Below, piece after piece: positions 1 through 58,831 of a DNA stretch of 58,831 bases. The notes below the pieces were generated by a model that was not told the DNA's origin, did not search any database, and was given only the letters and a program-made list of their open reading frames with translations. How positions within the stretch are numbered: position 1 is the first letter of the stretch; each line of letters begins with the position of its first letter. A program made the position numbers and the translations under genes. Source of the stretch: Acidimicrobiia bacterium (lineage in GTDB: Bacteria; Actinomycetota; Acidimicrobiia; Spongiisociales; ZC4RG35); the NCBI GenBank assembly GCA_026989215.1, contig JALSJV010000205.1, forward strand, positions 1 to 58,831, read 5' to 3'.

Positions 1-738
1 CTCCTCCCGCTCCGCCCGTTCCGCCTCGCTGAGATGCGGGTAGTAGTCGCGCAACGCCAGGTTCCCGAAGGCGACGTGGCGGGCCTCGTCCGCCATCACA
101 TAGGCGTTGATGGCCTTGGCGAGGGGCTCGGTGGTCATGTCACGGATCATTCCGAAGGCAGCCAAGGCGAGCCCTTCGATCATCACCTGCATCCCCAGAT
201 AGGTCATGTCCCACCGATCGTCGGCGATGACCTGGTTCAGTAGCTCTCGGAGGGACGGATTGATCGGGTAGGCGAGTTCCAGCTTCTCTCGGAGGTACCG
301 GCTGTAGACCTCCACATGGCGAGCCTCGTCCATCACCTGGGTGGCGGCGTAGAACTTGGCGTCGATGTCGGGGACGGTGCCGACGACCTTCGAGGCGCAG
401 ATGAGCGCCCCCTGCTCCCCGTGGAGGAACTGGGAGGTCATCCAGGCCTGCTGATGGTGCCGGAGTCGGGCCCGTTCGTCCTCGGTCATCCGGTTCCAGA
501 TGTCCGAGCCGTAGATGGCGATCGTCTCCGAAGGGCGCGCCCCCTCGTCGGTGGGATCGACCTCGATCGACCAGTCGATCCGTTCCGAGGCGTTCCACTG
601 CCGATCCTTGCCCTTCTCGTAGAGGCGGAGGAGATGGTCCCTGGTCTCGTCGTAGTCCCAGTTGAACACGACCTCCCCCCCGAAGGGGGTCTGCCACCGG
701 GTCTCCTCCACGGGGAGTGCGTAGTGACGGGTGGACAT
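1..738 (-). CDS. ferritin-like diiron oxygenase family protein (AurF-like); C-terminus lies outside the window
   Basis: Not in the ORF track because it runs off the window. Manual translation of the minus strand from ATG (738-736) gives MSTRHYALPVEETRWQTPFGGEVVFNWDYDETRDHLLRLYEKGKDRQWNASERIDW... It stays open to position 1 and carries two DEARHV (ExxH) diiron-ligand motifs. Confidence 0.75.
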   Translation of the reverse strand, partial: MSTRHYALPVEETRWQTPFGGEVVFNWDYDETRDHLLRLYEKGKDRQWNASERIDWSIEVDPTDEGARPSETIAIYGSDIWNRMTEDERARLRHHQQAWMTSQFLHGEQGALICASKVVGTVPDIDAKFYAATQVMDEARHVEVYSRYLREKLELAYPINPSLRELLNQVIADDRWDMTYLGMQVMIEGLALAAFGMIRDMTTEPLAKAINAYVMADEARHVAFGNLALRDYYPHLSEAERAEREE

Positions 739-864
739 GGGCCCGAGGGTACCCGGCGCTCTCCGGGCGGAGCGGCCGAATCGGCCACGAGTTCCGGGCG
801 CGGGAATGCTCCCGACCCGATAGGGTGTTGTCCGAGGCGCGGGAGAAGACCGGAGGCAACGATC

Positions 865-1038
865 ATGCTGCTCGTTCTCGGCTGGGCCGGTGCCCAGGCC
901 GCGTACGACATCGCCCTCGATCGGGGATGGTCACAGCGCAGCCGGGGGCCGTGGCTGCCCGCCGCCGAGGTGGCGGCCCTCGGTGGCGCGCTCCTCGGCT
1001 ATCTGGCCGGCATGGCGCTGTGGCTGTTGGGAGCCTGA
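865..1038 (+). CDS. small hypothetical membrane protein (57 aa)
   Basis: Internal ATG of ORF 316..1038 (MLLVLGWAGAQAAY...MALWLLGA). GGAGG lies 8 nt upstream and both ends are hydrophobic. No family recognised. Confidence 0.35.
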   Translation: MLLVLGWAGAQAAYDIALDRGWSQRSRGPWLPAAEVAALGGALLGYLAGMALWLLGA

Positions 1039-1045
1039 CCGTCGC

Positions 1046-1465
1046 TCAGGGACGGACGATGTAGATCGTGAGCGACAGGTCCGGCCCTTCGCCGCTGCCC
1101 AGCCCGACCCCGACGACCTCGTTGAGCCAGGCCAGGTCTTCGTTGCCCGTCTGGAAGGTGATGAGCTCCTGGGGCATCGCCTCGGTCTTCGACTTCACGA
1201 TGGAGACGCCCGTCCCCCGGTAGGCCACCGTCTCCCGCTTCTCCCCGATGGTTGCGTGGATGTCGAGGTCCATGTTCCCGTCGGAACGAACCGTCACGTA
1301 GTCGACGCCCCGAACCGGCCGCTCGCCCTCCCAGTGGGGACTCGTCGCCGTCCCTTCGAAGGGGAAGTCGATCCGCGTGCCGCCGGGCATCTGTCCGAGC
1401 AGACGGGGGGTCATCGAGACCCTGATGGTGCAGAACTCCTCGAGCTGGGGCATCGTCTCCTCCAT
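1046..1465 (-). CDS. DUF3237-like (UPF0311) small beta-barrel protein
   Basis: C-terminal 139 aa of ORF 1046..1642, starting at MEETMPQLEEF (ATG 1465, in frame). The G.R..FPFEG...G.DY..VRSDG..LD pattern is typical of DUF3237. The upstream part of the ORF is Arg-rich junk. Confidence 0.6.
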   Translation of the reverse strand: MEETMPQLEEFCTIRVSMTPRLLGQMPGGTRIDFPFEGTATSPHWEGERPVRGVDYVTVRSDGNMDLDIHATIGEKRETVAYRGTGVSIVKSKTEAMPQELITFQTGNEDLAWLNEVVGVGLGSGEGPDLSLTIYIVRP

Positions 1466-1554
1466 CGATTCGGTTGCGGCCACGACGGTACCCGGAACGA
1501 ACCCGCCGCGCCGCCTCACCCGAGTCGTCTCCGGACGCCGCTCGGGGCGCCCGT

Positions 1555-2211
1555 TCAGGAACCTCCGGATCGGAGCTCGGAGGAGCTGCGCAGCAGCGCC
1601 ACCACCTCGGCGTCGCTCACCTGGCGGAAGTCGTCGTACCACGCCCCCACGGCGAGGAAATCCCGGGGCGTCGAGGGGCAGATGACCTCGTCGGCGACCC
1701 GTCTCAAGGAGCGGACCGTGTCCGCGGCCCCCACCGGAACGGCCAGCACCACCTGTGCCGCTCCTCCACGCCGCGCCGACTCGATGGCGGCCCGGGCCGT
1801 GAACCCGGTGGCGAGCCCATCATCGACGAGGATCGCCACCGCCCCGGTGAGGTCACGAGGGGGACGGCCCTCCCGGTAGATCTCGGCCCGGCGCCGCAGC
1901 TCGGCGTCTTCCCGACGTCGCACCTGTTCGACGTCCTCGGGCCGCACCCCGGTCGCGCGCACCACCTCGTCGTTGAGGAGCATCACCCCTCGTTCGGCGA
2001 TGGCGCCCATCCCCAGCTCCGGATGCCAGGGAACGCCGAGCTTGCGGACCACCAACACGTCGAGGGGCGCGTCGAGGGCCGCCGCCACCTCGGCCGCCAC
2101 CACCACCCCTCCTCGGGGCAGGCCCAGCACCACCGGAGCCGGAAAGGACCTCGCGGCCACCTCCCGGGCCAACACCCGTCCCGCCTCGACCCGATCCGCA
2201 TACCGCCTCAT
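1555..2211 (-). CDS. phosphoribosyltransferase-family protein (type I PRTase fold)
   Basis: ORF 1555..2229. PRPP-binding loop VAILVDDGLATGFT. N-terminus MRRYADRVEAGRVLA is typical of the 'putative phosphoribosyl transferase' family. The start at ATG 2211 is preferred but uncertain. Confidence 0.8.
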   Translation of the reverse strand: MRRYADRVEAGRVLAREVAARSFPAPVVLGLPRGGVVVAAEVAAALDAPLDVLVVRKLGVPWHPELGMGAIAERGVMLLNDEVVRATGVRPEDVEQVRRREDAELRRRAEIYREGRPPRDLTGAVAILVDDGLATGFTARAAIESARRGGAAQVVLAVPVGAADTVRSLRRVADEVICPSTPRDFLAVGAWYDDFRQVSDAEVVALLRSSSELRSGGS

Positions 2212-2298
2212 ACCCCATACATAGCGCACCGTCGGCGTCCACGGGAGGGTCCGAAGGCCCCGGGCGCGCTCAGCGTCCCTCCGAGAGGACGTCGGATC

Positions 2299-4869
2299 TC
2301 ACACCACGGGCGTCGCAGCCCGCTCCACCGGTTCATGCCCCCGTCGTCGGTGGTACCGCTCCCAGAGCGCCAACAGCGACGGGAGGACCAACACGGCCCC
2401 GACCAGCGAGAGCCCGATGGCGTAGACCGTGACCTGCCCCATCTGCTGGAAGGGCTTGAGCGACGAGGTCATGAGGATCCCGAAACCCGCCATCGTCGTG
2501 AACGCCGAACCCGCCAGAGCACCGCCGGTGTGGCGGGTCGTGGAGCGGAGGGCATCCTCGAGGTCGTCGAAGCGGACCCGATCCTCTTCGAACCGCCGGG
2601 CGATGTGGATCGTGAACGGAACGCCGATCCCCACCGCCAGGGCCGCCAAGGTGGCGGTCACCGGCCCGAAGGGGATCCCCGTCAGCCACATGAGCCCGAA
2701 GGTCCACAACACCACCAGCGCCACCGGGATCATCGTCAGCACCCCGAGGAAGGGCCGGCGGTTCTCGAACCAGAAGTTGATCATCAGCACCAGCGTGGCG
2801 ACGAGGATCGTCACGAGCAGCGACGACACCTGCGAGCTGGAGAGGGCCTGCACGATCACCGCGGTGATGATGTTCTCCGACGTCGGTGTCACCGCCAGGC
2901 CTTCGTCGGCGAGGGGCTGGAACGCCACCAGCAGACCCTCACGGAGCTCGCCGGCGCCCCGCTCGCCCGCCTGGGTCTGGATGTCGAACAGCGCGGCGTC
3001 GAAGGTGCCGCCTTCGGTGCGGTGCAGCACGCGGGTCATCTGCTCGGGGGCCGCCTCGGCCGCCAACGACCAGAGGGCGGCGACGTCGGTGTCGGGAGCG
3101 ACGGTCAGATCCTCACGGAGACCGAGGGCGACTGCCTTCTGGGCGAAGGCCGGATCGGGGGGAGCGCCGGTCGGTCCGGGGCGGAGGAGCTGGGCGATCA
3201 CCGAGACCGGGGAGTCGGCCGAGGCCACCCGTCCGGTGGGCAGATCGAAGGTGACGACCGCGTCGACGTCCGCCGACCGACGCCACGCCGACACGAGGGC
3301 GTTGTGGACCTCCGGCGTGGCCAGGTCGGTCCCGGTCGGGGCCTCGACCAGGACCTGCGTCGTCTCCCCAAACCCTCCGCCGAACTCCTCCTGGAGGATC
3401 CGAAGGGTCTGCACCGCCGGGGCGTCCTCGGGGAGGAAGTCGGTCACCGAGAACTCGGTCTCCAACTGGCTGAGACCGAAGGCCCCGACCACGCCCAACA
3501 CCAGGGTCACGACCAAGGTGGGGACCGCCGCCCGCTCGGCCAGGATCGCCGCCTTCTCCATCACGGCGGGGAGGAGCCGCTCCCCGGTCTGGGCCATCCC
3601 GTCGGTCGGCAGCCGTCCGGCCCGCTCGGCGCGACGGTCGGCCAGGAGTCGGACCGCAGGGACGAAGGTGAGCATCAGCACGAAGGCGACGAGGATGCCG
3701 ACGGCGGCGAGGATCCCGAAGTCCTTGAGGGCGGGCACCGGGTTGAACACGTTGGTGAGGAACCCGACCACCGTGGTCACGGTCGCCAACGCCAGCGCCA
3801 CGCCCACCGTTCCGATGGCTCGACGCACCCCTTCGGCGACGGTGCGACCCTCACCCACCTCCTCCCGGTAACGGGCGATCAGGTGGATGGCGTAGTCGAC
3901 ACCGAGCCCGATCAGCAGGATCGGGACGATCTGGGTGGGTGGGCTGAAGGCGTCGATGATCCCGGCCTGCAACAGGAGATACCCGATCCCCTGCATGAAG
4001 GTGATGGCGAGGAGGATCGTCACCATGGTGAGCCCCATGTCGGCCAGGGTCCGACGAATCGACGCCCCCCGACCGGTGTTCCCCCGCGGTTTCATCCAGA
4101 ACACGAAGAGGAGGATCGCCACGATGATGAGGGCCGCCATGGCGAACAGGCGTCCGATCTCGGCGTTGAAATCGCCCTGGTCCTCGAAGAGGAGGGCGAA
4201 GGAGAAGGGGCGCAGCTCGACGCCCGGGACGTCGACCTCCCGCACCGCGTCGGCGATCCGCTTCTCCAACGCGAGCTGTGCCTCGAAGGGGTCGCCACCT
4301 CCGGTCTCGGTCTGGAGGAAGACGAGGATGAGCCCGCTCGGCGCCTCCGCCGCCTCCGGGTTCCCGCCTCGGCCGAGGAGCCCGGTGAGGAACCCGACCT
4401 GTTCCTGCGGGGCGCGGCTCAGCGCCATCGTGTAGGTCTGTTTCACCGCGGCGTCGTCGAGCTGGTCGGCGGGGATCCCCTGGAACGCCAGCGCTCGCTC
4501 CACCGGGGTCAGGTAGGAGACGATGGCCGGGCGCTCCGGCCGGGAGCTGAGGGCGTCTCCTGCCGCGTCCCGGATGGCCTCGGTCGCCAAGGTGACCGCC
4601 CGGAGCGCATCGGCGGTGATCACGTCTCCCGTGCCGGACCGCACGATCACCTGCAGCACGCTCTCCGCCGAGTCCGCGCCGAACAGCTCCCCGATCCGTT
4701 CGGCGGCGGCGATCTCGGGGTTGTCGGGAGCGAATCCTTCATTGCCCTGGGCCACCTCGATGTTCCGGGCGAGGGAGCCGAACACCCCGAACAGCACGAT
4801 CGTGACGAGGACGATCGGGATCGGGAAACGGTCGGTGGCGCGGGCGAGAAGACGGATGATGGTCTTCAC
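2299..4869 (-). CDS. MMPL/RND-superfamily membrane transporter
   Basis: ORF 2299..4908. It has two 6-TM bundles, each followed by a large soluble loop (MMPL architecture). I moved the start to GTG 4869 (VKTIIRLL...), which has GGAGGA 6 nt upstream. Confidence 0.9.
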   Translation of the reverse strand: MKTIIRLLARATDRFPIPIVLVTIVLFGVFGSLARNIEVAQGNEGFAPDNPEIAAAERIGELFGADSAESVLQVIVRSGTGDVITADALRAVTLATEAIRDAAGDALSSRPERPAIVSYLTPVERALAFQGIPADQLDDAAVKQTYTMALSRAPQEQVGFLTGLLGRGGNPEAAEAPSGLILVFLQTETGGGDPFEAQLALEKRIADAVREVDVPGVELRPFSFALLFEDQGDFNAEIGRLFAMAALIIVAILLFVFWMKPRGNTGRGASIRRTLADMGLTMVTILLAITFMQGIGYLLLQAGIIDAFSPPTQIVPILLIGLGVDYAIHLIARYREEVGEGRTVAEGVRRAIGTVGVALALATVTTVVGFLTNVFNPVPALKDFGILAAVGILVAFVLMLTFVPAVRLLADRRAERAGRLPTDGMAQTGERLLPAVMEKAAILAERAAVPTLVVTLVLGVVGAFGLSQLETEFSVTDFLPEDAPAVQTLRILQEEFGGGFGETTQVLVEAPTGTDLATPEVHNALVSAWRRSADVDAVVTFDLPTGRVASADSPVSVIAQLLRPGPTGAPPDPAFAQKAVALGLREDLTVAPDTDVAALWSLAAEAAPEQMTRVLHRTEGGTFDAALFDIQTQAGERGAGELREGLLVAFQPLADEGLAVTPTSENIITAVIVQALSSSQVSSLLVTILVATLVLMINFWFENRRPFLGVLTMIPVALVVLWTFGLMWLTGIPFGPVTATLAALAVGIGVPFTIHIARRFEEDRVRFDDLEDALRSTTRHTGGALAGSAFTTMAGFGILMTSSLKPFQQMGQVTVYAIGLSLVGAVLVLPSLLALWERYHRRRGHEPVERAATPVV

Positions 4870-4970
4870 GAAGAGTCCTCCGAGGTTCGAGGTGGCGCCC
4901 GGCGGCATCCCGGACGGGCGGCCCCGAGGTTAGGGGCGTTCACCCACTAGCGGAAATCGACCGGCCGTCG

Positions 4971-6065
4971 TCAACGGTGGGCGAGCCGATCGAGCTCGGC
5001 GGCAAGCACCTCGAGGAATCGCCGGTTCTCCTCGTCCGAGCCCACCGTGACCCGGACCCACCCCTTCGACAGCCCACGGATCACCACCCCGTGCCCCAAG
5101 AAGGTGTCGGCCGTCAGGGCGGTGTCCGGGCCGGGACGGAAGAACACGAAGTTGGTCTGGCTCGGCACGTACGGCACGCCGAGCTCGGCCAGGCCCCGCT
5201 CCAGGAGCTCCCGCCCGGCGCGATTGAGCTGCCGCCGCTCCGCCACCCGCTCGGGATGCCGGAGCGCCTCCACCGCCGCGACCTGGGCGAGGGAGTTCAC
5301 CGAGAACGGCGCTTGGGGGCGTCGCAACTCGGCGACCGTCTCCGCCTGTCCGACGACGTACCCGATTCGAAGGCCCGCCAACCCGTAGATCTTCGAGAGG
5401 GTCCGGGCGACCACCAGATTGGGGTGGTCACCCACCAGCCCGATCGCCGAGTGATGCCCCTCGGCGGTGACGTACTCGTGATAGGCCTCGTCGACCACGA
5501 CCAGCACATCGGACGGCACCCGGTCGACGAAACGGGCCACCTGGTCGGGGGCGAGCAACGTCCCCGTCGGGTTGTTCGGATTGCACAGGTACACGATCGT
5601 CGTGTCGTCTCGCAGGGCCGCGAGCATCGCCTCGGTGTCGTGCACCATGGCGTCGTCGAGGGGAACCTCGATCGGCTCGGACATCGCCAGGGTCGTGGCC
5701 AGTCGGTAGATCACGAACGACGGCCACCCATAGAGAGCCGACGTGCCCGGGCCGCCCACGGCCAGGGCCATGATCCGAAGGAGTTCCGAGGAACCGGCCC
5801 CCACCCAGATCTGGTCCGGCTCCACACCGAGATGGGCGGCGATCGCCTCCCGGGCCTCCCGGGCGTCGTTGTCCGGGTACCGGTGGATCGTACCGGCGGC
5901 GGCGGCCACCGCTGCTTGAACCTCGGGGAACGGCGGCAGAGGGCATTCGTTCGACGCCAGCTTGATGACGTCGGAGACGTCGAGCCCCCACTCGCGGGCG
6001 ACGTCGACGATCGACTTCCCGGGCCGGTAGGGGGGGATCTCTCGGAGGTCGGGCCGGATACGCAT
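4971..6065 (-). CDS. hisC: histidinol-phosphate aminotransferase
   Basis: C-terminal 364 aa of ORF 4971..6977: MRIRPDLREIPPYRPG..., NPNNPTG, and the PLP-lysine motif LSKIYGLAGLRIGY. ATG 6065 is in frame. The rest of the 668-aa ORF overlaps the next gene. Confidence 0.9.
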   Translation of the reverse strand: MRIRPDLREIPPYRPGKSIVDVAREWGLDVSDVIKLASNECPLPPFPEVQAAVAAAAGTIHRYPDNDAREAREAIAAHLGVEPDQIWVGAGSSELLRIMALAVGGPGTSALYGWPSFVIYRLATTLAMSEPIEVPLDDAMVHDTEAMLAALRDDTTIVYLCNPNNPTGTLLAPDQVARFVDRVPSDVLVVVDEAYHEYVTAEGHHSAIGLVGDHPNLVVARTLSKIYGLAGLRIGYVVGQAETVAELRRPQAPFSVNSLAQVAAVEALRHPERVAERRQLNRAGRELLERGLAELGVPYVPSQTNFVFFRPGPDTALTADTFLGHGVVIRGLSKGWVRVTVGSDEENRRFLEVLAAELDRLAHR

Positions 6066-6097
6066 GGGACCCGAGAGGATACGCCTTCCGTCGGAGG

Positions 6098-6745
6098 TCA
6101 GGCTCCGAGGCCCCGAAACTCCCAGTGCCAGGTCTCGTTGGAGATCGGATACCAGCCGAACCGCCAGGCGTTGCGGTCGAGCCACTGCCATTCGGGGGAT
6201 GACCGGCCGATGATCTGCCCGTTGGTGACGTCGACCGCCAGCCCGACGCCGTGCTCGCTCCGGCCGGGCGGCAGGACGTTGGCGCGCTTCTCGCCCGAAA
6301 GGTACGCCTGGTACGCCCGGTTCTGGGACTCCCAGGACCGGTAGGCGTCGGTGACCCGCAGGTCGATGCCGTCGGCGGCGGCCGCCGCCCGCATCTGCTC
6401 CCATGCCTCGGCGGCCGGTGGGAGGAGGAGGGGCTGGCCGACCCATCCGCCGCTCACCTCGACGAGGATCCCCTCGCCCCCGAGGCGCCCGTTCCGCTCC
6501 CTGATCCCCTCGGCGGCGAGGTACTGCGTCAGCTCCGAGGCGGTCATCACCCCACGGGGGGCCGGCCCAAGGGCCACGAGCGACGACGAGAGAGGAGCGA
6601 ACACGGGCGGCGGCGGACCCGCCGGCGTGCTCCCGAGCTTGGCGTCGAGGATCTCGGCGAAGCGTCCACCGGGTTCGGGCAGGCCGAGACGAGACCGGAT
6701 CTCGGCGATCCGGCCCATCACCTGGGAGATGTGGTCGATGGCCAC
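6098..6745 (-). CDS. M15-family D-alanyl-D-alanine carboxypeptidase (VanY-like)
   Basis: ORF 6098..6745. Contains the YRSWESQ and SEHGVGLAVD zinc-ligand motifs and the C-terminal WHWEF of VanY/M15B peptidases. Confidence 0.8.
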   Translation of the reverse strand: MAIDHISQVMGRIAEIRSRLGLPEPGGRFAEILDAKLGSTPAGPPPPVFAPLSSSLVALGPAPRGVMTASELTQYLAAEGIRERNGRLGGEGILVEVSGGWVGQPLLLPPAAEAWEQMRAAAAADGIDLRVTDAYRSWESQNRAYQAYLSGEKRANVLPPGRSEHGVGLAVDVTNGQIIGRSSPEWQWLDRNAWRFGWYPISNETWHWEFRGLGA

Positions 6746-6822
6746 GGTCCTCCCGTCGGCCGATGCGGCTTCGGCTTGCGCGACCTCCCAGACGTCGCCC
6801 TCCGTGTGCCAAACTCGCAGCC

Positions 6823-8904
6823 ATGAGCGAGACGCTGCAGATCCTCGACCCGCACGGCCGTCTCGTCGGAACCGACCCGGGTCTCGACACCGAGCAACTC
6901 CGCGAGATGTACCGGCTCATGGTCCTGGCCCGAACCTTCGACCGGCGGATGATGGCCCTCCAGCGCCAAGGTCGCATCGGAACCTATGCCCCCCTGGAGG
7001 GCCAAGAGGCCGTCCAGATCGGATCGGCCATGGCGCTGGCGCCCCACGACTTCTTCTTCCCTTCGTACCGTGAACACGGAACCCTGGTCGCCCGCGGCGT
7101 CCCGCTCTCGGTGCTGATCGCCTACTGGCGGGGCCTCCCCAACGCCGACTGGGACGTGGTCGGGTTCCGGGCGGGGATCACCACGATCCCCATCGCCAGC
7201 CAGCTCGCCCACGCGGTCGGATATTCGTATCTGTCGAAGCTGCGGGGCGACGGCGCCGTGACCATGGTCGCCTTCGGTGACGGGGCCACGTCGGAGACGG
7301 ACTTCCATTCCGGCATGAACTTCGCCGGGGTGTGGCGCACCCCGACCGTGTTCCTCTGCGCCAACAACGGCTACGCCATCTCGGTCCCGTACCACCGCCA
7401 GACCGCGTCCGAGACGATCGCTCAGAAGGCGGCGGCCTACGGCTTCGAAGGGGTCAGGGTCGACGGGATGGATCCCCTGGCGGTCTTCGCCGCCACCGAG
7501 GCCGCCACCGAACGCGCCCGCTCCGGAGAGGGACCGACCCTGATCGAGGCCATCACCTACCGATACGGGCCCCACGGGACCGCCGACGACCCCCATCGGT
7601 ATCGGGGCGAGGACGAGGAACGGAGGTGGCGGGAGAAGGATCCGATCGCCCGACTGGCGTCGTTCCTGCGTGAGCGCGGGGAGCTCGACGACGAGACGGA
7701 GCAGCAGATCGCCGACGAGGCGAGCCGCCAGATCGACGAGGCCGTCGCCGAGGTGGAGGCCATCCCCTTGCCCGGCCGTGACGAGGTCGTCCGCCACGCG
7801 TTCGCCCGGATCCCCCGGCTCGTCGTGGACCAACTCCACGCGTTCCAGCGGGCCGCCGGCGAGCCCGAGACCTCCTTCGGGCCCGACGAGGTGTGGGAGG
7901 TCGCCGACGACCCCACACCCGACGGCCCGACGGAGCGCTGGACGATGGCGGAGGCGATCAACGCCGCCCTCGACGAGGCGATGCAGGCGAATCCCGAGAC
8001 GATCGTCCTCGGCGAGGACGTCGGCCTCTCCGGCGGCGTCTTCCGGATCACCGAGCACCTCCAGGAACGGTACGGACCGGACCGGGTGATCGACACCCCG
8101 CTCAACGAGTCCGGGATCGTCGGCACCGCCATCGGCATGGCGATCGCCGGCGCCCGGCCGATCGCCGAGATCCAGTTCGACGGGTTCGTCTACCCGGCGT
8201 TCGACCAGATCGTGAGCCATCTCGGTCGGTATCGGTACCGGACCCGGGGCAACGTGTCGGTGCCGGTGGTGGTGCGGTTCCCCAATGGCGGCGGGATCGG
8301 CGCCCACGAGCACCACTGCGACTCTCCCGAGGCCTACTTCGTCCACGCCCCTGGGCTGGTCGTCATCTGCCCGTCGACCGCCTTCGACGCCAAGGGGCTC
8401 CTCGCCGCCGCCCTCGAAGGAGACGATCCGGTCATCTTCCTGGAGCCGAAGGTCCTCTACCGGGCCCAGCGGGAGGACGTCCCCGTCGGTCGGTACACGC
8501 TGCCGATCGGACGAGCCCGAATTCGGCGCCCGGGCGACGACGTCACCCTCGTCACCTACGGGGGGCTCGTACCGGTCTGCCTCGAAGCCGCCTCCACCCT
8601 CGCCGAGGAAGGGGTCGCGGTCGAGGTGATCGACCTGCGGACCCTGTTCCCCTGGGACCGGGAGACGGTCCTGGGGTCCGTCGAACGGACCGGACGCCTG
8701 GTCCTGGTCCAAGAGCCCCCCGCCAGTGCCGGGATGGCCGCCGAGGTCGCGGCCACGGTCGCCTCGGAGGCGATGTTCTCCCTCGAATCCCCGATCGTCA
8801 GGGTGACGGGGATGGACGTCCCGTGGCCTCAGTTCGCCATCGAGCGGCACGCCCTCGTCGACGTCCCCCAGATCATCGCCGGAATCCGGCAGGCGTTGGA
8901 GTGA
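6823..8904 (+). CDS. fused thiamine-diphosphate-dependent 2-oxoacid dehydrogenase E1 component (alpha + beta in one chain)
   Basis: ORF 6763..8904 from ATG 6823 (MSETLQILD...). The N-terminal half has E1-alpha motifs (YREHG, GDGATSETDFHSGMNFA). The C-terminal half has E1-beta motifs (RVIDTPLNESGIVGTAIGMA, EPKVLYR). Confidence 0.9.
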   Translation: MSETLQILDPHGRLVGTDPGLDTEQLREMYRLMVLARTFDRRMMALQRQGRIGTYAPLEGQEAVQIGSAMALAPHDFFFPSYREHGTLVARGVPLSVLIAYWRGLPNADWDVVGFRAGITTIPIASQLAHAVGYSYLSKLRGDGAVTMVAFGDGATSETDFHSGMNFAGVWRTPTVFLCANNGYAISVPYHRQTASETIAQKAAAYGFEGVRVDGMDPLAVFAATEAATERARSGEGPTLIEAITYRYGPHGTADDPHRYRGEDEERRWREKDPIARLASFLRERGELDDETEQQIADEASRQIDEAVAEVEAIPLPGRDEVVRHAFARIPRLVVDQLHAFQRAAGEPETSFGPDEVWEVADDPTPDGPTERWTMAEAINAALDEAMQANPETIVLGEDVGLSGGVFRITEHLQERYGPDRVIDTPLNESGIVGTAIGMAIAGARPIAEIQFDGFVYPAFDQIVSHLGRYRYRTRGNVSVPVVVRFPNGGGIGAHEHHCDSPEAYFVHAPGLVVICPSTAFDAKGLLAAALEGDDPVIFLEPKVLYRAQREDVPVGRYTLPIGRARIRRPGDDVTLVTYGGLVPVCLEAASTLAEEGVAVEVIDLRTLFPWDRETVLGSVERTGRLVLVQEPPASAGMAAEVAATVASEAMFSLESPIVRVTGMDVPWPQFAIERHALVDVPQIIAGIRQALE

Positions 8905-9383
8905 AGCGGATTCGGGCGACACGGTCCACGCTGTTCGGTCGTGAGTACGAGCTCACGGCCGACGACCGTCCCATCGGGTCGTTCCGGGCGATGACCCCGG
9001 CCGGACACGGAACGCTGCGGCTGGGGCGGCGGGTGTGGGCCGCCCGTCGCGAAGGGGTCTTCCGCGGGGCGTGGAACCTGTTCGCCCGTGACGATCAGCC
9101 GCCGGTGATGCGAGCCTGGCGGCCCTCCGCCTTCCGCAACGCCGTGGTGATCGCTGCCGACGGCACCGAATGGGAGATCCACCTCGGGTCCTTCGGGAAC
9201 CGCATCACGGTCACCCAGGACGGGGAGGAAGTGGGGGGCGGCAGGACCACCTGGTCCTCTCGGTACCTGGAGCTGGAGGTCCCCGAGCGCTGGCCCGACC
9301 TGTGGGCGGCGTTCTCGCTGTGGATGGCGGTCTGGCTGGCGCGGCGGCGGGGGGCGGCGGCGGTCGCCGGGGGAGGTCGGTGA
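8901..9383 (+). CDS. hypothetical protein with C-terminal TM helix
   Basis: GTG 8901 overlaps the E1 stop (GTGA). The frame is that of ORF 7893..9383 (VKRIRATRSTLFGREYELTADDRPIGSF...LWAAFSLWMAVWLA). Coding-like composition; no family recognised. Confidence 0.5.
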   Translation: MKRIRATRSTLFGREYELTADDRPIGSFRAMTPAGHGTLRLGRRVWAARREGVFRGAWNLFARDDQPPVMRAWRPSAFRNAVVIAADGTEWEIHLGSFGNRITVTQDGEEVGGGRTTWSSRYLELEVPERWPDLWAAFSLWMAVWLARRRGAAAVAGGGR

Positions 9384-9384
9384 C

Positions 9385-10143
9385 GTGACGGTCGACCCCC
9401 GCTGTGAACCCTTCACGCTCCCCGGCACCAACGGCGAGACGATCGTGGCGATCCACGGCTTCACCGGCTGCCCCGCGCATTGGCGCCTGGTCGCGCCGGT
9501 GCTGCAGGAGGCCGGGTACACGGTCGTGGTCCCCCTCCTCGCCGGCCACGGCGGCACGCCCGCCGACCTGGAGGAGGTGACCGCGGACGACTGGGTGGCG
9601 TCCGTCGTCGACGCCGCCCGAGGTCATGAAGGGCCCGTCCACCTGGCCGGGCTCTCCCTGGGCGGCCTGCTGGCCGTCATGGCGGCACGACCCACCGCCG
9701 CCGCCACCCTGACGACGATCAACGCCCCGGTGAAGCTCCGAGACCGTCGGGCCCTGCTCCTTCCCCTCATCGCCCTCATCCGACCCGAGATCGACCACAC
9801 CGACGAACCCCTTCCCGCGGTGGACGAGGCCGCCGCCGAGCTGTTCTTCACCTACCGGAGGTACCCGACCCGATCGGCGGTGCAGCTCCTCTCGCTCCGC
9901 CGCCGCGCGCTCCACGCCGCCCGCCGACTGCGGCGGCCCGCCACCGTGATCCAATCCCGGGCCGACGAGACCGTCGATCCCTCCTCCGGGAAGATCCTGG
10001 CCCGGGCGCTGGGACCGAGCACCCGGCTGGTATGGCTCGAACGGTCGATCCACAACGCTCTCCTCGGCTCGGAGCGGGATCGCGTCGCCCGGGCCATCCT
10101 CGAGCAGGTGAGCGGGGAGTCGCACGACGGACACGAGCTCTAG
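9385..10143 (+). CDS. alpha/beta-fold hydrolase (carboxylesterase-like)
   Basis: ORF 9385..10143. Contains HGFTG and the nucleophile elbow GLSLGG. The GTG start lies 1 nt after the preceding stop. Confidence 0.8.
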   Translation: MTVDPRCEPFTLPGTNGETIVAIHGFTGCPAHWRLVAPVLQEAGYTVVVPLLAGHGGTPADLEEVTADDWVASVVDAARGHEGPVHLAGLSLGGLLAVMAARPTAAATLTTINAPVKLRDRRALLLPLIALIRPEIDHTDEPLPAVDEAAAELFFTYRRYPTRSAVQLLSLRRRALHAARRLRRPATVIQSRADETVDPSSGKILARALGPSTRLVWLERSIHNALLGSERDRVARAILEQVSGESHDGHEL

Positions 10144-10154
10144 GCTCACCGACC

Positions 10155-10718
10155 ATGTCGAAGATCGTCGCCGTGTTCGGATCGTCGAAGGTCACCCCCG
10201 ACGACCCCTGGTATCGGGAGGGCGAGAAGCTGGGTCGGCTCCTCGCCGAAGCAGGTCTGACCGTCGCCACCGGCGGGTACTCGGGGATGATGGAGGCGGT
10301 CTCCGCCGGCGCGGCGGCGGCCGGCGGCCACGTCCTCGGGGTCACCGCGCCCCCGGTGTTCCCCCATCGGGACCGAGCCAACCCCCACGTGGCCGAGGAG
10401 ATCACCGCCGACACGATCAGCGAGCGGATCCACCGGCTCGTCACCGTCGCCGACGCCACCGTCACGATGCCGGGGAGCCTCGGCACCGTCACCGAGTTCC
10501 TCGTCGCCTGGAACACGAACTTCGTCGCCCCCTTCCGGGGAGCCGCCCCGCACCTCCAGGTCGCGGTCGGGCCGATGTGGCGCCGTCTCGTCGACCATCT
10601 CGTCGCCGAGTTCGGCGCCGACGACTCCTACGTCACCTGCGTCGACGACGCCGACACCGCCGCCCGGATCGTCATCGACCGCCTGGCCGACCGGAGCTGG
10701 CATACTGACCGCCCATGA
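10155..10718 (+). CDS. LOG/TIGR00725-family (Rossmann, lysine-decarboxylase-like) protein
   Basis: Internal ATG 10155 of ORF 10032..10718 (MSKIVAVFGSS...). Contains GGYSGMMEA and the PGSLGTVTEF (PGGxGTxxE-like) motif. Confidence 0.75.
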   Translation: MSKIVAVFGSSKVTPDDPWYREGEKLGRLLAEAGLTVATGGYSGMMEAVSAGAAAAGGHVLGVTAPPVFPHRDRANPHVAEEITADTISERIHRLVTVADATVTMPGSLGTVTEFLVAWNTNFVAPFRGAAPHLQVAVGPMWRRLVDHLVAEFGADDSYVTCVDDADTAARIVIDRLADRSWHTDRP

Positions 10719-10957
10719 GCCAGCGATCCGTAGGCCGTCGCGACCGTCGCCGGGCCCGGGCCCAGTGCCGAGAGAACCGGCATCGCTACGGCTCCGCGGC
10801 GCCCATCGGCGCGGGGATCACCCGGAGGGTGTGCCTCGCCTGCGGCGCGGTCTCCATCGACCTCACCGGCGCCGAACCTCCCGCTCCGACCGACGTGACG
10901 GCCTCGCCCGGAAGTTTCCGCCGACGAGAAGGGCTGTCGTCGATCGTCCGCCGATGA
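10715..10957 (+). CDS. small Arg-rich protein with Cys/His cluster (possible zinc ribbon)
   Basis: ORF 10715..10957. It shares ATGA start/stop overlaps with both neighbours (10715-10718 and 10954-10957). Cys/His cluster: C18, H23, C40-x2-C43. No family recognised. Confidence 0.4.
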   Translation: MSQRSVGRRDRRRARAQCRENRHRYGSAAPIGAGITRRVCLACGAVSIDLTGAEPPAPTDVTASPGSFRRREGLSSIVRR

Positions 10958-11823
10958 AACCGATCCACGCCTCGGGAGGCCTGCTGTTCCGCCCCACCGA
11001 CCGTGGTGTCGAGGTGCTGGTGGTCCATCGCCCCCGCTACGACGACTGGACCCTGCCGAAGGGCAAGGACGATCCCGGTGAGCAGCCCCGAGACGCAGCC
11101 CTGCGCGAAGTGGCGGAGGAGACCGGCTACCGGGCGCGGATCGTCGCCCCCCTCGGCGAGACGGAGTATCCGGGGCCGGACGGACGACCCAAGAAGGTCG
11201 CCTACTTCGCCATGCGGCCCGTCGACGGGGCGTTTCGGCCGAACCGCGAGGTCGACGAGGTCCGCTGGCTCCCCCCCGACGACGCCGCCCGGCTCCTCAC
11301 CTACCCGCACGATCGGCGCCTGGTCCGCGACGTCGATTACGACGCGCTCACCCGCACCGGGCGCCTCTTCCTGGTCCGTCACGCCGCCGCCGGAAGCCGT
11401 GCCCGATGGACCGGCGACGACCGCCTCCGACCCCTCACCCCCAAGGGGAGGCGCCAGGCGGAACGGATCGCCCACCGGCTGGCGGGCGAGGGCATCGAGC
11501 GGATCCTCACCAGCCCCTACGTCCGGTGCCGCCAGACCGTCGAACCCCTCGCCGCCGAACTGGACCTCCCGATCGAGGAGGTCGACGCCCTCGCCGAGGG
11601 CTCCACCCGCGGTGAGTTGATGGAGCTCGTCGAACCCCTCATCGGCTGCAACGTGGTGCTCTGCGGACACGGCGACACCATCCCCGCGATCCTCGACGGG
11701 TTGGAGGCCCGCGGCCTTCCTCTGCCGGTCCCCTACGAGGTGAAGAAAGGCTCGATCTGGGTGGTCGACGTCGAAGGGGGCGTCCCCCGCCACGCCGAAT
11801 ACGAGCCCCCGCCCCCGGTGTGA
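10954..11823 (+). CDS. Nudix hydrolase fused to histidine-phosphatase domain (MutT1-like architecture)
   Basis: ATG 10954 within ORF 10765..11823. Nudix box GKDDPGEQPRDAALREVAEETG, followed by the LVRHAAAG (RHG-type) phosphatase motif and a second histidine in CGHGDT. Confidence 0.85.
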   Translation: MKPIHASGGLLFRPTDRGVEVLVVHRPRYDDWTLPKGKDDPGEQPRDAALREVAEETGYRARIVAPLGETEYPGPDGRPKKVAYFAMRPVDGAFRPNREVDEVRWLPPDDAARLLTYPHDRRLVRDVDYDALTRTGRLFLVRHAAAGSRARWTGDDRLRPLTPKGRRQAERIAHRLAGEGIERILTSPYVRCRQTVEPLAAELDLPIEEVDALAEGSTRGELMELVEPLIGCNVVLCGHGDTIPAILDGLEARGLPLPVPYEVKKGSIWVVDVEGGVPRHAEYEPPPPV

Positions 11824-11845
11824 TCACCGCCCCCCGGCCCGGTCG

Positions 11846-14800
11846 TCACCCCTCCAGCGCCCCCTCCACGAGGGCGCGCTGTTCGGCCAGGTGGCGCCGA
11901 TACGAGCCGGTGGCCGGGCTCGCCGCAGCCGGGCGGCCCCGATAGAGGATGGGGCGCTCGAAGGCCTCACCGAGGAGGTCACGGACCTCGCGGTACGCAC
12001 CCATGTTCTCCGGCTCCTCCTGACACCACACGATCTCGGCCTGCGGATGCCGAGCTGCGAGCACGGCAAGCTCCGAGTGGGGGAAGGGGTACAACTGCTC
12101 CACCCGGACCAGGGCGACGTCCCGGACCGCCGCCTCCTCCCGATGCCGAGCCAGGTCGTAATAGACCTTGCCCGTGCACAGCACCAGCCTGCGGGCGTCG
12201 GCGGGCCGATCGGGATCCTCGATCACCGGCCGGAAGGACCCGGCCGACAGGTCGGAGGCCGAGGCGAAGGACGGCCGGTGACGGAGGAGCGACTTGGGGG
12301 TGAACACGATGAGGGGGCGACGGGGACGCATCAGCGCCTGGCGTCGGAGGAGGTGGAAGTACTGGCCGGCCGTGGAGGGGACGACGACGAAGAGGTTGTC
12401 CTCGGCGCAGAGCTGAAGGAACCGCTCGATCCGAGCCGAGGAGTGCTCCGGACCCTGACCCTCGTACCCGTGGGGCAGCAGGAGGACGAGGCCGGAACGC
12501 TGCCCCCACTTCGCCTCCCCGGCGACGACGAACTGGTCGATGATCACCTGGGCGCCGTTGGCGAAGTCGCCGAACTGGGCCTCCCACAGCACGAGCGCCT
12601 CCGGCCAGCCGACCGAGTAGCCGTACTCGAACCCGACGGCGGCGAACTCGGACAACAGCGAGTCCACGATCCGCACCGGCGCCCCCTCCATCTCCTCCAA
12701 CGGTGCCCAGGACTCCCCGGTCCGGAAATCCACCAGCTCCGCATGGCGCTGGGAGAACGTGCCCCGACGTGAATCCTCGCCCGCCAGCCGGATCGGGACG
12801 CCGTCGGTCCCCAGGCTGGCGAACGCCAGTGCTTCCGCCGTCGCCCAGTCGACCGCGTCGCGGTCGAGCGCCGACGCCCGTGCCTCCATCACCCGGACCA
12901 ACTTCGGGTGGAGCGTGAACCCCTCCGGCGGGGTCGTCAGCCGCTCCAGCAGCCCGGCGAGCCGCGCGACGGGGACCGATGTCGCCGGTACCCGGACCTC
13001 CGCCGTCTCGGTGTCGCGTCGCGGGCGGGGCCCGTCGGCGTCCCGGGTCGCCGTGAACGCCGACTCCAGCAGCCGCCGGAAATCCTCCAGGAGCTCCTCC
13101 CCCTGCTCCACGGTCAGCTCCCCGGTGTTCACGAGTCGCTCCAGATACAGCTTCCGCACCGACCGATGGGCCTCGATTCGCTGGTACATGAGCGGCTGGG
13201 TGTACGAGGGCTCGTCGGCCTCGTTGTGTCCGCGCCGCCGATAGCACACCAGGTCGATGACCACGTCACTCCCGAACTCGCGGCGGTAGGCGAAGGCGAG
13301 GCGAGCCACCCTCACGACGGCTTCGGGATCGTCGCCGTTCACGTGGATGATCGGAGCCTGCACCATCTTGGCGACGTCGGTGGCGTAGAAGCTGGATCGG
13401 GCGTGACGTGCCGCCGTGGTGAACCCCACCTGGTTGTTGACGACGATGTGGACGGTGCCCCCGGTCCGGTATCCGGAGAGCTGGGAGAGGTTGAGGGTCT
13501 CGGCCACCACCCCCTGGCCCGCGAAGGCGGCGTCGCCGTGGATGAGGATGGGCAGGATCCTCCTCGCCCCATCCCCGTCGAGCTGGTCCTGCTCGGCCCG
13601 GACCACCCCCTCCAGCACCGGGTCGACCGCTTCGAGGTGTGACGGGTTGGCGACCACGGCCACCGCCACCTCCCCTCCGTCGGCGGTCTCGTACACACCG
13701 TCGGCACCGAGGTGGTACTTGACGTCGCCGGTCCCCCCGGTGGTCTCCGGATCCAAGTCCCCTTCGAACTCTCGGAAGATGCGGTCGAGGGGCTTGCCGA
13801 TGATGTTCGCCAGGACGTTCAGCCGACCACGGTGGGCCATCCCGATGATCGCCTTCTCGACACCACCGGCCGCCGCCGCGCCGAGCACGGCGTCGAGGAG
13901 CGGGATGAGGCTCTCGGCCCCCTCCAGGCCGAAGCGCTTGTGTCCTACGTATTTCGTATGGAGGAAGCGCTCGAACGCCTCCGCCCGGTTGAGCCGGTCG
14001 AGGATTCGCAGCTTCTCGGCGTGGGTCAGCTCGGTCCGCCGCCCCTCCACCATCGACTGCATCCAGGCCTTCTGCCCGGTGTCCTGGATGTGCATGTACT
14101 CGATGCCGACCGTCCGGCAGTAGGCGTCCCGCAGGGTCGACAGGATCGTCCCCAGGGTGGCCACCTCACTCCCCCCGACGCCTCCGGAGGCGAACTCCCG
14201 ATCGAGATCCCAGATCGTCAACCCGTAGTAGAGGGGATCGAGCTCGGGATACATCTCCGGCGACCGCATTCGCAGCGGATCCAGGTCGGCGATCAGATGC
14301 CCCCGAACCCGATGGGCGTTGATGAGGCGGAAGACGTTCGCCTGCTTCTCGGCCCACTCGGGACTGCCGACGGGAGGATTGTCGTCCGCGGCCCAACGGG
14401 CCGGGGTGTACGGCATCTCCATCGCCTCGAAGATCTCGTCGTAGAAGCCGTCCTCGCCGAGGAGGTACCCGTGGATGCGGGCGAGGAATGCCCCCGACTG
14501 GGCACCCTGGATGACCCGGTGGTCGTAGGTGCTGGTGATGGCGACGACCCGGCCGATGCCCTGGCGGGCCAGGAACCGCTCGTCGGCCCCCTGGAACTCG
14601 GGCGGGTAGGTGATCGCCCCGACCCCGACGATCAGGCCCTGTTCGCTCATGAGCCTCGGCACCGACTGCACCGTGCCGAGGGTGCCCGGGTTGGTGAGGC
14701 TCACCGTCGTCCCGGCGAAGTCGTCCGGCGTCAACCGGTTGGTCCGGGCCCGCTGCACGAGGTCCTCGTAGGCGAGCCAGAAGGACCGGAACTCGAGCGT

Positions 14801-15346
14801 CTCGGCGGCCTTCAGGTTGGGGACCAGGAGCACCCTCGAACCGTCGGCCCGAGCGACGTCCACGGCCAACCCGAGGTTGACGTGGCGGTGCCGCACCAGA
14901 AAGGGCTCGCCGTCGACCCTTCGGAACGACACGTTCATCTCCGGCATCTCGACGAGGGCCTTCACGACCGCCCAGCCGATGAGATGGGTGAAGCTCACCT
15001 TGCCGCCGACGGTTCGCCGCCGGAGCTGGTTGTTGAGGATCAGCCGGTTGACCTCCAACAGCTTGGCGGGGATCGTGCGCACCGAGGTCGCCGTGGGAAC
15101 GCCGAGGCTCTCCTCCATCCGGTCGGCAACGACTCCCGGCACACCGCGCAGCGGCACGAGCTCGACGTCGTCGACACCGGCCTCGGACGGTCGGGGCTCC
15201 TCCTCCACCGGCACCCCGTAGGGTCGATACCCCTCCTCGAAGAAACGACGCCAAGCCTCCGACACCGACGCCGGATCCGCCAGGAAGCGCCGGTACATCT
15301 CGTCGACCAGCCAGACGTTGGTGCCGAACTCGGACGGCGCGGTCAT
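11846..15346 (-). CDS. kgd: multifunctional 2-oxoglutarate dehydrogenase E1/decarboxylase with N-terminal E2-like acyltransferase domain (Kgd type)
   Basis: C-terminal 1166 aa of ORF 11846..16024 from ATG 15346 (MTAPSEFGTNVWLVDEMYRRF). The acyltransferase motif DHRVIQGA is followed by the SucA E1 region (HRGRLNVL, GDAAFAGQGVV). Confidence 0.95.
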   Translation of the reverse strand: MTAPSEFGTNVWLVDEMYRRFLADPASVSEAWRRFFEEGYRPYGVPVEEEPRPSEAGVDDVELVPLRGVPGVVADRMEESLGVPTATSVRTIPAKLLEVNRLILNNQLRRRTVGGKVSFTHLIGWAVVKALVEMPEMNVSFRRVDGEPFLVRHRHVNLGLAVDVARADGSRVLLVPNLKAAETLEFRSFWLAYEDLVQRARTNRLTPDDFAGTTVSLTNPGTLGTVQSVPRLMSEQGLIVGVGAITYPPEFQGADERFLARQGIGRVVAITSTYDHRVIQGAQSGAFLARIHGYLLGEDGFYDEIFEAMEMPYTPARWAADDNPPVGSPEWAEKQANVFRLINAHRVRGHLIADLDPLRMRSPEMYPELDPLYYGLTIWDLDREFASGGVGGSEVATLGTILSTLRDAYCRTVGIEYMHIQDTGQKAWMQSMVEGRRTELTHAEKLRILDRLNRAEAFERFLHTKYVGHKRFGLEGAESLIPLLDAVLGAAAAGGVEKAIIGMAHRGRLNVLANIIGKPLDRIFREFEGDLDPETTGGTGDVKYHLGADGVYETADGGEVAVAVVANPSHLEAVDPVLEGVVRAEQDQLDGDGARRILPILIHGDAAFAGQGVVAETLNLSQLSGYRTGGTVHIVVNNQVGFTTAARHARSSFYATDVAKMVQAPIIHVNGDDPEAVVRVARLAFAYRREFGSDVVIDLVCYRRRGHNEADEPSYTQPLMYQRIEAHRSVRKLYLERLVNTGELTVEQGEELLEDFRRLLESAFTATRDADGPRPRRDTETAEVRVPATSVPVARLAGLLERLTTPPEGFTLHPKLVRVMEARASALDRDAVDWATAEALAFASLGTDGVPIRLAGEDSRRGTFSQRHAELVDFRTGESWAPLEEMEGAPVRIVDSLLSEFAAVGFEYGYSVGWPEALVLWEAQFGDFANGAQVIIDQFVVAGEAKWGQRSGLVLLLPHGYEGQGPEHSSARIERFLQLCAEDNLFVVVPSTAGQYFHLLRRQALMRPRRPLIVFTPKSLLRHRPSFASASDLSAGSFRPVIEDPDRPADARRLVLCTGKVYYDLARHREEAAVRDVALVRVEQLYPFPHSELAVLAARHPQAEIVWCQEEPENMGAYREVRDLLGEAFERPILYRGRPAAASPATGSYRRHLAEQRALVEGALEG

Positions 15347-15427
15347 CGGAGCAGCGATGCTACCGCTGCAGAGCAGGCGGCGAAGGGGACGTAGACTCCC
15401 CGTCCGCGCGAGCGCGAGGGGAGAACC

Positions 15428-17815
15428 GTGGAGATCGAACCCGGCCATCTGTTCCTGGGAGGGGTCGTCGACCCCGAACGTCGGGAACGCACCGAGGACC
15501 TCCTGACCTACCCCTCCGAGCGGTTCACGACCCATGGCGTGATCGTGGGCATGACCGGGTCGGGCAAGACCGGACTCGGCATCGACCTGGTGGAAGAGGC
15601 CCTGCTGGCGGGGATCCCGACCCTCGTCCTCGACCCGAAGGGCGACATGGGAAACCTGCTCCTCCAGTTCCCCGAGTTCGACCCACGCGATTTCGCACCG
15701 TACGTCGACGACGCCGAGGCCCGACGGCAGGGCATCTCCTCCGACGAGCTCGCCGCCCGCACCGCGGAGATGTGGAAACGGGGGCTCGGGTCGTGGGGCA
15801 TCGACGGGGATCGCCTCCGACGCCTGCTGTCGACCGCCGACCTCACGATCTACACCCCGGGGTCCACCGCCGGCGTCGGTATCGACATCCTCGGCTCGCT
15901 CGAGGCACCCGAAGACGGCTGGGAGTCCGACCCCGAGACCTACCGCGACGAGATCGAAGGGTACGTCTCGTCGCTGCTCACCCTCGCCGGGATCGACGCC
16001 GACCCGATCTCCGACCCCCAACACATCCTCGTGGCGACGATCATCGAGGACGCGTGGCGGGAAGGCCGTGCCCTCGACCTGGCGTCACTCATCACCGCGA
16101 TCCCCACGCCGCCGTTCCGGAAGCTGGGCGTGTTCGACCTCGACGAGTTCTTCCCCTCGAAGAAGCGGATGGCCCTGGCGATGCGGCTCAACGGACTGGT
16201 CGCCTCCCCGTCCTTCGCCGAGTGGATGCAGGGTGTCCCCTTCGACCTCGACGCCATGTTGACGACCCCCGAGGGCTCGCCCCGGGCGGCGATCGTGTAC
16301 CTCGCCCACCTCTCGGACACCGAGCGCCAGTTCGTCGTGACGCTGCTGCTCTCCAAGCTCGTCACCTGGATGCGCCGGCAGGCGGGCACGTCGGAGCTGC
16401 GGGCCCTCGTCTACATGGACGAGGTGTTCGGGTTCGTTCCTCCCACCGCCGAGCCTCCCTCGAAGAAGCCGATCCTCACGATCCTGAAGCAGGCCCGCGC
16501 CTATGGGGTCGGAATGGTCCTCTCCACCCAGAACCCGGTGGACCTCGACTACAAGGCGATGTCGAACGCCGGTACCTGGATGATCGGACGGCTCCAGACC
16601 GAACGGGACAAGGCTCGCATCCTCGAAGGCCTCAGCGCCGCCTCCGGCGCCGTCGACGTGGAGCTTTTCGACCGCCTGATCTCGGGTCTCGACAAACGCC
16701 AGTTCGTGCTCCACTCCACCCGGGAGACGCAGCCGACCGTCTTCACCACCCGGTGGGCGCAGTCGTATCTGGCCGGGCCCCTCACCCGCGACCAGATCGC
16801 CGAGCTGATGCGCGACCGCCGCCCGACCGACGGCCGTCAGACGTCGTCCCGCCCCGTCGACGACACCCCGACCTCCGACGACACCACACCGGCCGCCGAC
16901 GCCCCACCGACGGTTGCACCGGGCGTGGAGATCCGGTTCGTCGACCCCGCGGCCCCCTGGCTCCGCACCATCGGCGCCGACCCCACAGGCCGTGTGCACC
17001 GCGCCGCCGCCCTCGCCACCGTTCGGCTCCGCTACGACGACGCCCCCACCAAGCTCGACCATCGGGAGGTGTGGGAGGCGGTGATCTTCCCCCTCACCGA
17101 CCCCTTCGACCCCGACACCGTGCACGAGGTCGACCACGACCCACGCGACCTCGTGCCCGTCCCCGAGGAGGCTCGTTATCTGGCCCCGGAGGCGCCGATC
17201 GAGGCGAAGAGCTTCTGGAACCGGCTCGCCCGTGGACTTCGAGACCACCTCGTCGCTCGACGCACCGTCACCGTCTTCCGGAACCGAGACCTGAAGCTCG
17301 TCTCCCGGGTCGGAGAGACCGAGGAGGCCTTCCTCTCCCGCTGCCGGGAGGCGGCCGAGGACGCCGCCGACCGCGACGTCGCCAAGCTCGTCGACCGGTA
17401 CCGCCGGAGGATCGACGCGGTGAAGGACAAGCTGCGTGCGGCCGAACGGCGGGTCCGCGACCTCGCCGCCGACGTCGAGGCCCGACGCTCCGAAGAGCTG
17501 CTCTCCGGGGCGGGTGACCTGCTGGGAGCGATCCTGGGTGGCCGACGACGCAGCTCGGCCCTCTCCCGGGCGGCAGCCCGACGCCGACAGACCCGCCAGC
17601 TCGAGCAGCGGCTCATCTCGGCCCAGGAACGTCAAGACGATCTCCTCGCCGATCTGGCGGAGCTCGAGGACGAACTGGCCGACGAGATCGAGACGATCAC
17701 CGCTCGATGGGAGGAGCGTGCGGCCCGGATCGAGGAGCTGACCGTGCCGCTGGAGGCGGCGGACGTCACCGTCGAACCCCCGGTTTTGGTGTGGATACCG
17801 GCTGACGGCTCGTGA
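15428..17815 (+). CDS. HerA/DUF87-like P-loop ATPase with long C-terminal coiled-coil region
   Basis: ORF 15428..17815 (GTG start). Walker A GMTGSGKTG, Walker B ALVYMDEVF, then STQNPVDLDYK. The C-terminal ~250 aa is Arg/Glu-rich heptad-like sequence. Confidence 0.8.
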   Translation: MEIEPGHLFLGGVVDPERRERTEDLLTYPSERFTTHGVIVGMTGSGKTGLGIDLVEEALLAGIPTLVLDPKGDMGNLLLQFPEFDPRDFAPYVDDAEARRQGISSDELAARTAEMWKRGLGSWGIDGDRLRRLLSTADLTIYTPGSTAGVGIDILGSLEAPEDGWESDPETYRDEIEGYVSSLLTLAGIDADPISDPQHILVATIIEDAWREGRALDLASLITAIPTPPFRKLGVFDLDEFFPSKKRMALAMRLNGLVASPSFAEWMQGVPFDLDAMLTTPEGSPRAAIVYLAHLSDTERQFVVTLLLSKLVTWMRRQAGTSELRALVYMDEVFGFVPPTAEPPSKKPILTILKQARAYGVGMVLSTQNPVDLDYKAMSNAGTWMIGRLQTERDKARILEGLSAASGAVDVELFDRLISGLDKRQFVLHSTRETQPTVFTTRWAQSYLAGPLTRDQIAELMRDRRPTDGRQTSSRPVDDTPTSDDTTPAADAPPTVAPGVEIRFVDPAAPWLRTIGADPTGRVHRAAALATVRLRYDDAPTKLDHREVWEAVIFPLTDPFDPDTVHEVDHDPRDLVPVPEEARYLAPEAPIEAKSFWNRLARGLRDHLVARRTVTVFRNRDLKLVSRVGETEEAFLSRCREAAEDAADRDVAKLVDRYRRRIDAVKDKLRAAERRVRDLAADVEARRSEELLSGAGDLLGAILGGRRRSSALSRAAARRRQTRQLEQRLISAQERQDDLLADLAELEDELADEIETITARWEERAARIEELTVPLEAADVTVEPPVLVWIPADGS

Positions 17816-17878
17816 TCCCTTGACTATGGTTCCACGGGCATCCCCTGCGGGATCACGCACCCAAGGAGGAAGGGAAAC

Positions 17879-19159
17879 ATGCGAAAAACGAAATGGCTGC
17901 GGCTGATCGCCGTCACCGCCGTCCTCGGTCTGGTGGCGGCGGCCTGTGGCGGCGGCGACGCCGGTGACGCCGCCGGTGGCGGCGAGGGCGCTTCGGCCTC
18001 GGCCGACGGCGTGCTCAAGATCGGCACGCTGCTCCCCATCACCGGCGACCTAGCGTTCCTCGGCCCACCCGAGGTGGCAGGTGCCCGACTCGCCGTCCAG
18101 GACATCAACGCCGCGGGCGGTGTCCTCGGCAAGGACGTCGTCCTCATCGAAGGCGACTCCGGCGACACCAACCAGGACATCGCCAACCCCGAAGTGGACC
18201 GGCTGCTGGCCGAAGGGGTGGACGCCATCATCGGCGCCGCCTCCTCCGCCGTCTCCAAGCTCGTGATCGACAAGATCACCGGCGCCAACGTGATCCACTT
18301 CTCCCCGGCGAACACGTCGCCCGACTTCACCACCTACCCGGACAACGGTCTGTACTTCCGGACCGCCCCGTCCGACCTGCTCCAGGGCAAGGTCCTGGCC
18401 GACCAGGTGGCGAAGCAGGGCAACGAGACCGCCGCGGTGATCTTCCGCCAGGAGTCCTACGGACAGGGTCTCGCCCAGGCCTTCAAGGAGAACTTCGAGG
18501 CCCTCGGCGGCACCGTCGATCCGTTCATCCCCTACGCGGTGGACACCGAGAACTTCGACGCCGAGGTCGACCAGATCGTGGCCGCCGACCCCGACGCCAT
18601 CGTCGTGATCGGCTTCGCCGAGTCGGCCAACATCCTGACGACCATGCACGAGCGGGGCATCGGCCCCACCAGCGGCAAGAACGTCTGGGGTGTGGACGGC
18701 AACATCGGCGGGATCGGCAAGGAGCTCTCGGATCCCTCGATCATCGCCGGGATGCGCGGCACCGAGCCGAGCGTGAACCTGAAGCAGATCAGTGACTTCA
18801 CGGCTCGCCTCGACACCGCCTACGAAGGCGGCGTCGGCGGGGTGTACGCCTACGGCGCGGAGACCTACGACGCCATCGTCATCGTGGCGCTGGCCGCCGA
18901 GGTCGCCGGCACCGACGATCCCGTGAAGGTCGCCGCCGAGATCAACGGCGTCACCAAGGACGGCGAGAAGTGCACGAGCTTCGCCGAGTGCAAGGCGCTG
19001 ATCGACGAAGGCAAGAACATCGACTACGACGGGCTCGGTGGCCCGTACGAATTCGTCGATGCGGGTGAGCCGGCTGCGGCCAGCTTCCGGATCGCCACCT
19101 ACGACGGCGGCGCGACCCCGAACCCCGACCTCGACGAGTACGTGTTCGCCGGCGGCTGA
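17879..19159 (+). CDS. ABC transporter substrate-binding lipoprotein (Leu/Ile/Val-binding, type I PBP family)
   Basis: ORF 17879..19159. Strong RBS AAGGAGGA. Signal/lipobox MRKTKWLRLIAVTAVLGLVAAAC. LivK-like fold motifs (KIGTLLPITGDLAFLG). Confidence 0.9.
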   Translation: MRKTKWLRLIAVTAVLGLVAAACGGGDAGDAAGGGEGASASADGVLKIGTLLPITGDLAFLGPPEVAGARLAVQDINAAGGVLGKDVVLIEGDSGDTNQDIANPEVDRLLAEGVDAIIGAASSAVSKLVIDKITGANVIHFSPANTSPDFTTYPDNGLYFRTAPSDLLQGKVLADQVAKQGNETAAVIFRQESYGQGLAQAFKENFEALGGTVDPFIPYAVDTENFDAEVDQIVAADPDAIVVIGFAESANILTTMHERGIGPTSGKNVWGVDGNIGGIGKELSDPSIIAGMRGTEPSVNLKQISDFTARLDTAYEGGVGGVYAYGAETYDAIVIVALAAEVAGTDDPVKVAAEINGVTKDGEKCTSFAECKALIDEGKNIDYDGLGGPYEFVDAGEPAAASFRIATYDGGATPNPDLDEYVFAGG

Positions 19160-19180
19160 GCCGACGAACCACCGATCGAC

Positions 19181-19213
19181 GAAGGGCCCGGCCCCCGAAG
19201 GGCCGGGCCCTTC
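19181..19213 (+). terminator. GC-rich hairpin after the binding-protein gene
   Basis: GAAGGGCCCGGCCC-CCGAA-GGGCCGGGCCCTTC: a perfect 14-bp stem with a 5-nt loop, 22 nt after the stop. There is no U-tract, as is typical for high-GC actinobacteria. Confidence 0.6.
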
Positions 19214-19239
19214 GCGTGCGCCGCGGGCATACTCCCTCC

Positions 19240-19842
19240 ATGGGCCGCCTGGGCCGTGCCGCCGTCCTCGCCGTCGCTCTGGCGACGCTGGCCGCCGCGT
19301 GCGTCCCCGCCGAGGCCGAGGCACCGCCTCCCGACCCGGAGATGGTGGCGGTGGCGGAGGGCCTCTGTCCCCTCATGTGGAGGTGGCAGCTCAACGTGGG
19401 CTCCGTCATGAACCAGATGTCGGATCAGGCCCTCTCCGAGACCGATCCCCGAATCCGACACCGGATCTACCTGGACGGGCTCGGCAGGGTTCGCCGGCTC
19501 AACGACCGGCTCGCCGACGACGTCATGGAGCTCCCCCGAGGCCCGTATGCGGGGTTCCTGGTGAGCGACGTCCTCGACGGGCTCGCCGCCGCCGACGTGG
19601 TGCTCGACGAGTTGGTCGCCTTCGTCGAGGCGACGGCGCCCCCCGACGTCGACGTCAGCCCCCACGACGTGATCCCGACCATCTTCCTCGACGTCGAGAA
19701 GGTGATCGACCTCCCGAAGCCGGAGCTCGCCGGATACCACGACGAGGAGCTCATCCGGGCATTCGTCACCGTCCCCCAATGCCAGTTCGGCGTGAAGGAC
19801 GCCAACGACGGGATCCCCCGCTACATCCCGATCGAGCGTTGA
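19240..19842 (+). CDS. hypothetical secreted/lipoprotein
   Basis: ATG 19240 within ORF 19216..19842. Signal-like MGRLGRAAVLAVALATLAAAC. No family recognised. Confidence 0.55.
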   Translation: MGRLGRAAVLAVALATLAAACVPAEAEAPPPDPEMVAVAEGLCPLMWRWQLNVGSVMNQMSDQALSETDPRIRHRIYLDGLGRVRRLNDRLADDVMELPRGPYAGFLVSDVLDGLAAADVVLDELVAFVEATAPPDVDVSPHDVIPTIFLDVEKVIDLPKPELAGYHDEELIRAFVTVPQCQFGVKDANDGIPRYIPIER

Positions 19843-19896
19843 GCCCGCCCACGTCGGCCGTCTCTGCCGAATCGAGGCGCCGAGGAGGCGCCGCGG

Positions 19897-20625
19897 TCAG
19901 TCGACCCGGGCAAGGGTGCCCAGGTAGAGCTCGATCACCTTCGGGTCGTTGAGCAGGTCCCGGCCCGTCCCCGTGTAGGCGTTCCTCCCCTGGTCGAGAA
20001 CGTACCCTCGGTCACAGATCTGGAGGCAGCGTCGGGCGTTCTGCTCGACCATGATGATCGAGACCCCGGCCCGGTTGATCCGCTTGGCGACGATGAACAC
20101 CTGGTCCTGAAGGGCCGGGGAGAGGCCCGCCGACGGCTCGTCCAACAGCAACACGAGGGGCTCCATCATCAGCGCCCGGCCCATGGCCAACATCTGCCGC
20201 TCGCCTCCCGACAGCGACCCCGCCCGCTGTTTGATCCGCTCCTTGAGCCGGGGGAACATCCCACACACGTAGTCCATGCGCTCCCCGGTCTTCTCCGGCT
20301 CCAGGTAGACGCCCATCTCCAGGTTCTCCTCGACGGTGAGGCTCGGGAAGACGTTGTTGATCTGCGGGACGTAGCCGATCCCCGCCGCCACGAGCTGATG
20401 GGCCTTCAGCCCGGTGATGTCCTCACCCTTGAAGGTCACGGTGCCCGAGCGGATGTCGAGCAGGCCGAAGAGCGCCTTGAGCAGCGTCGACTTGCCAGCC
20501 CCGTTGGGGCCGATGATCCCGATCAGCTCGCCGGGCTGCAGCTCCAGGTCGACTCCGTTGAGGATGTCCACCCCGGGCACATAGCCCGCGACCACGTTCC
20601 TGATCTCGATGAGGGGCTCGGTCAT
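19897..20625 (-). CDS. livF: branched-chain amino acid ABC transporter ATP-binding protein
   Basis: ORF 19897..20625. Walker A GPNGAGKST, signature LSGGERQ, Walker B LLLDEP. Confidence 0.9.
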   Translation of the reverse strand: MTEPLIEIRNVVAGYVPGVDILNGVDLELQPGELIGIIGPNGAGKSTLLKALFGLLDIRSGTVTFKGEDITGLKAHQLVAAGIGYVPQINNVFPSLTVEENLEMGVYLEPEKTGERMDYVCGMFPRLKERIKQRAGSLSGGERQMLAMGRALMMEPLVLLLDEPSAGLSPALQDQVFIVAKRINRAGVSIIMVEQNARRCLQICDRGYVLDQGRNAYTGTGRDLLNDPKVIELYLGTLARVD

Positions 20626-21545
20626 GGTTCCTCCCGTCGCGGCGGGACGTCACCCAGCTCGAGCCGGTCCTCCCGCAGCCACTCCTCCTCCTGGTCGGCG
20701 TCGAGGGGAGCGTCGTGATGGGCACCCAGGTAGGCGTCGATCACCGCCTGGTTCTGGCCGATCGAGCTGTGAGGACCTTCGGCGATGATCTGACCCTCCG
20801 CCATCACCACCACCCAGTCCGAGATGTCCCGCACGACGTCCATGTCGTGCTCGACGAACACGACGGTGGCGCCTTCTTCGGTGGGGAGCCGTTTGACGTG
20901 TTCGAGCAGCGACTGGGTGAGCGCCGGGTTCACCCCGGCCATCGGCTCGTCGAGCATGATCAGCTTCGGCTCCACCATGAGGGCCCGGGCCATCTCGAGC
21001 AGCTTCCGCTGGCCTCCCGACAGCGTCCCGGCGTACTCGTCGCGCATGTGGTCGAGCTGGAACCGCCGGAGGAGCTCCATCGCCCGCTCCTCGATCTCCC
21101 GCTCCTGTCGGCGCCACAGCGGCGTGACCAGCGACGGCAGGAACCGCTCCCCCAACTGGCCCTTGGCGCCCAGCTTCATGTTCTCGATCACGCTGAGCTT
21201 GGTGAGCGACTTGGTGAGCTGGAAGGTTCGCACCATGCCCAGCCCGGCGAGCTGGTAGGGCCGGTACCCGTCGATCTCCTTCCCGTCGAAGACGGCGTGG
21301 CCGGTGTCGGGCCGGTCGAAGCCGGTGAGGAGATTGAAGAACGTCGTCTTCCCCGCCCCGTTGGGCCCGATCAGGGCGGTGATGACGCCCCGCTGGATCT
21401 CCAGGTGGTCGACGTCGACGGCGACAAGCCCGCCGAAGGTCTTCCGCATCCCGTCGACGACGACGATCGGGTCCGGCTTCGGGGCACCGGGCTCGTGGGG
21501 GACGGCGGCGAGGACGTCGGCTCCGGTGGTGGTCTCAGCGGGCAT
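20622..21545 (-). CDS. livG: branched-chain amino acid ABC transporter ATP-binding protein (with N- and C-terminal extensions)
   Basis: ORF 20622..21545. GPNGAGKTT, LSGGQRK, IMLDEP. Overlaps livF by 4 nt. Confidence 0.9.
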   Translation of the reverse strand: MPAETTTGADVLAAVPHEPGAPKPDPIVVVDGMRKTFGGLVAVDVDHLEIQRGVITALIGPNGAGKTTFFNLLTGFDRPDTGHAVFDGKEIDGYRPYQLAGLGMVRTFQLTKSLTKLSVIENMKLGAKGQLGERFLPSLVTPLWRRQEREIEERAMELLRRFQLDHMRDEYAGTLSGGQRKLLEMARALMVEPKLIMLDEPMAGVNPALTQSLLEHVKRLPTEEGATVVFVEHDMDVVRDISDWVVVMAEGQIIAEGPHSSIGQNQAVIDAYLGAHHDAPLDADQEEEWLREDRLELGDVPPRREEP

Positions 21546-22539
21546 CGAGCGCCATCTCCTCCCTCGACCCGAAGATACCCTGAGGCCGGAACACCATGAG
21601 CAGCGCCAGGGCGATCCCGACGATCCAGAATTGGATCTGGTCGATCTGGCTCGTGTCCATGATCGACGTCGGGATCAACCCCTCGGTGACGAGGGCACGG
21701 CCGAGGTTCCGCATGAAGGTGATGAGCGCCCAGAAGATCACCGAACCGACCACCGGCGACCAGACCCGCCCGACCCCGCCCAGGATGAGCACCAGCCAGA
21801 AGAAGAAGGTGAGGGGGGCGACGAAGAAGTCGGGCTGAATGGTGGCGTTCCCGATCGCCAGCACCATGCCGGCCAGGCCGCCGATCACTCCGCCCAGGAT
21901 CAGCGCCTGCAGCTTGTACCAGTAGGCGTTCTTGCCGAGGGCCCGGGCGGCGTCCTCGTCCTCCCGGATCGCCTTCACGACCCGCCCCCAGGGGCTCCGC
22001 ATGAGCTGCCAGACCAGCAACAGCGTGATCAGGGTGACCACCCAGCCGATGACGATGGCGAAGAACTGGGACCCTCGGTACTGGAACGGCCCGATCCCGT
22101 ACAGCAGGCTGGGGTTGAAGGGGTTGAGCTCCCGAAAGGGCCCGATGAACTCGTTGAGGCCCTCGGCACCCCGGGTCACGTCCCGCAGGGCGGTGGACCG
22201 GGCGAGGAGGCGGACGATCTCGGCGGCGGCGATGGTGACGATCGCCAGGTAGTCGGCCCGGAGCCGCAGGGTCGGGATCCCGAGGAGCAGGGCGAAGACG
22301 ACGGCGAAACCGATCCCCATGAGCACGGCGACGAAGGGTCCGGTCTGCCACAGGGTGATCGCCAGGCCCATCCCGTAGGCTCCGACCGCCACGAAGCCGA
22401 CCTGGCCGAAGTTGAGCAGCCCCGCGTATCCGAAGTGGACGTTGAGGCCCACCGCGGCGAGGGCGTACACCGCCGCGTTGAGGTCGAGCGAACGGGCCAG
22501 AGTCTGGTTCAGGATGAATCCCCAGTCGATCCCGGTCAT
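21535..22539 (-). CDS. livM: branched-chain amino acid ABC transporter permease
   Basis: C-terminal 334 aa of ORF 21535..23916 from ATG 22539 (MTGIDWGFILNQ...). Polytopic LivM-like protein. Confidence 0.9.
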   Translation of the reverse strand: MTGIDWGFILNQTLARSLDLNAAVYALAAVGLNVHFGYAGLLNFGQVGFVAVGAYGMGLAITLWQTGPFVAVLMGIGFAVVFALLLGIPTLRLRADYLAIVTIAAAEIVRLLARSTALRDVTRGAEGLNEFIGPFRELNPFNPSLLYGIGPFQYRGSQFFAIVIGWVVTLITLLLVWQLMRSPWGRVVKAIREDEDAARALGKNAYWYKLQALILGGVIGGLAGMVLAIGNATIQPDFFVAPLTFFFWLVLILGGVGRVWSPVVGSVIFWALITFMRNLGRALVTEGLIPTSIMDTSQIDQIQFWIVGIALALLMVFRPQGIFGSREEMALDAR

Positions 22540-22547
22540 GACACCAC

Positions 22548-23942
22548 CTATCCGATCCGTTCCGCGCGCCCCAGGATGCCCTGGGGTCGAATGACGAGGG
22601 CGAGAATCAAGACGACGAGGGCGCCGACGTTCTTCAGCTCGGTGGGCACGAACAGCGTCGAGACCTGGATCCCGACTCCGACGAGGAGGCTGCCCACCAG
22701 CGCGCCGTAGGCCGTTCCCAGCCCTCCCAGCACGACGCCGGCGAAGATCAGCAGCAGGATGCGGAACCCGATGTTCCAGCTCACCTGCTCCGAGAGCCCG
22801 ATGAAGACACCGCCCAGCGCGGCGAGGGCCCCGCCCGCCGTCCAGACGAAGCGGATCACCCGCTGCACGTCGATACCCGACGACTCCGCCAGGTCGCGGT
22901 TGTCCGAGACGGCCCGCATCGCCTTGCCGAGTTGCGTCATCTGCAGGAACAGGCCCACCCCGACGAGGATCAGGATCGAGAGCACCCCCGTGATCAGGTC
23001 CTTGGGGGTGATCTCGACGAGGCCGAGCTGGAGCCCCGACTGGGCCGTGTAGTCCTTGAAGAACCGCGGCGTCCCTCGGAAGGCGAAGAGGAACATGTAC
23101 CGGATGACGATCGACATGCCGATCGTCACCACCATCTGGGCGATGAGGCTCGCCCCCATGCGACGCAGCGGGGCGAAGATCCACCGATCGAAGGCGTATC
23201 CGGTGGCGGCGCCGATCGCCGTGGCGATCACCGCCGCGAAGATCAGATTCATCCCGGCCCCGAAGGGAGCGGGCCATCCCGCCATGAAGCCGAAGGCGCC
23301 GGCCAGGCCGTAGAAATTGAAGAAGTAGGCCATCAGCATCCCCCAGGTGACCATCTCGCCGTGGGAGAAGTTGACGAGCCCCGTGGTGCCGAAGATGAGG
23401 GACAGACCGATGGCGGCCATCCCGAGGAACAGTCCCAGCTTGAGGCCTTCCACGGTGAGCTGGGCGACCCGACGCAGCGTGATCCCCCCTCCCTCGCCGA
23501 CCTGGACGGCGTCCCCGGCGACGAGGGCGAAGATGGCGCGGCCGGTCTGGCCCTCCAGCACCTCCACCTCGACCACGACCCGATCGGGGTTCCGCAGCGA
23601 CACCCCTTCGGGCAGGGTGGTGGGGTCGAGCTCGACCAGGTAGGTCCCGGCGGCGGGGACCGGGGTCTCGAAGACACCCTCGGCGTCGGTGGTCCCCTCT
23701 CCGAGCACCTCGCCGTCGGGGGTGGTGACGACGATCCGGACGTCGGGAACCGGGTTCCGTTCGCCGGTCTCGGGATCCTTCACCCGCAGGCGCGTGGCGA
23801 CGGCCTCGCCATCGGCGATCGCCTGGAGGGGAGCGAAGGTCACGAACGCCGTGACGACCAGCGCCACGACCGAGATCCATTGCGCGACGCGCCGCCTGTC
23901 GGCGACGGGGCGCCAACCCGACATGAGAAGATGCCGCCTCAC
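22548..23942 (-). CDS. livH: branched-chain amino acid ABC transporter permease with ~160-aa N-terminal extracytoplasmic beta-sandwich-like extension
   Basis: ORF 22548..23942. The C-terminal ~300 aa is LivH-like (GLSLIFGTTGLVNFSHGE). The N-terminus has a signal/TM segment followed by a VKDPETG...TTDAEGVFETPVPAGTY segment that looks like a carboxypeptidase-regulatory domain. The start could instead be Met7. Confidence 0.85.
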   Translation of the reverse strand: MRRHLLMSGWRPVADRRRVAQWISVVALVVTAFVTFAPLQAIADGEAVATRLRVKDPETGERNPVPDVRIVVTTPDGEVLGEGTTDAEGVFETPVPAAGTYLVELDPTTLPEGVSLRNPDRVVVEVEVLEGQTGRAIFALVAGDAVQVGEGGGITLRRVAQLTVEGLKLGLFLGMAAIGLSLIFGTTGLVNFSHGEMVTWGMLMAYFFNFYGLAGAFGFMAGWPAPFGAGMNLIFAAVIATAIGAATGYAFDRWIFAPLRRMGASLIAQMVVTIGMSIVIRYMFLFAFRGTPRFFKDYTAQSGLQLGLVEITPKDLITGVLSILILVGVGLFLQMTQLGKAMRAVSDNRDLAESSGIDVQRVIRFVWTAGGALAALGGVFIGLSEQVSWNIGFRILLLIFAGVVLGGLGTAYGALVGSLLVGVGIQVSTLFVPTELKNVGALVVLILALVIRPQGILGRAERIG

Positions 23943-24027
23943 GAGGCCGGTACCTTACTCCATGATTCCCGGGGGACGCCGCGGGAACGCCATCTTCTCT
24001 CGGCCTCCGGGAGACGGAGGGGTCATC

Positions 24028-24429
24028 TCAGGGCTCGTCGCCTGGGGCGGCACTCTCGATGACGGCCCGCAGGAGGTCTCGGATCGAGACGATTCCGAGG
24101 AGCTCGCCGTCCTCCATCACCGGGAGGTGCCGGTATCCGGATTCGAGGATCCAACGGGCGGCGTCGACGACGTCGGTCGACGGCGAGAAACTGTCCGGGT
24201 CACGTCCCATCCAGCGGGAGACGACCTCGGTCGTGGGGTCTCCACCGGCACCGATCGCCCGGACCAGATCCCGCTCCGTCACCACCCCGACCAGCCGACG
24301 CTTCTGGATGACGCCGAGGGAGCCGTGACCCGCCTCCGACATCGCCCGGGCGGCCTCGACGAGGGTGGTCTCCGGCCCGCAGATGTGCGGACGCCCCGAT
24401 ACCAGGTCGCCCAGGACGATCTTCGTCAT
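24028..24429 (-). CDS. CBS-pair domain protein
   Basis: C-terminal 133 aa of ORF 24028..25002 from ATG 24429 (MTKIVLGDLVS...). Two CBS repeats (GVVTERDLVRA, GIVSIRDLLRA). Confidence 0.8.
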   Translation of the reverse strand: MTKIVLGDLVSGRPHICGPETTLVEAARAMSEAGHGSLGVIQKRRLVGVVTERDLVRAIGAGGDPTTEVVSRWMGRDPDSFSPSTDVVDAARWILESGYRHLPVMEDGELLGIVSIRDLLRAVIESAAPGDEP

Positions 24430-24470
24430 GGGACCAATGTAGCCGTCCCCCACCGGCGGCCAGGGGGCGC

Positions 24471-25463
24471 TCAGATGAGGTCTTGCTCGCGGATCCCGAA
24501 GGAGGGGTGCCGGAGGCGGCACAGGGCCAGCTTCTCGAGCTGACGGATCCGCTCCCGGGTCAGGTTGAACTCTTCGCCGATCTCCTCGAGCGTGCGGGGG
24601 ACGCCGTCGTAGAACCCGTAGCGCAGCGCCAGGATCCGACCCTCCCGCTGGGGGAGGCGCTCGATCGAGCGGCGGAGGCTCTCGGCGACGTCCATCTCCT
24701 CGGTGAGGGTCACCGGGTCGGCGGCGTCCTCGTCCTCGATGAAGTCCCCGAGCTGAGCCCCGTCTTCGCCGACGGGCTGCTCGAGGGAGACGGTGTCGGC
24801 CACCCCGAGGGCCAGCTCCACCTTGTCGACGGTGACCCCCGCCTCCTCGGCGATCTCCTCGGGCTTGGGGTCGCGTCCCAGTTCGGCCTTGAGGCTCGCC
24901 TGGGCGGCGCGCACCGCCGCCAGGGTGTCGTGCAGGTGGACGGGGATCCGGACCGTGCGCGACTTGTCGGCGATGGCGCGGGTGATCGCCTGCCGGATCC
25001 ACCAGGTGGCGTAGGTCGAGAACTTGAAGCCCTTCCTCCAGTCGAACTTCTCGACCGCCCGGATCAGCCCGAGGTTCCCCTCCTGGATCAGATCGAGGAA
25101 GTCGATCCCGGAGGTGTTGGCGTACCGCCGAGCGTTGGCGACCACCAGCCGCAGGTTGGCGGTGAGGAAGGCGTCCTTCGCCTCGCGTCCCTTGCGGGCG
25201 AGACGGCGAAGCTCCATCTCTTCCTTCTTGTCCTCGTACTCGCCGGCCTCGAGGCGCGCGCTCGCCTCCTCACCCGCTTCGATCTGCTGGGCGAGCTCGA
25301 CTTCCTGCTCGGCGGTGAGCAGGTCGTATTCGCCGATCGCCGTGAGGTACTGGGAGACGAGGTCGGTCGTCAGCCGCCCGCGCTCGTCGGTCAGCTTGTT
25401 GTAGACCCGGTCCTTCCGGGCCTTCGTCTCGGTGCGCTCACGGCGCGTTCCGGTCGTAGCCAT
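24471..25463 (-). CDS. RpoD/SigA-family (group 1/2) sigma-70 factor lacking a long region 1.1
   Basis: ORF 24471..25496 from ATG 25463 (MATTGTRRE...), with GGAGGA upstream. Region 2.4 is [19 protein letters not shown] and the region 4.2 HTH is [20 protein letters not shown]. Confidence 0.95.
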
Positions 25464-25516
25464 GGGTTTCGAGTCCTCCAATGGGGGTGGGCGCACGGAG
25501 TGGGCTCCGGTGGGTC

Positions 25517-25545
25517 AATATGACACAGAATGGGGCGTTTGTGAA
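25517..25545 (-). promoter_or_regulatory. candidate sigma-70-type promoter of the sigma factor gene
   Basis: Minus strand reads TTCACA-17 nt-CATATT, about 50 nt upstream of the ATG, in a locally AT-richer stretch. Pattern match only. Confidence 0.35.
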
Positions 25546-25610
25546 CCCCCCTTTCTGGAGTTTCCGCCCGATCCCGGCCCCTGGCCGGCTCCCGGCGCTT
25601 TCCCCAGTGC

Positions 25611-25650
25611 CTTCCACAGAGTTATCCACAACAACCGATTCCTGTGGAAG
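25611..25650. promoter_or_regulatory. cluster of three DnaA-box-like sites
   Basis: CTTCCACAG (25611-19), TTATCCACA (25622-30, exact E. coli-type DnaA box) and the inverted CTGTGGAAG (25642-50). The outer two form a 9-nt inverted repeat. Confidence 0.4.
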
Positions 25651-25729
25651 ATTGTTCCCGCCGGAGAGCCCGATTCCCAGGGGCCGAAGCCCCTGGCAGG
25701 ACGGGAGCGTTGCGCGACAATCGGGATCG

Positions 25730-26254
25730 ATGACCAAGACGAACGGACGAAGCGGAGACCGCTGGATCGACCCGGAGAGCGACCCGGTGTCGGTCTACGA
25801 GCACTACGAACCCGACCTCGTCGCCCCCGAGGACGAGGAGACGGCCACGGGCGCCGACCCGGCGGCCGAGAGCGCCCTCGTCGAGTTCGTCGAGCGATTC
25901 AACGCCCGTGACGTCGAGGGGATCGAAGAGCTGCTCGCCCCCGACGCCGAGGCCGACCTCCTCTCCGCCCGCGGGCGGGAGGACCTCGTCGAGGGACTGC
26001 TGGAGCTGTGGGAGCGGTACCCGAGCCTTCTGCTCACCCGCGGCGAGGTCGGAGACGAACCCGTCGCGGCGGCCTGGATCGCCGACACGGAGCGATCCGA
26101 CTTCGACCTCCTCGGGATCCTCCGGTTCGAATGCGCCGACGGCCTGATCGACCGGTTCGAGCTGACCGAGACTCCCGCCGAGGCCGTTCTGGAACGCCCG
26201 GACCTCACCGAGCTCAACGAATGGGAGGACTGGCGGATCGTCGACGAGGGCTGA
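25730..26254 (+). CDS. acidic hypothetical protein, possibly NTF2/SnoaL-like fold
   Basis: ATG 25730 within ORF 25481..26254 (MTKTNGRSGDRWIDPE...). The segment LVEFVERFNARDVEGIEELLAPDAEADL resembles SnoaL-like domains. The antisense ORF is Ser/Arg junk. Confidence 0.6.
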   Translation: MTKTNGRSGDRWIDPESDPVSVYEHYEPDLVAPEDEETATGADPAAESALVEFVERFNARDVEGIEELLAPDAEADLLSARGREDLVEGLLELWERYPSLLLTRGEVGDEPVAAAWIADTERSDFDLLGILRFECADGLIDRFELTETPAEAVLERPDLTELNEWEDWRIVDEG

Positions 26255-26257
26255 GCC

Positions 26258-26695
26258 TCAGTCCGCCGGGTCCACCCCCAACGCCTCCAGCAACGCCCGG
26301 ACCCGACGTTCGATCTCGTCACGGATCACTCGGACCTCGTCGATCGGGCGTCCCGCCGGATCGGCCAGATCCCAGTCCACGTACCGTTTCCCCGGATAGA
26401 CGGGACAGGCGTCCCCACAGCCCATCGTCACGACGATGTCCGCCCGACGCACGGCGTCGTCGCTCCACCGCCGGGGACGCCGATCACCCATCTCGATCCC
26501 CACCTCGCGCATCACCTCGGCCGCGACCGGGTTCACCTCGTCGGCGGGGTCGCTCCCTCCACTCCAGACGTCGACCCGGTCCCCTGCCAGATGCCGGACG
26601 AAGGCCGCCGCCATCTGGGAGCGACCGGCGTTGTGGGTGCAGAGGAAGAGCACCCCGGGTCGGCTCCCTGGCGTCGCGTCGGGCGTGAGCTCCAT
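26258..26695 (-). CDS. arsC: LMW-PTP-type arsenate reductase
   Basis: C-terminal 145 aa of ORF 26258..28510 from ATG 26695. P-loop [14 protein letters not shown] (CX5R-S) and the downstream GCGDAC cysteine pair. Confidence 0.85.
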
Positions 26696-26767
26696 GCCCC
26701 GATGGTGCTCCCCCCGGGACGAATCGGCAACCCGGTGCCTCCCGCTTCGGGTAGCGTCGGGGTGCAC

Positions 26768-28816
26768 ATGACCAACCGTCTGGCCCGGGCCACCTCCCCG
26801 TACCTCCTCCAGCACGCCGAGAACCCCGTCGACTGGTACGAATGGGGGGAGGATGCCTTCGCCGCCGCCCGAGATCGGGACGTGCCGATCCTCCTCTCCG
26901 TCGGATACAGCTCCTGCCACTGGTGCCACGTGATGGCCCACGAGTCCTTCGAAGATCCCGAGACGGCGGCGGAGATGAACCGCCTGTTCGTGAACGTGAA
27001 GGTCGACCGCGAGGAACGCCCCGACGTGGACGCCATCTACATGCAGGCGGTGCAGGCGATGACCGGCCGGGGCGGGTGGCCGATGACCGTCTGGCTCACC
27101 CCCGACGGCAGGCCCTTCTACGCCGGCACCTACTTCCCGAAGGTCGACCGCCACGGCATGCCCGCCTTCCGTCGGGTGATGGCCGCCGTCGCCGACGCCT
27201 GGCGCGACCGCCGGGACGACGTCCTCTCCCAGGCCGACCGGATCACCGAGGCGCTCCGCCAGACGCTGCCCTCCGCCGACGAGCTCCCACCCCCCGACCT
27301 CCTCCGCCGGGCCCTGACCATGCTGTCGGGATCCTTCGACCGAACCCACGGGGGGTTCGGAGGCGCCCCCAAATTCCCCCAGCAGCCCACCTTGGAATTC
27401 CTCCTGAGGGCGGCCGGCGAGCCGTGGGGGTCCGAAGCCGCGCAGATGCTCCGCCGCACCCTCCACGCCATGGACCGGGGCGGGATCCACGACCACGTCG
27501 GCGGCGGGTTCGCCCGCTACGCCGTCGACGACCGGTGGACGGTCCCCCATTTCGAGAAGATGCTGTACGACAATGCTCAGCTCGCCCGCCTGTACCTCTG
27601 GGCAGGGATCGAGCTGGACGAGCCTCGGTTCCTCGACGTGGCGCTCGACATCCTCGACTACCTGCGGCGAGATCTCCGCCACCCCGACGGCGGGTTCTAC
27701 TCGGCGGAGGACGCCGACTCCGAAGGGAAGGAAGGGAAGTTCTACGTGTGGACGGCGGAGGAGTTCGACCGGGTGGTGGGCTCGCCCCTCGCCGCCGCCA
27801 TGTTCGGCGTGACGGCCGGCGGGAATTTCGAGGGCTCCAACGTCCTGACGCTGGCGAAGACCCCCGAGGAGGTCGCCGCCGAACGGGGGATCTCCCCCGA
27901 GGAGGCCCGGGAGGTTCTCCGTCGAGCCCGCCGGGCCCTCTTCGATGCCCGGCAGCGACGGGTCAGACCGGGCCTCGACGACAAGATCCTCGCCTCCTGG
28001 AACGGACTCGCCATCCGGGCGTTCGCCGAGGCCGGGGCGGCCCTGGACCGTCCCGACCTCGTCGACGAGGCCCGCCAGGCCGCCCGATTCGTCCACACCA
28101 GGATGCGGGACGAGCGGGGGCGACTGCTCCACGTCTGGGCGAAGGGATCGGCCCGGATCCCCGCCTTCCTGGACGACCACGCGGCGATGGCGATGGGCAT
28201 GTTCGCCCTCTACCAGGCGACCGGAGAGCTCGAATGGTTCGAGGCGGCCTCGGAGCTGACCCGGGAGATCCCCGCCCGCTTCGCCGACCCCGAAGGCGGG
28301 TTCTTCACGACACCCGAAGACGGCGAGGCGCTCCTCACCCGCCCGAAGGACCAGATGGACAACCCCCTCCCCTCGGGTAACTCCCTCGCCGCCGAAGCCC
28401 TGCTCGTCCTCTCCGCCTACACCGGGGATGCCGAGCTCCGGGCTGCGGCCGAAGCCACGATCCGGGCGGGCGGGAGGCTCATGGCGCGCGCCCCGGCGGC
28501 GGCGGGCCACCTCCTGGCGGTGCTCACGTCACTGCATCGGGGGCTCCGAGAACTCGCCGTGGTCGGACCCGACGCCCCCTCCTTCGTCGAGGCGGTGTGG
28601 AGACGGTTCCGACCCCACGTGGTGACCGCCTGGAGTCTCGAACCCGATGACCGGATCCCCCTCCTCGCCGGACGGGGCGAACCCGGCCGCACCCTCGCCT
28701 ATGTGTGTGAAGGGTTCGTCTGCGACCTGCCCGTCGACTCCCCCGACGCCCTCGCCACGAGCCTCGATCAGGCGACCGGGGGCATGCCGACCAGTCCGGT
28801 CACGAACGACCCCTGA
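26768..28816 (+). CDS. thioredoxin-domain protein of the DUF255/YyaL family (N-terminal Trx fold + six-hairpin glycosidase-like domain)
   Basis: ATG 26768 within ORF 26591..28816 ([27 protein letters not shown]). Contains the SSCHWCHVM motif. Confidence 0.9.
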
Positions 28817-29532
28817 TCGAAGGTGACGACGGGTTCGGGGATCGGCGGCAACTCGGGAGGGGAGACGCCGCCGCTGCGGTAGATCACGACCGTCATCCCG
28901 AGCTCGAGACGGTCGGCCAGCCAGTCCGCCTCCCACATCGGCACCCGGATGCACCCATGGGACGCGGGATGGGCGGGAACCGACGGCGATCCGTGGATGG
29001 CGTACCCGCCGTGGAAGTACCAGGGACGCCACAACGCGCCCAGATAGGAGCGCCGCATCCCGTCGATGTGCCGGTAGAACGAGAAGGTCCCCTCCGGGGT
29101 GCGGGCCCGAACCAGCGTACCGCTCCGTCCCCGGTAAAGCTTGCCGTTGGCGGAGCTGACCGGGAAGATCGCCACCTCGCCGTCTCGATACAGCACCATC
29201 ACCTGGCGGTCGAGATCCACTTCCACTCGATCCTCCTCCGAGGGGGGAGGCGGCTCGAAGGTGTCCAGGTACCGCCAGTCGTCCTGGGTCCACTCGAAGG
29301 TTCGTTCCAACCCGAGGTACTTGTGGAACGCCATCACCGCCTGGGCGGTCTCCACCCCGTAGACCCCGTCGAGGGAACCCCGGTAGAACCCCTCCTCGGC
29401 CAGGCGGATCTGCAGATGCAGCACCATCGACCCACGGTCGCCGCGGATCAGTTCACCGCCGGCGAGGGCCGGCGCTGCGCCGAACGACGCGAACACCGCG
29501 ATCGCTACCACCGAGACGACGATCCGTCGCAT
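28768..29532 (-). CDS. L,D-transpeptidase with peptidoglycan-binding domain
   Basis: ATG 29532 within ORF 28768..29703. Signal peptide, PG_binding_1-like domain ([20 protein letters not shown]) and the YkuD catalytic motif ASHGCIRV. Confidence 0.85.
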
Positions 29533-29636
29533 CCACCCCCCTGGGTTCTTCGACACCGTGTCGACGAGCTTAGCCCCGTCGGTTCTCGGGACGCCTGACC
29601 CTGGTGATCGGCACGTTCTTCGCCTAGCTTGAGGCC

Positions 29637-30275
29637 GTGAGCGAACGTGACGTCGTCGTCGATGCGGACTCGGTCCGCCTGCCGGGACTCCTCGACGTGC
29701 CACCGAACCCCCGCGGTCTCGTCGTCTTCGCCCACGGCAGCGGGTCCAGCCGCCTCAGCCCCCGCAACCAGGCCGTGGCGCGGCGTCTCCAGCGGTCGGG
29801 GCTCGCCACCCTCCTCTTCGACCTCCTCACGCCGACCGAGGCCGAGGACCGAACCAACGTCTTCGACATCGGCCTCCTGGCCCGACGCCTCGTCGACGCC
29901 GTCGCCTGGTGCGAGTCCAGGCCGTCGACCGCCGAGCTCCCGGTGGGCCTGTTCGGGGCCTCCACCGGCGCGGCGGCGGCGCTCGTCGCGGCCGCCGACC
30001 TCGGCGAGCGGATCCGAGCCGTCGTCTCACGGGGAGGCCGACCCGACCTGGCCGGAGGTGCCCTCGCCCGGGTGAAGGCGCCGACCCTCCTCATCGTCGG
30101 GGGTCGCGACCATCCGGTGTTGGAGCTCAACCGGCAGGCGGCGGAGGTGCTGCGGTGCCCCGTCTCGGTCGCCGTCGTCACCGGTGCGGGGCATCTGTTC
30201 GAGGAGCCCGGCGCTCTCGAGGAGGTCGCCACCTTGGCCGACCGGTGGTTCCGACACCACCTCGTCGCGCCCTGA
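29637..30275 (+). CDS. dienelactone-hydrolase-like alpha/beta hydrolase
   Basis: ORF 29637..30275 (GTG start). Contains VVFAHGSGSSR and the nucleophile region GLFGASTGAAAAL, with a C-terminal GAGHLF. Confidence 0.8.
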   Translation: MSERDVVVDADSVRLPGLLDVPPNPRGLVVFAHGSGSSRLSPRNQAVARRLQRSGLATLLFDLLTPTEAEDRTNVFDIGLLARRLVDAVAWCESRPSTAELPVGLFGASTGAAAALVAAADLGERIRAVVSRGGRPDLAGGALARVKAPTLLIVGGRDHPVLELNRQAAEVLRCPVSVAVVTGAGHLFEEPGALEEVATLADRWFRHHLVAP

Positions 30276-30299
30276 GCCCCCGCAGCGAGCGGATCCCCC

Positions 30300-31241
30300 T
30301 CACCACAGCGTGAGTCCGCCTGCCTCCTCCGCGTCGAGCTCCAACACCCGTGTCGACAGGTACCGCTCGAGGCCGTCGGGCAGCACCGTCACGACCACCG
30401 ACCCGGCGGGGAGACGCTCCGCCACCCGCAGGGCGGCGTGGACCGCCGCCCCCGACGAGGGCCCGACCGGGAGACCCTCGGTCCGGACCAGGCGACGGAG
30501 CATGGCGAGGGCGTCCCCCAGACGGACGAGCAGGCGCCCGTCGAGGGCCGTCGGGTCGAAGATCGGTGGGACGTAGCCGTCCGCCAGGGTCCGGAGACCG
30601 GCGATGGTCTCCCCCACCGGTGGCTCCGCCGCCACCACCCGTACCTCCGGCCAGACGTCTCGCAGTGCCCGGCCGACACCCATCAGGGTCCCACCCGTTC
30701 CGAGACAGGCCACGAAGGCGTCCACCCGCTCCAGCTCCTCGACGATCTCGGGTCCGGTGGTGACCGCGTGGGCGTCGACGTTCGCAGGGTTCTCGTACTG
30801 GTGGAGCAGCACCCAGCCTTCGTCGGCGGCGAGCCGTTCCGCCAGGCGCACCGCCCCGTTCGAACCCTCCTCGGCGGGCGAGAAGACGACCTCGGCCCCG
30901 AACGCCGTGAGGAGCTGGATCCGCTCGGCGGTCACGTTCTCGGGGACGACGACCGTGAAGGGGTGGCCGGTCATCACCGCGAGCCGCGCCAGGGCGATCC
31001 CCGTGTTCCCGGAGGACGCCTCGACGAGCCGCGCCCCCGGCGGCAGGGCGCCATCGGCGACGGCCCGGGCGACCATGGCCGCCGCCACCCGGTCCTTCAC
31101 CGACCCCGTGGGCTGCTGCCATTCGCATTTGGCGTAGATGGCGACCCCCGAGGGCTCGATCTCGCGGAGCCGCACCAGCGGCGTGCGGATCACGCCCCAT
31201 GCCCGCAGCGACGCCGCCAGGTCGAGGGTGGAGGTGCTCAT
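30300..31241 (-). CDS. cysM: CysO-thiocarboxylate-dependent cysteine synthase (CysM type)
   Basis: ORF 30300..31241. PLP-lysine motif PTGSVKDR, then SSGNTG and GTGGT. ATGA overlap with the upstream cysO. Confidence 0.9.
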   Translation of the reverse strand: MSTSTLDLAASLRAWGVIRTPLVRLREIEPSGVAIYAKCEWQQPTGSVKDRVAAAMVARAVADGALPPGARLVEASSGNTGIALARLAVMTGHPFTVVVPENVTAERIQLLTAFGAEVVFSPAEEGSNGAVRLAERLAADEGWVLLHQYENPANVDAHAVTTGPEIVEELERVDAFVACLGTGGTLMGVGRALRDVWPEVRVVAAEPPVGETIAGLRTLADGYVPPIFDPTALDGRLLVRLGDALAMLRRLVRTEGLPVGPSSGAAVHAALRVAERLPAGSVVVTVLPDGLERYLSTRVLELDAEEAGGLTLW

Positions 31242-31510
31242 CCTCCTGCCACCGCCGGGAGGATCGTGATCTCGGCGTCGTCGTCGACCGGGGTGTCGAG
31301 TCCGTCGAGATAGCGGATGTCCTCGTCGTCGAGGAACACGTTCACGAAGACGGGGAGACCGCCGTCGCCTCCCAGTTGAGGCTCCAGAGACGGATACCGC
31401 TCGACGAGGGCGGTGAACACCTCACCGACCGTACGTCCCTCCACCTCGACGACGGCGGAGCCCCCGACGTGGGGACGCAGCACGGTCGGCAGTTTGATCC
31501 GGGCCATCAT
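31238..31510 (-). CDS. cysO: MoaD/ThiS-family sulfur-carrier protein
   Basis: 90 aa from ATG 31510 (MMARIKLPTVL...EITILPAVAGG). Ends in a C-terminal Gly-Gly. GAGGAG RBS. The operon position matches mec-cysO-cysM. Confidence 0.85.
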   Translation of the reverse strand: MMARIKLPTVLRPHVGGSAVVEVEGRTVGEVFTALVERYPSLEPQLGGDGGLPVFVNVFLDDEDIRYLDGLDTPVDDDAEITILPAVAGG

Positions 31511-31920
31511 CGCTCTCCTCTCAACGCGACTTCGGTGACCTCCCCGTCGACGATCCGAAACCCCCGAACGACGGGACGGTCGGGGTCGGCCAGGCCGACG
31601 ATCACGTAGATCCAGTCGGGTTCGGCCGCCAGCTCCACGTCGGTGGGCGACGGGAAGGGCTCGGTGTGGGGGTGGGAGTGGAACGCCCCGACCAGCTCCC
31701 ATCCCCGGGATTCGGCGTGCCGCAGGGCGCGGAAGTGCTCCGTCGGGTCGATCGTGTAGTTGGTGGCGGAGCGGAGGATGTTCGTCGTCGGGTAGCAGAA
31801 GACGAGACGCCCCTCCGCATCTCCGGCCAGGAGCCCACAGGCCTCCTCGGGACGAGCGGCGCGGGCATGGGCGACCATCGCCTCCCGGATCGCCGCCGGC
31901 ACCACCACCACCTCACCCAT
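31507..31920 (-). CDS. mec: JAMM/MPN+ metalloprotease (Mec type)
   Basis: 137 aa from ATG 31920. Catalytic glutamate in EACGLL and the JAMM motif HSHPHTEPFPSPTD. Confidence 0.85.
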   Translation of the reverse strand: MGEVVVVPAAIREAMVAHARAARPEEACGLLAGDAEGRLVFCYPTTNILRSATNYTIDPTEHFRALRHAESRGWELVGAFHSHPHTEPFPSPTDVELAAEPDWIYVIVGLADPDRPVVRGFRIVDGEVTEVALRGER

Positions 31921-32290
31921 GGCCGCCCCCTCCGTCGACGGCACCCTCGCACAACGCCACCAGCACCTCGGCGTCGGCGAGCACGGCCCGCCCCGACCTG
32001 CGGGCAAGCACGGTTCCGTCGTCGGCGACGACGAGGGCGGTGGGAACCGACCCGATCCCGAGATCCGGCACGTCTTCGACGTCGAGCACCGTCACCCCAT
32101 CGGTCCCCGCCCGGAGACGTCGGATCGCCGCCCCGCAGAGCCCACAGGCCCGACCGACGATCAGGACCAGTCCCGGTCCGAACCCCACCGGCCCCATCCT
32201 CGGCCGCCGTCGCTCCCAGCCCCCGAGCGCCACGAGGGCGAGGCCGACGACCGCCGCCACCACCAGGGCACGAACGAGCACCTCGGTCAT
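31913..32290 (-). CDS. membrane-anchored thioredoxin/glutaredoxin-like protein (CGLC motif)
   Basis: 125 aa from ATG 32290 (MTEVLVRALVVAAVVGLALVAL...GRACGLCGAA). It overlaps mec by 8 nt and overlaps the upstream gene by ATGA. Confidence 0.6.
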   Translation of the reverse strand: MTEVLVRALVVAAVVGLALVALGGWERRRPRMGPVGFGPGLVLIVGRACGLCGAAIRRLRAGTDGVTVLDVEDVPDLGIGSVPTALVVADDGTVLARRSGRAVLADAEVLVALCEGAVDGGGGHG

Positions 32291-32700
32291 CGGGAGATCA
32301 CCTTGGTGTAGATGAGGCAGCCCACACAGATCCTGGTCGCCGCCGCCAGGGCGGCCAGCACGACGACGATCAACGACAACGCCCATCCCACGACGTCGGC
32401 ACCGACCAGGAACGCCACGGTCGCCAGCCCAAGCACCGTCGCTCCCACCGCCTGGGCGAATCGTGGCGGTTCGGCGGGTTCGAGCTCCGACGGCCCGTCC
32501 GGCCGCAGCCGGGGTCGGATCACCCGGACATAGAGGAGGGTGAGGGGCGCCCGCGGTCCGAGAAGCCGGGATGCCGCGAGCAGCAGGGCGGTCGCCGCCA
32601 CCAGCCACGGAAGCTGGAAGACGAAGGCGACGGCGACCGTGGCGGCCACCACCGCCTGGTTGAAACGGGGAATGTCCACGTCGATCATCGCAGTACTCAT
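32287..32700 (-). CDS. DUF4395-family membrane protein
   Basis: 137 aa from ATG 32700 with GGAGG upstream. The N-terminal IPRFNQA motif, several TM helices and the C-terminal ICVGCLIY are typical of DUF4395. Confidence 0.7.
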   Translation of the reverse strand: MSTAMIDVDIPRFNQAVVAATVAVAFVFQLPWLVAATALLLAASRLLGPRAPLTLLYVRVIRPRLRPDGPSELEPAEPPRFAQAVGATVLGLATVAFLVGADVVGWALSLIVVVLAALAAATRICVGCLIYTKVISR

Positions 32701-32755
32701 CGGGAAGACCTCCTTCGAGGAGACGGGGGGAGGACGGAGAGGGGGACCGGGGCGG

Positions 32756-33934
32756 TCAGGCGGTCCGGGCGACCGACCCGGCCGGCATACAGAGCTGGTC
32801 GTACTCGACGATCGCCGGGGGATGGTCCTCGTCGGCGCAGGCCGGACAATCGGGGTTCCTCCGCACCCTGAGGAGACGGAAGTCCTCCGTGAGGGCGTCG
32901 TAGGTGAGGAGCTTCCCGACGAGGGGCTCCCCGATCCCCAGCAGCATCTTGATGGCCTCCATCGCCTCGATGGAGCCGATGATCCCCGGGAGGACGCCCA
33001 ACACCCCGGCCTCCGCGCAGGAGGGAGCCAGCTCGGGAGGGGGCGGCTGAGGGAACAGGCAGCGGTAGCAGGGCCCGTCGTACGGCTTGAAGACGCTGGC
33101 CTGGCCTTCGAAACGGAAGATGGCGCCGTGCACCACCGGGATTCGCAGGTGGAGGGAGGCGTCGTTGACCAGGTACCGGGTCGGGAAGTTGTCCCCGCCG
33201 TCCACCACCAGGTCGTAGCCGGAGAGAATGTCGAGCACGTTGTCGGCACCGAGGCGGGTCTGGTGGGCCTCGACCACGACATCGGGATTGAGGGCGGTCA
33301 GGGTCTCCCGAGCCGACTCCACCTTCGGATGCCCGACGCGCCGGGTGTCGTGGAGGATCTGGCGCTGCAGGTTGGACTCGTCGACGACGTCGAAATCGAC
33401 GATCCCCAAGGTGCCCACCCCGGCGGCCGCCAGGTAGAGGGCAGCGGGCGAGCCGAGTCCACCGGCACCGATGAGCAGCACCTTCGACTCCAGCAGGCGG
33501 GCCTGACCTTCCTCCCCGACCTCGGGAAGCAGAAGGTGGCGGGAGTACCGGATCTTCTGGTCGCGGGTGAGGGTGCGGGGGACGTCCCACGGGTGGCCTT
33601 CCGCCTTCCACCGGCCGAACCCTCCGGCGAGGGAGTGGACTCGTCGATACCCCATCTCCTGGAGTGTCCGGGCCGCCAGCGCCGAACGCGCTCCCCCGGC
33701 GCAGTAGAGGACCACTTCGGCGTCCGGGTCGGGGACGGCGTTGAGGATCGACGACTCCAGGAGACCGCGGGGGATCAGCTTCGCCCCCGGGATCGCCCCC
33801 TGCTCGAACTCGTCGGGTTCGCGGATGTCGATGAGCGCGATGTCGGATCCGAGCCGCGCCTCGAGGTCGATCGGCTCGATCTCCGAGATGACCTTCTTGG
33901 CCTTGGCGACCAGTTCCTGATAGCTCAGGGGCAT
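32756..33934 (-). CDS. moeZ: ThiF/MoeB-type adenylyltransferase fused to an N-terminal rhodanese domain (MoeZ-like sulfur-carrier activator)
   Basis: ATG 33934 within ORF 32756..33973. Rhodanese loop LYCAGGARS at the N-terminus, then the ThiF nucleotide loop LLIGAGGLGSP and the CYRC...CPAC zinc cysteines. Confidence 0.9.
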   Translation of the reverse strand: MPLSYQELVAKAKKVISEIEPIDLEARLGSDIALIDIREPDEFEQGAIPGAKLIPRGLLESSILNAVPDPDAEVVLYCAGGARSALAARTLQEMGYRRVHSLAGGFGRWKAEGHPWDVPRTLTRDQKIRYSRHLLLPEVGEEGQARLLESKVLLIGAGGLGSPAALYLAAAGVGTLGIVDFDVVDESNLQRQILHDTRRVGHPKVESARETLTALNPDVVVEAHQTRLGADNVLDILSGYDLVVDGGDNFPTRYLVNDASLHLRIPVVHGAIFRFEGQASVFKPYDGPCYRCLFPQPPPPELAPSCAEAGVLGVLPGIIGSIEAMEAIKMLLGIGEPLVGKLLTYDALTEDFRLLRVRRNPDCPACADEDHPPAIVEYDQLCMPAGSVARTA

Positions 33935-33967
33935 CGTCTCACCTTCGGCCCCGACGGGGTGTGCAGA

Positions 33968-33982
33968 GTACAACGATTGTAC
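33968..33982. promoter_or_regulatory. AT-rich 6-3-6 palindrome in divergent promoter region
   Basis: GTACAA-CGA-TTGTAC, a perfect inverted repeat 34-48 nt upstream of the moeZ-like ATG, between that gene and the cysteine synthase-like gene. Confidence 0.3.
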
Positions 33983-34083
33983 CCGCGCCCCGATTCCCCA
34001 CTTCTCGGCTCCTCACGGTCGTCCGACTCCCGCGCCGGGGACCCGCGAACCGTCCCCCCGCCCCCCATTAGGCTCCAAGGTCG

Positions 34084-35070
34084 ATGAAGATCTGTGACAG
34101 CGTCCTCGGAGCGATCGGCGACACCCCTCTCGTCCGGCTGAGTCGGATCCATCCGCCGGGCAACCTCGTCGCCAAACTCGAATTCACGAACCCGGCAGGC
34201 TCGGTGAAGGAGCGGATGGCGGTGGCGATGATCGACGACGCCGAACGCAGGGGTCTGCTCCAGCCGGGGGGCACCATCGTCGAACCGACCTCCGGCAACA
34301 CCGGCGCCGGCCTGGCGATGGTCGGGGCGGTCCGGGGCTACCGGGTCATCTGCACCGTCCCCGACAAGGTCTCGGCGGAGAAGATCAAGCTCCTCCAGGC
34401 CTACGGGGCCGAGGTGATCGTCACCCCGACCGAGCTCCTCCCCGAAGACGACGACTCCTACTACGGCGTGGCCCGCCGGATCGTCGCCGAGACGCCGGGC
34501 GCCTACCAACCGAACCAGTACTGGAACCAGGCGAACCCGGACGCCCACTACCGAACCACCGGCCCCGAGATCTGGGAGCAGACCGAGGGCCGGGTGGGAG
34601 CCTTCGTCGCCGGGGTGGGAACCGGCGGGACGATCACCGGAGTCGCCCGGTACCTCCGGGAACGCAACCCCGACGTGGTGATCGTCGGCGCCGATCCCGA
34701 AGGGTCGATCTACAGCGCCGGGCCCGACGACGAGATCCATCAGTACCACGTCGAAGGGGTCGGCGAGGACTTCTACCCGGAGACGATGGACCTCGACGTG
34801 GTCGACCGTTGGATCAAGGTGACCGACGCCGAAGCCTTCGCCATGACCCGTCGCCTGGCCCGCCGAGAAGGCGTGCTCACCGGCGGCTCGGGCGGGCTGG
34901 CCGTCCACGCGGCCCTCCAGGTCGCCGCAGAGGATCCCGAGCGGCTCACCGTCGTGCTCGTCCCCGACACGGGCCGCGGGTACCTCTCGAAGGTGTTCGA
35001 CGACGACTGGATGCGTGCACACGGCTTCGCCGACGTGCTCGCAGCCGAGGAGCGGGACGCCGGCGGCTGA
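34084..35070 (+). CDS. cysteine synthase / cystathionine beta-synthase-family PLP enzyme (no CBS domains)
   Basis: ORF 34084..35070. PLP-lysine motif PAGSVKER, then TSGNTG and GTGGTITG. Confidence 0.9.
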   Translation: MKICDSVLGAIGDTPLVRLSRIHPPGNLVAKLEFTNPAGSVKERMAVAMIDDAERRGLLQPGGTIVEPTSGNTGAGLAMVGAVRGYRVICTVPDKVSAEKIKLLQAYGAEVIVTPTELLPEDDDSYYGVARRIVAETPGAYQPNQYWNQANPDAHYRTTGPEIWEQTEGRVGAFVAGVGTGGTITGVARYLRERNPDVVIVGADPEGSIYSAGPDDEIHQYHVEGVGEDFYPETMDLDVVDRWIKVTDAEAFAMTRRLARREGVLTGGSGGLAVHAALQVAAEDPERLTVVLVPDTGRGYLSKVFDDDWMRAHGFADVLAAEERDAGG

Positions 35071-35096
35071 AGCCCGGTACCGAGGTGACGACGCGT

Positions 35097-35125
35097 TCGG
35101 GCCCCGCCGTGATGGCGGGGCCCGA
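35097..35125 (+). terminator. GC-rich hairpin after the cysteine synthase-like gene
   Basis: TCGGGCCCCGCC-GTGAT-GGCGGGGCCCGA: a perfect 12-bp stem, 27 nt after the stop. Confidence 0.6.
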
Positions 35126-35435
35126 GACGACATCGGCACCTGGACGACGTGGTGACGGTCATTCACGTCGAATGTCCGCTCCGGGGGGACCAGCTCCGGA
35201 GATCGACCAGGCGGGTGGTCCGAGTTGGAGTCGCCACCTCTTCCCGAAGGAGAGCGGCGCCTCGGTGGCTGCGCCGCTCAGCGCTCGGCCACCTCCAGGG
35301 TCCCGAAACGACTATGACTCAATCCGGACCACCTCCTTTCTCTGGTGACGGGGATTCTGGCACCTCTCGGTGCCAAAGTGAAGGGAAATCGTCCCCCGGA
35401 TTCGGCACACCCCGCGAGGGCTAGGGTGCCAGGCC

Positions 35436-36161
35436 GTGCCCTCCCTGCTCGACATGGCCCTCGCCTGGATCGTCACCTTCGGCGCCGCCGCCCTCCAGGG
35501 CTCGATCGGGTTCGGCTTCGCGGTGCTGTCGGTGCCACTCCTGACCCTGGTCGATCCCACGCTGACACCGATCCCCCAGATCTTCCTCGCCCTCCCCATG
35601 GCGGTCGCCGCCCTGTGGCGGGAGCGGGGCCGACTCGACGTGACGGGGATCGGCTGGATCGTCGTCGGGCGGATACCCGGTGCGCTCCTGGGGGCGTGGA
35701 TCCTCGTCCGCATCGACGAACGTCTCCTGTCGGCGATCATCGCCGCCGTGGTGCTGGGCGCGGTCGTCGCCATCGCCCGGGGGTACACGATCCGCCTCGA
35801 CCGCCGCAACCGGGTCATCGCCGGACTCGTCTCCGGATTCACCGGGACGACCGCCGCCATCGGGGGACCTCCCCTCGCCCTCCTCTACCGAGACGCCGAG
35901 GGGGGTGTGATCCGTTCCAGCCTCGGCGCCATCTTCACCATCGGGATCGCCATCAACCTCACCCTCCTCGGCGTCACCGGAGCCATCACCGTCCACGACG
36001 TCGTCGTCGCGCTGGCCCTGGCCCCGCCGATGGCGGCCGGATTCGCGGTGAGCGGACGGCTGCTCCACCGGGTCGAGGGACACGCCGTGCGGGTCGGCAT
36101 CCTCGCCGTGTCGAGCCTCGCCGCGGTCGCCCTCCTCGCCAAGGTGATCGTCGGCGCCTAG
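35436..36161 (+). CDS. TauE/SafE-family anion (sulfite/sulfonate) exporter
   Basis: ORF 35436..36161 (GTG start; ATG 35454 is also possible). About 8 TM helices and the family N-terminus GAAALQGSIGFGFAVLSVPLL. Confidence 0.85.
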   Translation: MPSLLDMALAWIVTFGAAALQGSIGFGFAVLSVPLLTLVDPTLTPIPQIFLALPMAVAALWRERGRLDVTGIGWIVVGRIPGALLGAWILVRIDERLLSAIIAAVVLGAVVAIARGYTIRLDRRNRVIAGLVSGFTGTTAAIGGPPLALLYRDAEGGVIRSSLGAIFTIGIAINLTLLGVTGAITVHDVVVALALAPPMAAGFAVSGRLLHRVEGHAVRVGILAVSSLAAVALLAKVIVGA

Positions 36162-36790
36162 GCCTCGGAGTCGAGCACCGTCTCCCCCGACGGCGCCGGG
36201 TCCCCGTCGGCGGGCTCCAACGTCACCCAGATCCGGGGGTAGTCGGCTCGCCGCACCCCCGCCCACAACGTCACCTCGCCAGGCCCCCGGAAGGTACCCG
36301 CCGAGACGTGGCGCCCATCCGGCGACGTCAACCACAGCTCGTAGTAGGCGTCCGGCCCGACCCGGCGCAGGCCTTCGACCTCCAGTTCCATACGCGTCCC
36401 CGCATCGGTGTTCCACCCCGCGACCTGGGCGACCGCCACCGACCCCGACGCGGTGGCACGGAGCTCCACCTCCCAGTCGGGGGCCCCCGGCCGCACGACA
36501 CCGACGAAGACGACCGCCGCCGCCACCGTACCCACGGCCGCGACCCAGGCCGGGATCCAGCGTCGGCCCCGGACGGGACGCCGGTCGCCGGCCGCGCCGA
36601 CCACCGTCGCCACCACCCGGTCGCCGAGCTCCGGACTCGGCTCCTCCCACAGGGCCGGGTCGGCGAGGCGCTGCCGGAGCGCCTCGAGGTCGGGGACGGC
36701 CGAACGACAGGCGGCGCACGATGCCAGATGTCCCTCGGCGGCGACGGGCTCACCGGCCAAGAGCCGAGCTTGGAGCTCTTCGCAGTTCAT
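36158..36790 (-). CDS. anti-sigma factor (zf-HC2 N-terminus, TM helix, RskA-like C-domain)
   Basis: ORF 36158..36790. HLASCAAC (Hx3Cx2C) motif and a central TM helix. ATGA overlap with the ECF sigma gene. Confidence 0.8.
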   Translation of the reverse strand: MNCEELQARLLAGEPVAAEGHLASCAACRSAVPDLEALRQRLADPALWEEPSPELGDRVVATVVGAAGDRRPVRGRRWIPAWVAAVGTVAAAVVFVGVVRPGAPDWEVELRATASGSVAVAQVAGWNTDAGTRMELEVEGLRRVGPDAYYELWLTSPDGRHVSAGTFRGPGEVTLWAGVRRADYPRIWVTLEPADGDPAPSGETVLDSEA

Positions 36791-37320
36791 GCCGATGCCT
36801 CCCGAAGGTGTCCCAGCAGCGCCGCCAGCCGCCGATGGGCGCGATGCGAACGCGACTTCACCGTCCCCACCGGAACCCCGAGCCGCTCCGCCGCCTGCTC
36901 ATGGGTCATACCCAGATAGTGGGTCGCCTCGATCACGTCCCGCTCCTCATCGCTGAGCCGATCGAGCGCCGATCGGACCTCCCAAGCCTCCCACATCCCC
37001 TCGAACGACGGAGGCAGCGCCACGATCTCGACGTCGTCGACCCGATCCTGTCGGTGGCGACGCTCCCGGCGGTAGGTGTCGACGGCCACCCGCCGAGCGA
37101 TCGCGTACAACCAGGGCGCCGGATCCTTGTCCACGTCGAAGGTGTGCGCCGCCCTCCATGCCTGCAGGAACGTCTGCTGCACCACCTCCTCGGCGAGGGA
37201 GCGATCGCCCAACGCCCGCAGCGCCACGGTGAACACGGCCCTCCCGTGACGCTCGTACAGCTCGCGGACCGCCTGCGGGTCGCCCGCTCGGAACCGCCTC
37301 ATCAGCCTCGCATCGGCCAT
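36787..37320 (-). CDS. ECF-type RNA polymerase sigma factor
   Basis: ORF 36787..37320. Region 2 (EEVVQQTFLQAW) and region 4 (THEQAAERLGVPVGTVKSRSHRA). Confidence 0.9.
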   Translation of the reverse strand: MADARLMRRFRAGDPQAVRELYERHGRAVFTVALRALGDRSLAEEVVQQTFLQAWRAAHTFDVDKDPAPWLYAIARRVAVDTYRRERRHRQDRVDDVEIVALPPSFEGMWEAWEVRSALDRLSDEERDVIEATHYLGMTHEQAAERLGVPVGTVKSRSHRAHRRLAALLGHLREASA

Positions 37321-37361
37321 CCCCGGAGACTACGTGGAGACGTCCCGATTCGGTTCGCGCC

Positions 37362-38285
37362 TCACACGACGCGGTTCGTCCACTCGCCCCGGCCCCGGAA
37401 GGCGTCGAGGTTGGCGACGAACAGCGGGACGAACCTGGAGGCGAAGCGCGGGGTGAGTCCGGCGATGTGCGGGGTGATCACGACCCGTGGATGGGCCCAG
37501 AGGGGATGGTCGGCAGGAAGCGGCTCGGGGTCGGTGACGTCGAGACCCACCCCGGCGAGCTCGTCGCGCTCCAACGCGGCGAGGAGGGCATCGACGTCCA
37601 CGGCAGATCCCCGGCCGACGTTGATCACCCAGCCGCGTCCGAGCGCCCTGAGGGCCCGGGCGTCGATCACCCTTCGCGTCTCGGCGGTCTCGGGGAGGGC
37701 GACCACCGCGATGTCCGCTTCGGCCAGCACGTCGCCCAGCCGATCCGGCCCCACGACCCGTTCCGCCACCCCCCGGTAGTCGTCGGGCCGCCGCTTCACC
37801 CCGACGACCCGCAGTCCCCAGGCGGCGGCCCGGCGAGCGACCTCCTCCCCGACGGCACCGAGGCCGACGACCGCCATCGTGCGCCCTCCGATCTCCTCCC
37901 CGAGGAGCGGCCGCCACTCCCCGGCCCGACGAACCGAGGCCCCCACGCCCCGGGTCAAGGCGAGCAGCAGGGCGAAAGCATGCTCGGCGACGGCAGGGGC
38001 GTTGACGCCCCGTGCGGAGGTGAGGACGACCCCGGCATCGGCCAACCGATCGAGGGGGAACTGGTCGACACCCGCCGACAGCGACTGGATCCAACGCAGC
38101 GAGGACACCAGATAGTGATCCTCCCAGCGGTAGGTGACCAAGACCGAGGCGGAGGCGAGGGCCGCCGGCAGGTCGGAGTCGTCGGGACACAGCAGTTCGA
38201 CACCGTCGACCCCATCCAGCGCCTCCCGCGTCCCCGGTACGTGCAGGGGGTGGAGCACGACCCGAACGGTGGACGAAGCCGGCAC
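37362..38285 (-). CDS. D-isomer-specific 2-hydroxyacid dehydrogenase family protein
   Basis: ORF 37362..38285. NAD loop VVGLGAVGEEVARR, then the catalytic VGRG...D and TPHIAG. Confidence 0.85.
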   Translation of the reverse strand: MPASSTVRVVLHPLHVPGTREALDGVDGVELLCPDDSDLPAALASASVLVTYRWEDHYLVSSLRWIQSLSAGVDQFPLDRLADAGVVLTSARGVNAPAVAEHAFALLLALTRGVGASVRRAGEWRPLLGEEIGGRTMAVVGLGAVGEEVARRAAAWGLRVVGVKRRPDDYRGVAERVVGPDRLGDVLAEADIAVVALPETAETRRVIDARALRALGRGWVINVGRGSAVDVDALLAALERDELAGVGLDVTDPEPLPADHPLWAHPRVVITPHIAGLTPRFASRFVPLFVANLDAFRGRGEWTNRVV

Positions 38286-38292
38286 CGTCGGC

Positions 38293-38997
38293 TCACCCGC
38301 CGATCGAAGCCTTCACGACGTCGAGGACGTCGCCGATCGCCTCCAGGGTCCTGCCCGACGCCCACACCAGCACGATCACGAGGAACAGGAGGCCGACGGC
38401 GGTGTAGAGCCACCGGAGGCGGTAGATGAGCCGCTGCTCGGGATCTTCGAGGTAGGAGACCTCCCCGGTCTGCCAGCCGACCCCGGCCGCGGTGGGCGTC
38501 GGCGGAGCGACGGCGGGGGTGGAACGAGAGGGCCGACGGAGACGCCGACGGCGTCGCCTCCCCGTCGCCTCCTCCTGGGATCCCGATTCCGGGACCGGGG
38601 AAAGGTCGGTGTCGGGTTCGGTCTCCTCGGTCTGCTCCGAGTCCGCCTCCGAAGGGCTCTCGGGACCCGACGGGGTCTCAAGGCCCGACGGGGCGATGGT
38701 CTGCAGCGACTGCTCGATGGTCGGCGGTGGGGCATCGGCGGGGGGTTCGAGACCGGTGGCTCGGAACAGCTCCGCTTCGTCGAGACCCAAGGCGGCGGCG
38801 ATGGCGGTGACGACGGCCGGGTCGCCGGGCAGGGACGAACCCCGTTCCCATGCCCGGACGGTGGAGGCGGAGCGGCCGACCAGCTCCCCGAGACGGGCCT
38901 GGGACATCCCGGCACGGTCCCGGCCCTCTTTGAGGAGTTGGGCGAAATCGGTGGTGTCCACACCCGCCAGGTTACCGGGACCTCGTCTCTGCACCAC
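38293..38997 (-). CDS. XRE-type helix-turn-helix protein with Pro/Glu-rich linker and C-terminal TM helix
   Basis: ORF 38293..38997. HTH MSQARLGELVGRSASTVRAWERG and TM helix LYTAVGLLFLVIVLVWA. The start could be GTG 38997 or GTG 38961. Confidence 0.7.
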   Translation of the reverse strand: MVQRRGPGNLAGVDTTDFAQLLKEGRDRAGMSQARLGELVGRSASTVRAWERGSSLPGDPAVVTAIAAALGLDEAELFRATGLEPPADAPPPTIEQSLQTIAPSGLETPSGPESPSEADSEQTEETEPDTDLSPVPESGSQEEATGRRRRRRLRRPSRSTPAVAPPTPTAAGVGWQTGEVSYLEDPEQRLIYRLRWLYTAVGLLFLVIVLVWASGRTLEAIGDVLDVVKASIGG

Positions 38998-39020
38998 GCG
39001 CCCCGGCTACCCTGGCCGGC

Positions 39021-39113
39021 GGAGGCGTCTGAGCGCCTGGTGGGCTCCGCGGTCTTCAAAACCGTTGAGGGGACGAGACGTCCCCTGGCGGGTTCGATTC
39101 CCGTCCGCCTCCG
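39021..39113 (+). tRNA. selC: tRNA-Sec (anticodon UCA)
   Basis: Manual fold. Acceptor GGAGGCG/CGCCTCC with discriminator G. Anticodon arm GCGGT-CUUCAAA-ACCGU (U33-UCA-A37). Long variable arm GGGGACG-AGA-CGUCCCC. T arm GGCGGG-UUCGAUU-CCCGUC. The acceptor plus T helix is 13 bp, as required for Sec tRNAs. Total length 93 nt. Confidence 0.8.
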
Positions 39114-41399
39114 CTACTGCCCGACCACCGCTTCGCCGGTGGTCGCCGACTTCCGTTGGGCGTCGGCGACGGCGATGGCGGTCATGTTGACGACGTCACC
39201 CACCTCGGCGTCCCGCTGGAGCACATGGACCGACTTGGCGAGACCGGTGAGGATCGGTCCGATCACCTCCGCCCGTCCCAGCCGGTTGAGGAGCTTGTAG
39301 GCGGCGTTGGCGGCGGTCAAGGTCGGAAACACCAACACGTTGGCCGCCTGATCGAGCGGCCCGTGGGGCCGACGGCGACGCAGCAGCTCGGTGACCACCG
39401 CCGTGTCCGCCTGCATCTCCCCGTCGACGGGGACATCGGGATGGGCCTCTCGGAAGATCTCCACCGCCCGCCGAACCCTGACCGGCTCGTCCCCGATCGC
39501 CGAGCCGAAATCCGAGTAGGAGATCATGGCGACCCGAGGCCGTCGGCCGAACTCCCGGGCCACCTCCACGGCCGCCCCCGCGATCTCCGCCAGCTCGGCG
39601 GCGGACGGCTCGATGTTCACCGCGCAGTCGGTGAAGAAGTAGGTGGAGCCGTGGATCACGACTGCATACACCGCGCTGGCGATCGTCCGGCCCTTCTCCA
39701 GCTTGATGATCTGCAGCGCCGGGCGGATCGTCTCCGGGTAGAAGGTGGTGAGGCCCCCGAGGACGGCGTCGGCATCGCCCTGCTCCACCATCAACGCCGC
39801 GAAGACGTTGGCGTCGAAGACCGCCTTCTGGGCGTCGTCGAGGTCCATGCCCTTGTCCCGCCGCAGCTCGTGGAGCCGCTGCGCGTACCGGGATCGGCGC
39901 TCGTCCTCCGTGACGGGATCGATCACCTCGATCCCGTCGAGGGGGATCCGCAGCTCGTGCGAGAGCTCCCTGATCACCCCCGAGTCGCCGAGCAGCACCG
40001 GAGCGGCGATCCCCTCGTCGGCGACCCGGCGGGCCGCCCTGATGATCCGCAGGTCGCCGCCGTGGGGATACACGACGGTCATCGGGCGCCGTTTCGCCTG
40101 GACGGTCATCGTCTGGATCAGGCTGTAGGTCGCCTGGAACCGTGCCTGGAGCTGCTCCCGATACGAGTCGATGTCGTCGATCGGCGACCGGGCCAGCCCC
40201 TCCTCGCACGCCGCCATCGCCACCGCCGGCGCCACCGTCCACAGGACCCGAGGGTCGAAGGGTTTGGGGATGAGGTAGTCGGGACCGAAGGTCAGCCGGT
40301 CCAACTCGTACGCCTTCAGCACCGACTCGGGGACCGGCTGGCGGGCCAGCTCGGCGAGCGCCCGGGCCGCCGCCACCTTCATCCCTTCGGAGACGCCGGT
40401 GGCGCGCACGTCGAGGGCGCCCCGGAAGATGAAGGGGAAACCCAGGACGTTGTTGACCTGGTTCGGGTAGTCGCTCCGACCCGTGGCCACGATCACGTCG
40501 GGACGGGCCGCCTTGGCGTCTTCGTAGGTGATCTCCGGGTCGGGGTTGGCGAGGGCGAAGACGATCGGGTCGTCGGCCATCGAGCGCACCATGTCGGGTG
40601 TCACCGCCCCGGCGACCGAGACCCCGACGAACGCATCCGCCCCTTCGAGCGCCTCGGCGAGGGTCCGACGGTCGGTGTCCCTGGCGAAGGAGGCCTTGAC
40701 GTCGCTGAGGTCCTCCCGGTCGGTGGTGATCACCCCCCGCGAGTCCACCATCAGGATGTTCTCCGGCTTGACCCCCAGCTCGATGAAGAACCGTGCACAG
40801 GCGATCCCGGCGGCACCGGCTCCGCTGAACACCACCGTCGTGTCCTCGATCCGGCGACCCGTCAGCTCCAAGGCGTTGAGGAAGGCGGCGCCGCTGATGA
40901 TCGCGGTGCCGTGTTGATCGTCGTGGAAGACGGGGATGTCGAGCCGCTCGCGCAGGGTCTGTTCGATGTGGAAACAGTCGGGAGCCTTGATGTCCTCCAG
41001 GTTGATCCCGCCGACCGTCGGCTCCAGCAGCTCGCAGAATCTGATCACGTCTTCGGGATCCTGGGAGGCGACCTCGAGGTCGAACACGTCGATGTCGGCG
41101 AACTTCTTGAAGAGGACGGCCTTGCCCTCCATCACCGGCTTGCCCGCCAGCGGACCAATGTTGCCCAGACCCAGCACGGCGGTCCCGTTGGAGACCACCG
41201 CCACGAGGTTCCCCCGGTTCGTGTACCGGAAGGCGGCGTCGGCGTCCTCGGCGATCACCCGGCAGGGCTCGGCGACGCCCGGCGTGTACGCCAGGCTCAG
41301 ATCCGCCTGGGTGGCCGTCGGTTTGGTCGGCCGGATCTCGATCTTCCCGGGACGGCCACGTTCGTGGTAGTCGAGAGCCTCGGAGAAACGATCGGTCAT
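39114..41399 (-). CDS. maeB: NADP-dependent malic enzyme with C-terminal phosphotransacetylase-like domain
   Basis: ORF 39114..41420 from ATG 41399 ([21 protein letters not shown]). Malic enzyme motifs ([32 protein letters not shown]) followed by a PTA-like domain. Confidence 0.95.
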
Positions 41400-41472
41400 G
41401 TCGGAGTTCCTGGATGGCACGCCCGAACCCTACTCGGCCCCCCTTCGGTTCGGTCCCCGATACGCTCAGAGG

Positions 41473-41598
41473 ATGCGCCACCCCCTCGCGTCGCGACTCT
41501 CGGCGGCGGCCCGTGTGGCGTCGTGGATCCTCGTCGGGGCCGCCCTCGCCGCTCTGGCGGTCGCGCTCGCCGCCGCGGCGTGGGCCCTGCTGTCATGA
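41473..41598 (+). CDS. possible 41-aa single-TM peptide
   Basis: Internal ATG of ORF 41398..41598 (MRHPLASRLSAAARVASWILVGAALAALAVALAAAAWALLS). Weak AGAGG RBS. No homology recognised. Confidence 0.25.
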   Translation: MRHPLASRLSAAARVASWILVGAALAALAVALAAAAWALLS

Positions 41599-41638
41599 GG
41601 GTTCACGACATGGCCGCACATCTGGCACACTGGGAGCG

Positions 41639-41929
41639 ATGACGGAGAAGGAGAACGGCTATCGAGTGCTCGGCGGCTGGCGGGTCGGTCAGCCCCCCGA
41701 GGAATCGACGACGAAATCGGGCCTCCTGGTCCCGGCGGGGACCAAGGAAGGCAACGACGCGTTGGCGCTCATCGACGTGAAGACCGGCCAGCGTTTCTGG
41801 GCGGTACCGACCGGCGCCTGGCGTTTCATCTGGCCGCCCACCGGCAAGCCCGTCATCGCCGTCCGGGAGTCCCAGATCATCGCCGAAGAAGAACTGGACC
41901 ACGTCGGCGACGAAGGGCAGTACCTCTGA
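41639..41929 (+). CDS. hypothetical 96-aa protein, possibly Cpn10/GroES-like fold
   Basis: ATG 41639 (GGGAG RBS) within ORF 41414..41929. The KSGLLVPAGTKEG segment resembles GroES 'GIVIPDTAKEK'. This is a weak call. Confidence 0.45.
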   Translation: MTEKENGYRVLGGWRVGQPPEESTTKSGLLVPAGTKEGNDALALIDVKTGQRFWAVPTGAWRFIWPPTGKPVIAVRESQIIAEEELDHVGDEGQYL

Positions 41930-41981
41930 ACCCCGGCACCATCCCCTCCCCGTTGGCCTCCGGGCGCGATACGGTGAAGGC

Positions 41982-43292
41982 GTGACGATCGAACATCAGG
42001 CCCGCCAGCGACGGCGGCTCACGGCCACGGTCACCGACCTCGAGGTCCGCCGCCAACGCGCCCTCCTGGTCGGGCTGGCGGTCGGGAACTCCGACCTCGA
42101 CGAGCTCTCCCGTTCCCTCACCGAGCTGGCGATGCTCACCGACACGGCCGGATCGGATCCGGCGGAGACCGAGCTGGTCCGCCGCTCCCACATCGATCCG
42201 GCGACGCTCGTCGGCCGAGGCAAAGCCGAGGAGCTCGCACGCCTCGTCGACGCCCTCGACATCGACGTGGTCGTGTTCGACAACGACCTCACCCCGGCCC
42301 AGCAACGGAACCTGCAGAAGCTGTTCGGCTGCGACGTCGTGGACCGCCAGGCGGTGATCCTCGACATCTTCGCCCAGCACGCCACGTCGAAGGCCGGTTC
42401 ACTGCAGGTGGAGCTGGCTCTCCTCCGCTACCACCTTCCCCGCCTCCGCGGCAAGGGCACCGAGCTGAGCCGTCTCGGCGGCGGGATCGGAACCCGGGGT
42501 CCGGGAGAGACCAAGCTCGAGACGGACCGTCGCCGCATCCAGACCCGCATCTCCACCTTGAAGCGGGAACTGTCCCACCTGGAGGAGACCCGCCGAACCC
42601 AGCGCAAGGCGCGCCGTCGCGCCGGTGTCCCGGTGGTCGCCCTGGTCGGATACACGAACGCCGGCAAGTCGACGCTGCTCAACCGCCTCACCTCCGCCGG
42701 GGTCCTGACCGAGGACCGCCTCTTCTCGACCCTCGACTCCACGGTCCGCCGCCTCAGCCTCCCCGACGGACCCGACGTCCTCGTGTCGGACACCGTCGGG
42801 TTCGTCCGACGCCTCCCCCACGAGCTGGTAGAGGCCTTCAAGTCGACCCTCGAAGAGGTCCGCGACGCCGACCTGCTCCTCCACCTCGTCGACGCCTCCG
42901 ACCCCGACCCGGAAGGTCAGATCGCGGCCGTGCGCCTGGTCCTCGCCGAGATCGAGGCCGCGGACGTCCCCGAGCTGCTGGTCCTCAACAAGATCGACCG
43001 GACCCCCGCCCCGGTCCTCTCCCGCCTCCAGAACGTGCATCCGGAGGCGGTGGCGATCTCCGCCCTCACCGGAGACGGGGTCGACGAGCTCGTGGCGACG
43101 GTGGCCGATCGGCTGCGGGATCGCATGGTGCTCGTCCAGCTGCAGGTCCCCTACGAACACGGAGAGGTCACCGCGGCGGCGCATCGTCTCGGCGAGGTGG
43201 TGGCGTGCAAGCACGACGCCGAAGGGACGGTGCTCGACGTCCGCCTCCCACCGGAGGCCCTGGGAACCTTCGAGGAGTACCGGATCGGCTGA
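41982..43292 (+). CDS. hflX: GTPase HflX
   Basis: ORF 41982..43292. HflX N-domain (LQVELALLRYHLPRL, GPGETKLETDRR) and G-motifs GYTNAGKST and DTVGF. Confidence 0.95.
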   Translation: MTIEHQARQRRRLTATVTDLEVRRQRALLVGLAVGNSDLDELSRSLTELAMLTDTAGSDPAETELVRRSHIDPATLVGRGKAEELARLVDALDIDVVVFDNDLTPAQQRNLQKLFGCDVVDRQAVILDIFAQHATSKAGSLQVELALLRYHLPRLRGKGTELSRLGGGIGTRGPGETKLETDRRRIQTRISTLKRELSHLEETRRTQRKARRRAGVPVVALVGYTNAGKSTLLNRLTSAGVLTEDRLFSTLDSTVRRLSLPDGPDVLVSDTVGFVRRLPHELVEAFKSTLEEVRDADLLLHLVDASDPDPEGQIAAVRLVLAEIEAADVPELLVLNKIDRTPAPVLSRLQNVHPEAVAISALTGDGVDELVATVADRLRDRMVLVQLQVPYEHGEVTAAAHRLGEVVACKHDAEGTVLDVRLPPEALGTFEEYRIG

Positions 43293-43297
43293 CGCGT

Positions 43298-43328
43298 CCG
43301 GGCCGCGGCCCCCACGACCGCGGCCCGG
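43298..43328. terminator. bidirectional GC-rich hairpin between convergent genes
   Basis: CCGGGCCGCGG-CCCCCACGA-CCGCGGCCCGG: a perfect 11-bp stem between the hflX stop (43292) and the convergent stop (43347). Confidence 0.6.
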
Positions 43329-43346
43329 AACGTCGGCGCCGTCGAA

Positions 43347-44102
43347 TCAGACTTCGTCGTCGCCGATCGCAGCCCGAAGCGCTCGAACGGCTTCGTGGGC
43401 TGCGTCCCTCGCCCCCCGGAAGGCCTGGCGGGCTTCGACGAGGTCGTCGTGGGCCTCCCGGATGACGCCCTGGGCCGGATCGGGCCAGTCGGACGGGGTG
43501 AGCGGAAGCACCGCCGGGGGCACACCTTCGGCCAGGCCCTCGGCCTCGTCGACGAGCGACTCCATCCGCTCGAGCGCAGTCTCCGCCTCGGAGACGTCGT
43601 AGCCGGCTTCCTCCGCTCTGGCGATCGCATCGGCGATCCTGGCCGCCGCCTCGTCGAAGCGGTCCGCCAGATCGCCCATGGCGTCGGCGATCAGCACCTC
43701 CCGAACCTTGGGGGTGAGGAGCACATACACCCGGTAGTCGGTGGCGATCTTGGGGATGAGAACCCGCAGCTCTTCGGCGGTCTCGGCCGCTTCGATCTCC
43801 TCGGCGAGGCCGCTGAGACCCGTCGCCGCCCGGCTCAGCTCACCGAGGAGGTCCTCGGCGTGTTCGGGTTCGACGTGCTCATTCGACCGAACCTCTTCCT
43901 CCAGCCGGGCGATCCGATCGAGCCGCCGGTCGATGGCTTCGAGGGCCCGGGCCTTGATGCCGGCGAGGTCCCGTTCGGGCCGGATCTCGGACCGTTCGGC
44001 GACGGGTGGCCGGGCCTCTTCGACCTGGGCGACGGCGGCCAGCGGCGTGGCCGCCACCAGGACGAATCCCACGGCCGCGGCGATGATGCTTCGTCTGATC
44101 AT
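43347..44102 (-). CDS. secreted all-helical hypothetical protein
   Basis: C-terminal 251 aa of ORF 43347..45263 from ATG 44102. Signal peptide MIRRSIIAAAVGFVLVAATPLAAVAQ, followed by Ala/Glu/Arg-rich helical sequence. Confidence 0.6.
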   Translation of the reverse strand: MIRRSIIAAAVGFVLVAATPLAAVAQVEEARPPVAERSEIRPERDLAGIKARALEAIDRRLDRIARLEEEVRSNEHVEPEHAEDLLGELSRAATGLSGLAEEIEAAETAEELRVLIPKIATDYRVYVLLTPKVREVLIADAMGDLADRFDEAAARIADAIARAEEAGYDVSEAETALERMESLVDEAEGLAEGVPPAVLPLTPSDWPDPAQGVIREAHDDLVEARQAFRGARDAAHEAVRALRAAIGDDEV

Positions 44103-44404
44103 GGCAGGTCTCCTTCTCCTTCGTTCATGTCGAGGGAGCCCAACGCGTCCTCGACCTCGTCGAAGAGGGCATCGAGCTCGGACAGATCCACGTCGACCTC
44201 GGGGACCGTGGTCGTGGTCGTGGACACCGGCACCGTCGCGGTCGTCGTGACGGCCGAGGCGCCGAACGAACTCGAGACCGACGACGTCCCGTCCGCGGAC
44301 TCCACCACGGTCGCCACCGGGACGACCGGCGACGTCCCCGGCGATCCCCCCGACGTCGCGCAGCCGGCGACCAGCAGGAGGGCCGCTCCGAGGATCCGCT
44401 GCAT
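44099..44404 (-). CDS. small lipoprotein (Thr/Ser/Val-rich)
   Basis: ORF 44099..44404. Canonical lipobox LLLVAGC. ATGA overlap with the downstream gene. Confidence 0.6.
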   Translation of the reverse strand: MQRILGAALLLVAGCATSGGSPGTSPVVPVATVVESADGTSSVSSSFGASAVTTTATVPVSTTTTTVPEVDVDLSELDALFDEVEDALGSLDMNEGEGDLP

Positions 44405-44491
44405 GTTCTGGCTCCTTTCGCCGTCGATGACGACACTCTCGGCGGGAGGGGTCAGACGGCGATGAGCCCGATGTGAAGAAAGTGTGAGGGG

Positions 44492-45232
44492 TCAGCCCCG
44501 GGCGGCCATGGCGGCCCCGACGATGCCCGCCTGGTTGCCGAAGGCGGCCGGGACGATCTCGGTCTCGGCCTCGAGGTACGGACCGAACCGGTCCCATCGT
44601 CGGCTCACCCCACCTCCGATGACGATCAGCTCGGGGGAGAACAGCCGAACCAGATGCTCCAACACCCGGTTCACCCGGGACGCCCACTCCTCCCAGCCGA
44701 GGCGTCGCTCCTCGCGAACCCGGGCCGCCGCCCAATCCTCGACCGGTGCGTGGCCGTCCAGCTCCAGATGCCCGAGCTCGGTGTTGGGGACGAGGACCCC
44801 GTCGGTGAAGAGGGCGCTGCCGATCCCCGTCCCGAAGGTGAGCACCAGCACCACCCCACCCCTCCCCCGAGCGGCCCCGTGGGTGACCTCGGCGACCCCG
44901 GCGGCGTCGGCGTCGTTCACCACCGTGGTGGGCAGACCCGTCGCCGCGGCGAGGAGCGCCTCGGCGTCGGTCCCGATCCAGGCCGAGTCGATGTTGGCGG
45001 CGCTGCAGGCCACGCCCCCGCGAACCACCGCCGGCAGCGTACATCCGACCGGGCCCTCCCATCCGAACCAGGCGGCCATCTGGGCGACGGCGGCGGCGAC
45101 CTGCTCGGGGGTCGCGGGCCGGGGCGTCGGGATCTCGTGGCGATCCGCCAGGAGCCGCCCCCGGGTGACGTCGACGACGTTCCCCTTGATCCCCGACCCG
45201 CCGACGTCGATGCCGAGCACCCGGTCGGTCAT
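44492..45232 (-). CDS. ppgK: ROK-family polyphosphate/ATP glucokinase
   Basis: C-terminal 246 aa of ORF 44492..45937 from ATG 45232 (MTDRVLGIDVGGSGIKG). Contains the TFGTGIGSALF and GHLE motifs. Confidence 0.9.
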   Translation of the reverse strand: MTDRVLGIDVGGSGIKGNVVDVTRGRLLADRHEIPTPRPATPEQVAAAVAQMAAWFGWEGPVGCTLPAVVRGGVACSAANIDSAWIGTDAEALLAAATGLPTTVVNDADAAGVAEVTHGAARGRGGVVLVLTFGTGIGSALFTDGVLVPNTELGHLELDGHAPVEDWAAARVREERRLGWEEWASRVNRVLEHLVRLFSPELIVIGGGVSRRWDRFGPYLEAETEIVPAAFGNQAGIVGAAMAARG

Positions 45233-46683
45233 GCCGGCCTCCTCGGCGGTACGAAACCGGCACCGACCGTGTCGGCGATCGCCACCACCTCGCGATCGCC
45301 GTAGGCCCGACCCACGACCTGGACGCCCACCGGGAGCCCCCTCGCCGTCAGCCCGGCGGGGGCCACCGCCGCCGGCAGGTACGAGACGGTGGCGATCCCC
45401 GCCCAGAACAGCTGGTCCCAGTAGTCGCGGGTCTCGCCGTCGACGACGAGGGTGCGGCTCGACAGCTCGGAGTGGTCGTGGGCGAACGCCGGCAGTGGAG
45501 CGACCGGACAGACCAGCACGTCGTACCGGTCGAAAAACCCCTCCCACTGCGCTCGCAGCCGGTGACGTCGTTCGTCGAGCGCCAGCCAATGTCGGTGACG
45601 CTGGGCGACACCCTTGACGAGGAGGGCCGCGCGGCTGTCGTCGGTGGGATCGAGGGTCTCGACGGCGGCGTCGGCCGATCGACGAACCTCCGCCGGGAAC
45701 CCGGACGCCATCGTCCCGTACAGGAGCGGGAGATACAGCCGGTGCGACGCCGCCAGATCGGGAAGGCCGACGGGTTCCGTCTCGACCCTCGCCCCGGCCT
45801 CCTCCATCCGCCGAACCGTGGCGTCGAGCACCGCCGCCACCTCCCCGCCCACCGGGCACCGGGGATGGTCGAGCACCGCCGCCACCCGGAGGCCGCGGAG
45901 GGTGGCAAACCGAGGTGCGGGCAGCTCGACCCGCCATGCCCGGTCGTCGGGCTCGTCGGGCCCGACGAGGATGCCGAGCGCCAGCGCCAGGTCCCGCGCG
46001 CTCCGAGCGAGCGGTCCGGCCACGGCCAGATCGGCCCGGCTCCGGGTCCCGGGAGGGCCCGGGACGTGGCCCCGCAGCGAGACGACCCCGTAGCTCGGTT
46101 TGAGCCCGTAGACGCCGCAGCAGTGGGCCGGGTGGCGGATCGAGCCTCCGATGTCGCTCCCCACCTCGAGGGGAGTGAACCCGGCCGCGACCGCTGCCGC
46201 GGAGCCTCCACTGGAGCCTCCGGGCGTGAGCTCGGGATCCCAGGGGTTCGCCGTCGTGCCGTACACCTCGTTGTAGGTCTGGAGGTCGCCGGTGAACAGG
46301 GGGACGTTCGTCTTCCCGAACACGATGGCCCCCGCCCTTCGCAGCCGGGCCACCACCGTGGCGTCCCGTTCGGCACGGTTGCGGAGGAGGTCGGGCGAGC
46401 CCGAGGTGGTGACCAGGCCCTCCACGTCGAAGGCCTCCTTCACCGTCATCGGCAGACCGTGGAGCGGACCGGTCCAGTCTCGACGAGCGGCGGCGTCGTC
46501 CGCCCGACCGGCCGCCTCCCGTGCCCGTTCGAAGTCCCGCACCACGACGGCATTGATCACCGAGTCGTCACGTTCGATCCGTGAGATCAGGGTGTCGAGG
46601 AGCTCCCGGCTCGAGATCGTCCGCGCCCGGAGCGCGCCCAGGAGCTCGGTGGCATCGGCGACGGCTACCTCCACGCCCGTCAC
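45229..46683 (-). CDS. amidase (amidase-signature family)
   Basis: ORF 45229..46842, with the start set to GTG 46683 (VTGVEVAVADATELLG). AS motif GGSSGGSAAAVAAG...GSDIGGSIRHPA. ATGA overlap with ppgK. Confidence 0.85.
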   Translation of the reverse strand: MTGVEVAVADATELLGALRARTISSRELLDTLISRIERDDSVINAVVVRDFERAREAAGRADDAAARRDWTGPLHGLPMTVKEAFDVEGLVTTSGSPDLLRNRAERDATVVARLRRAGAIVFGKTNVPLFTGDLQTYNEVYGTTANPWDPELTPGGSSGGSAAAVAAGFTPLEVGSDIGGSIRHPAHCCGVYGLKPSYGVVSLRGHVPGPPGTRSRADLAVAGPLARSARDLALALGILVGPDEPDDRAWRVELPAPRFATLRGLRVAAVLDHPRCPVGGEVAAVLDATVRRMEEAGARVETEPVGLPDLAASHRLYLPLLYGTMASGFPAEVRRSADAAVETLDPTDDSRAALLVKGVAQRHRHWLALDERRHRLRAQWEGFFDRYDVLVCPVAPLPAFAHDHSELSSRTLVVDGETRDYWDQLFWAGIATVSYLPAAVAPAGLTARGLPVGVQVVGRAYGDREVVAIADTVGAGFVPPRRPA

Positions 46684-46721
46684 GCTAGCGCGCCGCCACC
46701 TCGGCTCCTGGAGGCCACCTT

Positions 46722-46774
46722 GCAACCCTGGGTTCCCAGGGGGAGCAGGATCCGCAACCCTGGGTTCCCAGGGG
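46722..46774. repeat. two 21-nt direct repeats GCAACCCTGGGTTCCCAGGGG (32-nt period)
   Basis: Copies at 46722-46742 and 46754-46774 in the amidase/gnd divergent spacer. Each contains ACCCTGGGT and can form a CCCTGG-GTTC-CCAGGG hairpin. Confidence 0.85.
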
Positions 46775-46832
46775 TGACGAGTCCCCCTCCGCACCCACGG
46801 AAGCGCAACGACCCCCGGTACCCTCCCCTCCG

Positions 46833-48263
46833 ATGGACACACGAGGGGACATCGGGATCGTCGGACTCGGGGTGATGGGCCGCAACCTCGCCCTCAACCT
46901 CGCAGACCACGGCTACACCGTGGCGGTCTACAACCGAACCGCAGCCCGCACCCGGGACTTCGTCGCCGACGACGTCGCCGGACGGCCGGTGATCCCCACC
47001 TTCGAACTGGAAGAGCTCGTCGCCACGCTCCGCGCCCCCCGCATCGTGCTGCTCATGGTGGCGGCGGGCCCGCCCGTCGACCGAGTCGTCGACGCCCTCA
47101 CCCCCCTCCTGGACGAGGGCGACATCATCATCGACGGTGGGAACTCCCTCTACACCGACACCATCCGCCGGGTCGGTGAGGCCGAACGTCGCGGGCTGAG
47201 ATATGTGGGAATGGGGATCTCCGGCGGTGAGGAGGGCGCCCGGTACGGTCCATCGATCATGCCCGGAGGAACCCCGAGCGCCTGGGCCCACATCAGGGAC
47301 ATGTTCCAGGCGATCGCCGCCAAGACACCCGACGGGACGCCGTGCTGTGACTGGGTGGGGCCGGACGGGTCGGGCCACTACGTGAAGATGGTGCACAACG
47401 GCATCGAGTACGGCGACATGCAGCTCATCGCCGAAGCGTACGACCTGATGAAGGCGTCGGGCATGACACCGGCGGAGATGGCCGACGTCTTCGAGGGATG
47501 GGGCCGCGGCGTCCTCGACTCCTACCTGATCGACATCACTGCCCGCATCCTCACGGTCACCGACCCCGACGGCGTGCCGGTTCTCGACCGGATCCTCGAC
47601 GCGGCCGGGCAGAAGGGGACCGGGAAGTGGACGGTGATCTCCTCGATGGAGCTCGGCCAACCCGTGACCCTCGTCGCCGAGGCGGTCTACGCCCGGATCG
47701 TCTCCTCGCTGGTCGACCAACGCCGGTACGCGGCGACGAAGCTCCCCGGCCCCGAACGTTCACTGCCGAAGATGACCGACGACATCCACGACGCCCTCTA
47801 CGCGTCGAAGATCGTCTCCTACGCCCAGGGGTTCATGCTCATGGCGGCGGCCTCGGCGGAGCACGACTGGGATCTCGACCTCGGTCGCATCGCCGAGCTC
47901 TGGAGGGCCGGGTGCATCATCCGCGCCCGGTTCCTCGACGACATCTCCGCCGCCTACCGACGCCGACCCACCCTTCCCAACCTCATGCTGGACGAGTTCT
48001 TCGCCTCGGCGCTCTCGGACGCCCAGAGCGGCTGGCGGCGGGTGGTGGCGGAGGCGGTGACCCGCGGGCTCCCCGTGCCTGCGTACGCCACCGCCCTGAC
48101 CTTCTACGACTCGTATCGATCGGAGCGGCTGCCCGCGAACCTCATCCAGGCACAACGCGACTTCTTCGGCGCCCACACCTACGAACGAATCGACCGTCCC
48201 CGAGGGGAGTTCTTTCACACCGAGTGGACGGCCCCCGAGCGGGAGCGCCATCCCAGGTCGTAG
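46833..48263 (+). CDS. gnd: NADP-dependent 6-phosphogluconate dehydrogenase (decarboxylating)
   Basis: ORF 46833..48263. IGIVGLGVMGRNLALN NADP loop and GHYVKMVHNGIEYGDMQLI. Confidence 0.95.
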   Translation: MDTRGDIGIVGLGVMGRNLALNLADHGYTVAVYNRTAARTRDFVADDVAGRPVIPTFELEELVATLRAPRIVLLMVAAGPPVDRVVDALTPLLDEGDIIIDGGNSLYTDTIRRVGEAERRGLRYVGMGISGGEEGARYGPSIMPGGTPSAWAHIRDMFQAIAAKTPDGTPCCDWVGPDGSGHYVKMVHNGIEYGDMQLIAEAYDLMKASGMTPAEMADVFEGWGRGVLDSYLIDITARILTVTDPDGVPVLDRILDAAGQKGTGKWTVISSMELGQPVTLVAEAVYARIVSSLVDQRRYAATKLPGPERSLPKMTDDIHDALYASKIVSYAQGFMLMAAASAEHDWDLDLGRIAELWRAGCIIRARFLDDISAAYRRRPTLPNLMLDEFFASALSDAQSGWRRVVAEAVTRGLPVPAYATALTFYDSYRSERLPANLIQAQRDFFGAHTYERIDRPRGEFFHTEWTAPERERHPRS

Positions 48264-48269
48264 ACGGCG

Positions 48270-49202
48270 TCACCCCTCGCTCGGGGTCCGAGCCTCGAGG
48301 AGTCGCCGGATGTCGTCGACGACCATGTCCGGGCGACCCACCAGCTCGGCCCAGGTCACCCGGACCACCACCCATCCGTGGGCGAGTGCCTCCCGGTCAC
48401 GTCGACGGTCCCGTTCGAAGTCCGCCCGCCGAGTGTGCCAGCGCCGGGAATCCCATTCGATGCCGACACCGGCACGCGGGTAGGCGGCGTCGAACCGACG
48501 GTGCGGCGCCCACGGGATCGGAAACTGGAGGTGCGGATGCGGCAGGCCGCCGCGGAGCAGCACCGACCGTCCCTTCCGCTCGATCACGGTGAAGGTCACC
48601 GCCGGGATCCCCGAGCGCTCGGCGAGCACCGTCTTGATGAGCGCCGAGCCTCGCTTGCCGCGCCGCGCCAGCTCGTCGGTGATCTCGGCGATGTCGGCGA
48701 CGCGTAGCCTGCGGGCGGCGATGAGCTCGTCCACGACCTGTTCGAACAGCCGTGGATGCAGGACGCCGGCGAGATCGAACACCGTCCGGATCAGCGTCGT
48801 CACCGGAAGGCCCGCCCGTCGTTCGATGTGATGTTCGGCGAGGTCACGGGTGCGATGGACCTTCACCCCGGGGAGACGGTGGGCGGCCGAGGCGTGGACG
48901 GTGACCGACACCGGCTCGGCAGGCACCATCGGGATCGCGTGGAGCTCGGCGGCCGACTGGTGCGAGACGACGGCACCCCGAAGACCGAGCACCGCACCCC
49001 ACAGCAGGGAGCGTCGATCGCCGGGCTCCACCAGCCGATAGGCGTCGCCCGGCTGCCGAACCCAGGCTCCGGTCCGGAGCCGGTACTTGATCTGATCGGG
49101 CGTGAATCCGAGGGCGAGCGCTTGGTCGCGACCGATGACCCCGCCCTGGGCGAAGGCAGTCTGCAAGATGTTGCGCTCGATGGCGATATGTGAACGTGAC
49201 AT
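48270..49202 (-). CDS. AbiEi-like N-terminal domain + DUF559 (Vsr/restriction-endonuclease-like) protein
   Basis: C-terminal 310 aa of ORF 48270..49685 from ATG 49202. The N-terminus GVIGRDQALALGFTPDQIKYRLRTGAW is antitoxin-like wHTH. The C-terminal region IEWDSRRWH...DRRRDREALAHGWVVVRVTW is DUF559-like. Confidence 0.75.
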   Translation of the reverse strand: MSRSHIAIERNILQTAFAQGGVIGRDQALALGFTPDQIKYRLRTGAWVRQPGDAYRLVEPGDRRSLLWGAVLGLRGAVVSHQSAAELHAIPMVPAEPVSVTVHASAAHRLPGVKVHRTRDLAEHHIERRAGLPVTTLIRTVFDLAGVLHPRLFEQVVDELIAARRLRVADIAEITDELARRGKRGSALIKTVLAERSGIPAVTFTVIERKGRSVLLRGGLPHPHLQFPIPWAPHRRFDAAYPRAGVGIEWDSRRWHTRRADFERDRRRDREALAHGWVVVRVTWAELVGRPDMVVDDIRRLLEARTPSEG

Positions 49203-49256
49203 GCGTCGATGATGCGGCACCGGTGTGACAGATCGTCGCGAGACGAGATTCGGCAC

Positions 49257-49311
49257 CGAACCCTGGGTCGTGGAGGGAAGTGACCACCCTTGGGAACCCT
49301 GGGTTCGCCGG
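49257..49311. repeat. pair of palindrome-cored boxes (CGAACCCTGGGTCG and GGGAACCCTGGGTTCGCCGG), 36 nt apart
   Basis: The second box contains the perfect 13-nt palindrome GAACCCTGGGTTC (49294-49306). The element aligns in reverse orientation with the 51-nt unit at 50557-50607. Confidence 0.8.
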
Positions 49312-49329
49312 TCGATCTCGGCGGTGATG

Positions 49330-50520
49330 TCATACCGGGGGCAGACCGTCCACCGGCACTGGCTCGCTCTCGTCCACCTCGTCCCGGCGAACGCCGAGCA
49401 GGAAGAGGATGGCATCGAGGTACGGCACCGAAAGCGAAGTGTCGGCAGCGTCCCGAGCCGCCGGCTTGGCGTTGAACGCCACGCCCAACCCTGCGGTGGC
49501 GAGCATCTCGACGTCGTTCGCCCCATCCCCGACCGCCACCACCTGATCGAGAGGAATCCCTTGCTCGGCCGCGACCTCCCGCAGGATGGCCGCCTTCCGC
49601 TCCCGATCCACCACCGGCCCGATGATCCGACCGGTGAGTCGCCCTCCTTCGATCTCCAACTCGTTGGCGACGGCCCGATCCACACCGAGGTCCTCGGCGA
49701 TCCGATCGACGAACACGCTGAAGCCGCCCGACACGATGGCGGTCTTCATGCCCATCCGCTGCAGCGTACGGATGAACGTCCGGGCTCCCGGAGTCAGCCG
49801 GATCCGCCGCCGAACCCGCTCGAGGGCCAGCTCGTCCAGACCCGCCAGGCGACGGACCCGCTCGGCGAGCGCCTCGGCGAAGTCGAGCTCGCCTGCCATC
49901 GCCCGGGCGGTGATCTCCGCCACCTCGGCTTCCACTCCGGCCTCCGCGGCCAGCAGGTCGATCACCTCGTCCTGGACGAGGGTCGAGTCGACGTCGAGCA
50001 CGACGAGCCGCTTCGCCCGGCGGGTCAGTCCCTCGGGCTGCACGGCCACGTCGACGCCGTGGTCGACGGCCACGGCGGACAGGTCGGCCCGGATGCGGAC
50101 CGGATCACCGCCCCGCACACCGATCTCGTAGGACACGACCGGGTAGCGGGAGAGGCGGGAGATCCGCTCGATGTTTCCGCCGGCGTCGGCGATGGCCTGA
50201 GCCACCGCCCCGAACGCCGCCGGGCCCACACCTGGCCCGATCACGGTGACCACCGTCTCCACGCCGCGTTCGGGCGGCGCGTCTTCGACGACCTCGAAAT
50301 CGATGTCGAGACCCGCCTGCCAGGCGTGGAACAGCAGGTTCTTGATGGTCGACCGACCCTCGGGCACGGCGATCAGCAGCCCCAGGGCCAGCCGACCGCG
50401 AACGACGACCTGCTCCACGTCGTAGAGCTCGACACCTTCGGCAGCGAGGACCTTCATCAACCCGGCGGTGATGCCGGGGCGGTCCATCCCACCGACACGA
50501 ACGAGGATCGTCTCGGCCAC
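49330..50520 (-). CDS. serB: phosphoserine phosphatase with two N-terminal ACT domains (SerB2 type)
   Basis: ORF 49330..50520. ACT-like repeats followed by HAD motifs VLDVDSTL, IVSGGF and GDGANDVEM. Confidence 0.9.
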   Translation of the reverse strand: MAETILVRVGGMDRPGITAGLMKVLAAEGVELYDVEQVVVRGRLALGLLIAVPEGRSTIKNLLFHAWQAGLDIDFEVVEDAPPERGVETVVTVIGPGVGPAAFGAVAQAIADAGGNIERISRLSRYPVVSYEIGVRGGDPVRIRADLSAVAVDHGVDVAVQPEGLTRRAKRLVVLDVDSTLVQDEVIDLLAAEAGVEAEVAEITARAMAGELDFAEALAERVRRLAGLDELALERVRRRIRLTPGARTFIRTLQRMGMKTAIVSGGFSVFVDRIAEDLGVDRAVANELEIEGGRLTGRIIGPVVDRERKAAILREVAAEQGIPLDQVVAVGDGANDVEMLATAGLGVAFNAKPAARDAADTSLSVPYLDAILFLLGVRRDEVDESEPVPVDGLPPV

Positions 50521-50556
50521 GGGGCCAGATTAGGGACCGCGTCTCTCACGAACGGA

Positions 50557-50676
50557 ACCCAGGGTCCCCGAAGGCACCCCCTCCCCCACCGAACCCAGGG
50601 TTGCCGGGTCGGCGACACGCCCCCGACCCAGGGTCCCCAAAGGCACCCCCTCCCCCACCGAACCCAGGGTTGCCGG
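50557..50676. repeat. tandem duplication of a 51-nt element (69-nt period), four ACCCAGGGT boxes
   Basis: Unit ACCCAGGGTCCCC[G/A]AAGGCACCCCCTCCCCCACCGAACCCAGGGTTGCCGG occurs twice (50/51 identical), separated by 18 nt. My base count and the ORF-track anchors disagree by 1 nt in this spacer, so I used the track-anchored coordinates (+/-1 nt). Confidence 0.85.
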
Positions 50677-50701
50677 AACGAGGGCCGCGTAACCTGGGGG
50701 C

Positions 50702-51901
50702 ATGTGCGACACCGTGGTGGTGCTCTCTCCCAAGGGCGTGCTGTTCGCCAAGAACAGCGACCGCGACCCCAACGAGGCGCAGATCGTCGAACGGCATCCG
50801 GCCGCCGACCATCCACCCGACTCCCTCGTCCGAGCCACCTGGATGGAGATCCCCCAGGCCCGCCACACCCACGCCGTCATCCTCTCCCGGCCGTTCTGGA
50901 TGTGGGGAGCCGAGATGGGAGCGAACGAGCACGGGGTCGTCGCCGGCAACGAGGCCGTCTTCACCGACCAGCCCTATGAAGAGATCGGCCTCACCGGGAT
51001 GGACCTGCTCCGGCTGGGCCTCGAACGGGGCCGGACCGCCACCGAGACGGTCTCGGTCATCATCGAGCTGCTCGAACGACACGGCCAAGGAGGGGGATGC
51101 GGACTGGAGCGTCCATCGTTCACCTACCACAACTCCTTCATCGTCGCCGACCCGGAACAGGCCTACGTCCTCGAGACGGCGGGCCGTCGATGGGCGACGG
51201 AAGAGGTCCGCACCGGGGTGAGATCGATCTCGAACGGCCTCACCATCCCCGGATTCGCCGAAACCCACTCCGATCGCGTCAAGACGAGGCTCTCCGCCTG
51301 TCGGGTCCGACGTGCCCGCACCGAGGCGAGCGCCGCCGAGGCCACCGGCCCCGCCGAGATGTTCTCGGTCCTCCGAGACCACGGCCCGACCCCGCGATAC
51401 CGTCTGCTCACCGGCGGAATGGACGCGCCCTGCATGCACGCCGGAGGCCTCGTCGCCTCCTCCCAGACGACCGCCTCCTGGGTCTCCGACCTGACATCGG
51501 GTCTGCACTGGGTCACCGGGACCGCCGCCCCGTGCACGGGGATCTTCAAGCCGGTCCGGGTGACCGAGCCCGTGGACCTCGGCCCCCCGCCCGACGACCG
51601 TTTCGACCCGAACACGGTGTGGTGGCGTCACGAACGCTTCCACCGGACGGTGATGCGGGACCCGGAAGCGGCGTTCCCCCGGTTCGAAGCCGAACGGGAC
51701 GAGGTTGAACGGGAATGGTTGGCCGACCCCCCGCCGACCGACGAGGCCTTCGAGATGGCCGAACGGCTCGCCCGCACCTGGCTCGACCGGATCGGCCAGG
51801 TCGAAGACCGACGACCCTGGTGGGTCCGACGCTACTGGGCGATCCGCGACCGGCGGGCCGGCCTCCCCGATGCCAAACGACCGGCCGTCGCCGACCGGTA
51901 G
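50702..51901 (+). CDS. Ntn-hydrolase, peptidase C69/secernin-like (N-terminal Cys nucleophile)
   Basis: ORF 50702..51901. Starts MCDTVVVL..AKNSDRDPNEAQ, the typical Met-Cys start of C69-type dipeptidases. Confidence 0.7.
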   Translation: MCDTVVVLSPKGVLFAKNSDRDPNEAQIVERHPAADHPPDSLVRATWMEIPQARHTHAVILSRPFWMWGAEMGANEHGVVAGNEAVFTDQPYEEIGLTGMDLLRLGLERGRTATETVSVIIELLERHGQGGGCGLERPSFTYHNSFIVADPEQAYVLETAGRRWATEEVRTGVRSISNGLTIPGFAETHSDRVKTRLSACRVRRARTEASAAEATGPAEMFSVLRDHGPTPRYRLLTGGMDAPCMHAGGLVASSQTTASWVSDLTSGLHWVTGTAAPCTGIFKPVRVTEPVDLGPPPDDRFDPNTVWWRHERFHRTVMRDPEAAFPRFEAERDEVEREWLADPPPTDEAFEMAERLARTWLDRIGQVEDRRPWWVRRYWAIRDRRAGLPDAKRPAVADR

Positions 51902-51931
51902 CATCGCCGGGTCCATCGACCAGAGGTCCAC

Positions 51932-54511
51932 GTGTCCGACAACCCCCACCGTCTGCCGCGCACCGTCATCCCCCACCGGTACGAGCTTCGGCTCGAACCC
52001 GACCTGGTCGCCGCCGCCTTCAACGGAAGCGAAGAGGTGACGGTCTCGATCCGGGAACGCACCGACGAGATCGTGCTCAACGCCGTCGACCTCGACATCG
52101 TCGAGGCCGCCGTGACGATCGACGGTCGACGGATCGGCGCCACGGTCTCCTACGACGAGCCCAACCAGCGGGCGACGCTGCACCTCGCCGAGCCCGCCGG
52201 ACCCGGAGAGGGAACGGTCTCCCTCCGGTTCTCGGGGATCCTCAACGACCAGCTCCACGGGTTCTACCGGTCCACCTTCACCGATGTCGACGGGACCGAG
52301 CAGGTGATCGCCACCACGCAGTTCGAAGCGACCGACGCCCGACGGGCGTTCCCCTGTTGGGACGAGCCCGACCTGAAGGCGGTCTTCTCGATCACCCTCG
52401 TCGTCCCCGACGACCTGCTGGCGGTCTCGAACGGCCCCGAGATCGCCCGCCGACCCCTCTCGGACGGTCGCGTGGAGATCCGGTTCGCCGACACGATGAA
52501 GATGTCGACCTATCTGGTGGCCTTCGTCGTCGGACCCTTCGACGTCACCGAGCCGGTGGACGCAGGCGGCGTCCCCCTGCGGGTCGTCGCACCCCGCGGC
52601 AAACTGCACCTCGCCGACTACGCCCTCCGCTGCGGCGAGTTCTGTCTCCGCTACCTCGCCGACTACTACGGGATCGCCTACCCGGGTGAGAAGGTGGACA
52701 TGGTGGCGATCCCGGACTTCGCCTTCGGGGCGATGGAGAACCTCGGATGCATCACCTTCCGGGAGAGCGCACTGTTGATGGACGACGAGTTGGCGACCAC
52801 CTCGGAGAGGCTTCGGATCCTCGACGTGATCGGCCATGAGCTCGCCCACATGTGGTTCGGCGACCTCGTCACGATGGAATGGTGGGACGGGATCTGGCTC
52901 AACGAGGCCTTCGCCAGCTTCATGGAGTTGAAGGCGACCGACGCCATGCGTCCCGACTGGAAACGCTGGCTGCTGTTCGCCGCCTCCGAACGGCCCTGGG
53001 CCTTCCAGGTCGACGCCCTCCACAGCACCCGCCCCGTCGAGTTCGAGGTGCGGTCCCCCGACGAGGCGAACGAGATGTTCGACGCCCTCACCTACGGCAA
53101 GGGATGCTCGGTGCTGAGGATGATCGAACAGTTCATGGGCGAGGACGCCTTCCGCGACGGGGTCGGGCGGTACCTACGGAACCACGCCTACGCCAACACG
53201 GTCACCGAGGATCTGTGGGCGGGTCTCGAAGGGGCGTCGGAGCTCCCCGTCGGTGAGATCATGGACACCTGGATCCATCAACCGGGGTTCCCCTCACTCG
53301 CCGTCGAGGTCGACGACGGCCTCCTCCGCATCCGGCAACGACGGTTCCTCACCCTGGGCGACGACGACGGAACGATCTGGAAGGTTCCCGTGCAGCTCCG
53401 CGGTGAGCGCGGGGGCAGGCCCTTCCGGCGGAAGGTGGTCCTCACCGAGGGGGAGACCACGGTCACCGTCGACGGTCCGATCGACTGGGTGCTGGCGAAC
53501 GCCGGAGGGCACGGGTTCTACCGGGTTGCCTACGACGAACGACTGGGGAAGGCGCTGATCGACAGACTGGAGGAGCTCGAAGACCTCGAGCGGTACTGCC
53601 TGATCGACGACGCCTGGGCCTTCGTCGAAGCAGGGACCCTGACCGCCGCCGCCTACCTCGAGCTCGCCGCCGCCTACCGTGACGAACGGGAACAGGGGGT
53701 TTGGCAGACGATCTTCCGCGGCCTCGGCGCCCTGGGCCATCATCTCGTCGACGATCGCCACCGACCCGCCTTCCGACGCGTGGTCCATGAACTGCTCGCC
53801 GTCGTCGCGGCGCGGCTCGGCTGGCAGCCCAGGGCGGATGAGGACGACCGGTCACGGCGGCTCCGAGGCCAGGTGGTGGACGCCCTCGGCCGTATGGTGG
53901 AAGACCCCGACACGGTCGCCCGATGCCGAGAGTTGTACGAACGGTGGCGGGACGACCGCTCCGACCTCGACCCCGACGTCGCCCAGGCGGCCCTCTTCAC
54001 CACCGCAGCCCACGGGGACGACGACACATACACCGCGATGTTCTCGATGTACGAGTCGGCCTCCACCCCCCAGGACCAGCTCAAGCTGCTGCTGGCGTTG
54101 ACGCTGTTCGACCGGGAGTCGACCGTCGAACGCACCTTCGAAGCGGTCCTCGACGGACGCATCCGGAGCCAGGACGCGGCATGGGTGGTGGGCCGTCTCC
54201 TCGGCGGGAAGGCGACGGGACCCTACGCCTGGGGACGGGTGAAGGAGCGTTGGAAGGACCTGGTCGCCGCCATGCCGCCCCTCACCGTGCGCAGGATGCT
54301 CGAAGGCGCCTCGGGTGCTCCCGACCCCGGTGGCCTGGCCGCCCTCTCGGATCCCGAGGTCGCCGCCGACGTGGAAGCCTTCTTCTCCGATCGGGAGATG
54401 CCCGGGGCCCAGAAGGCCCTCACCCAGTCCCTCGAACGCCTCCGGGCCAACGTCGCGCTTCGGAGCAGGGAACGGGACCGGCTTGGTCGGTATCTCGCCG
54501 GGCGGGCCTGA
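51932..54511 (+). CDS. pepN: aminopeptidase N (M1 family)
   Basis: ORF 51932..54511 (GTG start). GAMEN exopeptidase motif and HELAHMWFG...E zinc site. Confidence 0.95.
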   Translation: MSDNPHRLPRTVIPHRYELRLEPDLVAAAFNGSEEVTVSIRERTDEIVLNAVDLDIVEAAVTIDGRRIGATVSYDEPNQRATLHLAEPAGPGEGTVSLRFSGILNDQLHGFYRSTFTDVDGTEQVIATTQFEATDARRAFPCWDEPDLKAVFSITLVVPDDLLAVSNGPEIARRPLSDGRVEIRFADTMKMSTYLVAFVVGPFDVTEPVDAGGVPLRVVAPRGKLHLADYALRCGEFCLRYLADYYGIAYPGEKVDMVAIPDFAFGAMENLGCITFRESALLMDDELATTSERLRILDVIGHELAHMWFGDLVTMEWWDGIWLNEAFASFMELKATDAMRPDWKRWLLFAASERPWAFQVDALHSTRPVEFEVRSPDEANEMFDALTYGKGCSVLRMIEQFMGEDAFRDGVGRYLRNHAYANTVTEDLWAGLEGASELPVGEIMDTWIHQPGFPSLAVEVDDGLLRIRQRRFLTLGDDDGTIWKVPVQLRGERGGRPFRRKVVLTEGETTVTVDGPIDWVLANAGGHGFYRVAYDERLGKALIDRLEELEDLERYCLIDDAWAFVEAGTLTAAAYLELAAAYRDEREQGVWQTIFRGLGALGHHLVDDRHRPAFRRVVHELLAVVAARLGWQPRADEDDRSRRLRGQVVDALGRMVEDPDTVARCRELYERWRDDRSDLDPDVAQAALFTTAAHGDDDTYTAMFSMYESASTPQDQLKLLLALTLFDRESTVERTFEAVLDGRIRSQDAAWVVGRLLGGKATGPYAWGRVKERWKDLVAAMPPLTVRRMLEGASGAPDPGGLAALSDPEVAADVEAFFSDREMPGAQKALTQSLERLRANVALRSRERDRLGRYLAGRA

Positions 54512-54517
54512 ACACGA

Positions 54518-54547
54518 ACGATGCCCCGGCGATCGCCGGGGCATCGT
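54518..54547. terminator. bidirectional hairpin between pepN and rplL
   Basis: ACGATGCCCCGGCGA/TCGCCGGGGCATCGT: a perfect 30-nt palindrome between the convergent stops at 54511 and 54566. Confidence 0.7.
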
Positions 54548-54565
54548 CGTCCGAACCGGTCGGCG

Positions 54566-54952
54566 TCACTTGAGCTCGACGGTGGCGCCGACGCCTTCGA
54601 GGGCCTCCTTGGCCTTCTCCGCCGTCTCCTTGTCGACCCCCTCGAGGACCGGCTTGGGGGCGTTGTCCACGAGGTCCTTCGCCTCCTTGAGGCCGAGGCT
54701 CGTCAGCGACCGGACCTCCTTGATCACCTGGATCTTCTGGGATCCGGCGGCGACGAGCACCACATCGAACTCGTCCTTCTCCTCGGCAGCCGCCTCGGCG
54801 GGCGCTCCGGGCGCTCCGGCGGCGGCCACCGCCACCGGGGCGGCTGCGGTCACGTCGAAACGCTCCTCGAACGCGTCGAGGAACTCCTTCAGCTCGAGGA
54901 CGGTCATCTCCTCGAACACACTGAGCAGCTCTTCGGTCGTCATCTTGGCCAT
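54566..54952 (-). CDS. rplL: 50S ribosomal protein L7/L12
   Basis: ORF 54566..54952. [24 protein letters not shown]..., Ala/Pro hinge, and GLKEAKDLV. Confidence 0.97.
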
Positions 54953-54955
54953 GGT

Positions 54956-55663
54956 TCAGTCCTCCTCACCGTCGGCTTCCGCCGCCGGGGTCTCATCGGG
55001 GGTCTCGTCCGAGCCCGTGGGCTCGTCGTCGGGAGCGGTCTCGGCGTCGGCCGCAGCCTCCGCGTCGGCCGAGGCCTCCTGCGGGGCGGGCTCCTCCGAC
55101 GGGACCGAGTCGCCGTCGTCGGATGGCGATCCGGCCGGGACCTCCCCCGACTCCTTCTTCTCGAGCAGCTGCGAGAACATCGAAGCGGCGTCGCGCGTGA
55201 AGGACGACAGCAGCCCGGCGAAGTTGGCGAGCGGCGCCTTCGCGGCGCCGGCGATCTTCGCCAGCAGCACCTCGCGCGGTTCGATCTCGGCGAGACGGGC
55301 GATGTCCTCGGGTTTGAGGATGTTGCCCGAGAAATACCCCGCCTTCACGACGAGCTGGTCGTGCTCCTTGGCGAAATCCCGCAGGGCCTTGGCGGCGCCG
55401 ACCGGATCCTCCTGGGCGAACGCCAGCGCCATCGGACCGGAGAGGTACTCCCCGATCCCCTCGATCCCCGCGGCATCGGCGGCGAGCCGCGCCAAGGTCA
55501 CCTTGACGACCTTGTACTCGGCCCCCGCCTCCCGCAGGCTGCGGCGGAGCTGCTGCATCTCGCCGACGTCGAGCCCGCGGTACTCCGTCAGGAAGACCGC
55601 CTCGGCCTGTTCGAGCCGTTCCCTGATGTCCTCGACTGCCCGGACCTTCTCAGGTCGTGGCAT
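54956..55663 (-). CDS. rplJ: 50S ribosomal protein L10 with ~65-aa acidic C-terminal tail
   Basis: ATG 55663 (GAGGAGGAG RBS) within ORF 54956..55684. The L10 core runs to ...SMFSQLLEKK and is followed by a D/E/P/A/T/S-rich tail. Confidence 0.93.
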   Translation of the reverse strand: MPRPEKVRAVEDIRERLEQAEAVFLTEYRGLDVGEMQQLRRSLREAGAEYKVVKVTLARLAADAAGIEGIGEYLSGPMALAFAQEDPVGAAKALRDFAKEHDQLVVKAGYFSGNILKPEDIARLAEIEPREVLLAKIAGAAKAPLANFAGLLSSFTRDAASMFSQLLEKKESGEVPAGSPSDDGDSVPSEEPAPQEASADAEAAADAETAPDDEPTGSDETPDETPAAEADGEED

Positions 55664-56134
55664 TCGCTCCTCCTCACATGTCATGAGCTCCTCGGCACGC
55701 GACCAGGAGCTCGATGGGAGCGACCTGCGCTGGCCGGACGAATCCGTTTCGGCGTGGGCACCAGCGGTCTCGGGCCGAGGATCTCGGAGTTGCAGCGGGC
55801 ATCGTACGGACGGGTGTCGCCCTGGTCAAGACGGGACTCCGCGAAGGAGCCGGAACAGGGAAAGAAGAGGGGGTCTCTGGGTCCGGGTCCGGCTCGGGCT
55901 CGGCTGCCAGGTCCACCGTCTTCGGGCGCCCGCACTCGCTGCGGGGACAGGGTAGGGGCTGTCTCCCGCGTCGGGCACCCTCAGCCCGCCGGACCGGGTG
56001 TTCCGGGTGTCCGTGGGCGGGGGCGGTCAGGAGACCCGCCCAGTCGTCCTCCAGAGACCCCCTGTCCTGGGACCACTATCGCGCCCCGCGGCCCCCGTGT
56101 CCAGGGAAAAACTGGCAGCGGACGGGTGTTCTCG
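55664..56134 (-). promoter_or_regulatory. long rplA-rplJ spacer: expected rplJL promoter and L10-leader region
   Basis: 471 nt with no credible ORF. Its position matches the autoregulatory L10 leader of other bacteria. I did not derive a structure. Confidence 0.3.
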
Positions 56135-56851
56135 TCAGCGGGCCAGCGCCGCGACCTCGTCGAGCTTGCCGACGTCGACGTGCACACCCGGCCCCATCGT
56201 CGACGACACGGTCAGGGAGCGCACGTAACGGCCCTTCGCCGAGGCCGGCCGGGCCCGTAGGACCTCCGACGTGATCGCCGCCAGGTTCTCGACGAGCTGG
56301 TCGAGGGAGAAGGAGACCTTGCCGATCGGGACGTGGACGTTCCCGTATCGATCGTTCCGGTACTCGATCCTCCCCGCCTTGAACTCCTTCACCGCCTTGG
56401 CGATGTCGGTGGTGACGGTCCCCGCCTTCGGGTTGGGCATGAGTCCCCGAGGACCGAGGATCCGCCCCAGCTTCCCGACCTCCGCCATCATGTCGGGAGT
56501 GGCGATCGCCAGGTCGAAGTCGAGTTCACGCCCTTCGGCGATCTCGGCGGCGAGCTCCTTTCCCCCGACCACGTCGGCGCCCGCCTCGGTCGCCTCGGCA
56601 TGGCGGTCGGCGGGGGCGAAGACCGCCACCCGCAGCTCCTTGCCGGTGCCGTGGGGCAGCGACACCGTCCCCCGGACGAGCTGGTCGGCCTTGCGGGGAT
56701 CGATCCCGAGGCGGAAGACGGCCTCCACCGTCTCGTCGAAGTTGGCGAAGGCCAGGGTCTTCACCAGATCCAGGGCCTCCTGGGCCGGGTAGGCCGCGTG
56801 GCGGTCGTAGCGCTTGGCGGCCTCTCGATAGCGTTTCCCGTGCTTCGGCAT
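56135..56851 (-). CDS. rplA: 50S ribosomal protein L1
   Basis: ORF 56135..56851. [16 protein letters not shown]... and [11 protein letters not shown]. Confidence 0.97.
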
Positions 56852-56928
56852 GGTTCCTCCTGTGGTTCCGACGGAAGCTCTCCGAGGAGCTTCCTCCCAC
56901 GACGGTGCCCCCTCAGGGGCGGTCTCGT

Positions 56929-57357
56929 TCAGTCGGCGACGGTGATCCCCATCGACCGGGCCGTGCCCTCGACGATCTTCATCGCCGCCTCGATGTCGTT
57001 GGCGTTGAGGTCGGGCATCTTGATCTCGGCGATCTCCCTGATCTGGGCCCGGGTCACCGAACCCACCTTCTCCCGATGGGGCTCCGGCGAGCCCTTCTCC
57101 ACCCGGGCGGCCTGACGGAGCAGGGCCGCCGCCGGCGGGGTCTTCGTGATGAAGGTGAAGGACCGGTCCTCGTAGATGGAGATCTCGACGGGGATGATCA
57201 TCCCCCGCTGATCGGCCGTGGCGTTGTTGTAGGCCTGGACGAACTCCATCAGGTTGACGCCGTGGGGACCCAGCGCGGTCCCCACCGGCGGTGCCGGCGA
57301 GGCCTGCCCGGCCGGGAGCTGCATCTTCACGACAGCAGCGAGCTTCTTCCTACCCAT
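56929..57357 (-). CDS. rplK: 50S ribosomal protein L11
   Basis: ORF 56929..57357. [25 protein letters not shown]. Confidence 0.97.
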
Positions 57358-57388
57358 GTTCTCTCCCGTGGATCTGGCGGCTCCGCCG

Positions 57389-58018
57389 CTAGTTCTTCTG
57401 GATGTCCTCGAATCCCAGCTCGACCGGGGTGTCCCGGCCGAAGATGTTGACGAGGACCGTGACCTTGGACTGGTCGAGGTTGATGTCCTCGATGATCCCG
57501 TTGAAGTCGGCGAAGGGCCCGGTCACGACCCGGACGCTCTCGCCCACCTCCCAGGCGGGCTTGAAGCGAGGCTTGACCTGCTCGGCCTCCTCCTTGACCC
57601 CGAGGAAACGCTCCACCTCCCGCCGGCTCAGCGGGGTCGGCTTGTTGTTCCCACCGACGAACCCGGTGACGCCCGGTGTGTTCCGAACGGCGTACCAGGA
57701 GTCGTCGTCGAGGATCATCCGAACCAGGATGTACCCGGGGAAGACCTTCCTCGGGACCGTCACCTTCTTCCCGTTCTTGATCTCGACCACGTCCTCCATG
57801 GGGATGTGGACCTCGAAGATCCGATCCTCCATGTGCATCGACTTGATGCGGGTCTCCAGGTTCGCCTTCACCTTGTTCTCGTACCCGGAGTACGAGTGGA
57901 TGACGTACCAGTCGCCCGGCAGGTCGTAGGGGCTCGGCGGCTTCGGAGCCGGCGTGGCCTCCTCGCCGAGCGTCTCGTCGGCGCCCCGGTCTTCGATCTC
58001 GGTCACCTCGGACATCAC
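57389..58018 (-). CDS. nusG: transcription termination/antitermination factor NusG
   Basis: ORF 57389..58018. NGN domain ([14 protein letters not shown]) and KOW motif ([16 protein letters not shown]). The start is either GTG 58018 or ATG 58015, and it overlaps the secE stop. Confidence 0.95.
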
Positions 58019-58335
58019 ACCCTTCCGATCACGATGAGGACGGCTTCTTTGAGCACGACGTCGAGCGCGAAGATGACGAGGGTCAGGGCGACGGTGGTGA
58101 TCACGGTGACGGTGGTGAAGGCCACCATCTGCTCACGCGTCGGCCACGACACCTTCCGCAGCTCGACCCGAACCTCGTGGAGGAACGTGACGACCCGCTT
58201 CCACAGGGGCGGACGCGGCTCACCCGGCCGGGTCTTCCCGGCCGACGGCTGGGGCCGGCGCTTCCCCTCTTTCTGCTGCTGCTTCTTCTGGCGCCGTTCC
58301 TCCTTCTCCATGAGGCGGCGCATCTCTCGGTTCAT
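58015..58335 (-). CDS. secE: preprotein translocase subunit SecE
   Basis: ATG 58335 within ORF 58015..58443 (MNREMRRLMEKEE...). Lys/Arg-rich N-terminus, then VRVELRKVSWPTREQ and one TM helix. The upstream part of the ORF is the tRNA-Trp gene read as protein. Confidence 0.9.
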   Translation of the reverse strand: MNREMRRLMEKEERRQKKQQQKEGKRRPQPSAGKTRPGEPRPPLWKRVVTFLHEVRVELRKVSWPTREQMVAFTTVTVITTVALTLVIFALDVVLKEAVLIVIGRV

Positions 58336-58384
58336 CGGTGCTTCCTTCGAGGTTGGGCGATGTCTTCGTTGGGTGGTGTCTTCG

Positions 58385-58460
58385 CAGGGGTGGAGGGACT
58401 CGAACCCCCAACCTCCGGTTTTGGAGACCGGCGCTCTAACCAACTTCGAGCTACACCCCT
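58385..58460 (-). tRNA. tRNA-Trp (anticodon CCA)
   Basis: AGGGGTG-TA-GCTC-GAAGTTGGTTA-GAGC-G-CCGGT-CTCCAAA-ACCGG-AGGTT-GGGGG-TTCGAGT-CCCTC-CACCCCT-G. This is a 76-nt cloverleaf with no encoded CCA, at the conserved position upstream of secE. Confidence 0.93.
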
Positions 58461-58484
58461 AGGGGGCCGAGGGCGGGAACCGTC

Positions 58485-58514
58485 AGTATACGGATGGCCT
58501 CGATCCTCTGTAAA
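58485..58514 (-). promoter_or_regulatory. candidate sigma-70-type promoter for tRNA-Trp-secE-nusG
   Basis: Minus strand reads TTTACA-18 nt-TATACT, ending 25 nt upstream of the tRNA 5' end, in a local AT-rich island. Confidence 0.5.
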
Positions 58515-58576
58515 TCGTAACCGACCCGCGGCCCTCGTCATTTCCCCCGGCCCCGGTCGGCTTCTACGGGCTGGAG

Positions 58577-58831
58577 TCAGCCGGCGGCGAGACGGCGGCG
58601 GAGCGAGAGGGCGACGACGACCGACGCCGCCACCACCACCACCGGCACCACCGGCACCCGACGACGCGGGGCCGTCACCCCGGAGGAACGCTCGATCCCG
58701 GCCGCGAAATCCCGCGGTGCCGTGTAGCGGACGGCGCCGAGGGCGGCGAAGCCCCGGCGAAGGGCACGACCCCGGGCGACCTCGGCCTGGCAGCGCAGGC
58801 ACCCCGAGACGTGTCGAGCCACCGGCGCGAC
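58577..58831 (-). CDS. putative zf-HC2 anti-sigma-like membrane protein; N-terminus may lie outside the window
   Basis: ORF 58577..58822, with the frame open to the window edge. HVSGCLRC (Hx3Cx2C) motif and a C-terminal TM helix VPVVPVVVVAASVVVAL. Confidence 0.4.
   Translation of the reverse strand, partial: VAPVARHVSGCLRCQAEVARGRALRRGFAALGAVRYTAPRDFAAGIERSSGVTAPRRRVPVVPVVVVAASVVVALSLRRRLAAG

What the first reader, a model, noticed from the sequence alone, without database searches (positions are those of the whole stretch)
39021..39113. tRNA-Sec (selC) present, but no sel genes or UGA-containing candidate ORF visible in the window
Seen: a 93-nt tRNA with a UCA anticodon in a canonical 7-nt loop, a 7-bp-stem variable arm and a 13-bp acceptor/T coaxial helix. 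These are the hallmarks of selenocysteine tRNA. It lies 24 nt from the divergent HTH gene start, and its 3' end directly abuts the maeB stop codon (39114).

Established knowledge: selC implies SelA/SelB/SelD and at least one selenoprotein with an in-frame UGA plus SECIS. The trait is patchy in Actinomycetota.

No gap in this window is large enough to hide a split ORF. The redox genes here all encode Cys rather than an in-frame TGA at the active site: the CGLC thioredoxin-like protein, arsC, the DUF255 protein and the rhodanese domain.
Basis: partly seen in the sequence, partly recalled or inferred. Interest (0 to 1): 0.6.

Follow-up and report, generated by a model that had tools for sequence, protein, structure and literature searches.

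The report
Ordinary selenocysteine tRNA gene (selC)
This is a genuine selenocysteine tRNA gene in an uncultured hydrothermal-vent actinobacterium; its partner genes (selA, selB, selD) and at least eight selenoprotein genes lie on other contigs of the same genome, so the system is complete and ordinary.

Summary
Window 39021-39113 (+) is a tRNA-Sec by ARAGORN and by Rfam RF01852 (73.2 bits, gathering score 47).

The open question, whether the rest of the system exists, is answered by the whole genome (window = contig C205 of a 2.98 Mb, 98% complete MAG).
- selA and selB overlap on contig C315.
- selD on C185 is itself a selenoprotein (GAG-U-ACK).
- Seven further genes carry one in-frame TGA inside a known selenoprotein family: FdhA-type, Prx-like (WUPYC), TlpA-like (WUGIC), two AhpD_rel_CFYUT, UGSC and PrdB/GrdB-like.
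- The TGA is conserved in orthologues across the order.
- The window itself holds no UGA read-through gene.

About 51 of 61 genomes of the order and 94 of 151 sampled Actinomycetota carry tRNA-Sec. Three relatives that lack it also lack selD and FdhA.

The non-Watson-Crick eighth acceptor pair and a -10 box 13 nt upstream are both common in the phylum. The divergent XRE-type neighbour is a core gene that persists in Sec-minus relatives.

Verdict: a canonical, functional selC, dispersed from its partners as in E. coli. Low interest. The scan has logged more than 600 Sec-related findings in other genomes.

The parts
39021..39113 (+). selC, the tRNA-Sec(UCA) gene: G1 to discriminator G73, no encoded CCA
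   Evidence: ARAGORN. Rfam RF01852 at 73.2 bits, full length 1-91. Covariation in all five helices across 27 relatives.
39008..39013 (+). -10-like hexamer TACCCT (TAnnnT), 13 to 8 nt upstream of the mature 5' end; the likely selC promoter element
   Evidence: A TAnnnT at -12 to -16, mostly -13, is present in 29 of 30 relatives although the rest of the upstream sequence is unconserved. The E. coli-type consensus scan finds nothing here. The promoter role is an inference.
38293..38997 (-). Divergent neighbour gene (probable true start at 38961): XRE-type HTH, disordered linker and C-terminal membrane helix. Not part of the Sec system.
   Evidence: Pfam HTH_31 and HTH_3. Sequence and orthologue alignment. 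Present in 58 of 61 relatives, including Sec-minus genomes.
39114..41420 (-). Convergent neighbour maeB (malic enzyme plus PTA_PTB domain); its stop codon abuts the tRNA 3' end
   Evidence: Pfam malic, Malic_M and PTA_PTB. ORF list.

Best explanation
The feature is the single, functional selC gene of a complete bacterial selenocysteine-insertion system.

Inferred from the canonical pathway, not tested here:
- The tRNA is transcribed on its own, probably from the TACCCT -10 box 7 nt before its 5' end.
- It gets CCA added and is charged with serine by SerRS.
- SelA converts the serine to selenocysteine, using selenophosphate made by SelD.
- SelB delivers it to in-frame UGA codons that are followed by a hairpin.

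Shown here:
- The gene is an intact tRNA-Sec.
- selA, selB and selD are present.
- At least eight genes need UGA read as Sec.
- That UGA is conserved across the order.

selC simply lies apart from its partner genes, as it does in E. coli.
For: tRNA identity. Compensatory changes support every helix in 27 relatives: 14 pairs change on both sides, matched by 0 of 500 shuffles.

Machinery:
- selA C315:2376-3461, TIGR00474 at 438 bits.
- selB C315:3506-5284, overlapping the selA end.
- selD C185 with one TGA at the active site, HGAG-U-ACK.
- No SelU, so SelD serves Sec.

Selenoprotein genes, each with a family domain spanning the TGA:
- FdhA-type, C171 TGA at 4559, CNRT-U-HAPS.
- Prx-like, C13 TGA at 5873.
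- TlpA-like, C296 TGA at 7841; U aligns with Cys in three paralogues.
- AhpD_rel_CFYUT, C61 and C82, at 262 and 267 bits against a cutoff of 175.
- UGSC, C230, at 148 bits against a cutoff of 125.
- PrdB/GrdB-like, C216.

Conservation of the in-frame TGA in relatives:
- selD: 29 of 37.
- CFYUT: all hits above the cutoff.
- FdhA: about 20 relatives.
- PrdB-like: 11 of 11.

G008, G015 and G017 lack tRNA-Sec, selD and FdhA together.
Against: - No expression or selenium-incorporation data exist. Only DNA metagenome runs (hydrothermal vent) hold this sequence.
- Hairpins follow each UGA, but hairpins are common at 70% GC, so SECIS function is not demonstrated.
- The eighth acceptor pair is not Watson-Crick, which differs from the E. 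coli model tRNA.
- The genome is a 340-contig MAG, so linkage of the contigs to one organism rests on binning (98% complete, 1% contamination).
Confidence: 0.93

Rival explanations
1. selC is a relic: a decaying tRNA gene left over after the Sec trait was lost.
For: Nothing in the window itself uses Sec. The eighth acceptor layer is unpaired.
Against: - The Rfam match is full length and well above threshold.
- The acceptor and T arms are identical to those of dozens of relatives that keep Sec.
- selA, selB, selD and at least eight UGA-containing genes are intact.
- Relatives that really lost the trait have lost selC cleanly, with no remnant beside the conserved neighbour gene.
Confidence: 0.02
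2. The divergent membrane-anchored XRE-type HTH protein is a dedicated regulator of selC. The two genes would form a conserved regulator-target pair with back-to-back promoters.
For: - Orthologues lie 13-146 nt upstream of selC, divergently, in about 19-25 of 30 relatives, although they are only 25-48% identical. maeB stays adjacent in only about 7.
- The pairing is absent from 30 selC loci of other actinobacterial families.
Against: - The protein is found in 58 of 61 relatives. It is full length in G008, G015 and G017, which lack tRNA-Sec and selD.
- No tRNA-Sec remnant lies next to it in those genomes.
- It is therefore a core gene whose function does not depend on Sec. Inherited synteny explains the adjacency.
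Confidence: 0.06
3. The tRNA is a selC-like UGA suppressor charged with another amino acid, such as the selC* tRNA-Cys type, rather than a true tRNA-Sec.
For: It has a non-canonical eighth acceptor layer. Such variant tRNAs are known (PMC7609411, PMC5389517).
Against: - Those variants have 12-bp 8/4 or 9/3 branches, whereas this one keeps 13 layers.
- It has G73, a 6-bp D stem with a 4-nt loop and a long variable arm.
- SelA and SelB are encoded.
- The UGA positions are the classical Sec positions of known selenoprotein families.
Confidence: 0.01

Closest known systems
E. coli selC / selAB / selD system (tRNA-Sec, Rfam RF01852)
   Same: - UCA anticodon, G73, 13-layer acceptor/T branch with a G.U at the base of a 5-bp T stem, 6-bp D stem with a 4-nt loop, and a long variable arm.
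- selA-selB form an operon, and selC is unlinked from it.
- An FdhA-type selenoprotein has the ...U-H-x-P-S motif and a GGUC-looped hairpin after the UGA.
   Different: - The eighth acceptor layer is U.C instead of C-G.
- The D stem has a bulged G.
- The anticodon stem is 5 bp plus a C.U layer.
- CCA is not encoded.
- SelD is itself a selenoprotein.
- The selenoproteome is larger and dominated by thiol-oxidoreductase families.
Sec system of Actinomarina (Acidimicrobiia), bioRxiv 10.64898/2026.04.03.716425
   Same: - Same class.
- selC, selA, selB and selD are universal in the group.
- About five selenoproteins per genome.
- A Sec-containing SelD.
- No SelU.
   Different: - A different order, with a 3 Mb, 70% GC genome rather than a 1.1 Mb one.
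- selC here is not in a hypervariable region. It sits in a conserved HTH-selC(-maeB) context.
Bacterial tRNA-Sec with a 12-bp acceptor/T branch (7/5 'Cloacimonetes type', 8/4; Secmarker paper PMC5330540, PMC5389517)
   Same: Only seven Watson-Crick acceptor pairs.
   Different: Here there are eight nucleotides between the T stem and G73, so the branch still has 13 layers. It is a non-Watson-Crick eighth pair (or a 7/6 split), not a 12-bp branch. The same configuration occurs in many Actinomycetota families.

Membership tests
Bacterial tRNA-Sec (selC, RF01852) | Covariance-model score above the curated threshold | tested here: met
   73.2 bits against a gathering score of 47, model positions 1-91. 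ARAGORN calls SeC.
Bacterial tRNA-Sec (selC, RF01852) | UCA anticodon in a 7-nt loop and G73 discriminator | tested here: met
   Loop CUUCAAA; G at 39113. Both are invariant in 27 relatives.
Bacterial tRNA-Sec (selC, RF01852) | 13-bp acceptor plus T branch in the 8/5 arrangement | tested here: inconclusive
   13 layers are present. The eighth layer is U.C or A.C in 27/27 relatives. An invariant G-C could instead give a 7/6 split, but there is no covariation to decide between the two. Other Actinomycetota have G.G or G.A at this layer.
Bacterial tRNA-Sec (selC, RF01852) | 6-bp D stem with a 4-nt D loop (SelA identity element) and a long variable arm | tested here: met
   Six pairs with one bulged base, two of them covarying; loop UGGU. 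The 7-bp variable stem has six covarying pairs.
Bacterial tRNA-Sec (selC, RF01852) | Serylation by SerRS, conversion by SelA and binding by SelB | not testable with these tools
   This needs biochemistry. Only the genes for SelA and SelB are shown.
Bacterial Sec-decoding trait | SelA, SelB and SelD encoded in the same genome | tested here: met
   TIGR00474 at 438 bits, TIGR00475 at 327 bits and TIGR00476 at 394 bits, all above their cutoffs.
Bacterial Sec-decoding trait | Genes with an in-frame UGA at the Sec position of known selenoprotein families, conserved in relatives | tested here: met
   Eight genes. The TGA is conserved in orthologues.
Bacterial Sec-decoding trait | SECIS hairpin just downstream of each UGA | tested here: inconclusive
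   A stable hairpin lies within about 10-20 nt of each of the five UGAs examined. The FdhA one has a GGUC loop. No control for the 70% GC background was run.

The most novel reading that the evidence does not exclude
In this order, and in many other Actinomycetota, selC carries its -10 box at a fixed 12-14 nt before the mature 5' G. Transcription would then start at or within 1 nt of the mature end. That would make bacterial tRNA-Sec here effectively leaderless, as eukaryotic tRNA-Sec is. It might spare RNase P from having to measure a 13-layer branch whose eighth pair is open.

My evidence does not exclude this, but it weakens its specificity. About half of the other tRNA genes of this genome also have a TAnnnT at -13 to -20, and three share -13.
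Probability: 0.2. Interest if true: 0.4.

Novelty: already known. Interest (0 to 1): 0.1.

Why it matters
It matters little beyond annotation. It shows that this hydrothermal-vent Acidimicrobiia genome reads some UGA codons as selenocysteine. At least eight genes (SelD, FdhA-type, Prx-like, TlpA-like, two AhpD-related, UGSC and PrdB/GrdB-like) will therefore be split or truncated by standard gene callers and should be annotated with Sec. It also shows that Sec use is the rule rather than the exception in this order, which extends the recent report for Actinomarina.

Tried and rejected
- A GC3-only screen for TGA read-through gave 1842 candidates and was useless. It was replaced by a codon log-odds model, a within-genome paralogue test and context curation.
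- Several candidates proved to be adjacent genes with an SD sequence plus a start codon, or domains that do not span the TGA: C315:7436, C242, C92, C261, C339, C140 and both window candidates.
- I looked for an Fe4S4 domain upstream of the FdhA gene in all three frames and found none. Relatives show that this is the normal architecture, not decay.
- The search for related loci with maeB returned only distant phyla and gave no taxonomy or synteny.
- The sigma-70 consensus and terminator scan found nothing around selC.
- The idea that the neighbouring HTH protein is a selC regulator was tested by co-occurrence and largely rejected.
- The idea that a 7/6 fold or the -13 promoter spacing is special to this gene was rejected by the phylum and genome controls.
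- No RNA runs hold the sequence.

Full report
**1. Observation.**
ARAGORN finds a tRNA-SeC(tca) at 39021-39114. Rfam's tRNA-Sec model RF01852 matches 39021-39112 over its whole length at 73.2 bits (gathering score 47, E 4e-13). From the sequence the tRNA has:
- G1 and a G discriminator at 39113, with no encoded CCA;
- the loop CUUCAAA with anticodon UCA;
- a 6-bp D stem with one bulged G and a 4-nt loop;
- a 5-bp anticodon stem;
- a variable arm with a 7-8 bp stem;
- a 5-bp T stem that begins with G.U.

The convergent gene 39114-41420 (-) is a malic enzyme with a PTA_PTB domain, and its stop codon directly abuts the discriminator. The divergent gene 38293-38997 (-) is an XRE-type HTH protein.

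Two details need correcting.
- The eighth layer of the 13-layer acceptor/T stack is a U.C non-pair.
- The spacer to the HTH gene is 23 nt only for the longest ORF. The orthologue alignment favours the GTG at 38961, which gives 59 nt as in the same-genus genome.

**2. The rest of the system.**
The window is the whole of contig C205 of a 2.98 Mb, 340-contig, 69.7% GC genome rated 98% complete and 1% contaminated. The DNA is held almost entirely by hydrothermal-vent metagenome runs.
- selA (C315:2376-3461) and selB (C315:3506-5284) overlap by a few bases. They score as equivalogs: TIGR00474 at 438 bits against a cutoff of 268, and TIGR00475 at 327 against 242. There is also a SelB winged-helix match.
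- selD lies on C185 (TIGR00476, 394 bits) and has one in-frame TGA at the active site, reading HGAG-U-ACKLGPSEL.
- No tRNA 2-selenouridine synthase was found, so SelD serves Sec.
- Only one tRNA-Sec is present. The other weak RF01852 hits in G000 score about 45-48 bits on C282, where ARAGORN places serine tRNAs.

**3. Selenoprotein genes.**
I combined three approaches: family searches that report stops inside matches, a codon-usage model plus a within-genome paralogue test, and manual curation of contexts. Beyond SelD this gave seven genes. In each one a single TGA lies inside a domain of a known selenoprotein family.

| Gene | Contig, TGA position | Motif or family score |
|---|---|---|
| FdhA-type | C171, 4559 | CNRT-U-HAPS; TIGR01591 657 bits from profile position 52 |
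| Prx-like | C13, 5873 | GDW-U-PYC |
| TlpA/thioredoxin-like | C296, 7841 | AEW-U-GIC; U aligns with Cys in three paralogues |
| AhpD_rel_CFYUT (two copies) | C61, 1992 and C82, 13485 | NF041238 at 262 and 267 bits, cutoff 175 |
| UGSC family | C230, 8616 | NF041046 148 bits, cutoff 125; PF24696 |
| PrdB/GrdB-like | C216, 665 | APA-U-PDCC; TIGR04483 98 bits, below cutoff |

Each of the five UGAs examined is followed within about 10-20 nt by a stable hairpin. The FdhA one contains a GGUC-looped stem like the E. coli fdhF SECIS. At 70% GC this is only supportive.

The window itself has no such gene. The only two candidates with coding signal on both sides are the rplJ/rplL pair and hflX plus an unknown gene.

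**4. Evolutionary support.**
In a sample of the same order, 51 of 61 genomes have a tRNA-Sec of at least 67 bits. The in-frame TGA is conserved in orthologues:
- selD is present in 37 of 41 genomes, 29 of them with the TGA;
- every above-cutoff CFYUT homologue has exactly one TGA;
- the Sec-FdhA is present with one TGA, and the same short N-terminus, in about 20 relatives;
- all 11 PrdB/GrdB-like homologues, down to 32% identity, keep one TGA.

G008, G015 and G017 lack tRNA-Sec, selD and FdhA together, which is the pattern expected of clean loss of the trait. At phylum level, 94 of 151 sampled genomes have tRNA-Sec.

These tallies include unpublished genomes: G050 among the 61 relatives, and G061, G106, G146 and G177 among the 151. 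G050 is also one of the 30 synteny and promoter loci. G061, G106 and G177 are three of the 30 phylum-level loci.

**5. The fold.**
On an alignment of 27 relatives, all five helices are supported by compensatory changes: 14 pairs change on both sides, matched by 0 of 500 shuffles, and slid controls collapse. The canonical eighth acceptor pair is a non-pair in 27/27 (U.C or A.C). A G just 5' of the T stem could pair with that C in 27/27, giving a 7/6 split, but both bases are invariant, so nothing decides between the two.

The published deviations are 12-bp branches (7/5, 8/4). This one keeps 13 layers. It is not special to this gene:
- the identical acceptor/T configuration occurs in seven other actinobacterial families;
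- two further families have G.G or G.A at the same layer;
- only three families have a Watson-Crick eighth pair.

I read it as the phylum-typical version of the 8/5 fold.

**6. Local arrangement.**
A TAnnnT hexamer (TACCCT, 39008-39013) lies 13 to 8 nt before G1. A hexamer lies at -12 to -16, mostly -13, in 29 of 30 relatives, although the rest of the upstream sequence is unconserved. It lies at -12 to -14 in about 20 of 30 selC genes of other actinobacterial families. With the usual spacing, the transcript would start at or within 1 nt of the mature end.

The control shows that about half of all tRNA genes in this genome have such a hexamer at -13 to -20, and three share -13. Very short leaders are therefore a general habit here. 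No RNA data are available to test it.

**7. The neighbour gene.**
The HTH protein has four parts: an XRE-type HTH, a hypervariable acidic and Pro-rich linker, an Arg-rich patch, and an invariant C-terminal module (SY.ED...R..YR.R...T, membrane helix, W). Orthologues lie divergently 13-146 nt from selC in most relatives of the order. They are absent beside selC in 30 loci of other families.

This suggested a dedicated regulator. However, the profile finds the protein in 58 of 61 relatives. That includes full-length copies in the Sec-minus genomes G008, G015 and G017, with no tRNA-Sec remnant beside it there. It is a core gene, and the adjacency is best explained by inherited synteny.

**8. Verdict.**
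This is a canonical, intact selC that belongs to a complete Sec-decoding system with a moderately rich selenoproteome. The gene is unlinked from selAB and selD, as in E. coli.

Universal Sec use with a Sec-containing SelD has already been reported for another Acidimicrobiia order (bioRxiv 10.64898/2026.04.03.716425). This scan has logged more than 600 Sec-related findings in other genomes.

The finding is correct and ordinary. Its practical value is as a flag that at least eight genes of this genome need Sec-aware annotation.

Noticed in passing
window 38293-38997 (-); orthologues in L020-L048 (alignment A2): A family of tail-anchored XRE-type HTH proteins: HTH, hypervariable acidic/Pro linker, Arg patch, and an invariant SY.ED..R..YR.R..T-TM-W module. 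Pfam and NCBIfam have no match beyond the HTH. It is present in 58 of 61 genomes of the order, and its function is unknown.
   Followed up: partly
G000 contig C171:4235-6202 (locus L004:1405-3372): The Sec-containing FdhA-type enzyme starts at profile position about 50 of TIGR01591, so it lacks the N-terminal Fe4S4 domain. About 20 relatives share the same architecture and the same TGA, so this is a lineage feature and not a broken gene.
   Followed up: partly
G000 contig C216:158-1045 (locus L132): A distant PrdB/GrdB-like protein with the motif APA-U-PDCC. All 11 homologues in relatives keep one in-frame TGA. It falls below the NCBIfam cutoffs, so it may be an uncatalogued subfamily of selenoprotein B-like proteins.
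   Followed up: partly
window 39008-39013; L020-L049 and L137-L166 upstream of tRNA-Sec: A TAnnnT -10-like hexamer lies 12-14 nt before the mature 5' end of tRNA-Sec in most Actinomycetota sampled, and at -13 to -20 for about half of all tRNA genes of this genome. This implies tRNA leaders of 0-7 nt.
   Followed up: partly
tRNA-Sec genes in L137-L166: The eighth acceptor layer of tRNA-Sec is non-Watson-Crick (U.C, A.C, G.G or G.A) in most actinobacterial families sampled. It is Watson-Crick only in families f31, f33 and f38.
   Followed up: partly
L025, L028, L032, L036, L040, L045 (between the HTH gene and selC): In several relatives a small ORF (about 118-153 aa, with the motif ATHATFES..GDYRASIPL) lies between the HTH gene and selC. 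It was not characterised.
   Followed up: no
window 58513-58831 versus G000 contig C238:1-676: The end of the window and the start of contig C238 encode 97% identical peptides over 93 aa. This may be an assembly overlap or a strain variant at the contig edge near tRNA-Trp.
   Followed up: no
relatives G037, G038, G043, G012, G004 and others: Many relatives carry short (about 190 aa) AhpD-like genes with one in-frame TGA. These are distinct from the CFYUT family. The G000 counterpart on C240 has no TGA.
   Followed up: no

Follow-up and report, generated by a model that had tools for sequence, protein, structure and literature searches.

A palindromic box array around gnd and serB probably belongs to a dispersed REP/REPIN-like repeat family of Acidimicrobiia

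Results

Palindromic boxes in three spacers

The window, i.e., the whole 58.8-kb stretch of DNA that we analysed, contains an amidase gene, gnd, a DUF559/MTES_1575-like gene, serB and a C69-like gene, with a short palindromic box repeated in the spacers between them (Table 1). The label "AbiEi/DUF559" previously given to the third gene has as its only support here a sub-threshold Pfam match (MTES_1575, 27 bits versus a cut-off of 38). Exact ACCCWGGGT boxes start at 46725, 46757, 49260, 49296, 50557, 50593, 50626 and 50662, whereas shuffled sequences average 0.56 boxes and never exceed 3. The first-pass annotation was thus right in counting eight boxes, all of them intergenic and confined to three spacers inside 4 kb, and in describing GAACCCTGGGTTC in unit C as a perfect 13-nt palindrome, the sole such 13-mer among the window boxes. 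It had called all three spacers promoter-bearing, which holds for the two divergent ones, while the third separates the serB stop from the next gene start. The bare CCCWGGG core occurs 29 times in the window, where about 20 are expected; the 19 occurrences outside the element-bearing spacers represent background frequency.

Table 1. Genes, repeat units and associated features at the locus.
Feature	Position	Strand	Remarks
Amidase gene	45229-46683	-	
Amidase/gnd stretch without counterpart in relatives	46691..46813	.	Contains the repeat pair and unit D
First 21-nt direct-repeat copy GCAACCCTGGGTTCCCAGGGG	46722..46742	.	100% identical to the next copy
Unit D	46757..46801	+	Box ACCCTGGGT (46757-65), 27-nt interior TCCCAGGGGTGACGAGTCCCCCTCCGC, decayed box ACCCACGGA
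-10-like TACCCT	46819-46824		Before gnd
gnd	46833-48263	+	
gnd-serB stretch without counterpart in relatives	48231..49329	.	DUF559/MTES_1575-like gene and unit C
DUF559/MTES_1575-like gene	48270-49202	-	MTES_1575 E 4e-6, below Pfam cut-off
Unit C	49258..49306	-	Boxes GAACCCTGGGTCG (49258-70) and palindrome GAACCCTGGGTTC (49294-49306), 36 nt apart
serB	49330-50520	-	
-10-like TAATCT	50527-50532	-	Before serB
serB/C69 stretch without counterpart in relatives	50536..50684	.	Units A and B between two conserved core promoters
Unit A	50555..50603	+	Boxes GAACCCAGGGTCC and GAACCCAGGGTTG, 36 nt apart
Unit B	50624..50672	+	Tandem copy of unit A, 69-nt period
-10-like TAACCT	50690..50695	+	6 nt before the C69-like gene ATG; TAGCCT in L123 and L124
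C69-like gene	50702-51901	+	

The 36/33/36 spacings proposed for the serB/C69 spacer agree with the box positions, and alignment of the units bears out that the flanks of the pairs align as well. Unit B is 98% identical to unit A (50626-50676 versus 50557-50607). Unit C, which read on the minus strand has the orientation of A and B, is 71% complementary to unit A and lies 23 nt past the serB stop and 55 nt ahead of the DUF559-like gene start. Positions 46757-46807 of unit D are 63% identical to unit A, and the conserved -10-like motif of gnd, TACCCT, follows 18 nt downstream of the unit. Its decayed box ACCCACGGA (46793-46801) is exactly 36 nt downstream of the box at 46757, so the gnd spacer also contains a standard 36-nt unit. 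The direct repeat reported for this spacer (21 nt, 32-nt period) is real, and its copies are 100% identical (46722-46742 versus 46754-46774). In its first copy, box CAACCCTGGGTTC (46723-46735) overlaps a second half-box, CCCAGGG (46735-41), and a 32-nt spacing is absent among neighbouring boxes of other Actinomycetota loci (among the matches listed); this copy probably arose from the next one through local duplication over 32 nt.

The interior of unit A (CCCCGAAGGCACCCCCTCCCCCACCG) is C-rich and unable to make an inner hairpin, and the unit has no stable fold on the plus strand. The window units in general fold weakly (z from +0.1 to -2.75; -1.4 to -1.9 for the weak hairpin of unit C), and their centres are direct (AA type). 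The window copies, four units plus one extra duplicated box, are a species-specific variant with a C-rich interior and without the inner hairpin. A search of JGI metagenomes gave no match to this private type of unit.

A consensus promoter scan found nothing, but the three -10-like motifs suggest leaderless transcripts, with putative core promoters that flank rather than overlap the inserts. Relative to the gene starts, the boxes are centred at -41 for serB, at -36 for the C69-like gene (the last box of unit B, 36 nt ahead of the ATG) and at -36 for gnd (the decayed box). Activators or repressors act from such positions, and a 13-bp palindrome with a free central W has the classic shape of a dimer site. 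Both points speak for the operator array that had been proposed first, in which a dimeric transcription factor or nucleoid protein would bind the 13-bp palindromes cooperatively over 36 nt and co-regulate gnd, serB, the C69-like gene and the DUF559-like gene. However, the -36 and -41 positions result simply from insertion between two back-to-back core promoters.

Orthologous spacers of relatives are empty

The nearest relatives that we found (loci L122 to L124) have Gnd identities of 74-80% and a conserved gene order, and their orthologous amidase/gnd, gnd/serB and serB/C69 spacers are free of boxes. In the amidase/gnd spacer, homology ends at 46689-46690 (L122 and L123) and restarts at 46814 (L123) or 46848 (L122); the spacer in L122 is 42 nt long and has no box. 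The genes gnd and serB are directly convergent in L123 and L124, with gaps of 15 and 51 nt. In the serB/C69 spacer the homology blocks end at 50535 and restart at 50685, with the extra stretch measuring 149 nt in the window versus 59 nt in L123. Absence from orthologous promoters of relatives had been named beforehand as counting against a regulatory role, and it is seen at all three sites, with the same promoters box-free in 3/3 relatives.

Filled and empty sites also occur elsewhere. In L066, a CAP-domain gene and the gene convergent with it are 70 nt apart and have a 51-nt palindrome between them, and in relatives with 91%, 80% and 78% protein identity the spacer at this site measures 1-5 nt. 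One of these empty counterparts belongs to L012, a MAG that has the family elsewhere, and more filled/empty orthologous pairs were seen at other sites. At the one cleanly resolved insertion no target-site duplication was seen.

A dispersed family with a conserved architecture

Scanning 185,579 species genomes for AACCCWGGGT-N18-30-AACCCWGGGT gave at least 120 loci. Among the matches listed, 93/120 are from approximately 45 MAGs whose labels read Acidimicrobiia, Acidimicrobiaceae or Actinomycetota, and no MAG has more than 9 loci; the other 27 have no preferred spacing and agree with a rough chance estimate of about 28. Neighbouring boxes in the matches listed are spaced by 36 nt in 93/145 cases (64%) and by 35-37 nt in 119/145, and tandem arrays with a 36-nt period have as many as 6 boxes.

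The typical unit is a near-perfect palindrome of approximately 50 nt, in which two boxes enclose an inner hairpin of variable sequence with compensatory changes. It opens with the 13-nt palindromic box (G)CGAACCCAGGGTTC, followed by a short mismatch zone and an inner hairpin of 6-9 bp whose sequence varies among genomes while pairing is kept; the distance between the centres of the two boxes is exactly 36 nt. Among the matches listed, 36/49 isolated pairs show complementarity that extends through the centre (p = 0.0014). The symmetric structure pairs 83.8% of cells versus 73.9% in shuffles, and its covariation score of 0.261 (0.111 in shuffles, with 0/500 reaching 0.261) falls to 0.055-0.071 when partners are slid. 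As many as 6 standard pair types are present at inner-stem pairs, and typical copies folded as DNA reach -28 to -32 kcal/mol (z about -9).

For the membership test, a covariance model was built without the window copies. It finds exactly four units in the window: C (the top match, 46.5 bits, E 6e-12), D (46717-46773, 40.6 bits, E 4e-10), A (32.9 bits, E 9e-8) and B (29.2 bits, E 1e-6). These 29-46 bits compare with 55-75 bits for typical family copies, and no match above 13.5 bits exists in the rest of the window or in 38 kb of relatives. A weaker copy reported at 29537-29548, upstream of the L,D-transpeptidase, is present as a sequence but is rejected as a family member by the same model. Approximately 4 matches outside the original ascertainment in 673 kb translate into a copy number that looks like tens per genome, fewer than for classical REPs.

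Since the units cluster inside 4 kb and have no other match in the window, the three sites might go back to a single arrival and subsequent local duplication or recombination in this block, possibly together with the DUF559-like gene, as opposed to three independent transpositions. We regard this as possible but rather doubtful. The units share one private interior type (identities to unit A of 98% for B, 71% for C and 63% for D) that is absent from the JGI metagenomes searched, local duplication is evident in the 69-nt A/B tandem and the 32-nt repeat of the gnd spacer, and the DUF559-like gene beside unit C is itself inserted relative to the relatives. However, intact, syntenic gnd and serB separate the sites, so simple tandem duplication cannot account for the placement. 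Moreover, no DUF559 homologue lies near elements in other loci, and the window covers only half of the 123-kb contig.

Placement, neighbours and amplification

Similar densities in coding and intergenic DNA had been named in advance as evidence against the first-pass reading. Contrary to this, paired units are essentially never inside genes, although the sampled DNA is 84% coding (among the matches listed). Of 85 classified sites among the matches listed, 49 are in tandem, 22 in convergent and 14 in divergent spacers, and with a baseline of 63/20/17% (chi-square p = 0.42) the units occupy spacer types in proportion to availability. The facing stop codon is mostly 2-23 nt from the unit (among the matches listed); start-side distances are unreliable, because genes at the loci were called from GC3 periodicity and these calls are crude. 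Flanking genes are without a common function: in the matches listed, 76 proteins with their start facing the element and 81 with their end facing it each spread over 124 Pfam families, with at most 3 per family. Within one MAG, interiors are on average 76% identical and 48% of locus pairs reach at least 80%, versus 47% and 1% of pairs between MAGs (among the matches listed). The 27-nt interior is thus co-amplified with the boxes inside each genome.

These data make an operator array highly improbable. The box is constant across the class while its surroundings vary, as an operator would be, but 22/85 sites (26%) lie between convergent genes, where there is no promoter, and stop codons directly adjoin most sites (among the matches listed), the neighbouring genes are functionally incoherent, and the co-amplification of interiors with boxes is not predicted by binding-site selection. 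In addition, the other 55 kb of the window has no further model site. The suggested control of pentose-phosphate, serine and peptidase genes is not supported, given the box-free spacers of the relatives and the lack of a regulon among the neighbours.

The position at stop codons raises another option, namely sequence-defined 3'-end hairpins that end or stabilise transcripts both ways, with a host factor binding the invariant box in the form of double-stranded RNA or DNA and with spread and homogeneity arising from selection and gene conversion rather than transposition. In favour of this, besides the 2-23 nt to the stop at most sites listed and the 23 nt for unit C, are convergent spacers wholly filled by a unit (e.g., with gaps of 7 and 5 nt in L022), the very stable, symmetric hairpins with a loop orientation independent of gene direction, and a site with a unit in L018, at which the orthologous CBS-domain gene of the window is followed by a small hairpin of unrelated sequence. 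There is also an actinobacterial precedent in TRIT, which is narrowly placed at stop codons. However, a U-tract was not found (the T content of the 20 nt following the hairpin is 18%, with TTT at 9/45 sites) and a consensus terminator scan was empty, while mycobacterial RNA polymerase is reported to require a U-tract (PMC3993855). Approximately 16% of the listed sites are divergent, with nothing to terminate (baseline 17%), two of the three window sites are divergent and have lost the inner hairpin, and a terminator role hardly accounts for arrays with as many as 6 boxes. Finally, single-lineage insertion into a 1-nt convergent spacer resembles arrival, not need. We consider this explanation unlikely, noting that it overlaps with a REP-like reading because a mobile element can be co-opted.

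Discussion

We conclude, with a probability of about 0.68, that a REP/REPIN-like family of palindromic repeats is dispersed through the extragenic DNA of Acidimicrobiia and that the boxes form its conserved arms. Of the two options in the first-pass annotation, the operator array is not supported and the REP/MITE-like intergenic family is supported, by dispersal over approximately 45 MAGs (among the matches listed), extragenic confinement and hairpin architecture, and further by tandem arrays, within-genome homogeneity and filled/empty orthologous sites. The hundreds of copies with target-site duplications that it associated with such a family were not seen in that form, given apparently tens of copies per genome and no duplication seen at the one cleanly resolved insertion.

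REPINs are described as over-represented extragenic sequences, namely inverted doublets whose members keep a fixed distance and fold into hairpins; they scatter at random through extragenic DNA and also make up ordered tandem clusters (Bertels & Rainey 2011, PMC3116915). The Acidimicrobiia family resembles the REP/REPIN sequences of Proteobacteria, including tandem clusters such as E. coli BIME arrays, in being short, over-represented and extragenic only; in its inverted doublets at fixed distance with a long hairpin and a less conserved spacer; in its spread proportional to availability; in forming sequence populations within a genome that differ between genomes; and in combining persistence at orthologous sites with gain and loss. 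In contrast, its unit is shorter, with box centres 36 nt apart versus 71 and 110 bp in P. fluorescens, and its copy number is apparently tens, not hundreds. No RAYT transposase was found for it: RAYT/IS200-like queries had no match in approximately 0.95 Mb of sampled loci, a weak search because RAYTs are single-copy. Transposases were likewise absent from the commonest families of 157 flanking proteins and from six tested genes between or beside two elements. We found no literature report of REPs in Acidimicrobiia. Two further observations count against a REP-like reading. Each box, i.e., each arm, is a perfect 13-nt palindrome, unlike the imperfect classical REP stems, and the window copies are atypical, with three sites within 4 kb, which local duplication explains as well as transposition, and none in the other 55 kb.

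MITEs, Correia elements among them, mostly measure 100-400 bp and have IS-derived terminal inverted repeats and target-site duplications. They share with our family the small size, non-autonomy, palindromic ends, intergenic location and presence/absence polymorphism and, putatively, the capacity to supply promoters or terminators to neighbouring genes, but the Acidimicrobiia unit has approximately 50 nt and no duplication at the resolved insertion. The LexA SOS box of Gram-positive bacteria and Actinobacteria is CGAAC-N4-GTTCG, and the extended family box CGAAC-CCWGG-GTTCG shares its outer half-sites; membership is rejected by the spacer of 5 rather than 4 nt and by sites after stops beside unrelated genes. 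TRIT ("Tuberculosis Rho-independent terminator") comprises 147 conserved palindromic hairpins narrowly at stop codons, around position -8 and overlapping the coding-sequence end, is confined to one actinobacterial genus, Mycobacterium, and has a proposed binding factor (Gardner et al. 2011, PMC3152330). Both families are actinobacterial, lineage-restricted, many-copy hairpins that are bidirectional by symmetry, narrowly placed at stops and suggestive of a sequence-specific binding factor. Compared by description only, the Acidimicrobiia units differ in beginning a few nt past the stop, and they also occur in divergent spacers and arrays.

The data show that units are copied within a genome with the interior travelling along with the boxes, that they land in every kind of intergenic spacer, with most survivors abutting the stop codon of the upstream gene, and that they are gained and lost at orthologous sites. 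The class-wide invariant box may serve a mobilising or maintenance protein as its recognition site, by analogy with the REP stem for RAYT transposases. Unit C is in the usual place of the family, past the serB stop. Units A, B and D occupy the two divergent spacers, where they lie between the conserved -10 elements of serB and the C69-like gene (A and B) or upstream of that of gnd (D), positions at which insertion would do least harm. Functions of the family are predicted from sequence and are candidate roles only: as hairpins of DNA or RNA at the ends of genes, units may have the incidental effect of stabilising or ending transcripts, and the data would be compatible with a host protein on the box. 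If insertion affects gnd, serB or the peptidase gene, this would be a by-product and not a designed regulon.

Clustered boxes around gnd and serB

The window carries eight copies of ACCCWGGGT (starts at 46725, 46757, 49260, 49296, 50557, 50593, 50626 and 50662), all of them intergenic; dinucleotide-preserving shuffles average 0.56 copies and never exceed 3. The first-pass annotation had described box clusters and repeats around gnd and serB; the excess of boxes, a 21-nt repeat and alignable interiors confirm that description, and the repeat is a genuine one with solid statistics behind it. A single box matches the 13-mer GAACCCWGGGTTC perfectly, and five others differ from it at one position and one at two; direct reading adds to this search listing a further box with two mismatches. 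We call two such boxes, with centres usually 36 nt apart, and their 27-nt interior a unit. A repeat search aligned the unit interiors among all three box-bearing spacers and returned two exact or near-exact repeats, and a decayed third box lies exactly 36 nt past the box at 46757. Coordinates are collected in the table.

Features of the window
Feature	Position	Strand	Remark
Small hairpin after CBS-domain gene	23990-24060	-	CCTCCGtctccCGGAGG
Selenocysteine tRNA gene	39021-39112	+	Rfam tRNA-Sec, 73 bits
Amidase gene	45229-46683	-	
Interrupted homology to relatives	46690-46813		
Covariance-model match	46717-46773		40.6 bits
Exact 21-nt repeat	46722-46742, 46754-46774		32-nt period
Unit D	46757-46801	+	
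Decayed third box	46793-46801		ACCCACGGA
Hexamer before gnd	46819-46824		TACCCT
gnd	46833-48263	+	
Interrupted homology to relatives	48231-49329		
DUF559/MTES_1575-like gene	48270-49202	-	Pfam match below threshold
Covariance-model match	49252-49312		46.5 bits
Unit C	49258-49306	-	
Perfect 13-mer	49294-49306		GAACCCWGGGTTC
serB	49330-50520	-	
Hexamer before serB	50527-50532	-	TAATCT (TATCCT in relatives)
Interrupted homology to relatives	50536-50684		
G-rich complement of units A and B	50548-50680	-	GGTGGGGGAGGGGGTGCCTTCGGGGACCCTGGG, twice
Covariance-model match	50549-50609		32.9 bits
Unit A	50555-50603	+	
69-nt tandem duplication	50557-50607, 50626-50676		98% identical
Covariance-model match	50618-50678		29.2 bits
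Unit B	50624-50672	+	
Box with two mismatches to 13-mer	50624-50636		CGACCCAGGGTCC
Hexamer before C69-like gene	50690-50695		TAACCT (TAGCCT in relatives)
C69-like gene	50702-51901	+	

The window belongs to a 123-kb metagenome contig (ENA ERZ27262642). Identical elements are present in a second assembly of the same species, and the Gnd protein is nearest to proteins labelled Ilumatobacter or Acidimicrobiia. The minus strand across units A and B is very G-rich and could, by its sequence, form G-quadruplexes upstream of serB. Elsewhere in the window, the selenocysteine tRNA gene indicates that this Acidimicrobiia genome probably uses selenoproteins.

A family of palindromic units in actinobacterial genomes

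Scanning a single genome per species over 185,579 species with AACCCWGGGT-N18-30-AACCCWGGGT yielded at least 120 loci. Among the loci listed, 93 of the at least 120 come from approximately 45 MAGs labelled Acidimicrobiia, Acidimicrobiaceae, Actinomycetota or Actinomycetes, with up to 9 loci supplied by a single MAG (among the matches listed). The other 27 listed loci are scattered over phyla, favour no spacing and are about as numerous as our own estimate of chance. Of 145 spacings between neighbouring boxes in the listed actinobacterial loci, 93 (64%) measure 36 nt and 119 fall within 35-37 nt. Approximately 4 matches to the family fall outside the original ascertainment in 673 kb, which suggests tens of copies per genome.

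The typical unit is a near-perfect palindrome of about 50 nt, laid out as (G)CGAACCCAGGGTTC, 2-3 unpaired nucleotides, an inner stem of 6-9 bp with a 3-nt loop, 2-3 unpaired nucleotides and GAACCCTGGGTTCG(C). The sequence of the inner stem varies from genome to genome while its pairing is kept: seven copies of one MAG have AGCGTCGC-TGA-GCGACGCT, and other MAGs have GCCCCGC..GCGGGGC, GACCGCC..GGCGGTC or TACCTTCG..CGAAGT. In an ungapped alignment of 86 sequences, up to six standard pair types occur at inner-stem pairs, and 83.8% of cells hold a standard pair, compared with 73.9% after shuffling and 25-49% when the partners are slid. The covariation score is 0.261, versus 0.111 in shuffled alignments (the observed value was reached by 0 of 500) and 0.055-0.071 with slid partners. 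The box columns, preset by the search pattern, are uninformative, so that it is the inner stem and flanking pairs that supply this signal. The same pairing signal would be expected from a DNA palindrome formed by inverted duplication, without selection on RNA. Folded as DNA, typical copies reach -28 to -32 kcal/mol (z about -9), and isolated doublets are complementary, including the central W, in 36 of 49 cases (p = 0.0014). Among the matches listed, the arm is invariant over approximately 45 species-level genomes and the interior co-varies. Three to six boxes are found at 32 of 95 sites in the listed Actinomycetota loci; many of these are arrays of exact 36-nt period, as in L035, L042, L082, L097, L104 and L114, in which the interior is specific to the array.

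The family appears to be undescribed, being absent from Rfam 15 and from the searchable literature. The Rfam search proposed in the first-pass annotation, run on Rfam 15, gave nothing relevant, either for the window at the gathering threshold or for the box region at E values up to 10 (best score in the region 18.5 bits, where the gathering score is 60), and typical copies from 8 loci, searched at E up to 1, gave only chance-level miRNA matches. In the literature, the box sequence turns up only in unrelated eukaryotic primers and genes, and we found no report tying Acidimicrobiia to intergenic palindromic repeats, nor one bringing REP, RAYT and Actinobacteria together.

To place the window units, a covariance model was built from 83 units, none of them from the window, and the window was scanned without filters. 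The four matches (see the table) compare with 55-75 bits for typical copies, and beyond the four units nothing exceeds 13.5 bits in the window or in the loci of the closest relatives (L122-L124). A weak copy claimed at 29537 thereby falls away: it is a lone CCCTGGG beside a start codon, and that 7-mer occurs at background frequency in the window. The window units have the spacing of the family, but direct (AA) centres and weak folds (z +0.1 to -2.75); their private, C-rich interior, TCCCCRAAGG..CCCCCTCC.., makes an inner hairpin impossible. A search of JGI metagenomes gave no match to this type. Carriage by phages was considered and rejected, the 27 matches from viral contigs being almost all low-G+C tandem repeats. 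One IMG/VR contig of 111 kb and 70% G+C (L149) has a window-like unit at 4927-4971, AACCCAGGGTTGCCGG..CCCTCC..CAACCCAGGGTTGCAAGG; although filed as viral, it is most likely host DNA with a provirus, from an organism related to that of the window.

Amplification within genomes and gain of sites

Interiors from different loci of one MAG are on average 76% identical, with 48% of pairs at 80% or more, while those from different MAGs average 47% and only 1% of pairs reach 80%, so that the interior travels with the boxes. Some sites are kept between species-level MAGs: two in L016/L037 at 85% nucleotide identity, one pair at 94% (L089/L105), L068/L073, L050/L074, and L009/L114, where the number of boxes is 3 versus 4.

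At other sites, one genome has a unit where another has none. In L066, a 51-nt palindrome sits within the 70-nt spacer between a CAP-domain gene and its convergent neighbour. The same spacer is empty in three relatives (L153, L157 and L158 taken together): it reads TAG-g-TCA at 91% protein identity, TAG-c-TCA at 80% and TAA-agctg-TCA at 78%. Among the empty sites is one of a MAG that bears the family elsewhere (L012). As judged from these filled and empty spacers, the L066 palindrome is an arrival by insertion. MITEs are defined by terminal inverted repeats and a target-site duplication. The MITE form put forward in the first-pass annotation is not borne out, for the ends of the family are inverted repeats, yet no duplication is seen at L066, the one resolved site (TAA-tcctc-[unit]-aaataggagcgggt-TCA versus TAGcTCA). 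Further filled/empty pairs are L006/L077, L042/L021 and L018 with the window near 24000. At that last site, the CBS-domain gene of the window is followed by an ordinary small hairpin, and its orthologue in L018 by a typical unit.

Placement relative to genes

Genes in the loci were called from GC3 periodicity and ORF limits, a crude procedure that gives reliable stops and unreliable starts. Paired units are essentially never genic (95 sites in the listed Actinomycetota loci), although 84% of the sampled DNA is coding, and single boxes occur within genes at about chance frequency; the comparison of genic and extragenic copies suggested earlier thus comes out on the extragenic side. The 85 classified unit-bearing spacers comprise 49 tandem, 22 convergent and 14 divergent ones, and the 426 other spacers of the same loci are 63% tandem, 20% convergent and 17% divergent. 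An enrichment in convergent spacers, suspected early, disappears against this baseline (chi-square p = 0.42). A facing stop codon is typically 2-23 nt from the unit, and between convergent genes the unit often fills the entire gap.

It is possible that the units serve as 3'-end hairpins, a role compatible with a mobile origin. For an intrinsic (Rho-independent) terminator, both the hairpin and the proximity to stop codons are there, and the U-tract is absent: T makes up 18% of the 20 nt that follow, and 9 of 45 tandem sites have a TTT. This absence argues against termination as the reason for the existence of the family, as does the share of divergent spacers, which is proportional to their availability. 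The orientation of the loop, compared between unit sequences and gene contexts, is independent of the direction of the upstream gene, and a terminator scan of window positions 46600-50800 returned no terminator-like site.

Closest relatives and the operator reading

The first-pass annotation had offered an operator array for a dimeric regulator as one explanation of the boxes. In the nearest relatives found outside the species, with 74-80% Gnd identity, the order malic enzyme, hflX, ROK, amidase, gnd, serB, C69-like, M1 peptidase, rplL is kept, and the boxes are absent from the orthologous spacers of L122, L123 and L124. Nucleotide homology to these relatives is interrupted exactly around the boxes, at the three stretches listed in the table. 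gnd and serB are directly convergent in L123 (15 nt apart) and L124 (51 nt apart), so that the window has unit C and the DUF559-like gene in addition; the place of unit C, 23 nt past the serB stop, is the usual one for the family.

TANNNT hexamers stand 6-8 nt upstream of the gnd, C69-like and serB starts and are conserved in L123 and L124, which suggests leaderless transcripts for these genes, with putative core promoters left intact; a consensus promoter scan found nothing at these candidates. Units A and B occupy a non-homologous stretch between two of these conserved -10-like hexamers, and unit D lies upstream of the gnd hexamer, likewise in non-homologous sequence. Box centres at -36 and -41 are what insertion between putative back-to-back core promoters would give.

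The genes beside units elsewhere share no function: units face the starts of 76 genes, which hold 124 Pfam families, none seen more than 3 times, and the ends of 81 genes, which are likewise without functional coherence. The operator (or regulon) reading thus fails four independent tests, as boxes are missing at orthologous promoters, sites include convergent spacers, no gene function is shared and the interiors are co-amplified. The LexA SOS (Cheo) box, GAAC-N4-GTTC, is ruled out by spacing, the family box being GAAC-N5-GTTC.

A single box in L122, at position 737, is a chance match inside a conserved 41-codon membrane ORF. This conserved ORF, about 40 codons long and with a hydrophobic product, is found in L001 (4640-4765), L122 (730-855) and L123 (136-258), flanked by the malic-enzyme gene and a gene for 96 aa; the L122 box is a perfect GAACCCTGGGTTC and not an element. 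Separately, an Acidimicrobiia MAG (DATFGI01; L038, 1-238, 638-892 and 1323-1439) has a group I intron-like match between a stretch matched to 23S rRNA and a 5S rRNA gene (37.7 bits, gathering score 50).

Search for a mobiliser

RAYTs are HUH Y1 transposases, single-copy, cognate to REP repeats and flanked by them. With approximate RAYT and IS608 TnpA queries, tblastn returned nothing below E 0.4 in approximately 0.95 Mb of loci, which are parts of genomes in which a RAYT would be single-copy. No transposase is among the 25 most frequent Pfam families of the 157 flanking proteins searched, nor in six genes between or beside two units that were tested against Pfam. Between gnd and serB the window has an inserted gene whose 310-aa product weakly matches a nuclease domain of the MTES_1575/DUF559 type. 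The core of the box includes CCWGG, which is the Dcm/Vsr site, and domains of the DUF559 kind resemble Vsr. As a mechanism this gene was rejected: tblastn found no homologue near units in the other loci, and CCCWGGG is not avoided in the window.

A probable REP-like family

REPINs are over-represented extragenic sequences, inverted doublets at fixed distance that form hairpins, spread randomly over extragenic space, fall into ordered tandem clusters and make up genome-specific populations (PMC3116915). The family resembles them on each count that we could compare. It is over-represented and essentially confined to extragenic space; its doublets are inverted, with a preferred 36-nt spacing and a hairpin with spacer, of which the window copies share the spacing only; copies are more alike within a genome than between genomes, and the window units share a private interior; orthologous sites are filled or empty, the three window sites being empty in L122-L124; and tandem clusters of 3-6 boxes occur at 32/95 sites, with the 69-nt duplication as the example in the window. 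One defining feature, a cognate RAYT, was not found in the loci searched with approximate queries. The REP-like alternative of the first-pass annotation is thus supported by extragenic placement, hairpin doublets, within-genome populations, filled and empty sites and tandem clusters, and we regard the units as a new family of a familiar type. Among actinobacteria, the nearest analogue judged from published descriptions is TRIT, a set of 147 palindromic, conserved hairpins tight at stop codons, reported to be restricted to Mycobacterium and with a suggested binding factor (PMC3152330).

A bolder idea, which we consider unlikely, is that the 13-bp palindrome, invariant across the class, is recognised by a vertically inherited, non-RAYT protein of Acidimicrobiia. 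Besides spreading the hairpins, this protein would exploit them, for instance as terminators that are sequence-specific and U-tract-independent or as markers of 3' ends, like those once proposed for TRIT. If true, a self-spreading element in high-G+C actinobacteria would carry a sequence-defined, protein-dependent signal for the end of genes.

For annotation, the boxes should not be recorded as a regulon signal, as promoter motif discovery in Acidimicrobiia would otherwise credit gnd, serB and peptidase genes with a spurious "regulator". The family is also a marker for strain typing and for assembly breaks in MAGs. Its invariant arm raises the question of which protein reads GAACCCWGGGTTC and, if the hairpins mark transcript ends, it bears on U-tract-less termination in high-G+C actinobacteria. 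REP/REPIN-type repeats have been documented mainly in Proteobacteria, and a family with REP-like population behaviour in an actinobacterial class rich in uncultured members would extend their known range.
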